Part shown: positions 1-45,111 of the stretch, piece by piece
How positions within the stretch are numbered: position 1 is the stretch's first letter
Layout of the letters: each line of letters opens with the position of its first letter
Assembly: GCA_040514145.1 (NCBI GenBank)
Contig: JBEVDF010000037.1
Span: forward strand, 1 to 45,111
DNA length: 45,111 nt
Direction: 5' to 3'
DNA from: Aeromicrobium sp.
GTDB lineage: Bacteria; Actinomycetota; Actinomycetes; Propionibacteriales; Nocardioidaceae
The notes under the pieces: generated by a model
Told to the model about the DNA's origin: nothing
Databases searched by the model: none
What the model saw: the letters and a program-made list of their open reading frames with translations, nothing else
Program-made: the position numbers and the translations under genes

Positions 1-1
1 C

Positions 2-577
2 TGGAATCCGGACGCCCCGAGCGAACCGTTTCCCACAGAGCGGGTGCCCGACCCGTTCTACTGCCGTCCTGAGGCGCCCTTCCCGAACGACGACTGCATC
101 ACCCGACCGGACCCGGTGGAGCCAACGGAGGCCCCGGAACGGGACGTGACACCCGGCGACGTCGTGGAGGCGGTCGAACGGGTCGGGCTCCCCCGACTGC
201 GGGTGGCCGTGCAGCCCGCCGGCTCGACGCTGGTGAACCTCGAGACGATCTTCCACACCAGCGCGGCGCCGTTCGAGGAGACCGTGGACATCCTCGACTC
301 CACCGTCGACCTGCGCGCCACACCCGCGAGCTACACCTGGCACCACGGCGACGGCACCACCCAGACCACCACCGGTCCGGGTCGCCCCTATCCCGCGCTC
401 GACGTCATCCACCGCTACCGTCGGCCCGGCCGGGTCAGTGCCCGCGTCGACGTCACCTATCGCGTCACGTACCGGATCGACGACGGCGCGTGGCAGGAAC
501 TCGACACGACCATCTCCGCCACGGGACCGGCCACCGCGCTGCGGATCCGCGAGGCTCGGCCCGTCCTCACCCGCTGA
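2..577 (+). CDS. Hypothetical actinobacterial protein with a PKD/Ig-like C-terminal region, 5'-truncated by the window edge
   Basis: Frame is open from nt 2. The 'YTWHHGDGT...HRYRRPG...V.V.Y' pattern resembles PKD-like domains, preceded by a Pro-rich linker. Confidence 0.55.
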   Translation, partial: WNPDAPSEPFPTERVPDPFYCRPEAPFPNDDCITRPDPVEPTEAPERDVTPGDVVEAVERVGLPRLRVAVQPAGSTLVNLETIFHTSAAPFEETVDILDSTVDLRATPASYTWHHGDGTTQTTTGPGRPYPALDVIHRYRRPGRVSARVDVTYRVTYRIDDGAWQELDTTISATGPATALRIREARPVLTR

Positions 578-585
578 ACCGGCGA

Positions 586-654
586 AGATGTGTAGCGGTG
601 TCCACCGAGTTCACGGCGGAACCGCCGAATTTGGGTGGATACCGCTACACATCT
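586..654. repeat. Long palindrome/hairpin between convergent genes (REP-like element or bidirectional terminator)
   Basis: AGATGTGTAGCGGTGTCCACC (586-606) pairs with GGTGGATACCGCTACACATCT (634-654) with one G-T pair; the interior also pairs. Confidence 0.75.
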
Positions 655-685
655 CGCGCGCGGGACGCGCGGCGGCGCGGGCAGC

Positions 686-1378
686 TCAGGGCCAGAGGGC
701 GGTGAGCTCGGAGACCGAGAGGACGCGGCCGGTGTAGAAGGGCAGCTCCTCGCGCACGTGGTGGCGGGCGCCGGTGGCGCGCAGCTCGCGCATCAGATCG
801 ACGATCCGGTGCAGCTCGTCGGCCTCGAACGCCAGCAGCCACTCGTAGTCGCCCAGGGCGAACGACGCGATGGTGTTCGCGCGGACGTCGGCGTAGTCGC
901 GGGCCGCCTCGCCGTGCTCACGCAGCAGGTCGCGACGCTCGTCGTCGGGCAGCAGGTACCACTCGTACGACCGCACGAACGGGTACACGCAGATGTACTT
1001 GGGCGTGTGCTCGTCGGCCAGGAAGTTCGGCACGTGCGAGCGGTTGAACTCCGCCGGACGGTGCAGCCCGGCGTTCGACCACACCGGCGCGAGATGCGTG
1101 CCGAGCTCGGTGCGGCGGAAGGCGTTGTACGCGTCCTGCAGGGCGTCGGCCGTGGGCGCGTGCCACCAGATCATCAGGTCGGCCTCGGCGCGCATGCCGC
1201 TCACGTCGTACGTGCCACGCACCACGACGTCGTCGAACGTCGCGAAGAGCCCGTCGACCTCAGCCGCCATGGCGGCACGGTCGCCGTCGCCCAGCGGACG
1301 CTCGACCCGGAACACCGAGTACATCGCGTAGCGGATGGTGGAGTTGATCTGCTCAGGGTCGACCTCGTGCGAACTCAT
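686..1378 (-). CDS. hemQ: Coproheme decarboxylase (HemQ/ChdC, chlorite-dismutase family)
   Basis: Motifs '[11 protein letters not shown]', '[13 protein letters not shown]', '[14 protein letters not shown]'; start overlaps the hemG stop; GAGAAT-N6-ATG upstream. Confidence 0.93.
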
Positions 1379-2724
1379 ACGTCCATTCTCTCCCGGTGGA
1401 CGGTTCGCTCGGCCGCTGCCCTCCCGGTGGCCACCACGGCCGCAATTCCCACGCCCTCGTACGCGGCGCCGCACACCTCGAGGCCGGGCACCGCGGCGAC
1501 GTCGTCGAGCACGGTCCGGACCAGGTCGCGGTGCCCGACCTCGTACTGCGGCAGCCCTCCACCCCAGCGCTGGACCGCCGACGCCGTCACCGAGCCCAGC
1601 GCGCCGGACGGCTCGATGACCGAGCGCAGGTCCGCGACCGCAACGTCGACGAGCGAGGCGTCGTCGCGCTGCAGCAGCGCCGTGTCGCCCGCACGACCGA
1701 TGGACGCGCGCAGGACCGTCGCGCCCCCGGCCGCCTCGGCGAGCCAGGCCCACTTGCGCGAGGAGAACGTGGCGGCCTTGATCTCGAGCGGCTCCACGGG
1801 CGGAACCAGGAACCCGGTGGCCGACGGCAGGTCGGCACCCTCGAGCAGGAGCGACACGACCACCATCGAGGCGTAGTCGACACCCGCCAGCGCGAAGGCT
1901 GCCTTCGGGGCGACCTCGGCCAGCAAACGGGACGCCGCCGGCGCCGGAGCGGCCATCACCACGGCGTCGAAGTGCTCGCGCACGGGCGCCGTCGTCGGGC
2001 CCACGACCAGCTCCCACCCGGTGCCGTCGCGGCGGACGGATCGCACGGTGGCGCCGGTGCGCACCTCGAAGCCTCCGGCCTCGACGACGGCCGCGGGAAT
2101 CCGCCCGACTCCCCCGCGCACGCCGACCAGCGCCGGGCCGGAGGCTTTCGGGGCGCCAGCGCGCGCCGCGGCACCGGCCACCAGGTCCGGACCGAGCTCG
2201 GCGATCACCGGGGCCGCGGATCGCAGCGAGAGCCGGTCGGCGTGCCCTGCGTAGACGCCCCCGAGCAGCGGCTCGACCAGGCGGTCCACCACCTCACGCC
2301 CCAGCCGGTCGCCCACGAACTGCGCGACCGAGACGTCCTCGTCCGGCACGGGCAGCGCCGTCGAGGTCACCGGCCCGGCGAGGACCCCGGAGGCGTCGAG
2401 CGCCGCGAGGTCGGACGGGACGCCCATGATCGTCGGCGGGAGCGCGCGCAGCGCCCCGCGACTCCACACCATCGACGGGAGCGGCTCGGGCGCGACGACG
2501 TCGGCGGAGAGGCCGACGGCCTCGACGAGGTCGAGTGCCTCGGGACGACGCGCGAGCATCGCCTCGGCTCCGACGTCGACCGTCAGGTCGCCGAGTCGCC
2601 CCTGGCGGACCTTGCCGCCGATCGCGGGCGATCCCTCCAGCACGACCGGCTCGGCGCCCGCGGCGGCCAGGTGGAAGGCCGCCGACAGCCCGGCGATCCC
2701 GCCGCCGACGACGGCGACCCGCAC
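1375..2724 (-). CDS. hemG: Coproporphyrinogen/protoporphyrinogen oxidase (HemY/CgoX type)
   Basis: FAD-binding GGGIAG, '[10 protein letters not shown]', 'GFLVP', 'RWGGGLPQY'; lies between hemE and hemQ. Confidence 0.92.
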
Positions 2725-2725
2725 G

Positions 2726-3787
2726 TCAGGCCTCCGGCTCGTACGAGTGGACGAAGTCGACCAGGCGCGTCAGCGCGTCGGCGTCGGTCGCCGGCAGCAC
2801 GCCGTGGCCGAGGTTGAAGACGTGGCCCTTTGCCGCGCGACCGGCCTCGATGACCTGCGCCGCGCGGGCGTGCAGGAGATCGGTGGGCGCGAACAGCAGC
2901 GTGGGGTCGAGGTTGCCCTGCACGGCGCGATCGCCGACGCGGTTGATCGCATCATCCAGGGGCACACGCCAGTCGACGCCCACAACGTCGGCGCCCGCCT
3001 CGCCCATCCGCGACAGCAGCTCACCGGTGCCGACGCCGAAGTGGATCCGCGGCACGTCGAGGTCGGCGACCGACGCGAGGACGGCCTCGGAGTGCGGTCG
3101 CACGTAGGTGTCGTAGTCGGAGGGCGACAGGGCGCCCGCCCACGAGTCGAACAGCTGGATCGCCGACGCGCCCGCCTCGACCTGGAGCCGCAGGAACTGG
3201 CCCGCGATCGCGGCGATCCGCCCGAGCAGCGCGTGCCACAGGTCGGGATCGCGGTACATCAGCTCCTTGGTGCGCCGGTGGTCGCGCGAGGGGCCGCCCT
3301 CGACGAGGTAGGACGCCAGCGTGAACGGGGCGCCGGCGAAGCCGATCAGCGGCGTCTCCCCCAGCTCGCCGACGAGGCCACGCACGGCGTCGGTGATCGA
3401 GGTGACGTCATCGGGCTCGAGGTCACGCAGGCTGCCGAGCTGGTCGGCCGAGCGGATCGGGTCGGCCACCACGGGCCCCGTGCCCGGCACGATGTCCAGG
3501 TCGACGCCGATCGCCTTCAGCGGCACGACGATGTCGGAGAAGAAGATGGCCGCGTCGACGCCGTGGCGGCGGACCGGCTGCATCGTGATCTCGACGACCA
3601 TGTCGGTGCGAAAGCACGACTCCAGCATCGGTACGCCCTCGCGGATCGCGAGGTACTCCGGGAGTGAGCGCCCCGCCTGACGCATGAACCAGACCGGCGT
3701 GTGGGAGGGCTCGAATCCACGGCACGCACGCAGGAACGGGCTCGTGATGGCGCTGTCGACGGAGGCGTCGCGAACATCGTTGGTCAC
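2726..3787 (-). CDS. hemE: Uroporphyrinogen decarboxylase
   Basis: '[15 protein letters not shown]', '[13 protein letters not shown]', 'FNLGHGVLP'. Confidence 0.96.
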
Positions 3788-3853
3788 GTCACGAGTCTGT
3801 CACGCCTGCGTGTCGAGCCCTCAGCCCCCGCATTCCGTGCCTAAGATCACCGT

Positions 3854-4432
3854 GTGGGCGCCCGAACCAAGCTTGAAGGCATCCCGGCACCGTTCACGCG
3901 GGCTGTCGAGGAGGTCAAGCGCGCCGTGGCGCGCCCCGAGCTCGAGCTCGGCGAGATGCCGGCTCCGCAGCGCATCGCCCCGTTCGCCCACGCCATGACC
4001 GCCGATGTGGTCGTCGCCGACGCCGAGCTGGGCACCGGACGATTCATCCTGCTGCACGACCCGGCCGGCAACGACGTCTGGAACGGCACGTTCCGGTGCG
4101 TCACGTTCGCCCGGGCCGACATCGAGCAGGAGATGGCCACCGACCCGCTCATCACCCAGGTCGGCTGGAGCTGGCTGACCGACGCGCTCGATGGCGCGGG
4201 GGCCGAGCACACCAACCCCGCCGGCAGCATCACGGTCGTGCGCTCCGAAGGCTTCGGCGCGATGACCGACGACGAGACCGACGCCCAGATCGAGGTGCGC
4301 GCCTCCTGGACGCCGCACGGGGGCCTCGAGGCCCACGCCTCGGCCTGGATGGAGCTCCTCGGCAAGCTCGCCGGCCTGCCGCCCCTGGCACCCGGCGTCG
4401 TCCCCCTCACCCGTAGGCGCACAGCCCGTTGA
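3854..4432 (+). CDS. DUF3000 family protein
   Basis: 'PAPQRIAP', 'GRFILLHDP', 'WSWL', 'EVRASWTP'; typical position divergent from hemE and upstream of rnd; TAAGAT-N6-GTG start. Confidence 0.85.
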   Translation: MGARTKLEGIPAPFTRAVEEVKRAVARPELELGEMPAPQRIAPFAHAMTADVVVADAELGTGRFILLHDPAGNDVWNGTFRCVTFARADIEQEMATDPLITQVGWSWLTDALDGAGAEHTNPAGSITVVRSEGFGAMTDDETDAQIEVRASWTPHGGLEAHASAWMELLGKLAGLPPLAPGVVPLTRRRTAR

Positions 4433-5664
4433 CGAACGAACCCGAAGAGATCACTGACGAGGCGCCCGAGCCCGTCCTCCCCCGACTCGGCCTCCGCGAG
4501 CCGCTCACCCCCGTGGTCGAGACCGACGACGCCCTGGCGCGCGCCTGCGCCGAGATCTCGCTCGGCGAGGGCCCGATCGCCCTCGACGCCGAGCGCGCCT
4601 CGGGCTACCGCTACTCCCAGCGCGCCTACCTCGTGCAGGTCCGCCGTGAGGGTTCGGGCACGTGGCTGATCGACCCGATCGCCTTCCCCGACCTCAGTGA
4701 GCTGAACCTGGCCTTCGGTGACGCGGAGTGGATCCTGCACGCCGCCACCCAGGATCTCCCCTGCCTGGCCGAGATCGGGCTGCGGCCCGCCTCGCTGTTC
4801 GACACCGAGCTCGCCGGCCGGCTGCTGAACCTGCCACGCGTCGGCTTGGCGGCCCTCGTCGAGCACTACCTGGGCATGAGCCTGGCCAAGGAGTTCTCGG
4901 CCGCCGACTGGTCCACCCGGCCGCTGCCCGAGCCGTGGCTGGAGTACGCGGCGCTCGACGTGGAGGTCCTGCTCGAGCTGCGCGAGCTCGTGCTGGCCGA
5001 CCTGGTGGCCGCGGGCAAGGACGGCTGGGCCCGCGAGGAGTTCGACGCGCTGCTGTCGTTCACCGGTCCGCCCGAGCGCAAGGACCCGTGGAGACGCACC
5101 TCCAGCATCCACAAGATCCGCAGCCGTCGCGCCCTCGCGATCGTCCGGGCCCTGTGGCACACCCGCGACGAGATCGCCGCCGACCGCGACATCACGCCGG
5201 GCCGCATCCTGCCCGATGCGTCGATCGTGTCGCTGGCCACGCAGGCGCCCGACTCGCTCAACGCGCTCAAGAACGACCCCACGATGCGCCGCCGCGGCCC
5301 GCGCCGGTTCCTCGACGACTGGTTCGACGCCATCGAGTCGGCGCTCGGCCTGCCCGACGACGAGCTGCCCACCTCGGGCCAGCGCACCGACGGTCCCCCG
5401 CCGCCGCGCGCCTGGGCCGACAAGGACCCGGTCGCCGCCGCCCGACTGGCGCGCGTGCGCGCCGAGGTCACCCGGATCGCCGAGCAGCACAACCTCCCGG
5501 CCGAGAACCTCATCGGTCCGGCCATCGTGCGCGCACTGGCCTGGCAGCCGCCGTCCGACCTCGATCCGGCATCGATCGCCGAGGAGCTGCGCCGTCGCGG
5601 CAGCCGGAACTGGCAGATCGAGCTCGTCGCGGCGCCCATCGCCGCCGCACTCGTCGATCCCTGA
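4429..5664 (+). CDS. rnd: Ribonuclease D (DEDDy 3'-5' exonuclease plus HRDC domain)
   Basis: 'ALDAERASGYRY', 'ILHAATQDL', 'FDTELAG', 'DWSTRPL', 'YAALDVE'; HRDC-like C-terminal half; the TTG start is approximate. Confidence 0.92.
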   Translation: MTNEPEEITDEAPEPVLPRLGLREPLTPVVETDDALARACAEISLGEGPIALDAERASGYRYSQRAYLVQVRREGSGTWLIDPIAFPDLSELNLAFGDAEWILHAATQDLPCLAEIGLRPASLFDTELAGRLLNLPRVGLAALVEHYLGMSLAKEFSAADWSTRPLPEPWLEYAALDVEVLLELRELVLADLVAAGKDGWAREEFDALLSFTGPPERKDPWRRTSSIHKIRSRRALAIVRALWHTRDEIAADRDITPGRILPDASIVSLATQAPDSLNALKNDPTMRRRGPRRFLDDWFDAIESALGLPDDELPTSGQRTDGPPPPRAWADKDPVAAARLARVRAEVTRIAEQHNLPAENLIGPAIVRALAWQPPSDLDPASIAEELRRRGSRNWQIELVAAPIAAALVDP

Positions 5665-5733
5665 TCCGACGCGATCGACTCGACACCGGACAACTCCTCC
5701 CGGTGTCACGGGCGCGGGTTTACGCTCGAACGC

Positions 5734-6324
5734 ATGGCCGACTTCCACAAGCCGTCGTTGCCCGGGGCCGCCGTGTTCGACTCCGTGCCCGACCCGGACG
5801 ACCCGGCGGAGCGAACCGCCGCCGGCCACCGCATCGCCTCCCTGCTGGTCCGTGGGGCGCACGACCGCGCCGACCGCGACCTGATCGACCGGGTGCTGCA
5901 CCTGGCCGACTCCGAGGGCATGGGCGTGATCGCCGAGCTGTGGGCCAAGGCCCCCGCCGAGACCGTGGCGGGCGCCCTCTGGCGGCTCTACGCGCTGCGC
6001 ACCTGGGTGCACCACAACCCGGTCCAGGCGTCGCGCGAGTTCGCCGAGGGCCGCGCCTTCGCCCCGGTGCAGGAGGTCCTCGCCGGTGTCGTCGACCCGC
6101 CGGGACCTCGCGAGGTCGTCGAGCTGGTCGACACCGTCGTGCGGGGCATCGTCGCCGCGGACTTCGACGTCGCACTCGACCGCGCGGCCGCCTTCGCCCA
6201 CATCGTCGGCGTGGGCCGCGGCCAGATGGACGGCGGCGACCCCGCCAGCGCCGCCCGCCTGGTCGACACCGCCCGCCATCTGCGGGCCGCCGCCGAGGCG
6301 GAGCGCCTCGGCGAGCTGCACTGA
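5734..6324 (+). CDS. Conserved actinobacterial hypothetical protein (helical, function unknown)
   Basis: Host-like codon usage and TACGCT-N7-ATG leaderless start. Motif 'ELWAKAPAETVAGALWRLY'; I recall similar proteins being mislabelled as RNA polymerase beta, but this is not RpoB. Confidence 0.75.
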   Translation: MADFHKPSLPGAAVFDSVPDPDDPAERTAAGHRIASLLVRGAHDRADRDLIDRVLHLADSEGMGVIAELWAKAPAETVAGALWRLYALRTWVHHNPVQASREFAEGRAFAPVQEVLAGVVDPPGPREVVELVDTVVRGIVAADFDVALDRAAAFAHIVGVGRGQMDGGDPASAARLVDTARHLRAAAEAERLGELH

Positions 6325-6339
6325 GCCGCTCAGGCCCCG

Positions 6340-6370
6340 ACGCGCCGGCTCGGTGAGTTGTCCGGCGCGT
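6340..6370. terminator. GC-rich hairpin after the 5734-6324 gene
   Basis: ACGCGCCGG (6340-6348) / CCGGCGCGT (6362-6370); no U-tract. Confidence 0.45.
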
Positions 6371-6401
6371 GAGATTGGGTTCTGTCGTCTAAAGTGGTGC
6401 C

Positions 6402-6484
6402 CGCGCCGGGTCGAGGTAGCCCCGGGTCCCAAAATCAGCCGCTACGAGCGGCCACGCGCCGTGAGGCGCTCCCGACCCGGCGCG
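6402..6484 (+). ncRNA. Candidate structured small RNA (multi-way junction, family not recognised)
   Basis: A perfect 12-bp closing stem 6402-6413/6473-6484 encloses hairpins GCCGC-UACGA-GCGGC (6438-6452) and GCGCC-GUGA-GGCGC (6456-6469, GNRA loop). TAAAGT -10-like box at 6390-6395; pyrimidine tail after 6484. Confidence 0.6.
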
Positions 6485-6509
6485 CCCCTTCTTCTCGTGT
6501 CCCGCGCGA

Positions 6510-7478
6510 TCAGCGCGGAGCGAACGTCGTGTACGAGTGCGCCGGTGCCATCAGGGCGTCCAGGGCGGCCGAGTCCTCCGCGGTCGGGGTCCAGCTCGCG
6601 GCGGCCACGTTCGCCGCCACCTGCTCGGGACGCGAGACGCCCGCGATCACCGACGACACGGCCGGTCGCGACGCGAGTCCGCCGATCGCCAGCTCGAGCA
6701 GCGTGATGCCACGCTCATCGGCGAACGCCTGCAGCGCATCGATCCGCTCCCAGTCCGCGTCCTTCCAGCGCGCCCGCTGTCCGGCCAGGCGCGTGCCCGC
6801 CTCGGGCTCGGCATCGCGCGAGTACTTGCCGGTGAGCAGCCCGTAGGCCAGCGGGAAGTACGGGAGCAGGCCCACCCCCAGCTCGAGACACGCCGGCACG
6901 AGCTCGACCTCGGCCGCGGGGTTGTAGAGCGAGTACTCGTTCTGCGCGGTCGCGAAGTGGGCGAGCCCTGCAGTCCGCGAGATCCAGTCGGCGTCGACGA
7001 GCTGCCAAGCGGCGAAGTTCGAGCAGCCGATCGCGCGGACCTTGCCCTCGTCGACCAGCTCGGTCAACGCGCCGAGCGTCTCCTCGACGGGAGTTCCCGG
7101 ATCCGGGGTGTGCAGCTGGTAGAGGTCGATGACGTCGGTGCCGAGCCGGCGCAGGCTGGCCTCGGCCGCACGGCGGACGTAGGCCGCGCTCCCCCGTCGT
7201 CCGCCGTCGTCGCCGTTGCGCCCCTGCATGTCCATCCCGAACTTCGTCGCGATGACCACCTCGTCGCGGCGACCCTGCAACGCGGCACCGAGGAGCGTCT
7301 CGCTCTCGCCCAGGGAGTACGTGTCAGCGGTGTCGAAGAACCGCACCCCGTGCTCGAACGCGGCGTCGACGACGGCGGTCACCTGGTCACCGTCGATGCG
7401 CGCCCCGAACGCGTTGCAGCCGATCCCGACGGGGCCGACGTCGATACCGCTCGTTCCCAGGACATGTCGTGTGCTCAC
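6510..7478 (-). CDS. Aldo/keto reductase
   Basis: 'FFDTADTYS', 'IATKFG', 'SLRRLGTDVIDLYQLH', 'GKVRAIGCSNF', 'PYFPLAYGLLTGKY'; TACGGT-N6-GTG start on the minus strand. Confidence 0.93.
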   Translation of the reverse strand: MSTRHVLGTSGIDVGPVGIGCNAFGARIDGDQVTAVVDAAFEHGVRFFDTADTYSLGESETLLGAALQGRRDEVVIATKFGMDMQGRNGDDGGRRGSAAYVRRAAEASLRRLGTDVIDLYQLHTPDPGTPVEETLGALTELVDEGKVRAIGCSNFAAWQLVDADWISRTAGLAHFATAQNEYSLYNPAAEVELVPACLELGVGLLPYFPLAYGLLTGKYSRDAEPEAGTRLAGQRARWKDADWERIDALQAFADERGITLLELAIGGLASRPAVSSVIAGVSRPEQVAANVAAASWTPTAEDSAALDALMAPAHSYTTFAPR

Positions 7479-7509
7479 GCACCCACCGTAGGGCGGATAC
7501 ACTCGGCGG

Positions 7510-7854
7510 GTGATCCGGACCACGCACGCCACGCGACGCCTCGTCGCGGCCCTGGCTGCCGTGCTGCTCGCCGGCATGCTCGGACTGGGTGCGCTCGCCG
7601 GGTTCTCCGGCTCCGAACGGCGTGCCCCGGGCACGACGATGTCGGCCGGGGACGAGCCCGCGCAGCCGCGGGTCACGGTGGCCAAGGCCACCTCGGACGA
7701 CCATTCCGTGTCGGTCGACCTGCCCGCGGGCATGCTCGACACCCCCCTGTCGCTGATCGCGGCAGCCCTCATGGCGCTCGCCGCGGCGCTGGTCGCCGCA
7801 CAGGTGGGCCGGGCGGTTCCCGCCCCGGCCGGGCGCGCTCCGCCGCTGGCCTGA
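7510..7854 (+). CDS. apdA: ApdA-like ribosome-arrest leader peptide upstream of secDF
   Basis: N-terminal signal/TM segment, a second hydrophobic stretch, and C-terminal 'GRAPPLA*' (RAPP motif), ending 66 nt before secDF; TACACT-N6-GTG start. Confidence 0.72.
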   Translation: MIRTTHATRRLVAALAAVLLAGMLGLGALAGFSGSERRAPGTTMSAGDEPAQPRVTVAKATSDDHSVSVDLPAGMLDTPLSLIAAALMALAAALVAAQVGRAVPAPAGRAPPLA

Positions 7855-7920
7855 CCGACTCCGGTCCGTCTTCGCCACCCCTCGTACTTCGCCGTCCCCG
7901 GCCCCCATCGAAAGTCACCC

Positions 7921-10221
7921 ATGTCCTCCAAGACCAACTTCTGGCGCGGCCTCATCTGCCTCGTCGTGATCGTCGGCTCGATCGCGATCGCCTTCACCAT
8001 GAAGCCCAACCTGGGCCTCGACCTGCGCGGCGGCACGCAGCTCACGCTCGAGACCAAGTCCACCGACCGCGTCGAGGCCAACGCCGAGTCCACCGACCGC
8101 GCGCTCGAGGTGCTGCGTGGCCGTGTCGACGCCCTCGGTGTCTCCGAGCCCACGCTGGCGCGCTCGGGTGACAACCGGATCATCGTCGAGCTGCCGAACG
8201 TGCAGGACCCGAAGAAGGCCGCCGAGGTCATCGGCCAGACGGCCACCCTCGAGTTCCGCGAGGTCAAGGCGCCCGCGGACGAGAACACCAAGCCCGCCAA
8301 GGGCGAGGTCGTCCTCCCCGACGAGCAGGGCCAGAGAATCCTCCTCGGCCCGGTCGCCTTCGACGGCAACGGGATCAGCGACGCGAACGCCGCGCTGCCG
8401 CAGCAGGGCCTCGGCGAGTGGGTCGTCAATGTCGAGTTCAACAGCACCGGCCGCGGGCCCTGGCGCGACCTGGTGAACTCGGCGTGCGCCAACACCGCCG
8501 CCGGCAACCGGATCGCGATCATCCTCGACAACGAGGTCATCTCGTCGCCGGGCATCGTTCCCGAGCTGTGCCAGTCCGGTGGCGGCAGCTCGACCAGCAT
8601 CACCGGTGACTTCACCCAGTCCAGCGCCGAGGAGCTCGCCGCGCTGATCAAGGGCGGCGCCCTGCCGGTCCCCGTGGAGATCATCGACCAGCGCACGGTC
8701 GGCCCGACGCTCGGCCAGGCCGCCATCGACGACTCCATCCAGGCCTCGATCATCGGCCTGTTCCTCACCGGACTCTTCATCATCTTCATCTACCGCGCGA
8801 CCGGCGTCATGGCCACGATCGCGCTGTGCGTCTACGCACTCATCTCCTACGCCGCACTGGTGCTGCTGGGGGCCACGCTGACCCTGCCGGGCCTGGCGGG
8901 CTTCGTGCTCGCGATCGGCCTGGCGATCGACGCCAACGTGCTGGTCTACGAACGAGCGCGCGAGGAATATCACGAGAATCCGAAGTCCGGCCTGCTCTCG
9001 GCCCTGACCACCGGCTTCTCGAAGGCCTGGTCCGCGATCATCGACTCCAACGTCACGACGATCCTGGCCGCGCTGCTGCTGTTCTTCCTGTCGGCCGGTC
9101 CGGTCAAGGGCTTCGGCATCACCCTGACCATCGGCGTCATCGCCTCGATGTTCTCCGCCCTGGTCGTGGCCCGCTGGCTCACCGAGTGGCTGGTCAAGCG
9201 CGGCTGGGTCCGCTCGCACCCGCAGGTCAGCGGCATCGCCGGCATCTCCGGCGTGCGCCGCTGGTTGAACGAGCACGGTCCGTATCTCGTCCGCCGGGCG
9301 GGCATGTGGGTCGTCGTCTCCCTGGGCATCGCCATGGTCGCGATCGGCGGCATCGTGGTGCGCGAGCTCAACCTCGGTGTCGAGTTCGCCGGTGGCCGCC
9401 AGATCGAGTACTCGACCGCCGAGGAGGTCACCCCCGACCAGGCCCGTGAGGCCGTGGCCGACGCCGGTTTCCCCGAGGCGGTCGTGCAGTCCTCGTCCGG
9501 CGACGGCGGCGAGAACATCTCGGTGCGCCTGCCCAGGATCAACGAGGACCAGGCCGAGCAGGTGCGCGCCTCGATCGCCGAGGTCGGCGGCGAGACCGTC
9601 CAGGTCCGCTCCGACACGATCGACCCCACGCTGGGCAAGGAGCTGCGCGACAAGGCGATCCTGGCGTTCCTCATCGCGGTGGCCGCGCAGATGGCCTACC
9701 TGGCCTGGCGCTTCCGCTGGACGTGGGCCGGGGCCGCCATCGTGTCGATGGCCTCGGTGGTGCTCGCCGTCGTGGGCGTCTTCGCCTGGTGGGGCAAGCC
9801 GATCGACGGCGTGTTCCTCGCGGCCATCCTGTCCATCATCGGCCTGGCCGTGAACGACTCGATCGTCGTCCTCGACCGCATCCGAGAACGCACCCGAACG
9901 GCCGACATCCCCTTGCGGGAGATGGTCAACGAGGCGATCCTGTCGACCCTGCCACGAACGATCAACACCGCCATGGGTGCCACGTTCATCCTGGCCGCGC
10001 TGATGGTGCTGGGCGGCGACTCGCTGCGCGACTTCTCGATCGCGGTGCTGCTCGGCCTGCTGTTCGGCCACTTCTCCACCGTGTTCACGGCGGCCACGCT
10101 GGGCGTGCTGCTGGAGGAGCGCTGGCCGTACAACCCGGACAAGGATCCGCGTCACAAGGCCGATCCGTACTCGCACATCCTCGACGGGCGCGGCACGCCC
10201 GACGAGGGCGCGGTGGTCTGA
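7921..10221 (+). CDS. secDF: Fused protein translocase subunit SecDF
   Basis: 'LGLDLRGG', 'RVDALGVSEP', 'GALPVP', 'AIDANVLVYER', 'LGVEFAGG', 'VNDSIVVLDRIRE', 'TLPRTINT'; no yajC adjacent. Confidence 0.95.
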   Translation: MSSKTNFWRGLICLVVIVGSIAIAFTMKPNLGLDLRGGTQLTLETKSTDRVEANAESTDRALEVLRGRVDALGVSEPTLARSGDNRIIVELPNVQDPKKAAEVIGQTATLEFREVKAPADENTKPAKGEVVLPDEQGQRILLGPVAFDGNGISDANAALPQQGLGEWVVNVEFNSTGRGPWRDLVNSACANTAAGNRIAIILDNEVISSPGIVPELCQSGGGSSTSITGDFTQSSAEELAALIKGGALPVPVEIIDQRTVGPTLGQAAIDDSIQASIIGLFLTGLFIIFIYRATGVMATIALCVYALISYAALVLLGATLTLPGLAGFVLAIGLAIDANVLVYERAREEYHENPKSGLLSALTTGFSKAWSAIIDSNVTTILAALLLFFLSAGPVKGFGITLTIGVIASMFSALVVARWLTEWLVKRGWVRSHPQVSGIAGISGVRRWLNEHGPYLVRRAGMWVVVSLGIAMVAIGGIVVRELNLGVEFAGGRQIEYSTAEEVTPDQAREAVADAGFPEAVVQSSSGDGGENISVRLPRINEDQAEQVRASIAEVGGETVQVRSDTIDPTLGKELRDKAILAFLIAVAAQMAYLAWRFRWTWAGAAIVSMASVVLAVVGVFAWWGKPIDGVFLAAILSIIGLAVNDSIVVLDRIRERTRTADIPLREMVNEAILSTLPRTINTAMGATFILAALMVLGGDSLRDFSIAVLLGLLFGHFSTVFTAATLGVLLEERWPYNPDKDPRHKADPYSHILDGRGTPDEGAVV

Positions 10222-10241
10222 TCCGGCGGTAGCGTGCGGTC

Positions 10242-10658
10242 ATGACCAACCCGCCGGACGAGCCGTACCCCGATCCCGAGCAGGGAGCGGGCGACCACGA
10301 CCCGACGCTGCGGTTCGGCGGGCCCTCGGGCCCGCCGCCACCGCCGCCTCCGCCGCCTCCGCCACCGCCTCCCCCGCCGCCCCCGGCGGGGTGGGCGGTA
10401 CCGGGGGCGCCGTACGGCATCGACCCCAAGAGCGGCCTGCCGTTCTCGGACAAGTCGAAGATCGTGGCGGGCCTGCTGCAGATTCTGATCCCCCTGGGCA
10501 TCGGACGGTTCTACGCCGGCCACACGGGCATCGGGCTGGCCCAGCTGCTGGTCACGGTCTTCACGTGCGGCGTGGGCGCGATCTGGCCGTTCATCGACGG
10601 GATCGTCATGCTGGTGTCGGATCCGCGCGACGGCGACGGGCGCCCGCTCCGGTCCTGA
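10242..10658 (+). CDS. TM2 domain membrane protein with an N-terminal polyproline tract
   Basis: 'SDKSKIVAGLLQILIPLGIGRFYAGHTG' TM2 signature; 18 consecutive Pro. Confidence 0.88.
   Translation: MTNPPDEPYPDPEQGAGDHDPTLRFGGPSGPPPPPPPPPPPPPPPPPPAGWAVPGAPYGIDPKSGLPFSDKSKIVAGLLQILIPLGIGRFYAGHTGIGLAQLLVTVFTCGVGAIWPFIDGIVMLVSDPRDGDGRPLRS
10332..10385 (+). repeat. (CCN)18 polyproline-coding repeat
   Basis: 18 in-frame Pro codons mixing CCG/CCA/CCT/CCC. Confidence 0.9.
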
Positions 10659-10694
10659 TCGGGCGCGTCAGACCCGCGGTGCGATGATGGGGTC

Positions 10695-12064
10695 ATGGCC
10701 ATCGCGAACCACGTGGTCGACCTCATCGGCGACACACCCCTAGTCCGGCTGAACTCCGTCGTACCCGAAGGCGCGGCCACCGTCGTGGCCAAGCTCGAGT
10801 ACCTGAATCCCGGCGGCAGCGCGAAGGATCGCATCGCGGTCAAGATGGTCGACGAGGCCGAGGCCTCCGGAGCCCTCAAGCCCGGCGGCACGATCGTCGA
10901 GCCCACGTCGGGCAACACCGGCGTCGGCCTCGCGCTCGTCGCGCAGCAGCGCGGCTACTCGTGCATCTTCGTGTGCCCCGACAAGGTCAGCGAGGACAAG
11001 CGCAACACGCTGAAGGCGTACGGCGCCCAGGTCGTGGTGTGCCCCACCGCGGTCCCGCCGGACCACCCCGACTCCTACTACTCCGTCTCCGACCGGCTCG
11101 TGCGCGAGATCGACGGGGCCTGGAAGCCCGACCAGTACTCCAACCCCGCCGGTCCGGCCAGCCACTACGAGACCACGGGTCCGGAGATCTGGCGTGACAC
11201 CGAGGGTGCGGTCACCCACTTCGTCGCCGGTGTGGGCACCGGCGGCACGATCACCGGCGCCGGCCGCTTCCTCAAGGAGCAGAAGCCGGGCCTGAAGGTC
11301 ATCGGCGCCGATCCTGAGGGCTCGGTGTACTCCGGGGGCACCGGTCGCCCCTACCTGGTCGAGGGCGTCGGCGAGGACTTCTGGCCGTCGGCCTACGACC
11401 CGGCGATCCCCGACGAGATCATCGCCGTCTCCGACGCCGACTCCTTCGACATGACGCGCCGCCTCGCCCGCGAGGAGGCCCTGCTGGTGGGCGGCTCGTG
11501 CGGCATGGCCGTCGTGGCCGCCGTGCGCGTGGCCGAGCGCCTCGGTCCCGACGACCTCGTCGTGGTGCTGCTGCCCGACGGTGGCCGCGGCTACCTCTCC
11601 AAGATCTTCAACGACGACTGGATGGCCTCGTACGGCTTCCTGCGCACCCCGCTGGACGGCCACCCCGCCGATCTGCACGTCATCGACATCCTGCGCCGCA
11701 AGAGCGGGGCCATGCCCGCGCTCGTGCACACCCACCCGTCGGAGACGGTGCGCGACGCGATCGAGATCCTGCGCGAGTACAACGTCTCGCAGATGCCCGT
11801 CGTCGGTCCCGAGCCGCCGGTCGTCATCGGCGAGGTCGCCGGCAGCGTCAGCGAGCGCGCGCTCGTCAGCGCGGTCTTCGAGGGCCGTGCCCAGCTGACC
11901 GACGCCGTCGCCCAGCACATGGAGCCGCGCCTGCCGATCATCGGCTCGGGCGAGGACCTGGCCGCCGCCCTCGACGCGTTCAAGAGCAGCGATGCGCTGA
12001 TGGTGGTCGACGAGGGCAAGCCGCTGGGCGTCCTCACCCGCCACGACCTGTTGGGAGTCCACGT

Positions 12065-12068
<4 letters not shown>
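10695..12068 (+). CDS. cbs: Cystathionine beta-synthase (PLP fold II plus CBS domains)
   Basis: 'KLEYLNPGGSAKDR', 'EPTSGNTG', 'GVGTGGT'; C-terminal CBS pair. Confidence 0.95.
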
Positions 12069-13210
<1,142 letters not shown>

Positions 13211-13258
13211 CCGGTTCGAGCCACGGAGCGGTGGGTCCGCCTCGTTAGGCTCGAGATC

Positions 13259-13924
13259 ATGTCTCACAAAGGGTTCTTCACCGGCTTGTCCTGGCTGCAG
13301 TTGGTGGCCGGTGCGCTCGCGGCGATGACCTCTGCGTGGGTCGCGTCCTACATCGGCGTCGCGGGCACGGTCATCGGCGCGGCGGTGGGCAGCCTCGTGG
13401 CGTCCATCGCCAGTGCGCTCTACGTCAGGGGCCTCGACCGCGGCACCACGTTCATCACCGAGAGCGGCACGGTCGTGGCGCGGGCGCGTCCCGCCGGCGA
13501 GAGCGAGAGCGACGACGGCGAGATCCTGCTCACCGAGCACGAGTCCGCGATCGCGGTCGAGGAGTCCGAGCGGGCGTTCTCGTGGAAGCGCGTCCTCATC
13601 TGGGCCGGCCTGGCGCTCGGCGTGGCGCTGCTGACGATCGGCGCGTTCGAGTTGGCCACCGGCGCCTCCTTCGGCAACTCCGACAACCCCACGATCGGTC
13701 GCCCGTGGCAGGACCGCGGCAGTGGCGCCGAAGCCCCCGCAGAGTCCGAGCCGACGGAGTCGACGTCGCCCTCCGACGGGCCCAGCGACAGTCCGTCCAC
13801 GGCTCCGACGACGGCGCCCACGACCGCTCCGACCACCGAAGCACCCGACCCGCAGGCTCCCGCTCCCACGACCGTCCCCACGGTCGAGCCCACGCCCGAG
13901 GTCACGCCCGGCGCCCCGGAGTGA
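13259..13924 (+). CDS. Hypothetical membrane protein with a Pro/Thr-rich C-terminal tail
   Basis: Two N-terminal hydrophobic segments ('GVAGTVIGAAVGS'), a third TM, TTAP repeats; TAGGCT-N7-ATG. Confidence 0.7.
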   Translation: MSHKGFFTGLSWLQLVAGALAAMTSAWVASYIGVAGTVIGAAVGSLVASIASALYVRGLDRGTTFITESGTVVARARPAGESESDDGEILLTEHESAIAVEESERAFSWKRVLIWAGLALGVALLTIGAFELATGASFGNSDNPTIGRPWQDRGSGAEAPAESEPTESTSPSDGPSDSPSTAPTTAPTTAPTTEAPDPQAPAPTTVPTVEPTPEVTPGAPE

Positions 13925-13980
13925 CCCGGGAACATTCCGCCGCTCCGCGCCGTTGGAAGCGGTGACGAGAGGAGCGGAAC

Positions 13981-14385
13981 ATGACCATCTGGATGAAGCC
14001 GACGCTCAGCAACGAGAAGATCGAGGCGATGGAGCCGTTGGAGGCGTTCCGCTACGCCGAGGAGCTCCTGAACTCCCGTTTCCCCCGTGAGGCCGCCCGC
14101 GTGCTGCGACCCGTGGCCGAGCTCGAGCCGCGCAACGCCGCGGTGTGCGAGCTGCTGGGACGCGCCCACTTCGCCGCCGCCCACCTGGGCCTGGCCGAGG
14201 AGGCCTTCCGCACGCTCACCGAGCTCGAGCCGACCAGCGCCTGGGCCCACCAGGCGCTCGGCCTGGCGCTCGATCGCCAGAGCCGTCACCGCGAGGGCGC
14301 GGTGCACCACCGGCTCGCCGACGCCATGGGCGCCAGCGAGCGCGACGCCACGCGCGTGGAGCTGGTCGACCGCCCCGGCGCCTGA
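13981..14385 (+). CDS. Tetratricopeptide repeat protein
   Basis: TPR-like helical repeats ('ELLGRAHF..AEEAF..ELEP..AWAHQALGLAL'); AGGAG RBS upstream. Confidence 0.75.
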   Translation: MTIWMKPTLSNEKIEAMEPLEAFRYAEELLNSRFPREAARVLRPVAELEPRNAAVCELLGRAHFAAAHLGLAEEAFRTLTELEPTSAWAHQALGLALDRQSRHREGAVHHRLADAMGASERDATRVELVDRPGA

Positions 14386-14419
14386 CGTCGGACACGGCCC
14401 CGTCTGTGAGGATGGGGCC

Positions 14420-15619
14420 GTGTTCACCGTCGGAAGCACCCTGCCGGACGCCCCCGGAAGATCGGGCACCATCGAGACCCCGCACGGCTCGATCCGTACC
14501 CCCGCGTTCATCCCGGTGGGTACGAAGGCGACCGTGAAGGCCGTGCTCCCCGAGTCGATCTCCGACCTCGGCGGACAGGCCGTGCTGGCCAACGCCTACC
14601 ACCTGTACCTGCAGCCCGGCGCCGACATCGTCGAGGAGGCCGGCGGCCTCGGCGCCTTCATGAACTGGCCCGGCCCGACGTTCACCGACTCCGGCGGCTT
14701 CCAGGTGCTGAGCCTGGGCGCCGGCTTCAAGAAGACCCTCGCGATGGACGCCGTGGGCACCGAGGCCGACGACGTGATCGCCCCCGGCAAGGACCGCCTC
14801 GCCCACGTGGACGAGGACGGCGTCACGTTCAAGAGCCATCTGGACGGGTCGAAGCATCGGTTCACGCCCGAGGTGTCGATGGGGATCCAGCACCAGCTCG
14901 GCGCGGACATCATCTTCGCGTTCGACGAGCTGACCACCTTGATGAACAGCCGTGAGTACCAGGAGGACTCCCTGCGTCGCACGCAGGCGTGGGCACAGCG
15001 ATGCCTCGCCGAGATCGAGCGGCTGCGGCGGGCCCATCCCGACCGCCCGCGCCAGGCGCTCTACGGCGTGGTGCAGGGCGCCCAGTACGAGGACCTGCGC
15101 CGCAAGGCCGCGCGCGGCCTGGCCGACCTGCCGTTCGACGGCTACGGGGTCGGCGGCGCGATCGAGAAGGAGAACCTCGGCGCGATCGTCCGCTGGGTCA
15201 CCGAGGAGCTGCCCGAGGACCGTCCCCGGCACCTGCTGGGCATCGGCGAGCCCGAGGACCTGTTCGCCGGGGTCGAGGCCGGCTGCGACACCTTCGACTG
15301 CGTGACGCCCACCCGGGTCGCGCGGTCGTCGCGCGTGTACAGCGCCACCGGTCGCTACAACCTGATGGTCGCGGCCTCCCGCCGCGACTTCGGCCCGATC
15401 GAGGAGGGCTGCGACTGCTACACGTGCGCCCACTACACGAAGGCCTACCTGCACCACCTGTTCAAGGCCAACGAGTACAACGCCGCGACGCTCTGCTCGA
15501 TCCACAACGAGCGCTTCTTCGTGCGGCTCGTGGACTCGATGCGCACGGCGATCGAGGCGGGCGACTTCGCGGCCCTCAGGACCGAGTGGCTGGGCCGCTA
15601 CCTCGCGGGTCGCGGCTGA
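14420..15619 (+). CDS. tgt: tRNA-guanine(34) transglycosylase
   Basis: 'TPAFIPVGT', 'NAYHL', 'TDSGGFQ', 'HLLGIG', 'FDCVTPT', Zn motif CDCYTC...HN. Confidence 0.95.
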   Translation: MFTVGSTLPDAPGRSGTIETPHGSIRTPAFIPVGTKATVKAVLPESISDLGGQAVLANAYHLYLQPGADIVEEAGGLGAFMNWPGPTFTDSGGFQVLSLGAGFKKTLAMDAVGTEADDVIAPGKDRLAHVDEDGVTFKSHLDGSKHRFTPEVSMGIQHQLGADIIFAFDELTTLMNSREYQEDSLRRTQAWAQRCLAEIERLRRAHPDRPRQALYGVVQGAQYEDLRRKAARGLADLPFDGYGVGGAIEKENLGAIVRWVTEELPEDRPRHLLGIGEPEDLFAGVEAGCDTFDCVTPTRVARSSRVYSATGRYNLMVAASRRDFGPIEEGCDCYTCAHYTKAYLHHLFKANEYNAATLCSIHNERFFVRLVDSMRTAIEAGDFAALRTEWLGRYLAGRG

Positions 15620-15620
15620 G

Positions 15621-16352
15621 TCAGGCGGCCAGGTAGGTGGGCTCGCGCCGCTTGAGCCACGCGATGCCCCGCACGGTGATCGGCATCAGCAGCAGCTCGA
15701 CGCCGACCTTCAGCACCACGCCCATGACGAAGTAGTTCACGAAGGCGCCGAAGGTGGAGATGCCGATGGCCGACGCGGCGATCGCGCAGAAGATCAGCGT
15801 GTCGGCGACCTCGCCCACGCCGGTGGAGCCGATCAGGCGAGCCACGAGGCGGCGCTCGGCCGATCGCTGCTTCATCCGGACCAGGACCCACGAGTTGAGG
15901 AACTGGCCGACGACGTAGCCCGCCAGGCTGGCCAGCACGATCTGCGCGACCGGGCCCAGGACGGCCTCGTACGCCGCCTGGTTCTCGTACCAGGCGGCGC
16001 CCGGCAGCAGCTGGACGACGAAGAAGGTGCCCGTGGCCAGCGCGGCGGCGGCGAATCCGGTGAAGATCGCCCGTCGGGCGGCGCGCAGGCCGTAGACCTC
16101 GGAGATCACGTCGCCGAGCACGTAGGCCAGCGGGAACAGCACGACTCCCCCGTCGACCACGAGGGGCCACAGCTGCACGGGGCCGAGCATGACCTGGCCC
16201 GAGCCGATCTCGACCGCCTTGCTGGCGACGATGTTCGAGACGACGATCACGACGCAGAAGAGGGCGAGCAGGATGTCGTAGTGCGACGAGCCGCGGGAGG
16301 CGAACCGGACGACGTCGGGGCTCTGAGCAGAGGTGGTGGACACGACCGCCAT
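15621..16352 (-). CDS. yhhQ: Queuosine precursor transporter (YhhQ/VUT, DUF165)
   Basis: 'SNIVASK', 'FPLAYVLGDVISEVYG', 'ASLAGYVVGQFLN', 'STGVGEVADTLIF'; convergent with tgt; exact start uncertain. Confidence 0.88.
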   Translation of the reverse strand: MAVVSTTSAQSPDVVRFASRGSSHYDILLALFCVVIVVSNIVASKAVEIGSGQVMLGPVQLWPLVVDGGVVLFPLAYVLGDVISEVYGLRAARRAIFTGFAAAALATGTFFVVQLLPGAAWYENQAAYEAVLGPVAQIVLASLAGYVVGQFLNSWVLVRMKQRSAERRLVARLIGSTGVGEVADTLIFCAIAASAIGISTFGAFVNYFVMGVVLKVGVELLLMPITVRGIAWLKRREPTYLAA

Positions 16353-16407
16353 CCTCCCACGGCGTGCCCCGTGCCCTCACGCAGTGGCGCGGTGGGAGAA
16401 TCGTCAC

Positions 16408-17649
16408 ATGAGCCTGCCGACCACCACCGACGTCCTCGTCGTCGGCGCCGGGCCTGCCGGCTCCTCCGCCGCCGCGTGGACCTCGCGGCTCGGACTGGAC
16501 ACCGTGCTGGCGGACGCCGCCACCTTCCCGCGCGACAAGACCTGTGGTGACGGACTGACCCCTCGCGCGATCGCCGAGCTCGATCGGCTCGACCTCGGCG
16601 ACTGGGTCCGCGGCCACACGGTGAACCGCGGCCTGCGTGCGGCCGGGTTCGGCCAGGAGCTGCTGCTGCCGTGGCCCGGTGGGTCGTTGCCCGATCACGG
16701 CTCGGCCGTGCCTCGCACCGAGCTCGACGCCCGCATCCGCCAGCGCGCGCTGGACGCCGGAGCGACGGGACTCGACGGCGCTCGCGCGGTCGACGTCGAG
16801 CGGGCCGCCGACGGCTCGGTCACCGGCGTCGTCTTCGCCACGGAACAAGGGCGCCACACCATCGCGTGCCGGCGCCTCGTCATCGCCGACGGCGTCCGCT
16901 CCCCCCTCGGCCGGGTGCTCGGGCGCGAGTGGCATCGCGAGACCGCCTACGGGGTCGCGGGTCGCAGCTACGTGAAGTCCGGCCGCGGCGACGACCCGTG
17001 GATCTCCTCACACCTCGAGCTGCGCGGGGAGTCCGGTGAGCTGCTGCCCGGCTACGGGTGGATCTTCCCGCTCGGCGACGGTCGCGTGAACCTCGGCGTG
17101 GGCGCGCTGGCCACCGCGAAGCGGCCGGCCAAGATCCAGATCCGCCCGCTCATGGAGTACTACGCCACGTTGCGCCGCGAGGACTGGGACCTCGGTGCCG
17201 ACCTCGACCTGCCCACCTCGGCGCTGCTGCCGATGGGCGGTGCCGTGTCGGGGGTGTCCGGCCGGAACTGGATCGTCATCGGCGACGCCGCGGGGTGTGT
17301 GAACCCGCTCAACGGCGAGGGCATCGACTACGGCCTGGAGACCGGCCGCATCGGCGCCGAGCTCCTGGCCACGGGCGACTCCCCCGAGGCGGCCTGGCCC
17401 GCGATGCTGACGGCCCACTACGGCCCCGCCTTCTCGATCGCGCGCCGCCTGGCCGGCCTCATCACCGTGCCGCACCTGCTGCCCACGGCCGGGCCGATCG
17501 GGATGCGCTCGCACACGCTGATGACGATCGCGCTGCGCGTGATGGGCAACCTCGTCACCGACGAGGACCGTGACCTCACCGCCCGCGTCTGGCGCTGGGC
17601 GGGCCGCCGCTCGATCCGCCTCGACGAGCGCCCGCCCTTCTCCGCCTGA
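16408..17649 (+). CDS. menJ: Geranylgeranyl reductase family, probable menaquinone reductase
   Basis: GAGPAGS FAD motif, 'FPRDKTCGDGLTPRA', 'GYGWIFP', 'GDAAGCVNPLNGEGIDYG'; GAGAAT-N6-ATG. Confidence 0.75.
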   Translation: MSLPTTTDVLVVGAGPAGSSAAAWTSRLGLDTVLADAATFPRDKTCGDGLTPRAIAELDRLDLGDWVRGHTVNRGLRAAGFGQELLLPWPGGSLPDHGSAVPRTELDARIRQRALDAGATGLDGARAVDVERAADGSVTGVVFATEQGRHTIACRRLVIADGVRSPLGRVLGREWHRETAYGVAGRSYVKSGRGDDPWISSHLELRGESGELLPGYGWIFPLGDGRVNLGVGALATAKRPAKIQIRPLMEYYATLRREDWDLGADLDLPTSALLPMGGAVSGVSGRNWIVIGDAAGCVNPLNGEGIDYGLETGRIGAELLATGDSPEAAWPAMLTAHYGPAFSIARRLAGLITVPHLLPTAGPIGMRSHTLMTIALRVMGNLVTDEDRDLTARVWRWAGRRSIRLDERPPFSA

Positions 17650-17678
17650 GCGCACTCGCGCCATCGGCCACCTCGTCT

Positions 17679-17741
17679 CCACTTATGGAAACGGATCCAC
17701 GTCGGATCGGCCTCAGAACGTGCATCCCGTTCCGAAAGTGG
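17679..17741. repeat. Degenerate long inverted repeat (REP-like)
   Basis: CCACTTATGGAAACGGATCCACGT pairs imperfectly with ACGTGCATCCCGTTCCGAAAGTGG. Confidence 0.55.
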
Positions 17742-17764
17742 TGGGTGGAGGCCGGTAGCCTCGC

Positions 17765-18565
17765 ATGGTGCTGAGGATCTCGACCGTCAACGTCAATGGC
17801 ATCCGCGCCGCCTGGCGCAAGGGGATGAAGGAGTGGCTCGAGAGCCGCGACGCCGACATCATCACGCTGCAGGAGGTGCGCGCACCCGACGCGATCGTGC
17901 ACGAGATCCTCGAGGGCACCGGCTACCACGTGGTGCACACCGAGGCCGCCGCCAAGGGGCGCTCGGGCGTCGCGGTGATCAGCCGCCTCGAGCCCACCAG
18001 CCACCGCATCGGCAACGGCGACGCGTTCTTCGACGACTCCGGGCGGTGGATCGAGTCCGACCTCACGCTGCCCGACGGCTCGGTGCTCACCGTCGTCAGC
18101 GTCTACGTGCACTCCGGCGAGGCCGGCACGCCCCGCCAGGAGGAGAAGTACCGCTTCCTCGACCAGATGACCAAGCGCATGGCCGAGCTCGGCGGCATGG
18201 ACGGCCACGCCCTCATCACCGGCGACCTCAACGTCGGCCACACCGAGCTCGACATCCGCAACTGGAAGGGCAACGTCAAGAAGGCCGGCTTCCTGCCCGA
18301 GGAGCGCGCCTACTTCGACCAGTTCTTCGGCGACCTCGGCTGGTACGACGTGCACCGCCACCTGGCCGGGCCGGTCGACGGGCCGTACACGTGGTGGTCC
18401 ATGCGCGGCCAGGCGTTCGACAACGACACCGGCTGGCGCATCGACTACCAGATCGCGACGCCCGAATTGGCACAGTCCGCCCGCGTGGCCACCGTCGACC
18501 GTGCCGCCAGCTGGGGCGAGCGCTGGTCCGACCACGCGCCGCTGACCATCGACTACGACCTCTGA
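17765..18565 (+). CDS. xthA: Exodeoxyribonuclease III (AP endonuclease)
   Basis: 'NVNGIRA', 'LQEVR', 'GDLNVGH', 'YTWWS', 'GWRIDY', 'SDHAP'; the start may be GTG 17768. Confidence 0.93.
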   Translation: MVLRISTVNVNGIRAAWRKGMKEWLESRDADIITLQEVRAPDAIVHEILEGTGYHVVHTEAAAKGRSGVAVISRLEPTSHRIGNGDAFFDDSGRWIESDLTLPDGSVLTVVSVYVHSGEAGTPRQEEKYRFLDQMTKRMAELGGMDGHALITGDLNVGHTELDIRNWKGNVKKAGFLPEERAYFDQFFGDLGWYDVHRHLAGPVDGPYTWWSMRGQAFDNDTGWRIDYQIATPELAQSARVATVDRAASWGERWSDHAPLTIDYDL

Positions 18566-18585
18566 TCCGACGGGACCTGCCCCCG

Positions 18586-18680
18586 CCCACAGGTGCGGGG
18601 GACGCGCCGTCCCCCCGGATGCACGCCCCCCGCTCGGCCCGACGGCTTCGCCACGGGCACCACCCTGTGGGGTTGGTTCT
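18586..18680 (-). ncRNA. Candidate small RNA divergent from cspA
   Basis: TATAGT on the minus strand (18691-18686); closing stem CCCACAGG/CCUGUGGG with two internal hairpins. Confidence 0.35.
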
Positions 18681-18941
18681 TCGTGACTATACCGACGTAG
18701 TCAGTCCGACGGGTGTATCCGCACCGCGCGTTGGCCCGACATTCACCGCGACGCGTCGTCTCAGGGACCTGCCCGAGCCCGTCGGGGTGTCGTAGGGTGG
18801 TGGCAGTTGCACGACGTTGGACAGCAAAAGGATGCGGTTCCCCCCGGGGCGTGGTTCCTCTCGCGGTTGGATGTGCGTCGCGACCGTCGGGCGTGAAGAT
18901 CGCGCACGACCATCGCCAGAAGGATCAAGAGGAGAAAGACC

Positions 18942-19145
18942 ATGGCCACCGGTACCGTCAAGTGGTTCAACGCTGACAAGGGCTTCGGATTCATCGCCCC
19001 CGACGACGGCGGCGAGGACGTGTTCGCGCACTACTCGGCGATCCAGTCGGGCGGTTACCGCTCGCTGAACGAGAACCAGAAGGTCGAGTTCGACGTGGAG
19101 CAGGGCCAGAAGGGCCTCCAGGCCGCGAACATCCGGCCGCTCTGA
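18942..19145 (+). CDS. cspA: Cold-shock protein
   Basis: '[15 protein letters not shown]', 'DVFAHYSAI'; AGGAG RBS. Confidence 0.97.
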
Positions 19146-19165
19146 GTCCGCTTCGGACCGAACGC

Positions 19166-19201
19166 CAAGAACCCCACCACCGCGAGGTGGTGGGGTTCTT
19201 G
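19166..19201. terminator. Intrinsic terminator, probably bidirectional, after cspA
   Basis: Perfect 16-bp stem CAAGAACCCCACCACC-GCGA-GGTGGTGGGGTTCTTG. Confidence 0.88.
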
Positions 19202-19413
19202 CTGTCAGTGCCGGGAGGGAGCCGGACTCACAGGGCGGCGAACCGCCTCACCTACTCGCGTTCCGAAGCGGTCACGAGAGGTGACGAGAGACGATCCGGG
19301 CGGCCGCGCGGGTCGTGGACCCAGAGGCGCTGCATTCCCCATTGACGTCGGCGTGCCGAGTCGTCCCCCACCGACGACGATAACCACCGCGGGCCCGAAA
19401 TGCCAGCGAAATC

Positions 19414-20538
19414 TCAGGCGGATATGGCGACCCGCACGATCCGGTCGTCGGATTCGCCGGGGCGGCCGCGGCCGTCGGTGTTGGAGGTGCCCAGCCACAG
19501 CGAGCCGTCGGGCGCGACCGTCACGGCCCGCAGCCGGCCGAGTTCGCGCGTGAAGAACGCACGGGGCTCGCCTTTGGAGGTGCCCTCGATCGGGACCTGC
19601 CACAGCCGCTCCCCGCGCAGGGCCGCCACGAAGGCGCGATCACCGCTGATGGCCAGCCCGGCGGGCGACGCCTCCGAGGTCGGCCACGTCACCTTCGGAC
19701 GGACGAAGCGGTCGTCGTCGCTGTCGCCCTCCACCGTGGGCCAGCCGTAGTTGCCGCCCTTGACGATGCGGTTGAGCTCGTCCTGGCTGCGGTCGCCGAA
19801 CTCGCTGGCCCACAGCCGCCCGGACGCATCCCAGGCGAGGCCCTCGACGTTCCGGTGCCCGTACGACCACACCTCGTTGCCGAACGGATTGCCCTCGACC
19901 GGGCGGCCCTGCGTGTCGATGCGCAGGATCTTGCCGTTGAGCGCGGCGCGGTCCTGCGCCGTGGCGGCGTTCGCCGCGTCGCCGACGGCGACGAAGAGCC
20001 GGCCGCGGCGGTCGAACGTCAGCGCACCGCCCTGGTGGTTGAAGGCCTTCGCCAGGCCGGTGAGGATCGGCTCGGCCGCCCCGATGCGGTCGCCGTCGAA
20101 CTCCAGTCGCACCACGCGGTTGTCGTCCGGCCCGGTGAGGTAGACGTAGAGCGCCGACTCGTCCGGCGCCACGGCGAGTCCCTGCAGCCCGCCCTCCCCG
20201 CCCGGGGCGACGCCGGGGACGTCGCCCACCTTCGACACGTCGCCGTCGGCGGTGACCCGCACGATCGAGGCGTCGTCGCGCTGGGTGACCAGAGCCGAGC
20301 CGTCGGCGAGGAACACGATCGCCCACGGGACGTTGAGGCCCGAGGCGATCGTGCCGTCGATCCGCGGGTCGATGGGCTCGGGGGCCGGTGGGGTGCTCGC
20401 CGTGGTGGGCGGGGGCTCGGACGCACGGGGGGTCGCGGTGGAGGCGCTGGGTCGGGGCTTCGGGTCGTCGCCACTGCAACCGGCCAGCCACGCGGCCCCC
20501 AGGGCCGCTCCCCCGACGATGAGGCTCCGCCGATCCAT
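19414..20538 (-). CDS. PQQ-dependent sugar dehydrogenase (GSDH family), Tat-type lipoprotein
   Basis: 'DRRSLI' twin-Arg and 'LAGC' lipobox; 'GEGGLQGLA', 'HQGG', 'NGKILRI', 'YGHRNVEG', 'DELN..GGNYGWP'. Confidence 0.9.
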   Translation of the reverse strand: MDRRSLIVGGAALGAAWLAGCSGDDPKPRPSASTATPRASEPPPTTASTPPAPEPIDPRIDGTIASGLNVPWAIVFLADGSALVTQRDDASIVRVTADGDVSKVGDVPGVAPGGEGGLQGLAVAPDESALYVYLTGPDDNRVVRLEFDGDRIGAAEPILTGLAKAFNHQGGALTFDRRGRLFVAVGDAANAATAQDRAALNGKILRIDTQGRPVEGNPFGNEVWSYGHRNVEGLAWDASGRLWASEFGDRSQDELNRIVKGGNYGWPTVEGDSDDDRFVRPKVTWPTSEASPAGLAISGDRAFVAALRGERLWQVPIEGTSKGEPRAFFTRELGRLRAVTVAPDGSLWLGTSNTDGRGRPGESDDRIVRVAISA

Positions 20539-20633
20539 GTCCCGATCATGCCGCAATCAGCGGACTTGCCCTAGCCATGGAATGGCACAGTGGAGACGGA
20601 CGTTGAAGAAGCAGTACCCGACGAAAGGCCATC

Positions 20634-21035
20634 ATGACCACGATCAACCTGACTGCCGACACGTTCCAGGACACCGTCACCGGTGAGGGCATCACCTTGG
20701 TGGACTGGTGGGCCGGCTGGTGCGGACCGTGCATGCAGTTCGCTCCGGTCTACGAGGCCGCCAGCGAGCGTCACCCCGACATCACGTTCGCCAAGATCGA
20801 CACCGAGGCCGAGCAGGAGCTCTCCGCCGCGGTCCAGATCACCTCGATCCCCACGCTGATGGCGTTCCGCGACGGCGTGCTGCTGTACGCCCAGCCGGGC
20901 GCGCTGCCCGCCGAGGCGCTCGACCAGATCATCGACCAGGTCCGCGAGCTCGACATGGAGAAGGTCCGCCGCGAGATCGACGCCCAGGAGGCGCAGGACC
21001 AGGCGCCCGAGGTGCCGGAGGCCTCTCAGAACTGA
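20634..21035 (+). CDS. trxA: Thioredoxin
   Basis: WCGPC active site and 'SIPTL' cis-Pro motif. Confidence 0.93.
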   Translation: MTTINLTADTFQDTVTGEGITLVDWWAGWCGPCMQFAPVYEAASERHPDITFAKIDTEAEQELSAAVQITSIPTLMAFRDGVLLYAQPGALPAEALDQIIDQVRELDMEKVRREIDAQEAQDQAPEVPEASQN

Positions 21036-21048
21036 GACACTCGGGGTC

Positions 21049-22554
21049 ATGAGTCGTGTGACGTGCCCGGTGGTGTCCCCACGGATCATGAGCGCTGAGG
21101 AAGCGGTCGAATTCATCCGCCCGGGGGACAACGTCGGGATGAGCGGCTTCACCGGCGCGGGCTACCCCAAGGCGGTGCCGTCCGCGCTCGCCGCCCGCGC
21201 CCGTGCCGCGCACGACGCCGGCCAGGACTTCCGGATCGGCCTGTGGACCGGTGCCTCCACCGCTCCGCAGGCCGACGGCGTCCTGGCCGAGGCCCATGCG
21301 ATCTCCAAGCGGCTTCCCTACAACTCCGACCCACTGCTGCGCCGCCAGATCAACGCCGGCGAGGTCGACTACGTCGACGCGCACCTGAGCCACTCGGCCC
21401 AGCAGATGTGGTTCGGCTTCTACGGCCCGCTCGACGTCGCCGTCATCGAGGTGACGGCGATCCTGCCCGACGGCCTGCTCGTCCCGGGCAGCTCGGTCGG
21501 CAACAACAAGACGTGGCTCGACCAGGCCGACAAGGTGATCCTCGAGGTCAACCACTGGCAGCCGCGCGAGCTCGAGGGCTTCCACGACATCTACGGCGGC
21601 ACCGCGCTGCCCCCACACCGACGACCCCTCACGCTCACCGAGCCCATGCAACGCATCGGCGAGCCGTACCTGAAGGTCGATCCGGCCAAGGTCGTCGCCG
21701 TGGTCGAGACCCGCGAGCCCGACAACGGCGCCGCGTTCTCCGCGCCCGACGACGTCTCGCGCGCGATCGCCGAGCACGCCCTGGACTTCCTGCGCGGCGA
21801 GGTCGGAGCCGGCCGCATGCCGCCCGAGCTGCTGCCGCTCCAGTCGGGCGTGGGAAACGTCGCGAACGCGGTGCTGCAGGGCCTCGACGACAGCGAGTTC
21901 ACCAGCCTCGTCGCCTACACCGAGGTGCTGCAGGACGGCATGCTCACCCTGCTCGACTCGGGCACGATGCGGGCGGCGTCGACCGCCTCGTTCGGCCTGT
22001 CCCGCCAGGGAATGGAGCGGTTCCACGCCGGCATCGACGGCTACAAGGGCCGCATCCTCATGCGCAGCGAGGAGATCTCGAACCACCCCGAGGTCATCCG
22101 CCGCCTCGGCGTGATCGCCATGAACGGGATGATCGAGGCCGACATCTACGGCAACGTGAACTCCACCCACGTCATGGGCAGTGCGGTCATGAACGGCATC
22201 GGCGGCAGCGGTGACTTCGCGCGCAACGCCTACCTGAACTTCTTCCTGACGGCGTCGACGGCCAAGAACGGGGCCATCTCCACCATCGTGCCGATGGTCA
22301 GTCACGTCGACCACACCGAGCACGACGTCCACGTGATCGTGACCGAGCACGGACTGGCCGACCTGCGCGGCCTCTCGCCGCGAGCGCGCGCCGAGCGGAT
22401 CATCGCCCACTGCGCCCACCCGGACTTCCGCCCGCAACTGCGGGACTACCTCGACCGGGCCATGGCGTCGCGGCCCGAGGCCCGGCACACCCCGCATCTG
22501 CTCGACGAAGCCCTGTCGTGGCACCAGCGGTACCTGGACACGGGTCGGATGTGA
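21049..22554 (+). CDS. Acetyl-CoA hydrolase / succinate:acetate CoA-transferase (AarC/Cat1 family)
   Basis: 'SGFTGAGYPK', 'LQSGVGNVANA', 'YTEVLQD', 'NGIGGSGDF', 'VSHVDH', 'TEHGLADLRG'; the start may be ATG 21088. Confidence 0.92.
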   Translation: MSRVTCPVVSPRIMSAEEAVEFIRPGDNVGMSGFTGAGYPKAVPSALAARARAAHDAGQDFRIGLWTGASTAPQADGVLAEAHAISKRLPYNSDPLLRRQINAGEVDYVDAHLSHSAQQMWFGFYGPLDVAVIEVTAILPDGLLVPGSSVGNNKTWLDQADKVILEVNHWQPRELEGFHDIYGGTALPPHRRPLTLTEPMQRIGEPYLKVDPAKVVAVVETREPDNGAAFSAPDDVSRAIAEHALDFLRGEVGAGRMPPELLPLQSGVGNVANAVLQGLDDSEFTSLVAYTEVLQDGMLTLLDSGTMRAASTASFGLSRQGMERFHAGIDGYKGRILMRSEEISNHPEVIRRLGVIAMNGMIEADIYGNVNSTHVMGSAVMNGIGGSGDFARNAYLNFFLTASTAKNGAISTIVPMVSHVDHTEHDVHVIVTEHGLADLRGLSPRARAERIIAHCAHPDFRPQLRDYLDRAMASRPEARHTPHLLDEALSWHQRYLDTGRM

Positions 22555-23654
22555 CCTCGCGGGCCCGGCTCGTCGCGTTCCTGATCGGAGCGCTGGCGCT
22601 CGCCTCCTGCACGTCCCCCACTCCCGGAAGGACCGACTTGTCCGAGGCATCCCTGCCCACCGTCTCCGCGTCGCCGAGCCCGAGCCCGCCTCCCCCGCCG
22701 GACTTCACCGAGCTCGACCGGCTGGTCGACGCGACTGCCTCGACCTGCACGCTGGTGCTGCGCGGCGACCAGGTCGTCCACGAGCACCCGGCCGGCTCGC
22801 GCAACGCCACGCGCCGTGTCTACTCGATCACGAAGTCGGTGGTGGGGGTGCTCCTGGCGGTCGCCGCGGCCGACGGCGAGCTCGACCTCGACGACCCGGT
22901 CGCGCGCCACGTGCCCGACTGGCCGCACGAGTCCCGCGAGGTCACCGTGCGGCACCTCATGTCGATGACCTCGGGGCGGCGCTGGTCCGAGTCGCTCGAC
23001 CGGGCCATGATCGGCGCGAGCGACCAGACCACCGCCGCGCTCGCGGCGGGTCAGCAGGACGAGGCGGGCTCGACGTGGCGCTACGACAACCTGGCCAGCC
23101 AGGTGCTGTCGGCGGTGCTGGAGTCGGCGGTCGGTGACGTGGAGGCGTTCGCCCGTGACCGGCTCTTCGAGCCTCTGGGCCTGGCCGACACCACGTGGGA
23201 GCGCGACGGCGCCGGCCACCTGAAGACCTACGCCGGCATCGTCTCGTCGTGCGCCGACCTGGCCCGGCTCGGCGTGATGATGCGTGACGGCGGAGTCTTC
23301 GACGGGCGTCGGATCCTGTCGGCGGACGCCGTCTCCGAGCTGGTCGCGACCTCGTCGGAGGGCAACGCCGCCTACGGCCTGCTCTGGTGGAACAACACCG
23401 AGGGCCGCGTCGTCGAGGTGCGCCGGGCAGCCGGCTTCGACGTCGACCGTGAGCCCTTCCGGGGCCGGCTGGCCCCCTCGGTCCCCGCCGACGCCTTCTG
23501 GGCGCTCGGCTGGGGCAACCAGCTCCTCGCGGTGGTGCCGTCGCAGGACGTGGTCGCCGTGCGGCTCGGGCCGAAGCCGGCAGGCCCGGACGACCTCACG
23601 TTCGACGGCTTCACCGGCGCGGTGCTGGCCGGATGGGACGTCAGGCAGCCGTGA
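22551..23654 (+). CDS. Serine hydrolase, beta-lactamase/PBP family lipoprotein
   Basis: Lipobox 'LASC', SxxK 'SITK', YxN 'YDN', 'ALGWGNQ'; GTGA overlap with the upstream gene. Confidence 0.85.
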   Translation: MTSRARLVAFLIGALALASCTSPTPGRTDLSEASLPTVSASPSPSPPPPPDFTELDRLVDATASTCTLVLRGDQVVHEHPAGSRNATRRVYSITKSVVGVLLAVAAADGELDLDDPVARHVPDWPHESREVTVRHLMSMTSGRRWSESLDRAMIGASDQTTAALAAGQQDEAGSTWRYDNLASQVLSAVLESAVGDVEAFARDRLFEPLGLADTTWERDGAGHLKTYAGIVSSCADLARLGVMMRDGGVFDGRRILSADAVSELVATSSEGNAAYGLLWWNNTEGRVVEVRRAAGFDVDREPFRGRLAPSVPADAFWALGWGNQLLAVVPSQDVVAVRLGPKPAGPDDLTFDGFTGAVLAGWDVRQP

Positions 23655-24486
23655 TGAACGAGCGCATGCCGATCGAGCCCATGTCGATCTCGGTGTTGAA
23701 GAAGCCGATGTCCTCGCCGGGCTCGAGCAGGCCCAGCGCCGCCACCATCGGGCGGTAGTGGTCGTCGGTGGGCACGGCGATCCGCGCGGCCGACCACGTG
23801 CGGTACGGGTCCACCAGCTTGGCCACGTCACGCGTGGCCAGCGCGTCGGCGGTCTGGGCGTCGAACTCCTGCGCCCAGTCCCACGCCGGGCCGCCGCCCC
23901 AGCGGACGCGGTTCAGCGCGTGCACGATGTTGCCGCTGCCGATGAACACCACGCCGCGACGGCGCAGGTCGCGCAGGCGCCCGAACAGCTCGTGGAGCTT
24001 CGGCAGCGGCATCGCGTAGTCGATGCTGATCTGCAGCACCGGCACCTGAGGCGCGGGCGCGAGGAACTTCAGCACGCTCCAGGTTCCGTGGTCGAGGCCC
24101 CACTGGCTGTCGAGGCGGGCCTCGTACTCGACGAGGTGCTCGGCCAGGATCCGCGCGACCTTCTCGTCGCCGTGGGTCTCGTACTTCACGCGGTAGAGCT
24201 CGTCGGGGAAGCCACCGAAGTCGTAGATGATCGGGTTCCGCGGGGCGTCGGTGATGTGCGTGCCGCCGGGCGTGAGCCAGTGCGCGCTGATCACGACGAT
24301 CGCCTGCGCCGCGGGCAGCCCGGCGCCGACGCGCTCCCACTCGCGCGTGAACGTGTTGTCGGCGAGAGCGTTCATCGGGTTGCCGTGGCCGACGAACAGC
24401 ACCGGCATGCGCGGGCTGGGGACCAGGCGGTTCGTGAGGTCGGACAGCGCGTGCGTGGGCACGGTCTCGGGACGCAGGTTCATCAT
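23641..24486 (-). CDS. ygiD: 4,5-DOPA-type extradiol dioxygenase (LigB family)
   Basis: 'LFVGHGNP', 'ISAHW', 'YDFGGFP', 'GLDHGTW', 'GSGNIVH', 'DHYRP'. Confidence 0.88.
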   Translation of the reverse strand: MMNLRPETVPTHALSDLTNRLVPSPRMPVLFVGHGNPMNALADNTFTREWERVGAGLPAAQAIVVISAHWLTPGGTHITDAPRNPIIYDFGGFPDELYRVKYETHGDEKVARILAEHLVEYEARLDSQWGLDHGTWSVLKFLAPAPQVPVLQISIDYAMPLPKLHELFGRLRDLRRRGVVFIGSGNIVHALNRVRWGGGPAWDWAQEFDAQTADALATRDVAKLVDPYRTWSAARIAVPTDDHYRPMVAALGLLEPGEDIGFFNTEIDMGSIGMRSFITAA

Positions 24487-24496
24487 CGACTCCTGT

Positions 24497-24514
24497 TAGT
24501 TGATGATTCAACTA
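24497..24514. promoter_or_regulatory. Palindromic operator overlapping the ygiD -10 box
   Basis: TAGTTGA-TGAT-TCAACTA, overlapping minus-strand TATAGT (24516-24511). Confidence 0.7.
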
Positions 24515-24558
24515 TACCACGTGGTGGGCCACTTGAACGCGTACGCGACAATGGAGGG

Positions 24559-27138
24559 ATGGCCACGGCGACCGAGTTGCAGATCGCGCTGCGACACCCG
24601 GTCCGGTTCGTCGCGGACCCCGACGACCCGACACTCTCGACGTTCGTCTTCGACACGCCGCGCGGCCCCGTGGAGGCCACCGCCAACGAGGCCGTCGGCC
24701 CGCTCAGCGGCGGCATCCGGGCGCTCACCGCCGATCCCAGCGTGCGAGCCTGGGCCACCCCCTCGATCATCGCCCTGCGCCTCATGGCCACCGGCACGCT
24801 CGCCTCCCCCGGCTCCTCGGAGATGCAGCAGATGCTCGACGCCGGGCGCGCGATCGGTCCCACCCCGGCCGAGGGTCAGGCGTCGATCCGCGCGTTCCTG
24901 GCGGCCCTCGTGGCGGGCGCGCCCGCCGTGGCCACCACGCCCCAGCGGCGTCGCGAGGTGCAGCAGCCGCGGCCCACGATCGAACGACCGACCAGCTTCT
25001 CGTACCGTCTCGACGTCACCCTCAGCGAGGACGCCGACGCGATGGCCGACCTCGAGCTGCACGTGCGCCCCCAGGCGATGAACCGCGCCTCGGTGTCCGC
25101 ACCCACCGTGCTGACCCGCGACGACCACCACCTGGGCCCGGCGGCCCGCCCTGCCCTGGTGGCGATGCTCGAACGACTCGCCGTCAGCTGGCCGCCCGCC
25201 GCGCACCTCGCCCGCGAGGGCCGGGTCCGTGTGACGCCCGAGGAGCTCGGCTCCCTCGGCCAGGGCCGCCCCCTCGTGGCCGCTCTGGCCAACCGCATCG
25301 AGATCGCATGGCCCGAGGGCCTGCGCCACGACGTGCGCGCCACGGGCGTCGTCAGCCGCGTCGAGGCGGACGAGCCGCGCCTCGACCGCGACCACGACCG
25401 GCCGCGCGCGTTCACCTCCGACCAGCTGTTCCGCTTCGACTGGAGCGTCTCGGTGGGCGGCGAGCACCTCACCCGTGCCGAGGTCGAGCAGCTCGCGGAG
25501 TCCCAGTCCGGCATGCTGCACCTGCGCGACCGCTGGGTCATGGTCGACCAGCAGCAGGTCGCCCGCGTTCTGGCGGGCCACGGCCGCACCCTCGACGCCG
25601 GCGAGGCGTTGCGGGCCGCCGTCACCGGCAGCCTCGAGATCGACGGCCTCGAGACCGAGGTCGACACCGTGGGCTGGCTCGAGGACGTCCGCCGCCGCCT
25701 GGCCGATCAGGACGCCGACATCACCCCGGCCACGCAGCCCGAGTCCCTCGACGGGCAGCTGCGCGAGTACCAGCTGCGCGGCCTGCGCTGGATGAGCCAG
25801 CTGGTCGACCTCGGGCTGGGCGGGATCCTGGCCGACGACATGGGCCTGGGCAAGACGCTCATGCTCATCGCGCTGCACCTGCACCTGGACTCCCCCGAGC
25901 CCACCCTCGTCGTGTGCCCCGCCTCGGTCCTGGCCACGTGGGAGCGTGAGATCGCCCGCTTCGCCCCCGGCGTTCCCGTGTACCGCTACCACGGCCCGCG
26001 GCGCAGCCTCGCCGACGCCAAGTCCGGCTTCGTCGTCACGACCTACGCGACGATGCGCTCGAGCGTAGAGGAGCTGCGCCGGCACCGGTGGAGTCTCGTG
26101 GTCGCCGATGAGGCCCAGCACGTGAAGAATCCCGGCAGCGGCGCCGCGCAGGCCCTGCGCCGGATCGACTCCGAGGCCCGCATGGCGCTGACCGGCACGC
26201 CCGTGGAGAACCACCTCGGCGAGCTGTGGGCCCTGCTCGACTGGACCACTCCCGGTCTGCTCGGCACGCGCGAGCAGTTCCGGCGCGAGTGGTCGCGCCA
26301 GATCGAGCGCGACCACGACACCGAGCGCGCGGCGGGGCTCTCGCAGCTCATCCGCCCGTTCGTGCTGCGGCGGCGCAAGACCGATCCGGGCATCGCGCCC
26401 GAGCTGCCGCCGAAGATCGAGACCGATCACCGGGTGCCACTGACCCGCGAGCAGGTCGGGCTCTACGAGGCGGTCGTGCAGCGGACCATGTCGGAGATCG
26501 CCGACTCCACCGGCATCCGCCGGCGCGGCCTCGTCGTGAAGCTGCTCACGCAGCTCAAGCAGATCTGCAACCACCCGGCGCAGTTCCTGCACGAGCCGGA
26601 GGCGCGTCTGACCGGCCGCTCGGGCAAGCTCGAGACGTTCGACGAGCTGGTCGAGGAGATCGTCGACGAGGGTGGCGCCGCGCTGGTGTTCACGCAGTAC
26701 GCGCAGATGGGCCGGCTCCTCGCGCGCCGGCTGGGCGAGCGCAAGGTGCGCCACGACTTCCTGCACGGCGGCACCCCGGTGGCCCGCCGCGAGCGGATGG
26801 TGAGCGCGTTCCAGAACGGCGAGACCGACGTCTTCGTCCTGTCACTGAAGGCCGCGGGCACCGGCCTGAACCTGACCCGCGCCGACCACGTGGTCCACTA
26901 CGACCGCTGGTGGAACCCCGCCGTCGAGGACCAGGCCACCGACCGCGCGCACCGCATCGGCCAGACGAAGAACGTCCAAGTGCACCGCCTCGTGGCCGAG
27001 GGCACGATCGAGGAGTCGATCGCCGAGCTGATCAGCGCCAAGCGCGCCCTGGCCGACGCCGTCGTGAACGCCGGCGAGTCCGCCCTGACCGAGCTCACCG
27101 ACTCCGAGCTCGAGGTCCTGGTGCAGCTGCGCCACTGA
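24559..27138 (+). CDS. SNF2/SWI2-family SF2 helicase/ATPase
   Basis: 'LREYQLRG', 'LADDMGLGKT', 'DEAQHVKN', 'LTGTPVEN', 'LKQICNHP', 'SGK', 'GTGLNL', 'WNPAVEDQATDRAHRIGQ'. Confidence 0.93.
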   Translation: MATATELQIALRHPVRFVADPDDPTLSTFVFDTPRGPVEATANEAVGPLSGGIRALTADPSVRAWATPSIIALRLMATGTLASPGSSEMQQMLDAGRAIGPTPAEGQASIRAFLAALVAGAPAVATTPQRRREVQQPRPTIERPTSFSYRLDVTLSEDADAMADLELHVRPQAMNRASVSAPTVLTRDDHHLGPAARPALVAMLERLAVSWPPAAHLAREGRVRVTPEELGSLGQGRPLVAALANRIEIAWPEGLRHDVRATGVVSRVEADEPRLDRDHDRPRAFTSDQLFRFDWSVSVGGEHLTRAEVEQLAESQSGMLHLRDRWVMVDQQQVARVLAGHGRTLDAGEALRAAVTGSLEIDGLETEVDTVGWLEDVRRRLADQDADITPATQPESLDGQLREYQLRGLRWMSQLVDLGLGGILADDMGLGKTLMLIALHLHLDSPEPTLVVCPASVLATWEREIARFAPGVPVYRYHGPRRSLADAKSGFVVTTYATMRSSVEELRRHRWSLVVADEAQHVKNPGSGAAQALRRIDSEARMALTGTPVENHLGELWALLDWTTPGLLGTREQFRREWSRQIERDHDTERAAGLSQLIRPFVLRRRKTDPGIAPELPPKIETDHRVPLTREQVGLYEAVVQRTMSEIADSTGIRRRGLVVKLLTQLKQICNHPAQFLHEPEARLTGRSGKLETFDELVEEIVDEGGAALVFTQYAQMGRLLARRLGERKVRHDFLHGGTPVARRERMVSAFQNGETDVFVLSLKAAGTGLNLTRADHVVHYDRWWNPAVEDQATDRAHRIGQTKNVQVHRLVAEGTIEESIAELISAKRALADAVVNAGESALTELTDSELEVLVQLRH

Positions 27139-27162
27139 GCGCGATCTGCGGCGGTCAGGCGG

Positions 27163-28449
27163 TCAGGCGGTGCCGCCGAGACGCCGCGAGCCGACCGGGC
27201 GGCGCTGCGCGATGGTGAGCACCATCGACAGGTCGAGCTCGAACTCGTTGAAGACGCGCGCCATGCCGCCGTGCTCCCCCAGCCCCGAGGGGTCGACGGT
27301 GAGCAGGTGCAGCATCGACGGGCCGCCGGGCTCGCGCACGCGAATCTGGGTGCCGGGCCGCAGGCCCATGCTCGCGGGGAAGACGATCGCGATGTCGGAG
27401 GCGCCCAGACCCCGGCCGGCCGCGATGAGGCCCACGGCCAGCTCGTCGGCGAGGTCCTCGGTGTACTCCCGCGCGCACACGGAGACGGCCACGAGCTCGG
27501 CGTCGGACTCGACCACCGTGTCCACGGCTCCGGCGGGGGCGTTCGCATCGTTGAGTCGGCGGGCCCGGGAGCCGCGGTACGCCGTGAACCCGCCCTTCTT
27601 GGCCGCGCGCTCGGCGACCACCTGGACGAAGTCACCGAACAGCTTCTCGGTGTTCCACAAGAAGGCGCGGGTCGGACCGTCGGCGCGGCCGCTGGTGCCG
27701 TTCTGCGGGCCCATCGACAGCACCCGTGCGACGTCGAGCGCCTCGCTGAGGAAGCCGAACTGCGGCGTCAGCTGCAGGCCGTCCATGATCGCCGGCGGCG
27801 GCAGGTCGCGGGGTGCCTCGGGGAAGAGGTCGGCGTAGGCGCGCAGCTCGGACTCGAGCCACGGCTGCTGCACCGCGCCGGCCAGCTCGCCGCACGCCCA
27901 CTTCAGGGCGGACGTGACCGGGCCGTCGGCGACGAACTCGGAGAATCGGCAGTCGACGCTGTAGGGGTCGACGACGCGGCGCCACATCTTGGCCGCGTCG
28001 ACCTGCCCACGGATCGAGGCCGTGACGGCCGTGCGCTCGACGTAGGTGCGGGGCACGCCCTCAGAGGACGCGCGGCCCATGGCACCGGCGACGATCATGC
28101 CGAGCAGATCGGGCAGGCCCGCGTGGCGCGTGCCGCGATCGACCCGCGGCACCCACTCGAGCCGGTGGACCGTGGTCAGCATCGTCAGCATCGAGACGCG
28201 CCAGCCCGGGTCGTGGCGCAGGACGTGCGGCATGATCTCGAGCGTCGAGTCGCCGACGGCGACGAAGCCCGCGACGCCCCGGACCTGGATCGTGCCGGCC
28301 GCCTCGTCGACGACGAACGGCTCCTCGGCCAGGCCGAGGCGCGAGGCGAGCTCGGTCGACCGCAGTCGCAGCTCGTCGAGTTCGGCGGCGGTGCACGCGA
28401 ACGGCTGGGCGGGTCCGCCCTCGAGCAGGGTCTGTCCGGTCATCATCAT
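27163..28449 (-). CDS. McrC-like protein, apparently nuclease-inactive
   Basis: McrC-like N-terminal features ('GVAGFV..LEIMPH', 'YVE.....IRGQVD', 'C.FSEF', 'FLWNTEKLF.DFV'); ATGA-coupled to the McrB-like gene; no recognisable PD...DxKYK...QxxxY motif. Confidence 0.7.
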   Translation of the reverse strand: MMMTGQTLLEGGPAQPFACTAAELDELRLRSTELASRLGLAEEPFVVDEAAGTIQVRGVAGFVAVGDSTLEIMPHVLRHDPGWRVSMLTMLTTVHRLEWVPRVDRGTRHAGLPDLLGMIVAGAMGRASSEGVPRTYVERTAVTASIRGQVDAAKMWRRVVDPYSVDCRFSEFVADGPVTSALKWACGELAGAVQQPWLESELRAYADLFPEAPRDLPPPAIMDGLQLTPQFGFLSEALDVARVLSMGPQNGTSGRADGPTRAFLWNTEKLFGDFVQVVAERAAKKGGFTAYRGSRARRLNDANAPAGAVDTVVESDAELVAVSVCAREYTEDLADELAVGLIAAGRGLGASDIAIVFPASMGLRPGTQIRVREPGGPSMLHLLTVDPSGLGEHGGMARVFNEFELDLSMVLTIAQRRPVGSRRLGGTA

Positions 28450-30116
28450 CCACGCACCAGGAAGTCGAGAGCGATCGCGGTGTCCTCGTGGGACTGACCC
28501 ATCAAGGAGTCGACGGTCAGGGCACGGCCCGTGAGCGTCCGCGTACGGAAGGGGTAGTTCGGTGGAGCATTGCGCGAGTTCACGCGCAACAGGTCGGCCA
28601 GCTGGTCCGGACGCGCGCCGAAGCGGTCCCGGATCTGCGGCCAGATGTCGTGGTCCCACACGCGCTGGAGGTCCTCCCAGGACGTGATCTTCCAGAAGTA
28701 GAGATGCCCGAGCTCGTAGTCCTGCCCGAGCCGCTCGGTGATCTCGTCGTTCAGGTAGCCCAGCAGCGCCACGGCGGCGGCCTGCGGCGTCCACTGCTGC
28801 GCGTCGACGTCGGGCGCCGTGGCGATCTCGATGCTGACCCCGAGGTGCTGGGCCAGGAATTCCAGGTCGGCGTAGGCGTCGATGCGCTCGAAGCGGCGGC
28901 CGATCGCCGAGTCCAGCGGGGCGACGGCGCGGTCGACCGAGTTCATCGTCGCGAGGATGTTCACGTCGTGGGGGAAGGTCCACGGCTGGGGCAGCATGTA
29001 GGAGTCGCCCGAGAGCATCCAGATCGGCTCGGTGACCGGGTCGCCGGTGGGGCTGCGCTGCACCTTCGGCAGGTTCACCGGGATCGCCGAGCGGGAGTCG
29101 CCGTCGCGTCCGCGCCGGTAGGACGTGTCCATGAAGGTCATGAAGTCGCCGAGGATCTTCGGCACGTTGCCGCGGTTGATCTCGTCGATCACCAGCAGCG
29201 CCGCACCGCGGCCCTGGCGGTCGAGGCGGATCGCGAGGTCGAGCAGGCGACCGGCGAACGGCGCGAGGCGGATGCCCTCGCCGGTGGGGCGCAGGCCGAC
29301 GACGAAGTCCTCGTAGCCGTAGTCCTGGTGGAACGTGACCCAGTCGGTGATGACCGGCGGCGCGATCGGCGAGGCCTCGAACCCCGAGGTGAAGGGCTGG
29401 TCAGCGCGGTGGGGATCGATCTCGACGGCCTCGCCGCCGGTCCACGCGTCGTCGAGGATCTGGCGGACCTGGGCCACGGCGTGGGTCTTGCCGGTGGCGG
29501 GCGGGCCGTAGACGAGCACGCTCTTGCGGTCGCGGAAGGCGTCGAGGATCTTGCGCGCGAGCGGCGTCAGCGTCTGGAGCGACCCGCTGCCCACGGTGAT
29601 GACGCCCGACTCCGAGCCGGTGAACAGGGGCTGGCACGACGACGGCCAGCCGGCGGGCAGGGAAGCGCCCGTCGTGTGCCCGGCGAAGTACTGGCCCGAC
29701 TGGGTGCGCGCCACGTACACGTGCAGCCCGCCGAGCTCGGCCAGGACCGCCTTGGCGTCCTCGACCGAGGTGGGGATGCGCAGGTCCGGCCAGCCGTGGA
29801 GGGGCAGCCACGCCGGGTGCCGCTCGTGCCGTTCGTCGTTGCGGTTCTGGCCGGTGAGCTCGTACACGCCGTGACGGCGGTGGGCCTTGAAGACCAGCGG
29901 TGCCGAGACGTCGGGGTCACCGACGACGCGCGGGACGATGCGCACGTCCTGCCAGGCCTCCGGGGACAGCGTGCGGTCCAGGCCCACGAACTCCATGAGG
30001 TCGGGGATCTGGCGGATCTCCACGGTCGTCTTGCCACGGAGGCCTCGCGAGGACTTCTCCATCGTGTAGTAGTCCTCAGCGCCGATCTCGCGCCACCAGA
30101 TGCGCTCCACCTTCAT
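28446..30116 (-). CDS. McrB-like AAA+ GTPase with an unrecognised N-terminal domain
   Basis: Walker A GPPATGKT, 'VTFHQDYGYEDFV.G', Walker B 'LVIDEINRGN', McrB signature 'ATMNSVDR', 'LDSAIGRRF', 'LGHLYF'; GGAGG RBS before ATG 30116. Confidence 0.88.
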   Translation of the reverse strand: MKVERIWWREIGAEDYYTMEKSSRGLRGKTTVEIRQIPDLMEFVGLDRTLSPEAWQDVRIVPRVVGDPDVSAPLVFKAHRRHGVYELTGQNRNDERHERHPAWLPLHGWPDLRIPTSVEDAKAVLAELGGLHVYVARTQSGQYFAGHTTGASLPAGWPSSCQPLFTGSESGVITVGSGSLQTLTPLARKILDAFRDRKSVLVYGPPATGKTHAVAQVRQILDDAWTGGEAVEIDPHRADQPFTSGFEASPIAPPVITDWVTFHQDYGYEDFVVGLRPTGEGIRLAPFAGRLLDLAIRLDRQGRGAALLVIDEINRGNVPKILGDFMTFMDTSYRRGRDGDSRSAIPVNLPKVQRSPTGDPVTEPIWMLSGDSYMLPQPWTFPHDVNILATMNSVDRAVAPLDSAIGRRFERIDAYADLEFLAQHLGVSIEIATAPDVDAQQWTPQAAAVALLGYLNDEITERLGQDYELGHLYFWKITSWEDLQRVWDHDIWPQIRDRFGARPDQLADLLRVNSRNAPPNYPFRTRTLTGRALTVDSLMGQSHEDTAIALDFLVRG

Positions 30117-30262
30117 CCGTTCCGACCTCCCCTCGTTCACCGCTCAACGGCTCGGATCTCGCCTCGTGTGACCGTGAGACGACACTGCATTCGTCCCATG
30201 ACGCGACTCTCGTCACATTTTTCCCACGGGTCACCCCGAGGTGTCATGAGTACCATGCGACT

Positions 30263-30772
30263 GTGAGCTGGTTCACACGAGGTCGGCACCGCGAGCGCTT
30301 CGTCGCCCTCGCCGTCCCCACCCTCGACGGGAGCACGTGGCCGGCCGCCGACCCCGCCGCACGGTCCGGATTCGGCGCGGCGACGATGCACCGCCTGGGC
30401 CTGGACGCCGCGTTCACCCCGCAGGCCCACGAGGTCGCCGACCTGCTGACCGCGCGCCTCGTGCCGCTGCTGGCCCTGGAGACCTCCCCCGATGACCTGC
30501 CGCACACCGTCGACCTCCTGCGCAGCGCCGCCCAGGCAGGCGCGGGCCTGGGGTTGGTGGACGCCCGCAACACGTCGCTTGGCCCCGACCGCATGGGCGC
30601 GGACGTCGCCGGCGCGCTGGGCGAGGCCGAGCGCGACCTGCCGCCGATGCCCTCGCAACTGCGCGCCCAGGCGCGCTTCCTCATGCACGCCGGCCACCAC
30701 GTGGCACGCCTCGGACCCGAGGTGGTCCCACTTCTCGAGGCGCAGCTCACGGGCCGGGCCGACGCCGACTGA
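30263..30772 (+). CDS. Hypothetical protein
   Basis: Host-like codon bias; TACCAT-N6-GTG leaderless start; no recognised motif. Confidence 0.6.
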   Translation: MSWFTRGRHRERFVALAVPTLDGSTWPAADPAARSGFGAATMHRLGLDAAFTPQAHEVADLLTARLVPLLALETSPDDLPHTVDLLRSAAQAGAGLGLVDARNTSLGPDRMGADVAGALGEAERDLPPMPSQLRAQARFLMHAGHHVARLGPEVVPLLEAQLTGRADAD

Positions 30773-30808
30773 ACGCCGCCGATCCCCGCTCGGAGCGCGC
30801 GGAACGAC

Positions 30809-30920
30809 CGTTCGTCGCAGGATCCGGTCGTTCGTCGCAACTGCGCCGCGCCGGAAGAGCGGCCTGCCCGCGCCGCCTCTAGCGTCGTATGTGACCGCGA
30901 TCACTGTGACGTCGGTCACG
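30809..30920 (+). promoter_or_regulatory. actP promoter: direct repeats plus tandem CRP/GlxR-like boxes
   Basis: CGTTCGTCGCA at 30809 and 30829; TAGCGT at 30880-30885; TGTGA-N6-TCACT (30890-30905) and TGTGA-N6-TCACG (30905-30920). Confidence 0.7.
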
Positions 30921-30946
30921 TGTCCCATCACCGTGGAGGTGTTGCT

Positions 30947-31309
30947 GTGAGCAATCCGACCGAATCCGACTCGGCGTCCTCGGCGCCGACCGAACGCGAG
31001 GCCGCGTACATCGCCGTGCTCGCGTCACCGGAGTTCCAAGAGCTGAAGCGCAAGCACCGCAACTGGGTGCTCCCGGCCACCGCGGCCGGCCTGACCTTCT
31101 ACTTCGTCTACGTCTTCGCCTCCACGTACGCCGTGGACTTCATGAGCCAGAAGGTGTTCGGGAACATCAACGTCGGGCTCATCTTCGGCCTGCTGCAGTT
31201 CGTCGCGACGTTCGCCGTGACGATGGCCTACGTGCGCTACGCCGACCGTGAGCTCGACCCGCGCTCGGCCAAGATCCGCGAAGAGATGGAAGCCGAGGGC
31301 CTCGCATGA
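30947..31309 (+). CDS. DUF485 (YjcH-like) membrane protein
   Basis: 'SPEFQEL', 'FMSQKVFGNINVGLIFGLLQF', 'YVRYA...LDP'; GGAGG RBS; overlaps the actP start. Confidence 0.9.
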   Translation: MSNPTESDSASSAPTEREAAYIAVLASPEFQELKRKHRNWVLPATAAGLTFYFVYVFASTYAVDFMSQKVFGNINVGLIFGLLQFVATFAVTMAYVRYADRELDPRSAKIREEMEAEGLA

Positions 31310-32925
31310 TCACGACCTCCCTGGCCTCCCTCGCGCAGGCCACCGAGACCGAGCAGGTCGGCAACACCGCCCTGAACATCTCCATCTTCGCCGGCTTCGT
31401 CGTGCTGACGCTGGTGTTCGTCATCCGCGCCAGCCGCACCAACAAGAGCACCTCGCAGATGTACACGGCGGGCTCCTCGTTCACGGGTCGTCAGAACGGT
31501 GTCGCCATCTCGGGCGACTACCTGTCGGCCGCGTCGTTCCTGGGCATCGCCGGCGCGATCGCGCTCACCGGCTACGACGGATTCCTCTACAGCATCGGCT
31601 TCCTGGTCGCCTGGGTGATCGCGCTGCTGCTGGTGGCCGAGCTCCTGCGCAACACCGGCCGGTTCACGATGGCCGACGTGCTGAGCTTCCGCATGCAGGA
31701 GCGCCCCGTGCGCACCGCCGCGGCAGTCTCGACGCTCGTCGTGTCGTTCTTCTACCTGCTGGCCCAGATGGCCGGCGCCGGCGGCCTCGTGGCGCTGCTG
31801 CTCAACATCAACGACTCCTTCGGCCAGGCCCTGGTCATCGCCGGGGTCGGCGCGCTGATGATCGTCTACGTCCTCGTGGGCGGCATGAAGGGCACCACCT
31901 ACGTGCAGATCATCAAGGCGATCCTGCTGATCGGTGCCGCCCTGCTGATGACCGTGTGGGTCCTGGCGCAGTACGGCTTCAACTTCTCCGACCTGCTCGG
32001 TGACGGTGCCGCTGCCGGCGCCTCGCTGGAGCCGGGCAAGAAGTACGGCCTCGACGGAGTGACGAAGATCGACTTCATCTCGCTGTCGATCGCCCTGGTG
32101 CTCGGCACCGCGGGCCTGCCGCACATCCTCATGCGCTTCTACACGGTGCCGACGGCCAAGGAGGCCCGCAAGTCCGTGGTCTGGGCGATCTGGCTGATCG
32201 GCCTGTTCTACCTGTTCACGCTGACGCTGGGCTACGGCGCCGCGGCGCTGGTCGGCCCCGAGAAGATCGCGGCGGCACCCGGCGCGGCCAACTCGGCGGC
32301 TCCGTTGCTGGCCTACGAGCTGGGCGGCACCCTGCTGCTGGGCATCGTGTCGGCGGTGGCGTTCGCGACGATCCTCGCGGTCGTCGCCGGACTGACCATC
32401 ACCGCATCGGCCTCGTTCGCGCACGACATCTACGCGAGCGTGATCCACCGCGGGAACGCGCCGGACGGCCAGGAGGTGAAGGTCGCCCGCATCGCGGCGA
32501 TCGTGATCGGCATCGTGGCGATCTTCGGCGGCATCGCGGCCAACGGACAGAACATCGCGTTCCTCGTGGCGCTGGCGTTCGCGGTGGCGGCCTCGGCCAA
32601 CCTGCCGACGATCCTCTACTCGCTGTTCTGGAAGCGGTTCAACACCCGCGGCTGCCTGTGGAGCATCTACGGCGGCCTGATCATCACGGTCGGGCTGATC
32701 ATCTTCAGCCCCGCGGTGTCGGGCAACGAGACGGCGATGTTCCCCGACCAGGACTGGTCGTGGTTCCCGCTGGCCAACCCGGGCCTGGTCTCGATCCCGG
32801 CCTCGTTCCTGCTGGGCATCCTCGGAACGATCACCAGCAAGGAGCACCTCGAGTACAAGGCCGCCGAGATGGAGGTCCGTGCACTCACCGGTGCGGGCGC
32901 GGAGGGCAAGGCGCTCGACCACTGA
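31306..32925 (+). CDS. actP: Cation/acetate (monocarboxylate) symporter, SSS family
   Basis: '[18 protein letters not shown]', '[10 protein letters not shown]', '[14 protein letters not shown]', '[11 protein letters not shown]'. Confidence 0.93.
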
Positions 32926-32935
32926 GCGCCTGAGG

Positions 32936-32980
32936 AAACGACGATGGGGCGGACCCGAGAGGCCGCCCCATCGTCGTTTT
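32936..32980. terminator. Bidirectional intrinsic terminator
   Basis: 17-bp stem AAACGACGATGGGGCGG / CCGCCCCATCGTCGTTT(T) between convergent genes. Confidence 0.88.
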
Positions 32981-32986
32981 CGTGCG

Positions 32987-33574
32987 TCAGGTGCGCACGA
33001 GCCTGCGCGACAGGTCGCGGTGCAGCGCCTCGACCTGTCGTTCGTCCAAGGGGCCGCCCGACCGGAGCCGGCGCAGCGTCGAGCGGACCGAGAGCACGCG
33101 CACGCCGTCGACCTCGAACGGACGCATCGGCAGCTCGCCCTCGATGAAGCAGTAGCTCGTGTGCACGGGGGCGTCGGGCAGGGGGCCGGTCGACACGGCG
33201 GCCTGCAGGGCCTCGGCGTGCTCGGCCATCTGCTCGGCCAGGCGCGTGTGGCGCACGCCGTCGATCTCGAACGTGCTGCCGTCACGGCTGGCCCGGACCT
33301 TCTTGCCCGGGTAGGAGCGCGGCTCGATCAGGTGCACGCCCGTCGAGGTCACCGCGATGACCGGCAGGTCGCCGGTCTGGCCGGGGATGCGCCGATGGAA
33401 CAGGAACAGCACCCGGTCGCCGAACGCGTCGATGAGGATCGAGGCGAGCACGTCGGTGGCATCAGCCCGCTCGGGGGCATGGTCCGGGACCTGGGCGGCG
33501 TCGCCGCGGACGACGGTCAGTTTGGGGCGCGACAGCGGGTCCACACTGTGCACCGTCCTTCTGCTCATGCCCAT
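32987..33574 (-). CDS. NERD-like (nuclease-related) protein, catalytic residues apparently degenerate
   Basis: 'FHRRIPG..GDLPVIAVTSTGVHLIEPRSYPG' aligns by eye with the NERD core 'HD..ip...IDH..i.p.GvfvIEtK...G', with D>P and K>R; start is 33574 or 33568. Confidence 0.6.
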   Translation of the reverse strand: MGMSRRTVHSVDPLSRPKLTVVRGDAAQVPDHAPERADATDVLASILIDAFGDRVLFLFHRRIPGQTGDLPVIAVTSTGVHLIEPRSYPGKKVRASRDGSTFEIDGVRHTRLAEQMAEHAEALQAAVSTGPLPDAPVHTSYCFIEGELPMRPFEVDGVRVLSVRSTLRRLRSGGPLDERQVEALHRDLSRRLVRT

Positions 33575-33722
33575 GAGACGACCCTCACGGCACCCCATGA
33601 CGCGGTTTCGCGCGATTTGGTGTGAACAGTCGAAGTTTCCCCGGCTCACCGGGGAATCGACCGCCGTGCGGGGGAAACTTCCTCCCGCATGGCGATGGGA
33701 AACCCCGCATGGTCGTCCCCGG

Positions 33723-33744
33723 TGTCGGACCGACACGGCAGACT
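33723..33744 (+). promoter_or_regulatory. RecA-NDp/PafBC-type DNA-damage promoter upstream of recC
   Basis: TGTCGG-ACCGACACGG(10 nt)-CAGACT; the consensus is TGTCGG-N10-TA-N3-T, so one mismatch. Confidence 0.62.
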
Positions 33745-33753
33745 GAGGCCGAC

Positions 33754-36700
33754 ATGACCTTCCACCTGCATCGCGCCGAGCGCACCGACGTGCTGGCCGA
33801 CGGCCTGGCGACGCTGCTGGCCGAGCCGACCGACGACCCGTTCGCCACCGAGCTCGTCGTGGTCGCGGCGCTCGGCACCGAGCGGTGGCTGTCCCAGCGC
33901 CTGAGCCACCGCCTCGGCGCGTCGGCCGGAGGCGGCGACGGCGTCACCGCCGGCATCCGGTTCGCGCGTCCGCACTCGATCGTCGCCGAGCTGCTCGGCG
34001 AGGACGACCAGGACCCGTGGCGACCCGACGCGATCGTGTGGCGGGTGCTCGAGGTCATCGAGAGCGGCATCGACGAACCGTGGCTGGCCGCGGTGGCGCG
34101 CCACCTCGGGCAGGGTCACTCCGGACTCGAGCGCGAGCTGCGGCGCGACCGCCGACTCGGCGTCGCCCGAGCGCTCGCCGCCCGCCTGCACGCCTACGCC
34201 CGACAGCGCCCCGCGATGACCGCGGCCTGGTCGGCCGGCCGCGACGAGGACGGCACCGGTGAGCTCCTGCCGAGCGACGTACGGTGGCAGGCCGAGGTCT
34301 GGCGCCGCGTCCGCGCTCGGGTCGTGGCGCCGTCCCCCGACGAGCGCATCGCCGCCGCGATCGCCATGCTGGGCGGCTCGGCGGGCGCGGTCGACCTGCC
34401 CGCCCGGGTCAACCTGTTCGGCCACAACCGGCTCCCCCTCGGTGAGCTGCAGGTGCTGGCCGCGCTCGCGGAGCACCGCGACGTTCACCTATGGCTGCCG
34501 CACCCCTCACCCGCCGCGTGGGACCGCCTCGCCGACGCCTCGGACGTCGTCGCGCGCGAGGGCGACGGCACCGCCGAGCTCCTGCACAACCCCCTGCTGG
34601 CTGCCCTCGGGCGCGACGTGCGCGAGCTCCAGCGATCGCTCGCGGCCGTGGCGCCGCGGGCCACGGTGCATCCCTCGCTGCCCGTCGAGCGACCCGACAC
34701 GCTCCTCGGCCGCCTCCAGGCCGACGTGGCCGCGGATCGCCCGGGCTCGGCCGGCCCGACCCCCGCGCCCGGCGACCACAGCATCCAGGTGCACGCCTGC
34801 CACGGTCGCGCGCGCCAGGTCGACGTGCTCCGCGACGTGATCGTGGGCCTGCTGCAGGACGATCCCACGCTCGAGCCGCGCGACATCCTGGTCATGGTCC
34901 CCGACATCGAGTCGTACGCGCCGCTGTTCCACGCGGCGTTCGGCCAGGCCGAGATCCTCGGCGACACGCCCCACCACCCGGGTCACCGGCTGCGGGTCAT
35001 GCTCGCCGACCGGGCCGCGTCGCGCACCAATCCCCTGCTGGGCCTCACGGTCGCCGTGCTCGAGCTCTCGCGGCGCGGCCGAGCCACCAACGCCGAGGTG
35101 CTCGACCTGCTCGGTTCCGAGCCCGTGCGTCAGCGCTTCGACCTCGACGACGACGCGATCGAGCGCATCGCCGGGTGGGTCGAGTCCAGTGGGGTCCGCT
35201 GGGGCTTCGACGGGCCCCACCGCCAGCGGTTCGGCCTGCGGGTCGAGCACAACACGTGGCGCACGGGCCTCGACCGGCTCGTCGCCGGCGTGGCGGCCAC
35301 CGAGGACCCCGCTCGCCTCGTCGCCGAGGTCCTGCCGCTCGACGACGTGCCGAGCGGCGACGTCGACCTGGCGGGCCGGCTGGTCACCTTCGTCGACGGC
35401 CTCGAACGTGCCGTCGACGCGTTCGCCGAGGGCGCCACGATGGCGCAGTGGGCCGAGCGGATCGACGCGATGCTCACCGACCTGGCCGACGTCCCCCTGC
35501 GCGACGCCTGGCAGCGCCAACAGGTCGACCGCGAGCTCGAGCGCCTCGACGACGACACCACCGTGCTGCGGCCCGGCGAGGTCCTCACGATGGTGCGCGA
35601 GCGCTGGGCCGGACGCCCCTCGCGCGCGAACTTCCGCACCGGAAGCCTCACGGTCTGCACCATGGTGCCCATGCGCTCGGTGCCCCACCGGGTGGTGGCC
35701 CTCGTCGGCCTCGACGACGGCACCTTCCCCCGTGCCACCCACGTCGACGGCGACGACGCGCTGGCCCGTCGGCCGCTCACCGGCGAGCGCGACGCCCGCG
35801 CCGAGGATCGCCAGCTGCTGCTCGATGCCGTGATGTCGGCCACCGAGACTCTCGTCGTCACCTACACCGGGGCCGACGAGCACCGCGGCCAGGCGCGCCC
35901 GCCGGCCGTCCCGCTGGGCGAGCTGCTCGACCAGGTCCGCCGCACCGCCGGCGAGGTCGACGTCGTCACCCACCACCCGCTGCAGCCGTTCGACCCGCGC
36001 AATCTGCGTGCGGGCGCCGTCACCGACGATCCGCGGCCCTTCAGCTTCGACCCCGCCGCGCTCGCTGGGGCCCGCGCCAGCCTGCGGCCCCGCACCGAGC
36101 CCCCGCCCTTCCTGCCCTCCCCGCTGCCGCCCGCGCCGCGCGACGATCTCGCGCTCGCCGACCTGATCGCCTTCGTCCAGAACCCGGTGCGCGGGTTCTG
36201 GCGCCAGCGGCTCGACGTCCTGCTGCGCGGCGAGGAGCAGCTGCTCGACGAGGACCTGCCCATCACGCTCGACGGCCTCGAGCGCTGGCGCATCGGGCAG
36301 CGACTGCTCGACGACGCGGTGCGGGGCGTCGCGCCCGCCGACGCGTGGTCGGCGGTCTGGCGCGCCGGGATGATGCCGCCGGGCCGGCTCGGTGAGGCCG
36401 TGGGCAACGACGTCGGCACGCGGGTCGCCACCCTCGTCGGCGGCACCACGGCGCTGCGCGCGGGCGACGCCGAGTCCGTCGACATCGACCTCGCCCTGCC
36501 TGACGGGCGACGCCTCACCGGCACCGTCGAGGGCGTGCACGAGGACCGCCTCGTCACCGTCTCCTACTCCACCGTCCACGGCCGGCACCGGCTCCGCGAC
36601 TGGGTCCGCCTGCTGGCACTGAGCCTCCAACGGCCCGAGGTCGCCTGGGTGGCCCATCTCGCCGGGAAGGTCGGGCGCGGCACGGCCCAGGTCGTCACTC

Positions 36701-37044
36701 GAGCGCCCGCCAGCCGCGAGGAGGCCCTCGGGCTGCTCGCCGACCTCGTCGACCTGCGCGACGACGGCCTGCAGCGCCCCCTGCCGCTGCCGGTCGAGCT
36801 CGCCCGCATGTTCGCGTTCCAGCAGCGGGCGCGCGGACCCCAGGCCGCCGCCCGCCTCGCCGCCCGCGAGTGGCAGCGCGAGGCGAAGGCCTACGGACCT
36901 CCCGCCGACCGCGACGCCGAGGAGATCGTGCGCGTCTGGGGACCCAAGGTCCCGTTCGAGACGCTCGTCGCCGGCGGGTTCACCACGCTGGCCGCCCGCC
37001 TGTGGGACGGCGCGCTCGACCACCAGCAGGAGGCGCAGCTGTGA
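33754..37044 (+). CDS. recC: Exodeoxyribonuclease V gamma subunit
   Basis: 'DPFATELVVV...ERWLSQRL', 'SIQVHACHG..RQVDVLRD', 'PRDILVMVPDI', 'CTMVPMRSVP', 'HPLQPF'. Confidence 0.93.
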   Translation: MTFHLHRAERTDVLADGLATLLAEPTDDPFATELVVVAALGTERWLSQRLSHRLGASAGGGDGVTAGIRFARPHSIVAELLGEDDQDPWRPDAIVWRVLEVIESGIDEPWLAAVARHLGQGHSGLERELRRDRRLGVARALAARLHAYARQRPAMTAAWSAGRDEDGTGELLPSDVRWQAEVWRRVRARVVAPSPDERIAAAIAMLGGSAGAVDLPARVNLFGHNRLPLGELQVLAALAEHRDVHLWLPHPSPAAWDRLADASDVVAREGDGTAELLHNPLLAALGRDVRELQRSLAAVAPRATVHPSLPVERPDTLLGRLQADVAADRPGSAGPTPAPGDHSIQVHACHGRARQVDVLRDVIVGLLQDDPTLEPRDILVMVPDIESYAPLFHAAFGQAEILGDTPHHPGHRLRVMLADRAASRTNPLLGLTVAVLELSRRGRATNAEVLDLLGSEPVRQRFDLDDDAIERIAGWVESSGVRWGFDGPHRQRFGLRVEHNTWRTGLDRLVAGVAATEDPARLVAEVLPLDDVPSGDVDLAGRLVTFVDGLERAVDAFAEGATMAQWAERIDAMLTDLADVPLRDAWQRQQVDRELERLDDDTTVLRPGEVLTMVRERWAGRPSRANFRTGSLTVCTMVPMRSVPHRVVALVGLDDGTFPRATHVDGDDALARRPLTGERDARAEDRQLLLDAVMSATETLVVTYTGADEHRGQARPPAVPLGELLDQVRRTAGEVDVVTHHPLQPFDPRNLRAGAVTDDPRPFSFDPAALAGARASLRPRTEPPPFLPSPLPPAPRDDLALADLIAFVQNPVRGFWRQRLDVLLRGEEQLLDEDLPITLDGLERWRIGQRLLDDAVRGVAPADAWSAVWRAGMMPPGRLGEAVGNDVGTRVATLVGGTTALRAGDAESVDIDLALPDGRRLTGTVEGVHEDRLVTVSYSTVHGRHRLRDWVRLLALSLQRPEVAWVAHLAGKVGRGTAQVVTRAPASREEALGLLADLVDLRDDGLQRPLPLPVELARMFAFQQRARGPQAAARLAAREWQREAKAYGPPADRDAEEIVRVWGPKVPFETLVAGGFTTLAARLWDGALDHQQEAQL

Positions 37045-40000
37045 GCGACCTGCCCCTGACCGCGCCCGACCTGCGCGCCTTCGACATCGCCGACCCGCTT
37101 CCGCAGGGCACCACCCTGCTCGAGGCCAGCGCCGGCACCGGCAAGACCTGGACCATCGGCGCGCTCGTCGCGCGGTACGTCGCCGAGGGCGTCGTCACGC
37201 TGCCCGAGTTGCTCGTGATCACGTTCGGCCGGGCCGCCAGCCGCGAGATGCGCGAGCGGGTGCGCGACCAGCTCGTCGCGGCCGAGGCCGCGCTCACCGA
37301 CCCGGCCGCCCACCGCGAGGGCGACGATCCGCTCCTGCGCCTGCTCGTCGACGTCCCCGCGCCCGAGCTCGCCGCCCGGCGTGCCCGGCTGCGCTCGGCG
37401 CTGGCCGACTTCGACGGCGCCACGATCGCCACCACCCACCAGTTCTGTCAGACCGTGCTGCGCAGCCTCGGCACCGCCGGCGACTCCGACGGCTCGGCCG
37501 AGCTCACCGACGACCTCACCGAGCTGGTCGACCAGATCGTCGACGACCTCTACGTGGCGAAGTACGCGAACGAGGACGGCCCCGCCCTCTCCCACGGCCA
37601 GGCCCGCACGCTGGCCCATGCCGTGGTCGCCGATCCGCACGCCGCGCTCGTGCCCGCCGACGTCGAGCCCGAATCTCCGCACGGCGTGCGCGTGCGCTTC
37701 GCCCACGCCGTGCGACGCCGCCTCGACCAGCGCAAGCGCGAGTTGGGCCTGCTGGACTACGACGACCTGCTCCGGCGGCTCGAGAGCGTGCTCGAGGACC
37801 CCGACTCCCCCGCGCGCACGCTCATGCGGAACCGCTGGCGCGTGGTCCTGGTCGACGAGTTCCAGGACACCGACCCGGTCCAGTGGAACGTGCTCGACCG
37901 GGCCTTCAACGGCGTGGCCACCCTCGTGCTCATCGGCGACCCGAAGCAGGCCATCTACGCGTTCCGCGGCGGCGACGTCCAGACCTACCTGCGCGCGGCC
38001 GCCACCGCCACCGAGCGCCGCACGCTGCCGGTCAACTGGCGCAGCGACGCCGACCTGGTCGATGCGCTCGGGGCCACCTTCGCCGGCGCGCAGCTGGGTC
38101 ACCCCGACATCGCCGTCCGCCCCGTGCGGGCCCGGCACGAGGGCAGTCGCCTGTCGGGCCTGCCGCACCCTGAGGCCTTCCGCCTGCGCGTCCTCGACCG
38201 TGAGGACTTCGAGGACTCCCAGGACCTGCCGGTCGCCGTCGCACGCCAGAAGATCGTCGAGGACCTCGCGGTCGACGTCGCCGAGGTGCTGGCCTCCGGC
38301 GCCTCCTACGACTCGGGTACCGAGGTCAGGCCGGTCGCCGCGGGCGACATCGCCGTCCTGGTCGCCACCGGGGTCGAGGCCGACCTCGTCCGGCGCACGT
38401 TCGCCCGGCACGGCATCCCGGCCGTCCTCGGCGGCGGCAGCAACGTCCTCGTCAGCCAGGCCGCCGACGACTGGCTCACCCTGTTGGAGGCGATGGAGTC
38501 CCCGCAGCGCTCGGGCCTGGTCCGCGCCGCCGCCCTGACCGACCTGCTCGGCCACGACGCCTCCAGTCTGGTGGCCGGCGGCGACCGGCTCACCGACGCG
38601 ATCGCCACCCGCGTGCGCGACCTGGCCGATCTCCTGGGCACCCGCGGGGTGGCCGCGGTGGTGGAGTCACTCACCGACGAGGTCTTCGCCGCGCGCATCC
38701 TCGCGCGCCCCGACGGCTACCGCCGGATGACCGACCTGCGCCATGTGGCCCACCTGCTCCACGAGGTGGCGCTGCGCGAGCGCCTCGGGCTGTCGGGCCT
38801 GGTCCAGTGGCTGCGACGCCGGCGCACCGAGGGCGGGGACTCCGCCGAGCTCACCCGGCGCCTCGACAGCGACGCGAAGGCCGTCCAGGTGCTCACGATC
38901 CACGCCAGCAAGGGCCTGGAGTTCCCGATCGTCCACCTGCCCTTCCTGTTCAACCGGTGGCGGCCCGACCGCGACGAGCGCCCCCGCTTCCACGACGGCT
39001 CCGGCGAGCGCTTCCTCGACGTCGGCGGACCGGGCCATCCGGACTTCGCGGCCCACTCCCGCGCGGCCCAGGCCGAGGACGCGGGCGAGGTGCTGCGGTT
39101 GGCCTACGTGGCGATGACCCGCGCGAAGTCCCAGCTCGTCGCGTGGTGGGCGCCCACGCGCGACGCCCGCAACTCCGGCCTGCACCGTCTGCTCTTTAGG
39201 CCCGACCCGTCCCGGCCCGAGGTCCCCGACGAGGTCGCGACCCCCGATGACCCCACGGCCTGGTCGGTGCTGCGCGGTTGGAGCGAGCGCGGCGGCCCGG
39301 CGCTCGAGCGCGTCACCGACCGTGTGAGCCCCGTGCCACCGCCGCCGGGCGAGACCGCCGACCTCGGCGTGCGCACCTTCGACCGCACCCTCGACACGGC
39401 CTGGCGGCGCACGTCCTACTCCGGCCTGATCCGGGCCGAGCAGGAGTCCGCTCCCCATGTGGGCAGCGAGCCCGAGGCCGAGGGCACGACCGACGAGTCC
39501 GAGACCCTCCTCGTGGCCGATCCCGGGCACGACGAGCGTCTCTCGCCGATGGCCGACCTGCCCAAGGGCGCCACGTTCGGCAGCCTCGTGCACGCCGTCC
39601 TGGAGGAGGTCGACGTGACGGCCCCCGACCTGCGTGCCGAGCTGGAGCAGCGCGTCCGCGAGCAGCTCGCGCTGTGGCCGGTCGAGCTCGACATCGACGC
39701 CGCGGTGGCCGCGTTCGAGGCCATCCTCACCACGCCACTGGGCCCCTTGGCCGACGACCTCGACCTGGCCACCGTGCTGGCCGAGCGGCAGTTCAAGGAG
39801 CTCGACTTCGAGATCCCTATGGGCGGTGGAGACCGCCCCGCGGCCACGATGGGCCGGCTCGCCGACCTGGCCGACCTGCTCGAGGAGCACCTGCCTCCCG
39901 GCGATCCGGTGCGCCCGTTCGCCGACCGTCTGCGCTCGCCGGCCTTGGCGGAGCAGTCGCTGCGCGGCTACCTGACCGGCTCCATCGATCTGGCGCTGCG

Positions 40001-40370
40001 ACTGCCGTCGGGCCGCTTCCTCGTGGTGGACCACAAGACCAACTGGCTCGGCGCGCCCGATGCGCCGCTCACGATCGGCGGCTACCGGCCCGATGCCCTG
40101 GCCGCCGCGATGAACTCGGGCACCTACCCGCTGCAGGCGCTGCTGTACGCCGTCGTGATGCACCGGTTCCTGCGCTGGCGGGTCCGCGGCTACACGCCCG
40201 AGGAGCACCTCGGCGGGGTCCTCTACCTGTACGTGCGCGGCATGGCCGGGCCCGACACCCCGCGCCACGACGGTGTGCCCTACGGCGTGTTCTCGTGGCA
40301 GCCGCCGGCCACGCTCGTGGTCGCCCTGTCCGACCTGCTCGACGGCACGGTCCCGGAGGTGGCGCGATGA
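37041..40370 (+). CDS. recB: Exodeoxyribonuclease V beta subunit (SF1 helicase plus nuclease)
   Basis: 'EASAGTGKT', 'VDEFQDTD', 'IGDPKQAIYAFRGG', 'TIHASKGLE', 'YVAMTRA'; nuclease 'GSIDL...DHKTN...YPLQALLY'. Confidence 0.95.
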   Translation: MSDLPLTAPDLRAFDIADPLPQGTTLLEASAGTGKTWTIGALVARYVAEGVVTLPELLVITFGRAASREMRERVRDQLVAAEAALTDPAAHREGDDPLLRLLVDVPAPELAARRARLRSALADFDGATIATTHQFCQTVLRSLGTAGDSDGSAELTDDLTELVDQIVDDLYVAKYANEDGPALSHGQARTLAHAVVADPHAALVPADVEPESPHGVRVRFAHAVRRRLDQRKRELGLLDYDDLLRRLESVLEDPDSPARTLMRNRWRVVLVDEFQDTDPVQWNVLDRAFNGVATLVLIGDPKQAIYAFRGGDVQTYLRAAATATERRTLPVNWRSDADLVDALGATFAGAQLGHPDIAVRPVRARHEGSRLSGLPHPEAFRLRVLDREDFEDSQDLPVAVARQKIVEDLAVDVAEVLASGASYDSGTEVRPVAAGDIAVLVATGVEADLVRRTFARHGIPAVLGGGSNVLVSQAADDWLTLLEAMESPQRSGLVRAAALTDLLGHDASSLVAGGDRLTDAIATRVRDLADLLGTRGVAAVVESLTDEVFAARILARPDGYRRMTDLRHVAHLLHEVALRERLGLSGLVQWLRRRRTEGGDSAELTRRLDSDAKAVQVLTIHASKGLEFPIVHLPFLFNRWRPDRDERPRFHDGSGERFLDVGGPGHPDFAAHSRAAQAEDAGEVLRLAYVAMTRAKSQLVAWWAPTRDARNSGLHRLLFRPDPSRPEVPDEVATPDDPTAWSVLRGWSERGGPALERVTDRVSPVPPPPGETADLGVRTFDRTLDTAWRRTSYSGLIRAEQESAPHVGSEPEAEGTTDESETLLVADPGHDERLSPMADLPKGATFGSLVHAVLEEVDVTAPDLRAELEQRVREQLALWPVELDIDAAVAAFEAILTTPLGPLADDLDLATVLAERQFKELDFEIPMGGGDRPAATMGRLADLADLLEEHLPPGDPVRPFADRLRSPALAEQSLRGYLTGSIDLALRLPSGRFLVVDHKTNWLGAPDAPLTIGGYRPDALAAAMNSGTYPLQALLYAVVMHRFLRWRVRGYTPEEHLGGVLYLYVRGMAGPDTPRHDGVPYGVFSWQPPATLVVALSDLLDGTVPEVAR

Positions 40371-42058
40371 CCCCGCACGCCACGATCGAGGACTTCGTCG
40401 CCGCCGAGGTGCTCACCACCGGCGACGCGCTGATGACCGCCCGCCTCGGGCGGATCACCGGCGAGGCCGCTCCCCTGCCCCTGCTGGCGCTCGCGTTCGC
40501 GGTGCGGGCGGTCCGCCACGGCTCCACGTGCTTCGACCCGCGCCAGGATCCCGAGGTCCCCGGTCTCGCCTGGCCCGATCCCGACACGTGGCTCGAGGCC
40601 GTCCGCGCGAGCCGCCTCGGTCGCGTGCTCGTCGCCGAGCACGACCTGCTCTACCTCGACCGCTACCGCGAGCTCGAGGTCGCGCTGTGTGACGACCTCG
40701 CGGCGCGGGCGGCCACGTCGCCCCCGGCACTCGACGAGGAGCGCCTGACCGCCGACCTCGACCGGCTCTTCCCCGGGGCCGAGCACTCCGACCAGCGCGC
40801 GGCCGCCGAGCGCGCGGCCCGCGTGGGCACGATCGTGCTCACCGGCGGCCCGGGCACCGGCAAGACCACCACGGTCGCCGGCGTGCTGGCGATCCTGCAG
40901 GCCCAGTCGCTGGCCACCCTCGGGCGGCCCCTGCGCGTCGCACTCACGGCGCCCACCGGAAAGGCGGCCGCACGGATGCGCGAGGCCGTGGTCTCCACCG
41001 CCACACGCCTGGCCCTCACCGAGGACGAGCGCACCTGGCTCACCGCGTTGCCGTCGTCGACGATGCACCGCCTGCTCGGGTGGCGCCACGACAACCACAC
41101 GCGCTTCCGGCACGACCGCACCCGGCGGCTGCCCCACGACGTGGTCGTCGTCGACGAGACCTCGATGGCGTCGTTGGAGCACGTGGCCCGGCTGCTGGAG
41201 GCCCTGCGCCCCGACACCCGGTTGATCCTGGTCGGCGACGCCGACCAACTGGCCTCGGTCGAGGCCGGCGCGGTGCTGCACGACGTGGTGGCCGGCTGGT
41301 CGTCCGAGCACGTCGTCCGGCTCAGCCACAGCCACCGCTTCGGTGCGGGCATCGGGCGACTGGCCGCCGCGGTCCGCGACGGCGACGCCGACACCGCCGT
41401 CAGTCTGCTCACCGCCGGCGAGCCGGGCATCCGCCTCGTCGACCCGGCGCGGGCCCACGCCGAGCTCGAGTCCACCCTGCTGCCCCTGGCCCGCGACCTC
41501 GTCGCCGCGGGACGCGCGGGCGACGAGACCACGGCGCTCGCCCGCCTGTCGCGCCACCGGCTGCTGTGCGCCCATCGCGACGGCCCGTACGGCGCCACCA
41601 CCTGGAACGACCACGTCACCGCGCGGCTGCGGCCCGACGTCGGCTACGACGAGTGGTACCCCGGCCGGCCGGTGCTGGTCACCCGCAACGACGCCCCGCT
41701 CGCGGTGTTCAACGGCGACGCCGGCGTCGTCGTCACGCGGGACGACCACGTGCAGGTGGCGCTCGACGGCGACCCCACGCGGGAGCTCGCCACCTCGCGC
41801 CTGCCCGATGTGCAGACGGGCTACGCCATGACCATCCACCGCAGCCAGGGCAGCGAGTTCGACCACGTCACCGTGCTGCTGCCGGGAGCCGAGTCGCGCG
41901 CCATGACCCGCGAGCTGCTCTACACCGCGATCACGCGCGCCGTCACCGGCGTGACCGTGATCGGCACCCCGGAGGACATCCGAACGGCGATCGGGCGACG
42001 AGTCGCCCGATCCAGTGGGATCGCGGAACGACTCGCCGCCCGGTCGGCGGTGCGCTGA
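40367..42058 (+). CDS. recD: Exodeoxyribonuclease V alpha subunit
   Basis: 'LYLDRY', 'TGGPGTGKTT', 'APTGKAA', 'VDETSM', 'GDADQLASV', 'AMTIHRSQGSE', 'LLYTAITRA'; ATGA overlap with recB. Confidence 0.94.
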   Translation: MTPHATIEDFVAAEVLTTGDALMTARLGRITGEAAPLPLLALAFAVRAVRHGSTCFDPRQDPEVPGLAWPDPDTWLEAVRASRLGRVLVAEHDLLYLDRYRELEVALCDDLAARAATSPPALDEERLTADLDRLFPGAEHSDQRAAAERAARVGTIVLTGGPGTGKTTTVAGVLAILQAQSLATLGRPLRVALTAPTGKAAARMREAVVSTATRLALTEDERTWLTALPSSTMHRLLGWRHDNHTRFRHDRTRRLPHDVVVVDETSMASLEHVARLLEALRPDTRLILVGDADQLASVEAGAVLHDVVAGWSSEHVVRLSHSHRFGAGIGRLAAAVRDGDADTAVSLLTAGEPGIRLVDPARAHAELESTLLPLARDLVAAGRAGDETTALARLSRHRLLCAHRDGPYGATTWNDHVTARLRPDVGYDEWYPGRPVLVTRNDAPLAVFNGDAGVVVTRDDHVQVALDGDPTRELATSRLPDVQTGYAMTIHRSQGSEFDHVTVLLPGAESRAMTRELLYTAITRAVTGVTVIGTPEDIRTAIGRRVARSSGIAERLAARSAVR

Positions 42059-42059
42059 G

Positions 42060-43631
42060 TCAGCGCTCGGCGCCGGTCATCGCGTCGGCGGCCTCCAGGG
42101 TCTGCTCGCCGAGCGACCCGTCCTTCTTGGCCGACTCGATCGTGTGCCGCAGCGGCTTCTCGTGCACGAACCACAGCACCACGGCCGACACGAGGGTGAG
42201 CGGCGCCAGCCACAGGAAGATCGGCATCAGGGCCTCGTTGTAGGCGCCCACCACGATGTCGTGGATCTCCTGCGGCAGCTGGGCGACCGAATCGGGCGTC
42301 AGCGAGGACGACCCGCCACCGGAGGACGACAGCTGCGTGCTGAGCGAGTCCGTCAGACGCGACGTGAAGACCGAGCCCACCGCCGCCGCGCCCAGGGTGC
42401 CGCCGACCTGGCGGAAGAAGTTGCTCGCCGCGGTCGCCGTGCCGACGATGCGGTGCGAGAACGAGTTCTGCACGATCAGCGTCAGCACCTGCATGCCCAG
42501 GCCGATGCCGATGCCCAGCACGAGCAGCGAGCCCTCGATCTGCCAGCGCGAGTCGCCGATCTCGATCGTCGAGAGCAGGAACAGGCCCAGGCCCGTGATG
42601 ACGGCGCCCGCGATCGGGTACCAGCGGTAGCGGCCCGTGCGGCTCACGGCCTGCCCGACCGCGATCGAGGTGACGAGCATGCCGCCCATCATCGGGATCA
42701 TCATGAGGCCGGCGTGCGTGGCGTCGACGCCGACCGACATCTGCAGGTAGGTCGGCAGGTAGGACAGCGAGCCGAACATCGAGACGCCGAGGATGATGAC
42801 GCCGACGGTCGTGAGGTTGAAGTTGCGATCGCGGAAGAGCGCCAGCGGCATGACCGGCTCCTGCGCCCGGCGCTCCACGGCGACGAAGGCGATGGCGGCC
42901 ACGACGGTGGTCACGGCCAGGGCGATGATCTGCGGGCTGTCCCAGTCGTACTGGTGGCCGCCCCAGGTGGCACCGAGGATCAGGGCGCTGGTGGCGACGG
43001 CCAGCAACGCCATGCCGAGGTAGTCGACGCGGGTCCGGGCGCGCTCGACGACGGGCTTCTGCAGCAGCGCCATGACGGCGACGAACGCCAGCACGCCGAG
43101 GGGCACGTTGATCCAGAACGTCCAGCGCCAGCCGGGACCCTCGGTGAACCAGCCGCCGAGCAGCGGGCCCGCGACCGAGGAGAGGCCGAACACGGCGCCC
43201 AGGATGCCCATGTACTTGCCACGGTCACGCGCGGGGACGACGTCGGCGATCGCGGCCTGCGACAGCACCATGAGGCCGCCACCACCCAGTCCCTGCACCG
43301 CGCGCCCGGCGATGAGGACGTTCATGTCCTGGGCCAGCGCGCCGACGAGGGAGCCGATCGTGAACAGCGTGATCGCGGTCATCAGCAGCGGCTTGCGGCC
43401 GAGCCGGTCGCCGAGACGGCCGTAGATCGGCATCGTGACGGTCATGCCCAGCAGGTAGGCCGTCATGACCCACGCGATGTGGTCGGCCCCGTCGAGCGAG
43501 CCGACGATCGTCGGCAGCGCGGTCGAGAGCACGGTCTGGCTGAGCGACGCCAGCAGCATGACGAGCATGAGCGCGGCGAAGACGAGGCGGACGGTCCGCT
43601 TCTGGTGGGGATCGGTGATGGTGGTGCTCAT
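42060..43631 (-). CDS. MFS transporter, DHA2 (EmrB/QacA-like) drug efflux
   Basis: 'GRLGDRLGRK', 'GRAVQGLGGG', 'GPLLGGW', 'WRWTFWINVPLG'; about 14 hydrophobic segments. Confidence 0.92.
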   Translation of the reverse strand: MSTTITDPHQKRTVRLVFAALMLVMLLASLSQTVLSTALPTIVGSLDGADHIAWVMTAYLLGMTVTMPIYGRLGDRLGRKPLLMTAITLFTIGSLVGALAQDMNVLIAGRAVQGLGGGGLMVLSQAAIADVVPARDRGKYMGILGAVFGLSSVAGPLLGGWFTEGPGWRWTFWINVPLGVLAFVAVMALLQKPVVERARTRVDYLGMALLAVATSALILGATWGGHQYDWDSPQIIALAVTTVVAAIAFVAVERRAQEPVMPLALFRDRNFNLTTVGVIILGVSMFGSLSYLPTYLQMSVGVDATHAGLMMIPMMGGMLVTSIAVGQAVSRTGRYRWYPIAGAVITGLGLFLLSTIEIGDSRWQIEGSLLVLGIGIGLGMQVLTLIVQNSFSHRIVGTATAASNFFRQVGGTLGAAAVGSVFTSRLTDSLSTQLSSSGGGSSSLTPDSVAQLPQEIHDIVVGAYNEALMPIFLWLAPLTLVSAVVLWFVHEKPLRHTIESAKKDGSLGEQTLEAADAMTGAER

Positions 43632-44257
43632 AGCGCGGTGGAGGTGACCTTTCGGAAGGTGTCGATGGCCGCCTCGAGGGCGGCGTCACGGTGAGCGTTG
43701 AAGTGGTCGGGATCGTTCGTCCACGCGAGCGTGACGACGGCTCCGGCGAGCAGGATCAGGGCGCGGGCCTCGTGCGGCTCGGTCGGGAGGCCCTCGATGC
43801 CGAGCCACGGCGTCTCGACGTCGTCGACGAAGCGCGAGGCGACGTGCTTGCGGCTGTCGGTGAAGACCTGCGTGAGCCGGGTGCGCAGCCGCGGGTACGC
43901 CGCCGACAGCCGGCGACGCTGCACGAGGTCGACGCCGGGGCCGATCGTGCTGGAGGCCACGTCGGCCACGAGGTGGCTGACGCGCCGGGCCGGCGTCATG
44001 TCCGCCGCGTCGCGGAACGACTGCAGCGTCTCCTCGCTGACCGACGGCGGGCGGACGCCGATGATCGCGTCCTCCTTGGAGTCGAAGTAGTTGAAGAAGG
44101 TCCGCGGCGAGATCCCCGCCACGGCGGCGATCTGGGCGACGGTGACCGCGTCAGGGCCCTGTTCGAGGGCGGCCGACGCGGCAGCATGGTGGATCGCGGT
44201 CCAGGTATGGCGCTGGCGTTCGGCCACGAGCGGGCTCACGACTACTGATTGCACCAC
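43628..44257 (-). CDS. TetR/AcrR family regulator
   Basis: HTH 'TVAQIAAVAGISPRTFFNYFDSKED'; overlaps the MFS start; exact start uncertain. Confidence 0.9.
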   Translation of the reverse strand: MVQSVVVSPLVAERQRHTWTAIHHAAASAALEQGPDAVTVAQIAAVAGISPRTFFNYFDSKEDAIIGVRPPSVSEETLQSFRDAADMTPARRVSHLVADVASSTIGPGVDLVQRRRLSAAYPRLRTRLTQVFTDSRKHVASRFVDDVETPWLGIEGLPTEPHEARALILLAGAVVTLAWTNDPDHFNAHRDAALEAAIDTFRKVTSTAL

Positions 44258-44295
44258 TGCATCTTATGCAGTTGTGCATCGCTTGCACCACTGCA
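44250..44295. promoter_or_regulatory. Three TGCA-N4-TGCA boxes, putative TetR operator array
   Basis: TGCACCACTGCA (44250), TGCAGTTGTGCA (44267), TGCACCACTGCA (44284) at a 17-bp period; minus-strand TAAGAT at 44266-44261. Confidence 0.75.
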
Positions 44296-44378
44296 ATTGG
44301 CTGTAACTCGGGGTTGCGTCCTGTGCTTTCGGTCACCTACGGTCGAGGAGTCTCGCGCCCGCCCCCGCCGCACGAGAC

Positions 44379-44413
44379 GGGGCCCCGGTCGGTGTGGTGC
44401 AGCCCGGGGCCCC
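44379..44413 (-). terminator. Hairpin after the oxidoreductase gene
   Basis: GGGGCCCCGG / CCGGGGCCCC 10-bp stem. Confidence 0.45.
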
Positions 44414-44421
44414 ACCGCGGC

Positions 44422-45111
44422 TCAGCGCAGGTCGCCGAGCTCGCCCCGGTCGACCGTCGTCCCCACCATCTCGCGCAACGTGTCGTTGACGTCCCAGATC
44501 CCCACGTTCATGCCGGCCGTCACGCGCGACGCGTCGTCGAGCCAGTAGGCGATGAACTCGTTGGCGGCCTGGTCTCCGCGGATCTCGACGGTGTCCTGCG
44601 GGCCCGGACGTCCCACGTACTCCATCGAGAACTCGAACTGGTCGGTGTAGAAGTACGGGAGCCAGTCGTGGACCGTGTCGCGTCCCAACAGCACGTCGGC
44701 CACGGCCCTCCCCTGCCGGATCGCGTTGTCCCAGTGCTCGACCCGCAGCCGGTCCTGCAGCGTCACGTTCCACGCGTTGGCGGCGTCGCCGATGGCCAGC
44801 ACGTGCTCGTCCTGGGTCTGGAACCACTCGTCCACCACGATGCCGTCGTCCACCTCGAGCCCGGCGTCCTCGGCCAGTGAGACCGAGGGCACCGCGCCGA
44901 TCGCCACGAGGACGTGGTCGGCGTCGAAGGTCTCGCCGGAGGCGCGCACGCCGACCGGGCCGTCGGGGCCGATGAGCACCTCCTCGACGGTGACGCCGGT
45001 CCGCAGGTCGACCCCGTGCGAGCGGTGCAGCTCGCCGATGTGCCGGCCGAGCTCGGCGCCGAGCACGCGCTCCAGCGGGAGGTCGTCGCGTTCCAGCACC
45101 GTGACCTCGAC
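44422..45111 (-). CDS. FAD/NAD(P)-dependent ferredoxin reductase-like oxidoreductase, 5'-truncated by the window edge
   Basis: 'GIVVD..QT.D..VLAIGDAA', 'RVEHWDNA..QG', 'LPYFYTDQF'. Confidence 0.88.
   Translation of the reverse strand, partial: VEVTVLERDDLPLERVLGAELGRHIGELHRSHGVDLRTGVTVEEVLIGPDGPVGVRASGETFDADHVLVAIGAVPSVSLAEDAGLEVDDGIVVDEWFQTQDEHVLAIGDAANAWNVTLQDRLRVEHWDNAIRQGRAVADVLLGRDTVHDWLPYFYTDQFEFSMEYVGRPGPQDTVEIRGDQAANEFIAYWLDDASRVTAGMNVGIWDVNDTLREMVGTTVDRGELGDLR

Follow-up and report, generated by a model that had tools for sequence, protein, structure and literature searches.

The Aeromicrobium sp. contig JBEVDF010000037.1 (45,111 nucleotides, analysed at full length and called the window below) carries a gene for an uncharacterised 196-aa protein, followed by a short segment with the appearance of a structured RNA. 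The locus raises the question of whether this segment is an RNA gene in its own right, whether it is new, and whether, as the original prediction had it, RNA and protein form a single module. The features concerned all lie on the forward strand:

4429..5664, + strand: RNase D gene, local context outside the module
5734..6324, + strand: gene for the 196-aa all-helical companion protein, with conserved RP, ELW and LWRLYxLR motifs
6390..6395, + strand: candidate -10 element TAAAGT (TAnnnT) of a primary-sigma-type promoter of the RNA itself, placed by motif
6402..6484, + strand: small RNA core of the short (scr2952-like) type; model match 6393-6487, 84-91 bits
6402..6419, + strand: 5' strand of P1, 12 bp and then the GG and AG pairs; A6414 and U6417 are unpaired (covariation)
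6420..6437, + strand: junction J1/2, near-invariant CCCC(G/C)GG-YYY-CA plus a variable linker of 5-8 nt (column frequencies)
6438..6452, + strand: P2 hairpin, a YNCGA pentaloop on 5 bp (four of the five pairs compensatory in the wider set)
6457..6468, + strand: P3 hairpin, 4 bp capped by a GNGA tetraloop; sequence nearly invariant, with C-G, U-G or U-A as the closing pair
6469..6484, + strand: 3' strand of P1 (covariation)
6485..6495, + strand: pyrimidine tail, likely the 3' end region, without a strong terminator in the window copy

The elements from which the prediction had been assembled (the TAAAGT box, the 12-bp stem, the GUGA hairpin, CCCGGG, the tail and the open reading frame) are all where it placed them: the perfect stem pairs 6402-6413 with 6473-6484 and begins six bases after TAAAGT, and CCCGGG occupies 6421-6426. 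We predict the 5' end of the RNA at or just before 6402, because the Streptomyces ambofaciens homologue described below begins in P1. The predicted folding energy of the region is -51.7 kcal/mol (z -2.03), and 8 of 200 shuffles fold equally well; at a G+C content of 75%, a single-sequence fold is on its own weak evidence, modestly above chance, and we accepted the structure on the covariation among homologues instead. The window RNA had no match in Rfam 15, either at the gathering threshold or at E≤10, and ARAGORN found no tRNA. A generic scanner saw neither a sigma-70 promoter nor a terminator; the -35 region of this copy is weak, and in Streptomyces copies a terminator hairpin was found further downstream. 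On the opposite strand, an aldo/keto reductase frame (6513-7475, minus strand; region 6510-8789) is open far upstream without a stop, so that simple ORF callers stretch it to 759 aa.

The conserved fold is a three-way junction consisting of a P1 of about 16 bp, an 18-nt J1/2, P2 with its YNCGA pentaloop and P3 with its GNGA loop. In an alignment of 78 diverse sequences, 93.9% of cells are paired, changes on both sides occur in 15 of the 24 pairs, and the covariation score is 0.314, compared with 0.153 for shuffled and at most 0.091 for slid alignments; in this set the search pattern had imposed P2 and P3 in advance. A second set of 45 more distant sequences, found by and fitted to the model, shows changes on both sides in 20 of the 24 pairs, including four of the five in P2 and one of the four in P3, whose motif across the family is GCC-GNGA-GGC. 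The suggestion that similar elements follow this gene family in other Actinobacteria was borne out: the structure is conserved downstream of the protein homologues, with strong covariation.

The alignment also changes some details of the structure as it was first drawn. The hairpin described as UACG-type is present, with a 5-bp stem and a five-base UACGA loop (consensus YNCGA, positions 1-3 variable in the wider set) rather than a UNCG tetraloop, and the GNRA (GUGA) hairpin is likewise real, with 4 bp in the conserved structure. The AGGUAG segment had been taken to be unpaired and is in fact mostly paired: G6415 and G6416 pair with C6472 and C6471, and A6418 and G6419 with U6470 and C6469, all four pairs showing compensatory changes. 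The single-stranded junction is therefore 6420-6437 only. An alternative proposed by RNAalifold, in which J1/2 pairs with the P3 region, was ruled out, since the closing pair of P3 shifts from C-G to U-A while J1/2 stays constant.

The family comes in two types. In the long (scr0792-like) type, the short P2 is replaced by an extended stem, about 25 nt longer, that has its own covariation and a conserved internal loop (12 sequences), while the J1/2 sequence is kept; J1/2 is likely a recognition surface. Across both types the RNA measures about 85-115 nt. With one model, built mainly from distant members, the window scores 84 bits and the 20 long copies tested all reach 48-59 bits. Some copies vary further. 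An RNA gene between lsr2 and clpC has its P2 segment duplicated (L235:1525-1638) and shares a bulged A in P2 with another copy (L236:1534-1632), and one genome carries two long-type copies 1.2 kb apart whose P2 tips are extended further still (L228:1471-1599 and 2645-2780). At eight linked loci (L042, L044, L045, L049 and L051-L054), a further hairpin lies 5' of P1, after the -10 box, and makes the RNA about 25 nt longer.

Upstream sequences point to transcription from promoters belonging to the RNA. We counted motifs at 168 non-identical loci, 115 linked to the protein gene and 53 free. TAnnnT lies just upstream of 80 of the 115 linked copies (shuffles: mean 10, maximum 20) and barely exceeds chance in the free copies, with 14 against a mean of 5.8 and a maximum of 13. 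The motif GGAAH-N17-19-GTT precedes 31 of the 53 free copies and 18 of the 115 linked ones, where less than one is expected, and is found in 19 of the 20 long-type copies. It agrees, in both free and long-type copies, with the SigR consensus GGAAT-N18-19-GTT as given in PMC9205884. Many copies thus appear, from these motifs, to carry SigR/SigH-type promoters, and the GGAAC-CGTTG form of the long type may belong to a related ECF sigma factor. The window copy has the -10 box alone, without a SigR-type -35/-10 motif.

The position of the RNA relative to the protein gene is also flexible. Among 80 pattern-found loci with full flanks, the protein lies 42-478 nt from the pattern match in 65, in tandem with the RNA in 54, convergent in 8 and divergent in 3, so that the RNA is inverted or divergent in 11 of the 65. 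The other 15 have no nearby protein (four of these have a short flank). The RNA also stands free beside unrelated genes, and genomes hold 1-3 copies of it; at one locus a divergent tmRNA gene lies about 110 nt from it (L242:1020-1592). We are all but certain that the element is a real, independent RNA. Covariation, its own promoter motif, the flips in orientation and discrete transcripts of Streptomyces homologues bear out the proposal of an independently transcribed RNA, at about 85-95 nt.

The link to these transcripts runs through a Streptomyces-like genus (g38), in which 34 loci from 32 genomes all have the short RNA next to a helD-like gene. The two are co-directional in 33 and inverted in one (L267), and a malic enzyme gene lies on the opposite side of the RNA in 32. 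We take SCO2951 of S. coelicolor to be the malic enzyme as well. SCO2952 is a HelD (PMC8655204), and scr2952 is located between sco2951 and sco2952 on the forward strand, with a length of 84 nt (PMC3765725) or of 92 nt, extending to 138 (PMC4681348). The identification of scr2952 as a family member rests on its locus, its size and the L267-type inversion; L267 has the inverted arrangement that the forward-strand label of scr2952 requires. A forward start site 50 nt upstream of scr2952 is also listed, which could reflect processing or a second promoter. For S. ambofaciens, RNA-seq gave a 95-nt transcript, sRNA #12 (PMC8388888, Table S3), whose sequence equals two of our copies (L212 and L213), which begins in P1 and which is reduced in a pirA mutant (log2 -1.7 at 48 h). 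The same paper gives the expression of scr2952 as confirmed and states that this RNA is in Rfam, contrary to our scan of g38-type copies with Rfam 15, which returned nothing. Both scr2952 and sRNA #12 belong to the same short-type family as the window RNA; they adjoin helD rather than the 196-aa gene, and are known as Streptomyces transcripts of unknown function.

The long type has a counterpart in scr0792 of S. coelicolor, which in stationary phase was enriched 712-fold on RNA polymerase by RIP-seq and measures about 85 nt by Northern blot (PMC11077062). The letters in its published structure figure closely resemble, by eye, three long-type copies (L216, L371 and L374): about 8 of 105 positions differ from L216, including one compensatory P1 pair, and over a 16-nt piece there is one mismatch (chance 0.01). 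It has the same P1, J1/2 and P3 core as the window RNA, so that one model scores both; it differs in its P2, which is extended by about 25 nt, and in having an ECF-type promoter only. That the window RNA belongs to one family with scr2952 and scr0792 we regard as very probable. Within the portions of PMC11077062 considered here, scr0792 is described as a single low-abundance RNA, without family, paralogue or partner protein; the RNA-polymerase-associated RNAs of S. coelicolor are two, scr3559 and scr0792, scr2952 not being named; and low-abundance RNAs are proposed to act in ribonucleoprotein complexes. The same portions report no such RNA on the RNA polymerase of Mycobacterium smegmatis or M. 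tuberculosis, which says nothing about whether these species carry the RNA.

The novelty expected for the RNA therefore holds in part: an Rfam match is absent, and two S. coelicolor members already have names, one of them found on RNA polymerase. In searches mainly of openly readable text and few supplements, we found no literature that links scr2952 with scr0792 or that gives a consensus structure, a class-wide range, a promoter or a companion protein, and no mention of six core sequence motifs of the RNA.

We examined the distribution of RNA and protein in 150 genomes, one draw from the class. The RNA model matches 104 of them, and the protein profile 43, reduced to 42 by dropping one marginal match (E 6e-4); unpublished genomes G071 and G082 are among the 150, and neither carries a claim alone. 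In a phylum-wide draw of 150 genomes, the RNA was found in nine, all of the window's class, and in none of the other 139; a further two genomes of the same class were missed. All 41 sampled genomes of genus g38 carry the RNA, often with a second, long copy, and other carriers include Arthrobacter, Microbacterium, Rothia, Cellulomonas, Kribbella, Gordonia, Pseudonocardia and Geodermatophilus. An RNA-only pattern run on 3 of the 64 parts of the genome collection returned 120 stretches, which corresponds to an estimated 3700 or so overall, and Rfam scans of 20 and of 8 distant loci gave no relevant match. One full copy (L341:2473-2572, 66 bits) lies in an unannotated gap of the Rhodococcus fascians D188 plasmid NZ_CP015237. 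RNA and protein also occur together on two IMG/VR contigs, the only two of 59 loose-pattern viral matches that score well, and one unannotated 5.6-kb record was found in the phage set; we read all three as host fragments and rejected carriage by phages.

The companion protein belongs to a family with 443 representatives at 50% clustering. Searches of Pfam, NCBIfam, PADLOC and PDB sequences gave no family match, and we found no named Atlas cluster for it. The name 'RNA polymerase subunit beta' given by Atlas to clusters of the protein is automatic and lacks Pfam support, and we rejected it; no RNA polymerase family appeared in the Pfam, NCBIfam or PDB sequence searches. AlphaFold confidently predicts an all-helical structure for it (pLDDT 90.6, pTM 0.82). 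Foldseek returned no clear fold match (best E 0.68), which does not make the fold new, and structure comparison (VIA) gave generic bundles, at best with Z 7.1 and an rmsd of 3.1 over 92 residues. Four-helix bundles such as Csp3, Avd and the S23-like Xcc0516 share a similar helical arrangement over about 90-110 residues (Z 5.6-7.1; Avd 5.7-5.9), with scores within the helical-bundle background, identities of 4-14% and no shared motifs seen, and we do not claim homology. The protein is acidic (net charge -10, median pI 5.3) and keeps arginines at six positions (6, 53, 84, 89, 150 and 191). One longer homologue has an anti-sigma RskA domain, and other fusions are scattered and single; we read all of them, including RskA, as neighbour read-through. 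At four Microbacterium loci (L095, L100, L114 and L129), a gene of the anti-sigma RskA type precedes the protein gene, and in a single record of 522 aa (P0271) the two are fused.

All 42 protein-bearing genomes carry the RNA, with the two less than 500 nt apart in 28 genomes, 2.2-3.0 kb apart in three and unlinked in 11. The co-occurrence has a Fisher p of 1.6e-8 in the 150 genomes, a value that is overstated because kin genomes are not independent. Conversely, 62 of the 104 RNA-bearing genomes have no solid protein match, including all those sampled from the Streptomyces-like family. Among the 58 loci with the best protein matches, the window included, 56 carry the RNA by pattern and one more (L006) by model, and the last stops 26 nt past the stop codon (unpublished G046, G069 and G071 contribute to these loci, and none carries a claim alone). 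The 67 upstream neighbours scanned fall into more than 20 unrelated families, among them HrpA-type DUF3418, FTR1, RskA, enoyl-CoA hydratase and glyoxalase; the gene pair moves as a cassette while the flanking genes differ. RNase D, which had been suggested as a 3'-trimming enzyme of the module, neighbours the pair in 29 of 138 loci, almost all of them Aeromicrobium-like, and drops out as a component. The proposed protein-RNA module survives as a frequent association and fails as an obligate pairing. The 196-aa protein is likely an accessory rather than an obligate partner, and that it is a functional partner of the RNA at all seems probable to us.

What the RNA does is best approached through scr0792. 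This relative is reported to co-precipitate with RNA polymerase, so a role of the family in tuning transcription during stress is likely, probably together with the neighbouring protein, and our leading reading, held tentatively, is a stress-induced RNA that binds RNA polymerase and is unlike 6S or Ms1. Stress or stationary-phase sigma factors would switch the RNA on, and the RNA would bind RNA polymerase, with the invariant J1/2 and P3 as a putative docking surface and the long, variable P1 as a possible helical handle. Binding might store, recycle or redirect the core enzyme. The short type of the window would engage RNA polymerase as well, and the helical protein, in those lineages that have it, could bind the RNA as an accessory and stabilise or load it. 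Counting against this reading, association with RNA polymerase is reported for the long paralogue scr0792 alone and not for scr2952, the type closest to the window, and RIP-seq reports association, not direct binding or effect; furthermore, the protein is acidic, has no RNA near its gene in 11 of its 42 genomes and is absent from 62 of the 104 RNA-bearing ones, among them every sampled genome of the Streptomyces-like family in which polymerase binding was observed, and the window copy has no SigR-type motif. The fuller version, in which this is a third, class-wide kind of RNA that regulates RNA polymerase, wired to the SigR/SigH stress response in most Actinomycetes and joined in a ribonucleoprotein with a dedicated helical protein of unassigned fold in Micrococcales, Nocardioidaceae and their allies, is at present doubtful.

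Several other readings have to be weighed against RNA polymerase binding as a family trait. The RNA could instead serve some other protein as a scaffold or decoy, the 196-aa protein where that is present and another one elsewhere; polymerase binding would then be peculiar to the long type, through its extended P2. We consider this unlikely but a serious competitor: within the portions of PMC11077062 considered, the long type alone is reported on RNA polymerase, its P2 has a conserved and covarying internal loop of its own, and the gene pair travels as a cassette whose protein keeps six arginine positions. However, J1/2 and P3 are invariant in both types, which indicates one shared ligand, and the genes seen beside the RNA included none for a protein shared by all RNA-bearing genomes. 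The single-stranded, conserved, C-rich J1/2 and the stress promoters of many copies would also suit a base-pairing stress sRNA whose J1/2 masks G-rich ribosome-binding sites of mRNAs, as in 6C RNA. The small, widely conserved 6C RNA of actinomycetes likewise has C-rich single-stranded parts, which block the G-rich ribosome-binding sites of mRNAs; in 6C RNA they are loops on two hairpins, whereas in the window RNA the C run lies in a junction within the long P1. Against such a role, which we consider improbable, P3 and the junction spacing are kept across orders, beyond what a seed needs, and no conserved complement to 16S rRNA exists, only 7-8 nt at differing places in five of five genomes. 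In PMC8388888, which mentions gene regulation by 6C, the S. ambofaciens copy has one target prediction, at an FDR of 0.92.

The pentaloop and the invariant GG invite comparison with the tRNA elbow, the GG of J1/2 docking on a T-loop-like YNCGA and the RNA engaging enzymes of the RNase D, HrpA and HelD types, and the neighbours in different lineages (RNase D, HrpA-type DUF3418, HelD, tmRNA) would fit. But the long type lacks the pentaloop, loop positions 1-3 vary, ARAGORN finds nothing and every neighbour is lineage-restricted, and we regard such mimicry as highly improbable; tRNA, tmRNA and tRNA-like Y RNA were themselves rejected on the blank ARAGORN and Rfam results and the missing pentaloop. 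Least probable of all, to the point of being nearly negligible, is a cis element of the protein gene (terminator or 3' UTR), a mobile repeat or a type III antitoxin. The RNA does lie just downstream on the same strand in 54 of the 80 pattern-found loci, yet it has its own promoter, strand flips, free copies, 1-3 copies per genome and discrete Streptomyces transcripts. For type III toxin-antitoxin systems, we found a single RNA unit rather than repeats, usually downstream, protein-free in 62 of 104 genomes, and PADLOC was blank for the protein.

The known polymerase-binding RNAs differ from the window RNA in size and structure. Ms1 and 6S form a long hairpin with a central bubble and measure at least about 160-230 nt, whereas the window RNA has a core of 83 nt and a three-way junction. 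In stationary phase, both Ms1 (scr3559, MTS2823) and 6S are found in association with RNA polymerase (PMC9130861, PMC11077062). The Rfam models of Ms1, 6S and 6C were matched neither by the window RNA nor by the distant loci scanned.

Antibiotic producers belong to the class sampled here, as do many bacteria from soil or living with hosts. That about 70% of the genomes drawn from it share an RNA whose core is near-invariant, and that this RNA has no Rfam match, marks a large annotation gap. Two orphan Streptomyces RNAs become one family, and a pull-down result on RNA polymerase from one species becomes a class-wide, testable hypothesis. The family offers a structure and two natural subtypes between which domains can be swapped, and it comes with candidates for the controlling sigma factor and for the protein partner. 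For a ribonucleoprotein such as that proposed for low-abundance RNAs like scr0792, the linked protein is a concrete candidate, though absent from the Streptomyces-like genomes sampled. If the fuller version of the leading reading is correct, the family would regulate RNA polymerase without being related to 6S or Ms1 and at less than half their length, and RNA and protein together would be the bacterial counterpart of a transcription regulator made of both.

The 11 unlinked protein genes have settings of their own. With filters off, no RNA was detected beside any of them at E<0.1, three of the stretches being short or at a contig end. In five genomes of one family (L342 and L344-L347), the protein gene, with no RNA nearby, stands beside a CIRCE-like inverted repeat recognised by eye, which is probably the promoter of a divergent groES. 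Four others (L348-L351) follow what appears by eye to be the end of miaB, with a miaA-like stretch near L348; these miaB/miaA-like neighbours are tRNA-modification genes.
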